Positions 1 to 13,307 of a stretch of DNA of 13,307 nucleotides are shown here, piece by piece. The notes under the pieces were generated by a model. The model was not told the origin of the DNA. It saw only the letters and a program-made list of their open reading frames with translations, and did not search any database. The stretch is from Parasteatoda tepidariorum (Eukaryota). The stretch is from the NCBI RefSeq assembly GCF_043381705.1, contig NC_092214.1, forward strand, positions 2,519,823 through 2,533,129, read 5' to 3'. The translations under genes and the position numbers were made by a program. Each line of letters begins with the position of its first letter. The first letter of the stretch is position 1.

Positions 1-652
1 CGCAGTATAGTATATATAATTTTAGCTGACCTATATAGCATCTCACATCTTTTTCCAAGTTGTTTAAAAGTTGTTGGTCATATTATAAATATTTATGTGT
101 ATTTATCACAACTGCTAGTTTTATGTTTCCCCTCAAAATATGCTTACTTTTTGGGATATAAACCAGCAGATTTCTCTCTTAGAAGAAGTGTAGCAACCAC
201 TTTTCTCTCTGTTCTGGTAAGTAATTGGTTTTATTCTAGGTGATAGATAGCCAGAGCAAATATCTTTCTTTCAACTACTTTAAGGCAGTAAAAAATTTAT
301 GAAGTTCTTAGTTGTTTACTGCTTTCTGCAAATTTGAAAGAGCAAAGATCTTCATTCAAGACGCCCAACTAATTAAAGTGAAATACAATCAAGCCTCTAT
401 TTACCAAATTTCGAGATTTAATGAATTTTTCTTTCTCTCCAATAAAAATGAAGGCAAAAACTTCTAACAAATAAAAAAATGCAGACTAACAAATTATTCT
501 GGAGGACAAAAAAAAAGCTGCTTTTCAAATTATTACAGTATCCTATCTATGGTGTCGGGAAGATAAAACAACCTTTTTTGTATTCATAAATTTTAGATAT
601 GTTAGGTCTTAGTTCAGATCTCACTGGTGCGTATGAATAACAATTAAGTGTG

Positions 653-764
653 ACCTGTAAGAACAAAAAATTCCTTTATTATCCTTCCCATTCTGAAATA
701 ACAAAGAAGTGAGGGGTATTGGATACCTGTGAGGACAGAAAGTTCCTTTATTATCTATCATCCC
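653..764 (+). repeat. Imperfect ~38-bp direct repeat pair (653-690 'acctgtaagaacaaaaaattcctttattatccttccc' and 725-764 'acctgtgaggacagaaagttcctttattatctatcatccc') immediately upstream of the pogo/Tigger-like ORF. Possibly subterminal repeats or the 5' UTR of that element.
   Basis: The two copies are aligned in the sequence at about 80% identity, 72 bp apart. Their functional role is inferred. Confidence 0.6.
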
Positions 765-841
765 TTTCTATATTACTTAGAAATAAGGTGTGTTGGGCAG
801 TCATTTTTCAGGAATATTAAATTTTTGAGAGTTTTTGAAAC

Positions 842-2000
842 ATGATAGAATGTTGGAAACTAAAACGTTTTTCCTTGAGTGAAAAGCTTAAAATTTTATG
901 TGAGTTTGACAAAAATGTTGGACTGCAAAATGCTTTAGCAGAACCTCTCAAAATCTCATCAACTGTAGCTAAAATTGTTAAACAACGAGCTGAAATTAAA
1001 AAAGTCTCTGTAGAATGTGGTGAAAAATTGTCAAAAGTAAGAAAGTCATTGAAAAGTAAGAAAGTCATGAAAGTCATCAGTCTTTCTGTTCTTGAGTCTG
1101 ATCTAGTGGAATGGTTCAACATTGCACCAAGAATGTAGCCATTAGTGGACCTCTAATCAAAGAAAAAGCCTTTCAACTAGCTGAAAAGCATACCACAAAA
1201 GACTTTTCTGCATTCAATGGTTGGATTGATTGTTTTAAAAAATGATATGACATAGTCCAAAATAAAGTGTGCGGAAAAAAGGCAGATGTAAAGGAAAATG
1301 TATTGAAAGATTGGAAAGAAAAGTTGCTCAACCTAATTGAAGGATATTCACCATCCAACATTTACAGCGCAAAAGAAACAGAGTTATTTTGTGACTTATA
1401 ATCTGACAAAACATTCTGTTACAAAAATGAAAAATGCTTTGGAAAAAAAGTGGAATGATGACAAAATCTTGGATAACTTCTTTTCTATTTACAGTTTATT
1501 TTCGACATTGTTAGATAAGTCTGTGAATTATTTATCAATGTTCCACTCATCCTCCAATTTTCAATCTAAAAAACGTCTAAGTCATGTTTTTCCCTGCAAA
1601 TTTCACAAGTGTGCTTTAGCCACCAGACCTTGGTATCATTCATTTTGTTACAATTAATTACGGAAAGTGGCTTATGAGGAAAATTATAGCATCGTTAGTG
1701 GAAAATGAGAATAGATACAAAGCCACTGTTTTGGATGCATTATTTTTTAAAGACAAACTTGTAACCAAGTTTCAGAAAATGCAATTCTTTCAAGAAGTGC
1801 TTTCAGGATCACCAATGGGAAGAGTGGAAAACGGCGATGTCTTCTTTTTGTTTGATCCTTCTGAAGAAGTCACATGAAAAGAACTTGCTCCTTATAATTA
1901 ATGCACTTTGTTTATAATAAATGAAGGTTCTGATGCAATTCTGTAGATAGCTGAACAAGGTGTGACTTAAAATTTCAAAGTCAAAATTTCATCAGTTTCA
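842..2000 (+). pseudogene. Decayed pogo/Tigger-family (Tc1/mariner superfamily) transposase. It shows a CENP-B-type N-terminal HTH, a second HTH (Tnp_Tc5-like) and DDE domain segments, broken by several frameshifts and in-frame stops.
   Basis: The ORF at 842-1138 translates to ...KLKRFSLSEKLKILCEFDKNVGLQNALAEPLKISSTVAKIVKQRAEIKK, a CENP-B/pogo N-terminal HTH pattern. At ~1135-1245 the next frame gives VAISGPLIKEKAFQLAEKHTTKDFSAFNGWIDCFKK, the classic PISGP...DFKASNGWL..FKKRH motif of pogo/Tigger. At ~1260-1400 the translation is GEKADVKENVLKDWKEKLLNLIEGYSPSNIYSAKETELF, matching GE.ADVE...L..LIEEGGY.P.QIFNADETGLF. At ~1861-1900 it reads KNLLLIINALCL (compare KILLLIDNAPSHP), and at ~1940-1975 AEQGVT*NFKVK (compare MDQGVILTFKSY). 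At least five frame changes or stops are needed to thread these together, and the sequence turns non-coding and AT-rich after ~2000. Confidence 0.8.
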
Positions 2001-2291
2001 AAAAGTTTTCTCGTGAATAAAAATTTCAAAAACTAGAAAACGGATGTCTTTGTTAGCATGCAATGTCTTTTTAAAAATTAAGTATAGTATTGAAAGATCT
2101 CATTTGAAAAAAATATAAATGTATTTATAACCTTTATTGTAATTATTACTTGCACTTTATTGACATAAAAAAGGCTATGTTACTGTCAATCATTATATCA
2201 GTTTCATAATTCTTTTTAATGTGTTAATGTGTTTTCTCAAAATAAGTCCAGTATTTATGAATTATAAGTAAATAGGTGGGCAATTCCATAT

Positions 2292-2305
2292 GTGACGGAA
2301 TGACA
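2292..2305 (+). repeat. Copy 1 of the 14-nt motif GTGACGGAATGACA (context tgtgacggaatgacatttt).
   Basis: Exact string match in the sequence. The same 19-nt context 'tgtgacggaatgacatttt' recurs at 2472-2490. Confidence 0.9.
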
Positions 2306-2473
2306 TTTTGACTTGCATGATGACAATTAATTGAAGTTTCTATGCATCTAATTTCAAATAAACATGATTTTTTTCTCGTGCATATCATTATTATTGATAT
2401 AATGTGATTCATAAACTAAAAAAAAAGAATTTTGTACTTTTTTTATTTTTAATTTTATGAACTTTTTACTTGT

Positions 2474-2487
2474 GTGACGGAATGACA
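2474..2487 (+). repeat. Copy 2 of the GTGACGGAATGACA motif, 182 bp downstream of copy 1.
   Basis: Exact string match. Confidence 0.9.
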
Positions 2488-2659
2488 TTTTGGCAACCAA
2501 GCTTTCGGCATGCCGCTTAGAACTGGTAGTTTCTGTGAATTTTGCAACTATTATTTTCCTGAACTATTTTTTACTTTTAGTATAATGTGTAAGCAATGTA
2601 AATTGTGAATTTGGAAAATTAACCTCAGGTTGGCTAGCAGTTATTAACATCTATTTGCT

Positions 2660-2687
2660 GTGACGGAATGACCGTGACGGAATGACA
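2660..2687 (+). repeat. Copies 3 and 4 of the motif as a head-to-tail tandem doublet (gtgacggaatgac-cgtgacggaatgaca), 186 bp downstream of copy 2.
   Basis: String match. This doublet is the inverted counterpart of the doublet at 4107-4142. Confidence 0.9.
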
Positions 2688-2710
2688 AAAAGTTTAGTGG
2701 AAGAAAGTCT

Positions 2711-3200
2711 TCATTTAAAAAATGTTTTATTAATATGTAAATGATAAACAGAATGTATCAGATGAACAGAATTAATATTTACGTAAGAATCAGTTAAAAT
2801 TTCAACAATTTGAAAATTAGGTTGTTTTAGAAGAGGTTTTATATCTAACTTGTCAATGTCACATCTTATCTTTGTTCTCAGAAAATTTATGCATAAATCA
2901 ATTTTTGTCTCATGTTCTTTAAATACTTTAACATCTAAATCGTCTTTGTTTATCAAAGTAATTTGCGCTGCATATAAATCTGCCTTCTTTTTTTTTCGCA
3001 GTATGGGACAATGATTAAAGAGCCGACCGCATACTCCTCAATCATATTTCCCATTTCCTCTTCAAAACAGTGGCTTTTCAAATCATACACTTGGTTTTGG
3101 TTAAAATTAGAAAGCATTTCAATTTTGATGATTCGCTTCTCAACTACATGAGCATCTAGTGCAGGTCTCTTGTTCCTGGCAATGCTAATGTAGCAAGTGT
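2711..3200 (-). pseudogene. Frameshifted ORF remnant of unknown product inside the motif-bounded segment. One frame gives ...YISIARNKRPALDAHVVEKRIIKIEMLSNFNQNQVYDLKSHCFEEEMGNMIEEYAVGSLIIVPYCEKK, followed after a -1/+1 shift in a poly-A run by LINKDDLDVKVFKEHETKIDLCINFLRTKIRCDIDKLDIKPLLKQPNFQIVEILTDSYVNINSVHLIHSVYHLHINKTFFK.
   Basis: About 160 codons free of stops are reconstructed from the minus strand with one frameshift at the A9 run near 2990. I recognised no family motif, and this segment is less AT-rich than its surroundings. Confidence 0.25.
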
Positions 3201-3741
3201 CTAGCTGAAGTCATTCTCTTTTACCTTCTCTTAAATAGAATAGCTGGACAAAAACAAAACTTCAACGATTTGTTGCTTCGACTTTATGAAGTCATAAAAT
3301 TCTTTTACATATTATGTGCCGTTTTACAGCAGCCAACATCTTGTTTGGCCTTTTAGAACAACATCACAATTACATGGAATTTATAGGTGCATGTGCTGTG
3401 AGGTATTAATGAAATACACTTAACAAAAATAAGAATAAGAACAAAAATGAGATAAGACACACTTTACATCAATATATGCTTCTTTATGAAAAGCCTCTTT
3501 TAAGGCCATAAGTATATATTGCATCTGCACTCTTCGTTACTCTGTCAGAGTTTGTATTATGACTGAATCCTTCATACTTGGGGGCTTGTAACTAACATCA
3601 TCTTGACAGTAAAATTTTTTTAACCAAATTAAACAGCTCATCAACATTACTTTTCTCACTTAGTTTCTTTTGAGTTCGATGTTAAATACTTCTCACATAA
3701 AGACTGAATTAATTTTTTTACCTCTATTGGTGATTTTGGAA

Positions 3742-3787
3742 GTGAGTGTACAATTTTTTTTATGGTGAGTGTACAATTTTTTTTATG
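3742..3787 (+). repeat. Perfect 23-bp tandem duplication (gtgagtgtacaattttttttatg, two copies).
   Basis: Exact repeat seen in the sequence. Confidence 0.9.
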
Positions 3788-3984
3788 GCTTTACCAAGAC
3801 TCTGCAGGAATTTGTATAGGGAATTTAAATTATTTGTATGTGAAGAGATTGGTAGAATTTGATTTTTTCTTTGTTTACACAATCTCTGCACAACAGCGTT
3901 TGCACTTCTGAGTTTTTTAAGTCCAACTTTTGTCGCGGAAGCTTTCTTCTCTGCCTTTCTTTCTCTGTTTTTTTTCTTCATCAT
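3760..3984 (-). other. Short minus-strand ORF (74 aa) with a strongly basic N-terminus (MMKKKNRERKAEKKASATKVGLKKLRSANAVVQRLCKQRKNQIL...), resembling an NLS or a DNA-binding tail. It may be a remnant of a protein encoded by the motif-bounded element, and its coding status is uncertain.
   Basis: Entry in the six-frame ORF track. The lysine/arginine-rich composition is unusual for a random AT-rich ORF, though AAA-rich DNA gives K-rich translations trivially. Confidence 0.2.
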
Positions 3985-4106
3985 ATCATGGGGATCTTGG
4001 TCTTTTTCAACATTTTATCTGTCTTTCAACAGCTGTTTTAGCCATTAGGTTAATTGAAAAAAAAATAATTCCCTAGTTTTTGACTAAGCTTCTCAAGGAC
4101 TCGTTT

Positions 4107-4142
4107 TGTCATTCCATCGCCGAAGATGTGTCATTCCGTCAC
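4107..4142 (-). repeat. Copies 5 and 6 of the motif in inverted orientation (tgtcattccatcgcc...tgtcattccgtcac, the reverse complement of gtgacggaatgaca). Copy 5 is degenerate (gatggaatgaca).
   Basis: Reverse-complement string match. Confidence 0.85.
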
Positions 4143-4285
4143 GCTAATTATTGGAAGTTAATAATCAAATGCATAGAATTTTACAATTTCTCATTGATTC
4201 TTATGCCACATCTGCTTTATATTCCAAAATATACACATTTTCATTCAAAAACGCAGTTGCTATTTAAAAAAATATACTAAAACAT

Positions 4286-4299
4286 GTGACGGAATGACA
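4286..4299 (+). repeat. Copy 7 of the GTGACGGAATGACA motif on the plus strand, followed by an A-run.
   Basis: Exact string match. Confidence 0.9.
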
Positions 4300-5529
4300 C
4301 AAAAAAAAGTTACTTTTATTTAATATATTAAACTTAAAATGACTTAAAGGCTATGTTTTAAATGTTTAAATTTTGTACTATATGCATATTTTTATCAAAA
4401 TATTGCAAAAGAAAGATACATTTCTTTTATTTTATAAGTATTTTTCAAGAAAACAATTTGAGCACAAATGTGAAGAATTCACTTGTCAGTCATGTGATTA
4501 CTTTAGAATGATGCCAGATTCAAAAAACTTAAAATTATCAAAAATTAAACAGTAATATGTAGACTTTGGCTATTTTTGAACATATTTTTAAAATTAAAAT
4601 ATGCAATTCATAAAAAAAAAATTTCACTTAAAAGTTGACAATTTCGTGGAATTGCCCAGGTGTCTTCACATTATAGCGGACTCACGTTATAGCGTCTGTT
4701 TTTGTTTGGACTGCAAGGGGTCATTGTCCTACAGAAAGCTCCTTATTATTTTAGGGTTTCAAAATCTCCCACAAATTGTTTTTGGTTGTGATTCCACACG
4801 TTGGTTTTAGTTCTATTTCTCTGTCTTCATCGATATCACTTTGCTCTTATCTTCTGCAACTATTTCCTTTTCTGACAATACCGTAAGTTTCAATACTTTT
4901 ATCAACTGATTCCTAAACACCAAACCTGATGTTTGATGAGCTTTCCCCAAACTGTAACAAACCTTCATTTTTTCCTTTGTCAATAAGCATCAGAAGATGC
5001 CATTTTTCTTCTCAAAAGGAAATAACTTCATAACTTTTTTTAAATATCGGTAAAATTTCTGAACAGTAGATGTGGGAATCTCTAAGTTTCAAAATGATCT
5101 AAACTGGTAATAACATTATTATAACAGCATTTGTGATGGGACAGTAAAACAAGATTATACACAGGGAAAACCAAGGTTGCAAGAATATTTGTTCAAAACT
5201 GAACTGCATTTATGTATACATATCATCATTGATTTGACAAATACGTAAGGAAGATTATTTTTACTATTTATAACTTTTTCTATCTCAGCATTATTTTTTT
5301 TTAATATCTAAAAGAAATAATGATGTAAAATATGAATTTATGTGATACAGCTTAACTCTGGTAACAAATATAGAAATCTTATTTAAAAATATTTTGCATT
5401 TAAATGTTATAGCAATATAACTGTGACTCCTTTCTTTTTGGGGCTTTAACCCTTTTGGTTCTACTGTCATGCATAGATGCCAGTAAGAAGCTCTTTCATT
5501 TCGACCTGTTAGAGTGCTTTCTTGTTTAT

Positions 5530-7380
5530 CCCTAGCCAGTGGTGTGTCAGGTCTTTTTTTATTTTAAATCAAATTTTAAATATCTGGCTTTTTTGAAATT
5601 CAATTTCTTAGGAACAGTTCTACCGATTTTGCTCAAATTTCTTATTTTGCCATGTAAAATTATATTCTTTAAAATGATGCAAAAAATTGTATACCTTACT
5701 ATTGCAAATTTTTTGTGACCATTATTAAATATAATAATAAAATATAACAAATATTTCATAAGGCTTATTCTTTGCATGAAATTATCTTTGGACAAACAAA
5801 TTTTATAATCTATGCAAAATTTTTTCAAATTTGCTTAAAAAGTTTTAGATATATAGCAAAATAAGCAAAAAGTAAAATTAATATTATGGGGTCAAAACTG
5901 TAGACTGTTGGAACCATATTTCCCAGATTGCGGCTACCCCCTACTTTTGGGGGTGTAGTGAGTCAAATAGCAGTGAGCAAGATAGCTTTTACAAGGCTTA
6001 CACAAATTCGGATAGCAGCGATGAGAAAGAAATAAGATTTCCGAGAAATATAAATAGAATTACATTGTATAATTCTATTCATCAGTGCAATCTTAGTGAT
6101 ACTGAATGTAATGAAGATACCATTGACGAGATTTTGCAAGAATCAGTCATTGATGAAGAAAGAAGAACTGATGTTACTGAGGAAAATAAAATTCTCTTTT
6201 TCTGAGGCAGACGGCATCATTAGACAATTACCTGGTGATGTTAATCCATATTATGTGTTTGAACTGTTCGCTGATGACGAAATAATAGACCTACTTGTAT
6301 CGGAAACAAATTGACACACGGAACAAAAGGTATATAAATCTGAGCTAACACTGTGTTCATGGATGCATAACTAGACACCTACTTATCCTCAAGAAATAAA
6401 AAATTCTTGGGACTGATTTTATACATTAGGATTTGTAAAAGTAAACCGCTTTTCCAATTATTGTTCGAAAAGCTCTCTGTATAACTTTCATTATCGCGTA
6501 CTATTATGTCACGAAACAGATTCGTGTTACTATTGAGTAATTTTAATTTTGCCAATAATGTGTACTTTGCTCGTAAAGATCAACTTGGAAATATACCTTC
6601 ACTTTTCAACAAACTGGAATGAAAGTATAAAAAAATATTCACGCCTGAAAAACACATTGCTATTGATGAAAAATTGATTCCATGGCATGGGAGACTCATC
6701 TTCAAACAATATATACCAAATAAAGCGCACAAATATGGAATCAAATTATTTCAATTATGCTCAAGCACGGGATATACATGAGACAAGATGAAAATTTATT
6801 CTGGTAAATCAGCTGAAGGTGTTAGAGAAACAGGATTAGCGCACAGCGTATGTCTTCAGCTCGCAGAGAAACTTTTCTATCAAGGACGAACATTTTACAT
6901 TGATAATTTTTATACGAATTATGAATTAGCGATATTATGCCTAAAGCGCAAGACCCATGTAGTGAGAACACTTAAGAATGACAAAAAGTTCCTCCCAAGT
7001 GATATTCTTCATTGCAAACTAAGAAAAGGGGAGATGGTATCCAAAACAGATAACAGGATTGTCAAACATCAATGGAGAGACGCAGGACTTGAAAATTTTA
7101 TCCTCCAAAATTGCTCCTATCATGGTACCAAGTACAAAAAAATCATAGCATTCATGCTGTTTCACCAAGGCAACAGACATCTGCAACATTGAAAACACTA
7201 GTTGTTGTTGAACTTAATGCAGTAAAATGTGGTATGGATTATTCCGAAATTTAGGGTTGACTGAAAATATAACAAATCCTTGTCTTTGTCGGAATCAGCA
7301 TAATATCACTGTTCCTAAAAATGATTCCATAAAAAAAGCATTAGAGGTGCTTGGAGACAATGTTATGCAGGTAAATGATG
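5530..7380 (+). mobile_element. Decayed piggyBac-like DNA transposon. A candidate 5' terminus CCCTAG lies at 5530-5535, preceded by TTAT (a degenerate TTAA target). The 5' leader is ~356 bp before the ORF start at 5886. The 3' boundary is uncertain: a candidate TTAGGG|TTGA lies at 7251-7260, or the 3' end was disrupted by the adjacent LINE fragment.
   Basis: The CCCTAG terminus sits about 350 bp upstream of the ATG, which matches the known piggyBac architecture (TIR CCCTAGAAAG..., ORF starting ~330 bp in). An alternative 5' candidate, TTAA|CCCTTTTGG, lies at 5436-5446. The boundaries are inferred. Confidence 0.65.
5886..7310 (+). pseudogene. piggyBac-family transposase pseudogene with multiple frameshifts and premature stops.
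   Basis: ATG GGG TCA at 5886 gives MGS, matching the piggyBac N-terminal MGSS, but a stop follows after 5 codons. An acidic N-terminal stretch reads ...SDSSDEKE...ECNEDTIDEILQESVIDEERRTDVTEENK. NPYYVFELFADDEIIDLLVSETN matches piggyBac DPLLCFKLFFTDEIISEIVKWTN. MSRNRFVLLLSNFNF matches MSRDRFDFLIRCLRM. HIAIDEKLIPWHGRLIFKQYIPNKAHKYGIKLFQLCSSTGYT*D matches [34 protein letters not shown].TGY, with an in-frame TGA at ~6780. GRTFYIDNFYTNYELAILCLKRKTHVVRTLKNDKKFLP matches the catalytic-core motif NITCDNWFTSIPLAKNLL...TIVGTVRSNKREIP. Confidence 0.85.
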
Positions 7381-7384
7381 TCAA

Positions 7385-8045
7385 ATGAGCAGATCTTAGA
7401 CTTAGAGGTTGGGCAGCTCTAACGAGCGGGGCACATCGACCAGAGGTCTATAGTACCCAAACCCTAAATCATGATTAGCATGAAAGCCCTATAGCTGAAA
7501 TAATCAGTGTCACAGAGTATGTGTCGTGATGTCTCTTCTTCAAGATTACAACCCCGACAAAGAGAATTGGTTTCTATTCCCATTATGTGTATGTGTCTCC
7601 TGAGGATGCAGTGTCCAGTAAGTAGACCAATGATCTTCCTTAAACTGTTTCTATTAAGCTTTAAAAGCTCTTTTTGACGTACACTAGGACAGTCACAATT
7701 TAGCTCCTTAGCTTGTCTCTGACCGTCAGCAGTGCACCATTGCTCATGGGCAATTTTGCCATAGATCTTGAATATGGATGCCCTAAAACAGGTGGGAGAA
7801 ATTCCCAGTGCAGGTTCAGGGCCCCAGTAAATTGCATTAGAGCCAGCCCGCCGCTTCATCAGCTAGCTCATTTCCACCGATACCGATATGTCCAGGTACC
7901 CAATGTGGGGATACTCTGTTATGAGTGAATTGGTCACAGAGGACAGAGAAGCTGTCCCACACCAACAAAGAGGTGATCAAAGTCCTAAAAGAATTTCAAG
8001 AAAATACCAACTTATTGTCCAAGTTGTTCCGACCAACCCCAGCTT
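7385..8045 (-). mobile_element. 5'-truncated non-LTR (LINE) retrotransposon fragment holding the 3' end of ORF2 (RNase H domain plus C-terminal Cys/His tail) and the 3' UTR. It lies adjacent to, or inserted into, the piggyBac-like remnant.
   Basis: See the pseudogene entry below. Coding similarity stops abruptly at ~8045, where the sequence becomes AT-rich and non-coding. A GC-richer 3' UTR-like stretch spans 7385-7463. Confidence 0.75.
7464..8045 (-). pseudogene. Non-LTR retrotransposon ORF2 C-terminal fragment: RNase H domain (...YKAGVGRNNLDNKLVFS*NSFRTLITSLLVWDSFSVLCDQFTHNRVSPHWVPGHIGIGGNELADEAAG), then after a frameshift the tail ...AIYWGPEPALGISPTCFRAS...WCTADGQRQAKEL...LLTGHCILRRHIHIMGIETNSLCRGCNLEEETSRHILCDTDYFSYRAFML.
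   Basis: The WVPGH.GI.GNE.AD..A motif is the RNase H signature of retroelements. The downstream FIGPEP.CGIS-like stretch and the LTGHC.L..HL...G.....C..C...ET..H.LC.C..Y...R motif are typical of LINE ORF2 C-termini in the I/R1/LOA-like group with RNase H. There is one frameshift near 7850 and one stop near 8000. Confidence 0.8.
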
Positions 8046-8216
8046 TGTATAAAATGCTTTAAAGTTTTACATTCTAAATAATTATCTTAATAAACGATTT
8101 TCATATTACTTTTATAACAATTTAATACTTTTGTTACTTCCTGTGAAATGTCTTTTCAAATACATACTAATATCCTTCTGAAGTAGTCAAATAAGTGCCT
8201 GATCAGAAACTTTGCT

Positions 8217-8236
8217 GTCACCCGAATATGGGTGAC
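8217..8236. repeat. Perfect 7-bp-arm palindrome GTCACCC-GAATAT-GGGTGAC.
   Basis: Seen directly in the sequence. Confidence 0.8.
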
Positions 8237-8992
8237 ATGGCAATCAACGTGTTAATTATATGGAAAGTTATCATATGTGAAAAATAGTATTTGTCCTTAA
8301 AAAATTAAGTCTGCAAGGTTGGAGAGAAAAAAATTTTCTAAAAATATTTATTTAACTTGATTATTTTAATAAATGTCTAAATTTCAGAAGAAACAAAACA
8401 CATAATTCACTGCTCAATTAAATTTCAGAGAAAAATAAAGTTTCCGATTTTGAAAATAGCTTCAAAGTAGATTTTTTTTTATTAATTAAAAAATTAAATT
8501 CAGTAATGAAAAACTGAACTTTATGGAAGTATTTAAATTTTGTGATATGTAAAAATTCAAGCTTTTCATTGGCCAAATTTGTCCATCGTAATTGCAAAAC
8601 TTAAACTGAGTTCCACCCTAGAAATCCATGGATTTACGAAATATAGATTTTTGTATTCATACGATAGATCAATGAAGAAGCTAAACTTTCTAGGCTCTTT
8701 CTTTCGTCAGGCTCTGCATGATCTTTGCATTTTTATGTGCTATTTGTATTTTATACTGTATATAACTGTTTTTACCTAATTCTATTTACTTAGTATTTCA
8801 TTATGATTAGTTTTTCAATTGATTTTGTGCACTGTTAAAGTTGTACACTTTTATTTAATTTTATTCACTTTTGATTGCATTTGTTATGTATCATTTTAAC
8901 AATTTCATATATTTAATAAGATGAGTTTGCATCTCACCTTTAGTTTTGTTTTAAAAACTGTTTGTTTGGTGCAGCATGTCTTTTGTTGGGCC

Positions 8993-9066
8993 TTAAACCC
9001 TACATTCAATTAACCCTACATTAAGATTAAACCCTAACCTGATATTAAACCCTAGATTCAATTCAA
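8993..9066. repeat. Four-copy ~17-bp minisatellite (ttaaaccctacattcaa / ttaaccctacattaaga / ttaaaccctaacctgata / ttaaaccctagattcaa). Each unit contains AACCCT (complement TTAGGG-like), and one unit has ccctaacc, so this is a degenerate interstitial telomere-motif-derived repeat.
   Basis: Periodicity and the AACCCT core repeated four times are visible directly. Confidence 0.75.
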
Positions 9067-9519
9067 TTGAATTCTTATAGTGTCCTAAAATATGTCTTTA
9101 GGCAAAACAACTGTCAAATGCAGACATTCATTGTAAATCAGTTATTGTATCTGTTCTAATCTTTCTGTGTGAAAATAACTTCACCAGAGGAAGAAATATT
9201 TAAAAAAATTTACAAACATTCCTGATGAATCAAGGAGTGTGAGGCTGGAGTGGAGTGACAACTTTAGATCAAAATTTTGTCTCATGTTAATAATATCTTA
9301 CTTAACTGTGCTTTAAATAAAGTATTTATTTATTTATATATCTATACAGAGTGTTACAAAATTAACTGTCAAAACTGTAAGGGAAAGTAGGGCACATCAA
9401 AAAGATTGAGAATTGCATTGCTACCCATAACCAAAAATGTCATTGCAGACTGCTAGGAGTGCAACTCTTTAATGCATTAGCTTTTAAAGTCCATTCAAAC
9501 TAGTATGTTTTTTATGTAA

Positions 9520-9770
9520 AAAAATTATCTTAATTTTAAACTAATTTTTGCTAATTTCATGGTCATTGCCAAAATTGCATATAAATAATCATGGGAATAG
9601 ATATTTTTTCGTTATTTATTGATTTTGCAACCGATTTGTTGAGTTTATGAAATCATTAAGTTTCAAATAAACAGCTATTTTTTGTATACTTGAATGCATT
9701 TTTAAGCAATAATTATTAGGCGACAGAAAATTAGCATGAAATTAGGATAATTTAGTTAAATAAATGTTGA
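9520..9770. repeat. Candidate foldback or MITE-like element. Imperfect inverted arms at ~9525-9600 and ~9695-9765 (for example ctaatttttgctaatttcatggtcattgccaaaattgca versus tgcatttttaagcaat...ggcgacagaaaattagcatgaaattag) flank a ~100-bp spacer.
   Basis: The reverse complement of the left arm aligns to the right arm in three blocks (tgcaatttt, ggca..gaaattagca.aaattag, ataattt). The alignment was made by eye and the identity is moderate. Confidence 0.3.
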
Positions 9771-10669
9771 GATGAGTTCACTCACACTTGTATTGGTCTG
9801 AATCTGCCCATCCCAAGTAGATTAGATTCTCAGGAGTAATATTTCTTTGTAGGGGCAAAGGAGGGGAAGAGGAGCACATCACTTATCTCCATCAAGACAT
9901 TCCTCATTCTTCTTTCTTGTACAATTTTTTTCTTTGGGATAATTTTCCATTTAAATTTTTTTTTTTTAATTTAAAGAAGAATTTCCCTAGGGCTACCTGA
10001 ATTTCCCCTGAACCTTGTTCATGCAATTGATATATTTTGTATCCCTGCCTTTACTTATCCCTCTAGTGTCTGTAAAATGGATCATTATGGAAGCAAAAAT
10101 TAGATGTTCTGAGAAGACATGTTGTACAACAACCCTCTATGTCTAAAAATTTTTTATCACATTATTTGAAAATGAGATAAGCTAAATTGTATTTATCTTC
10201 ATTACTTAGAGAAAATTGTTTACTGTATTTAATTGAATCTGAATTGCATTTTTTCCCAATGCTAATGCTACTGAAAATCAGATACAACTTTTAATTGGCA
10301 GCAGAGTTTAGGGAAGGAAATTGAGTTTTCGAAACATTATTTTTGACAGTAAGAGTAATTACAAGTTCATGTGTATATTTAAACGTTTTCAATTCTGTTG
10401 AAATAAATTATTTACTCTTTGTTAATTCGCATTTAAATGTTTTTTAATTTCATAAATATTGAATATTAATAAACCTTTTTTCAAAATGTTTAATTTTTTT
10501 TATAAAATACTGTTAACAGTTTCGGGTGCAGCTTATAATTCAAATAAATATGGTATTTAGATATTGCAGTTTTTGATTTAAGTGCATAGTCAAAATGGCG
10601 AACTAATTGTTTTTCTTTTAAAATTTTCCATTGTTTTGAAGAATGTTCTGATCAATTTTTATTTTCTAG

Positions 10670-10809
10670 ATATCAATATAACAGAGATGCCTGTGTACAG
10701 TTTTGAATCTGAAGATTCTAGTGTGGACAACTCTGTATCATTAAAATTTTCCTCAAGAGAAGCTGATACTTTTCATCTTGAAAGAGTGCTGAATATTAAA
10801 TCTAAAAAG
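10670..10809 (+). other. Candidate internal or first coding exon. A polypyrimidine tract plus AG acceptor ends at 10669, an ATG lies at 10687, and a 41-codon ORF (MPVYSFESEDSSVDNSVSLKFSSREADTFHLERVLNIKSKK) ends at an AAG|GTTTGT donor at 10809/10810.
   Basis: Splice-like signals and an ORF with non-AT-biased, acidic/serine-rich composition, with intron-like T-rich sequence on both sides. I recognised no homology. Confidence 0.25.
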
Positions 10810-10911
10810 GTTTGTTTCAAGCAATTTTTAATCACTTTTTAAAATAATTTTTTAACCCAATATTTTCACATTTCATTTTTCTGCTAATAAATTGTTATGT
10901 GTTGAGAATAT

Positions 10912-10988
10912 TTTGACAAATTAACTCATTAATTCATTATTTTGACAAATTAACTCATTAATTCATTATTTTGACAAATTAACTCATA
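10912..10988. repeat. 29-bp tandem repeat (tttgacaaattaactcattaattcattat), 2.6 copies.
   Basis: Exact tandem copies at 10912, 10941 and 10970. Confidence 0.9.
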
Positions 10989-11380
10989 AGATTCTATTTT
11001 GTTTTAATAATTTGTAATCTGGCAATCTTATTACTAAAATATTTTAAATTATTCTTGAAAATTTTCCCGTCCATGTAAGTTCAATTGAATTCGCTACTCG
11101 CCTTATAGATTTCGTTTCATGTTTTGTTGTTTTTTCTTCACATTTTGTTTTCTACAATGTGTTCTATTCTATTTTGTTTCAAGAAGAAAAATTTTAATGC
11201 TCCTCACACTATTGTATTGTGTAATAAATAGGAATTTATTGGAGTTTTTTTTTGTATCAATACTTTTCAAAGAAGGGTTATTTTTCAATAGATGGCACCA
11301 CTATGATAAAATTTAAATGCAATCAAAATTATGATATTTCATGAGAAATTTTTATTTATCCTTTTAAAATGGGATTTTTA

Positions 11381-12050
11381 GGGTAGATTGTGGATATAAA
11401 TTGTATTAACATTTAAGGAGGATTGGATTATCGCTTTTATGGCGTATTAGTGGGTTTGTAGCTGGTTTTTCTTGTGGATCTTTTTTTGTCCTGATGTCCC
11501 CTGGATGCGGGAGGACTTTTGAGCGAGTAAACAGGTCAGTATGGATTATTTCGCCTTGGTGAAAAAAGTATAAGGGGTGTGAAGAGTGGCTGAAAAAGCA
11601 GTACGACAGGAGTGCGGATCGTGCCCGATGGAATGTTGGGTGGAAACATCACCGCTGACAGGATCTATCATGGCTGCTAGAAGTGTGTTCTGAGCCGGTA
11701 TCATCGAGGATGAGTTTGGATATAGCTGGAGTCTCGGAGTGAGTTGATCTAGGCTGAAATGCTGAAAGGTTGATGTTTGGAAAAAGTCTCTGGATGGACT
11801 AAGTACGCAACATTGGTCGGATGAGCTGTTGTCTGGAAGAAAGTTGATCTAAAGCCTCAGAATAGTTGACGGGAAGTGATAGATTGAATGTCGCTAAGTT
11901 CAAGATTGTTGGCAAGAATCGAGCGGTCCTCGGCAGAAAATCGTATGTTTCTAAAGAACTGAATGGCGATCAGAAAGTCGAAGTTCTCCTAGTCCACAAG
12001 TCTAGCTGCAGACCCGGTGGACGTTCCAGAAGGTGATCTGCAAGTTCCTT
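11381..12050 (+). other. ~670-bp compositional island that is G+A-rich on the plus strand (about 40% G and 15% C in sampled lines), roughly 50% GC against a ~30% GC background, with many CpGs. It has frequent TGA stops in all plus frames and only a low-complexity S/T/P/Q ORF on the C-rich minus strand. It could be a non-coding CpG island, a promoter, an ncRNA or a foreign insert, and the identity is unknown.
   Basis: Base composition was counted by eye on 11581-11640. CpG dinucleotides occur throughout (cgg, gcgg, cgtgcccgatgg, atcgagcggtcctcggc...). The six-frame track shows no ORF of 60 aa or more across the region. Confidence 0.55.
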
Positions 12051-12782
12051 TTGTATTTACAAACTCTAATTTCTTACCTTTTTAATAACTTTTTAGAAGA
12101 GCATTTTATTCCGTATTTTAAATTATTTCTATCGGGTGTTAAGATACCTATTTTAAGATGAGCCTTGGATATTTAATGTTAATTATCTGTTGTAGGAATA
12201 TAATGACCTAAAGTTTGAATGTTTTTTGTAAATTTAGAATGAGCTAGGATTTTTATTTCATAAATATCCCTTTTAGTGTGAATTAATTGAATGTGGTGCA
12301 TATGAAATTTAAAAGTGCTTTTTATCGAAAAGTTTTATCTTGAGTATAACCATTTGGAAATTTAAAAGTGTATAAATTGGAAATTTTATGCCCATGAAGG
12401 CATCTGGAAATGATTGGGGTTGTGTTTGTTGAAAATTTATAGTTATAATAAAATTTAATTTTTATTGTTAAATGTTTCTTGTAATTCATTAGTTATTTGT
12501 CTATTTTTGAACCTGGGTAACTGTTACCAAAATTCAATTAAAAGATCACAGCCTTGCCAAAGTTTGAAGGGTAACGGTACAATTGATATATTTTGCTTTG
12601 GCTATATTGATACAGTATTTAGAAAGCACTCTTTTTGGTGAATATAATCGTGTGAGCTGATGAAGTGATTATATCTTTTTTTTCCCGGATTTTTATTGAA
12701 CTTTTTTATATATATATGTTTTTTTAAATAATTTTCTTATATTTTTTCAGTATTCTGTAATTTTTTCAATGTTTTTTCTACA

Positions 12783-12830
12783 TTTTAAACTTACATATGT
12801 ATATGTATATATATATATATTTATGTATAT
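12783..12830. repeat. (TATATG/TA)n microsatellite (left flank of the MITE).
   Basis: Seen directly. Confidence 0.9.
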
Positions 12831-13186
12831 ACAGTAGGGAACCGATTATCCGGAACGATCTGGACCATCACTATTCCGGATAACTGATTTTTCCGGTTTT
12901 CTAAATCGATACAAAAAGCCGTTTTTTTATTGTTAAACCCAACTAAAAAAAAAATAATATTTGGAAATAATCTTAAAAAGAAGAAAAAACGATGACGTAA
13001 TACACTAATGTTTATTTCTGAAATGATGGTAAGGTAACTATCTTTCAAAAAAGAAAGAAAAATCCTAAAATCTTATGAGGGAAAAAAAAATTTTTTAAGA
13101 AAAATGGCGAGAAAATTTATCGAATTTCGTTCCGGTTTTTTGGTTTTCCGGTTTTCTGATTTCCAGATAACGGGTTCTGTACTGTA
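12829..13186. mobile_element. ~354-bp MITE with Tc1/mariner-style termini. The left end reads TA|CAGTAGGGAACCGATTATCCGGAA and the right end, reverse-complemented, TA|CAGTACAGAACCCGTTATCTGGAA (about 19 of 24 positions match). It has internal TTCCGGTTTT(C) subterminal repeats and sits in a TA-rich microsatellite, so a TA target-site duplication cannot be told apart from the flanking sequence.
   Basis: The terminal inverted repeats were aligned by eye. The CAGT start and flanking TA are typical of the Tc1/mariner superfamily and its MITEs. The six-frame ORF 12821..13048 on the minus strand lies inside the element and is spurious (poly-F and poly-K from A/T runs). Confidence 0.55.
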
Positions 13187-13208
13187 TATATATATATTTA
13201 TGTATATG

Positions 13209-13242
<34 letters not shown>

Positions 13243-13307
13243 TATGTATATATATATTTATGTATATATATATTTGTATATATATATTTATGTATATATA
13301 TATGTAT
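13185..13307. repeat. (TATATG/TA)n microsatellite (right flank of the MITE), running to the end of the window.
   Basis: Seen directly. Confidence 0.9.

What the first reader, a model, noticed from the sequence alone, without database searches (positions are those of the whole stretch)
2278..4300. Phased array of a 14-nt motif (GTGACGGAATGACA) with inverted doublets bracketing a ~1.5-kb segment: candidate uncharacterised TIR element
The motif occurs seven times in 2 kb and nowhere else in the 13-kb window that I could see. Three plus-strand occurrences are spaced 182 and 186 bp apart (2292, 2474, 2660). The third is a head-to-tail doublet, and its mirror image, an inverted doublet, lies at 4107-4142, so the pair has terminal-inverted-repeat geometry around a 1.48-kb interior. 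A further plus-strand copy sits at 4286. Copies 1 and 2 share a longer 19-nt context (tgtgacggaatgacatttt). Both outer ends of the inverted doublets are flanked by GCT, a possible 3-bp TSD, and a 12-mer inverted match (tgggcaattcca at 2278 and its reverse complement at 4638) could mark outer termini, although chance 12-mer inverted matches are expected in 13 kb. The motif contains TGAC...TGAC half-sites. Multiple subterminal copies of a short transposase-binding motif are known from CACTA/En-Spm, hAT, Mutator and P elements, but this motif and its ~184-bp phasing do not match any family I can name. The interior carries degenerate minus-strand ORFs, including a K/R-rich N-terminus and a ~160-codon frameshifted ORF, with no recognisable transposase motifs. 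The array begins where the pogo/Tigger-like coding remnant fades out at ~2000-2290, so it may instead have truncated that element or be its rearranged 3' part.
Basis: partly seen in the sequence, partly recalled or inferred. Interest (0 to 1): 0.6.

Follow-up and report, generated by a model that had tools for sequence, protein, structure and literature searches.

The report
Decayed transposon with repeated 14-nt motif
A 14-base motif repeated seven times across about 2 kb most likely marks the protein-binding sites of a dead cut-and-paste DNA transposon in a transposon-rich, AT-rich animal genome; this is an ordinary kind of object, but its family could not be identified.

Summary
GTGACGGAATGACA occurs seven times between 2292 and 4299 (five exact copies, one with 1 mismatch, one with 2) and nowhere else in the window, against 0.03 expected by chance. 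The spacings (182 and 186 bp), the head-to-tail doublet, the inverted doublet and the GCT flanks are all as described. The 12-mer inverted match lies at 2277-2288 and 4647-4658, not at 2278 and 4638. Sequence around the motif copies is unrelated, so the motif is a conserved island rather than a recent duplication. The interior carries a decayed minus-strand ORF of about 420 codons (open stretches P~0.0015). It has no Pfam domain, and I found no homologue. My preferred reading is a 2,380-bp non-autonomous TIR transposon (2278-4657) with 11-nt TIRs and an AGGT target-site duplication, in which the motif is a subterminal binding site as in En/Spm-type elements. The main rival is a 1,483-bp element (2660-4142, doublet TIRs, GCT duplication) nested in a relative. 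The defining features I could test for CACTA, Tc1/mariner IR/DR, pogo, PIF/Harbinger and piggyBac are not met. No other copy could be retrieved, because the source genome is not in the searchable collections, so mobility and family remain unproven. Interest is modest.

The parts
2274..2277 (.). AGGT, candidate left target-site duplication of the 2,380-bp reading
   Evidence: Sequence. The same tetranucleotide follows the right arm at 4658-4661. P(AGGT) from window composition is 0.003.
2278..2288 (+). Left terminal inverted repeat GGGCAATTCCA (11 nt; the exact inverted match is 12 nt, 2277-2288)
   Evidence: only 2 sites in the window, 0.06 expected. The chance that the 30 nt left of copy 1 has an 11-mer inverted partner within 3 kb is about 0.03.
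2292..2305 (+). Motif copy 1 (exact), 14 nt inside the left terminus; the 20-nt context 2291-2310 is shared with copy 2
   Evidence: (D11)
2474..2487 (+). Motif copy 2 (exact), 182 bp after copy 1
2657..2659 (.). GCT immediately outside the left doublet (candidate 3-bp duplication of the 1,483-bp reading)
   Evidence: P(GCT) = 0.0085 from window composition
2660..2687 (+). Head-to-tail doublet: copy 3 (GTGACGGAATGACC, 1 mismatch) and copy 4 (exact), followed by AAAA
2711..3984 (-). Decayed ORF of about 420 codons (K/R-rich N-terminus MMKKKNRERK...). About 5 frameshifts and 6 in-frame stops lie on my stitched path, and the middle part is uncertain.
   Evidence: No Pfam match, no homologue for the stitched ORF in the word-indexed search, none for its C-terminal 108 aa in the exhaustive search, and no PDB match.
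3742..3787 (.). Exact 23-bp tandem duplication that shifts the minus-strand reading frame
   Evidence: (D14)
4107..4142 (-). Inverted doublet: copy 5 (GCGATGGAATGACA, 2 mismatches, 4107-4120), an 8-nt spacer, and copy 6 (exact, 4129-4142). It aligns with the left doublet at 31 matched positions over 39 columns and lies 122 nt upstream of the ORF's ATG.
   Evidence: 2 of 200 shuffles reach the score
4143..4145 (.). GCT immediately outside the right doublet
4286..4299 (+). Motif copy 7 (exact). With 4127-4142 it forms a perfect 16-nt inverted repeat around 143 nt.
   Evidence: (I13)
4647..4657 (-). Right terminal inverted repeat (TGGAATTGCCC on the + strand)
4658..4661 (.). AGGT, candidate right target-site duplication

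Best explanation
Positions 2278-4657 form one dead, non-autonomous cut-and-paste DNA transposon of 2,380 bp. It has short 11-nt terminal inverted repeats (GGGCAATTCCA) and made a 4-bp target-site duplication (AGGT). The 14-nt motif GTGACGGAATGACA is the sequence-specific binding site of a protein of the element family, either a transposase or a TnpA-like accessory protein. Four copies lie in the left subterminal 410 bp, all pointing inward, and three lie in the right subterminal 550 bp. The innermost sites on each side are doublets in mirror orientation. I infer that several protomers bound to these sites pair the two ends into a synaptic complex before cleavage at the TIRs. The right doublet lies 122 nt upstream of the element's own ORF and could also act as an operator for self-regulation. 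The minus-strand ORF (2711-3984) is the decayed remnant of an element-encoded protein of unknown fold. What is shown: the motif statistics, the geometry, the TIR and AGGT flanks, the open-frame excess, and the absence of homologues in the searches run. What is inferred: protein binding, synapsis, mobility, and the existence of a family. About 0.65 of my belief goes to 'transposon-derived, with the motif as a binding site', of which about 0.4 goes to these boundaries.
For: The motif is 7 versus 0.03 expected and confined to 2 kb. Flanks of the copies share no similarity beyond about 27 nt. Seven near-perfect copies therefore sit in unrelated contexts, which is what constrained binding sites look like and what recent segmental duplication does not look like. 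Motif decay (3 changes in 98 nt) is in line with my rough, inferred estimate of 4-5% neutral divergence needed for the roughly 11 ORF-disabling lesions. No selection after insertion needs to be invoked. The 11-nt TIR sits 3 nt from copy 1 (positional P~0.03) and has identical AGGT on both outer sides (P~0.003). The doublets are symmetric and bracket the ORF. The minus-strand open frames exceed the null. This architecture, with short TIRs plus asymmetric reiterated direct and inverted subterminal motifs bound by fast-evolving element proteins, is documented for CACTA elements (PMC2613891). Multiple binding sites per end that enforce ordered synapsis are documented for Sleeping Beauty (PMC7827188). 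The surrounding DNA is a transposon graveyard containing pogo, piggyBac and non-LTR fragments.
Against: Only one locus was seen, and no second copy, empty site or intact relative could be retrieved. The window contains about four independent non-low-complexity 12-mer inverted matches, including a 15-mer that I take to be chance, so the outer TIR alone is weak evidence. The right terminal 345 bp carries no motif copy. Copy 7 points the 'wrong' way. The GCT/GCT flanks of the doublets (P~0.0085) are left as coincidence. The ORF has no detectable homologue and gave only low-confidence structure models (pLDDT 43-49), so it may never have been a gene.
Confidence: 0.4

Rival explanations
1. Two nested elements of one motif-defined family. 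A compact 1,483-bp element (2660-4142) has the form TIR-ORF-TIR, with 31-of-39-nt TIRs made of motif doublets and a 3-bp duplication GCT. It inserted into an 894-bp MITE-like relative (2278-2659 plus 4146-4657, 11-nt TIRs, AGGT duplication) that carries three single motif copies.
For: Both flank identities are explained (GCT P~0.0085, AGGT P~0.003). The doublet TIRs end exactly where the GCT begins. The ORF fills the space between the doublets, with 122 nt on its 5' side and 24 nt on its 3' side, which matches the layout of small autonomous transposons.
Against: The inner and outer elements would belong to one family yet have different termini. This reading needs insertion of a family member into a relative. 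If the ORF were the transposase of a compact autonomous element, some homologue or DDE-type Pfam match would be expected, and none was found. By contrast, the equally decayed pogo remnant next door is still recognised. The regular 182 and 186 bp spacing that runs from the outer copies into the doublet would be a coincidence.
Confidence: 0.25
2. A non-mobile cluster of binding sites, such as a host cis-regulatory module, an origin- or iteron-like array, or the remnant of a ~184-bp satellite in which only the motif stayed conserved.
For: The left copies are regularly spaced at 182 and 186 bp, close to a nucleosome repeat. The motif contains two TGAC half-sites 8 nt apart and a GGAATG core. No transposase is present.
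Against: Exact 14- to 20-nt identity among copies is unusual for host factor sites. Mirror-image doublets with identical flanks, plus an outer TIR with identical flanks, are transposon hallmarks. No residual similarity between the ~184-bp units supports a satellite origin. The locus is made of transposon debris.
Confidence: 0.1
3. The array is the 3' terminal region (a long, repeat-bearing TIR) of the adjacent pogo/Tigger-like element, or a rearranged part of it.
For: It starts about 400 bp after the pogo ORF stop at 1877 and lies on the same strand. Some pogo-superfamily and Tc1-like elements have long TIRs with internal direct repeats (established knowledge; IR/DR in PMC7827188).
Against: No motif copy, even with 4 mismatches, lies in 1-2291, where the matching left TIR should be. 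The pogo 5' side carries a different 31-nt direct repeat (653-683 and 725-755) with no convincing inverted partner downstream. There are no TA flanks.
Confidence: 0.05

Closest known systems
CACTA (En/Spm, Tgm, Tam1) transposons and their non-autonomous derivatives
   Same: Short TIRs of 11-13 nt. Asymmetric subterminal regions of a few hundred bp carry a 12-20-nt motif reiterated in direct and inverted orientation. These motifs are bound by an element-encoded protein (TNPA or TNP1) that evolves so fast that homologues are hard to find (PMC2613891). The 3-bp duplication matches only if the inner boundaries are used.
   Different: The termini are not CACTA. The preferred boundaries give a 4-bp duplication. 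No Tnp2-type transposase was detected. The host is an animal, probably an arachnid. Copies are about 180 bp apart rather than densely packed.
IR/DR-type Tc1/mariner elements (Sleeping Beauty, Tc3, Minos, Bari3)
   Same: Two identical ~20-nt direct repeats lie about 180 bp apart at one end (2291-2310 and 2473-2492). This resembles the outer and inner transposase-binding DRs within ~220-bp IRs. Several sites per end are used for ordered synapsis (PMC7827188).
   Different: There is no TA duplication. The right end does not mirror the left. There are seven sites, not four. No Tc1-type DDE or paired-like domain was found in the interior.
P, hAT (Ac/Ds) and Mutator elements with subterminal transposase-binding repeats
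   Same: The principle of short TIRs plus internal or subterminal binding motifs (established knowledge, not tested here).
   Different: Their duplications are 8 bp (P, hAT) or 9-10 bp (Mutator). Their motifs are shorter (hAT) or single (P). No matching transposase domains were found.
Generic MITEs and non-autonomous deletion derivatives
   Same: No transposase, TIRs plus a target-site duplication, AT-rich body, and location among other transposon debris.
   Different: At 2.4 kb it is large for a MITE. It retains a long decayed ORF and an unusually explicit binding-site array.

Membership tests
CACTA / CMC (En/Spm-like) | Termini 5'-CACTA...TAGTG-3' (CAC(T/A) in animal CMC elements) | tested here: not met
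   The termini are GGGCAATTCCA (outer) or GTGACGGAATGAC (inner)
CACTA / CMC (En/Spm-like) | 3-bp (2-4 bp) target-site duplication | tested here: inconclusive
   GCT/GCT flanks the inner boundaries and AGGT/AGGT the outer ones. Which pair is real cannot be decided from one locus.
CACTA / CMC (En/Spm-like) | Reiterated subterminal motifs in direct and inverted orientation | tested here: met
   Seven copies, five on the + strand and two on the - strand, within 410 and 550 bp of the ends
CACTA / CMC (En/Spm-like) | Tnp2-type transposase in autonomous copies | tested here: not met
   No Pfam hit in any minus frame of the interior at E<=1. Autonomous relatives could not be sought.
Tc1/mariner IR/DR group | TA target-site duplication | tested here: not met
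   The flanks are AGGT or GCT
Tc1/mariner IR/DR group | Long (~200-250 bp) IRs, each with an outer and an inner DR, mirrored at both ends | tested here: not met
   The left side has DRs 182 bp apart. The right side has a 22-nt-spaced doublet plus one copy in the opposite orientation, and no terminal copy.
Tc1/mariner IR/DR group | DDE_3 or Tc1-type transposase with a paired-like DNA-binding domain | tested here: not met
   No Pfam hit in the interior or in the minus frames of its right flank, 4110-5600
pogo/Tigger (as part of the neighbouring remnant) | The same terminal sequence at both ends of the element, with TA duplication | tested here: not met
   No motif copy upstream of 2292, and no significant inverted similarity between 560-840 and 1878-2277 or 4658-5000
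PIF/Harbinger | 3-bp TWA duplication and a DDE_Tnp_4 transposase (plus a Myb-like ORF) | tested here: not met
   The flanks are GCT or AGGT, and there are no Pfam hits. The GGG... start of the TIR is only a resemblance.
piggyBac / Kolobok | TTAA duplication | tested here: not met
   The flanks are AGGT or GCT. The window's real piggyBac copy (5956-8255) has no motif copy.
Superfamilies with 3-4-bp non-TTAA duplications (Sola, Zator, Ginger, Academ, Chapaev) | A superfamily-specific DDE transposase, with termini known only from curated consensus libraries (Repbase/Dfam) | not testable with these tools
   No transposase is present in this copy and no transposon consensus library is available here. 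The TSD lengths are recalled from the literature and were not checked.

The most novel reading that the evidence does not exclude
The element belongs to an undescribed lineage of animal DNA transposons. Its own ~420-aa protein has no detectable relative: the whole stitched ORF gave nothing in the word-indexed search of 5.8 billion sequences, and its C-terminal 108 aa gave nothing among 1.84 billion representatives. In this reading the protein recognises a 14-nt site arranged in ~184-bp phase and in mirrored doublets, making a TnpA-like, binding-site-driven transposition system outside plants' CACTA elements.
Probability: 0.1. Interest if true: 0.6.

Novelty: new member of a known kind. Interest (0 to 1): 0.3.

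Why it matters
If confirmed as a family, the element would give a clean, easily searchable 14-nt signature for annotating an unclassified DNA-transposon family in an AT-rich, probably arachnid, genome. It would also be an animal example of the 'short TIR plus reiterated subterminal binding sites' design best known from plant CACTA elements. The identity of the binding protein would then be a well-posed question. As it stands, this is one decayed insertion in a transposon graveyard, with no sign of a host function.

Tried and rejected
The pattern also matches the 8-bp repeat (GGAATGAC)n. 
(2) Viral-contig scans for motif pairs and for TIR plus motif found nothing. The 15-mer gave 21 single hits, which is chance level.
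(3) Ten window ORFs were looked up by exact sequence and none is in the protein collection, so the source genome could not be reached through the look-up of encoding contigs.
(4) The stitched interior ORF gave no hit in the word-indexed search. The 108-aa stop-free piece gave 0 hits. PDB gave nothing. AlphaFold models were too poor (pLDDT 48.8 and 43.3) to justify fold searches.
(5) Relatives of the window's piggyBac (L244-L248, from ENA, JGI, Hadza-gut and Logan contigs) share only the piggyBac element with the window and hold no motif or other repeated 12-mer.
(6) I guessed a Tc1-like N-terminus at 4816-5090(-). It has no Pfam support and I dropped it.
(7) I looked for pogo TIRs to delimit the neighbouring element and found nothing significant.
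(8) Rfam and tRNA scans found nothing relevant.
(9) A literal search of papers for the motif returned only an unrelated aphid UGT (UDP-glycosyltransferase) paper, presumably an oligonucleotide sequence.
(10) The THAP-site resemblance of TGGGCA was checked by eye, and the TxxGGGCA register is not met.
Full report
CONTEXT. The window is AT-rich (about 30% GC) and made of eukaryotic transposon debris.
- A pogo/Tigger-type remnant lies at about 842-1877(+), with HTH_Tnp_Tc5 at 9e-8 and DDE_1 at 1.6e-7.
- A piggyBac-type element lies at about 5956-8255(+), with DDE_Tnp_1_7 at 1.7e-40. It shares 77-90% DNA identity with metagenome contigs.
- That piggyBac copy is interrupted at 7396-7985 by a GC-rich non-LTR 3' fragment carrying RNase_H and zf-RVT.
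- The best named relative of that fragment is a protein of the spider Parasteatoda tepidariorum at 73% identity. The host is therefore probably an arachnid, which is an inference.
- No tRNA or relevant Rfam family is present.

OBSERVATION. GTGACGGAATGACA occurs at 2292+, 2474+, 2660+ (1 mismatch), 2674+, 4107- (2 mismatches), 4129- and 4286+. Shuffles give 0.03 expected, and 0 of 200 reach 7.
- Allowing 4 mismatches adds only background hits.
- No other 9- or 10-mer with at least 3 G/C is repeated three or more times in 2274-4661.
- The inverted 12-mer is misplaced in the finding. It lies at 2277-2288 and 4647-4658.

THE MOTIF IS AN ISLAND. Local alignments of the 170 nt upstream and downstream of every copy score no better than shuffles, except where the flanks overlap or contain another copy. 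A sensitive self-BLAST finds only motif-centred matches of 14-33 nt.
- The ~184-bp intervals are therefore not recognisable tandem repeats, and the copies did not arise by recent duplication of larger blocks.
- Seven near-perfect copies in unrelated contexts are what one expects of functionally constrained binding sites in an element that was active until shortly before insertion.
- The three deviations in 98 motif nucleotides are compatible with my rough estimate of 4-5% neutral decay, which is what the roughly 11 ORF-disabling lesions imply. This is an inference, and it means no selection at this locus need be invoked.

INTERIOR. On the minus strand, stop-free stretches of 108, 85 and 84 codons lie between the doublets. 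The sum of the top three exceeds a Markov-1 null at P~0.0015.
- They can be stitched into an ORF of about 420 codons running from the ATG at 3984 to the stop at 2711.
- The lesions include an exact 23-bp tandem duplication (3742-3787) and a slip in a homopolymer run near 2990.
- The ORF has no Pfam match at E<=1 and no hit in the word-indexed search of 5.8 billion proteins.
- Its C-terminal 108 aa gave no hit among 1.84 billion representatives, and there is no PDB relative.
- Single-sequence models are unreliable, with pLDDT of 48.8 and 43.3.
- By contrast, the equally decayed pogo remnant next door is still recognised by Pfam. The ORF is therefore not a decayed member of a common DDE transposase family.

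BOUNDARIES. Two sets of transposon-like ends exist.
- Inner ends, 2660-4142 (1,483 bp). The doublets align as inverted repeats with 31 matches over 39 columns and one 8-nt indel, and 2 of 200 shuffles reach the score. They end exactly where identical GCT trinucleotides begin (P~0.0085 from composition). The ORF fills the space between them.
- Outer ends, 2278-4657 (2,380 bp). An 11-nt inverted repeat GGGCAATTCCA lies 3 nt from copy 1 and is flanked on both outer sides by AGGT (P~0.003).
- The chance of an 11-mer inverted partner for the 30 nt left of copy 1 within 3 kb is about 0.03. However, the window holds about four unrelated 12-mer inverted matches, so the repeat alone is weak evidence.

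CHOICE BETWEEN THE MODELS. The single 2,380-bp element accounts for all seven copies. Four sit at offsets 14-396 from the left end and three at offsets 358-537 from the right end. It also accounts for the regular left-arm spacing that runs into the doublet, for the mirrored doublets around the ORF, and for the lack of a recognisable transposase, since it would be a non-autonomous copy.
- The cost is that GCT/GCT becomes a coincidence.
- The nested model explains both flank identities. It needs a family member inserted into a relative with different termini, and it would make the orphan ORF the transposase of a compact element, which sits badly with the absence of any homologue.
- I put 0.40 on the single element and 0.25 on the nested pair, so about 0.65 on 'transposon with the motif as binding site'.
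- A non-mobile binding-site cluster or satellite remnant gets 0.10.
- Being part of the pogo element gets 0.05. There is no motif upstream of 2292, the pogo 5' side has different 31-nt repeats, and there are no TA flanks.

MECHANISM (inferred). By analogy with En/Spm-type elements, a protein of the family binds the 14-mers. In those elements, TNPA-like proteins bind 12-20-nt motifs reiterated in both orientations in asymmetric subterminal regions, and they evolve too fast for homology to be seen (PMC2613891).
- Sleeping Beauty provides a second analogy. There, several binding sites per end enforce ordered synapsis before cleavage (PMC7827188).
- In this element, the mirrored doublets would nucleate pairing of the two ends, and cleavage would occur at the short TIRs.
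- The right doublet, 122 nt upstream of the ATG, could also serve autoregulation.

COMPARISON WITH KNOWN FAMILIES. The design matches CACTA elements, but the CACTA termini and the Tnp2 transposase are absent.
- The two identical 20-nt repeats 182 bp apart recall IR/DR Tc1-like elements. However, the TA duplication, the mirrored right end and the Tc1 transposase are all absent.
- PIF/Harbinger (TWA duplication) and piggyBac/Kolobok (TTAA duplication) fail on the duplication.
- Superfamilies with 3-4-bp duplications (Sola, Zator, Ginger, Academ, Chapaev; recalled from the literature) cannot be tested without a transposase or a consensus library.

LIMITS. No second copy was found.
- Viral-contig scans were empty or at chance level.
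- The window's ORFs are not in the protein collection.
- Contigs carrying related piggyBac copies hold no motif.
- Mobility, family size and true termini therefore rest on one locus.

VERDICT. The object is most likely an ordinary, dead, unclassified non-autonomous DNA transposon with an unusually clear binding-site array. I rate novelty as 'new member of a known kind' and interest at 0.3.

Noticed in passing
window 5956-8255 (+), insertion at 7396-7985: A piggyBac-type element (DDE_Tnp_1_7, 1.7e-40) shares 77-90% DNA identity with contigs from unrelated metagenomes (JGI 3300007142, ENA ERZ27284660/80, and a Hadza gut sample). It is split by a GC-rich (44%) non-LTR 3' fragment on the minus strand (RNase_H, zf-RVT), whose best named relative is a Parasteatoda tepidariorum (spider) protein.
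   Followed up: partly
window 653-683 and 725-755: Two 31-nt direct repeats (ACCTGTRAGRACARAAARTTCCTTTATTATC), 72 bp apart, lie just upstream of the pogo/Tigger remnant (ORF 842-1877). They may be that element's own subterminal repeats. No convincing inverted partner lies downstream.
   Followed up: partly
window 11420-12030: A GC-rich (46%), strongly G-skewed (+0.35) block sits in otherwise 25-30% GC sequence. It has a 100-codon open frame on the minus strand (11549-11848) and no Pfam match. Its origin is unknown, and it may be another retroelement fragment.
   Followed up: partly
window 10909-10987; 8993-9063: There is an exact 29-bp tandem repeat (2.7 copies, TATTTTGACAAATTAACTCATTAATTCAT) and an 18-bp repeat (about 4 copies, TTAAACCCTACATTAAA).
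   Followed up: no
window 12792-12855 and 13161-13307: (TATATATGTATA)n-like microsatellite arrays form 64-nt inverted arms (77% complementary) around a 305-bp spacer. They give a weak sub-threshold mir-297-like Rfam hit (37.8 bits against a gathering score of 90), which is almost certainly low-complexity noise.
   Followed up: no
window 1719-1733 and 3063-3077: An exact 15-nt inverted match (AAAGCCACTGTTTTG) links the pogo DDE region and the interior of the motif element. The two sites are read in different frames and have no extended similarity, so I took it as chance. It shows that 12-15-nt inverted matches do occur by chance in this window.
   Followed up: yes
window 4127-4301: A perfect 16-nt inverted repeat (TGTGTCATTCCGTCAC / GTGACGGAATGACACA) encloses 143 nt. 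As single-stranded DNA it folds into a long hairpin (z = -3.5). It could be a miniature foldback unit of the same family, or simply two oppositely oriented binding sites.
   Followed up: partly
loci L001-L243 (e.g. L159 6721-7125): The core GACGGAATGAC, repeated at short spacing, is common in bacterial and metagenomic contigs as (GGAATGAC)n-type or 17-nt-period tandem arrays. These are unrelated to the window's motif.
   Followed up: partly
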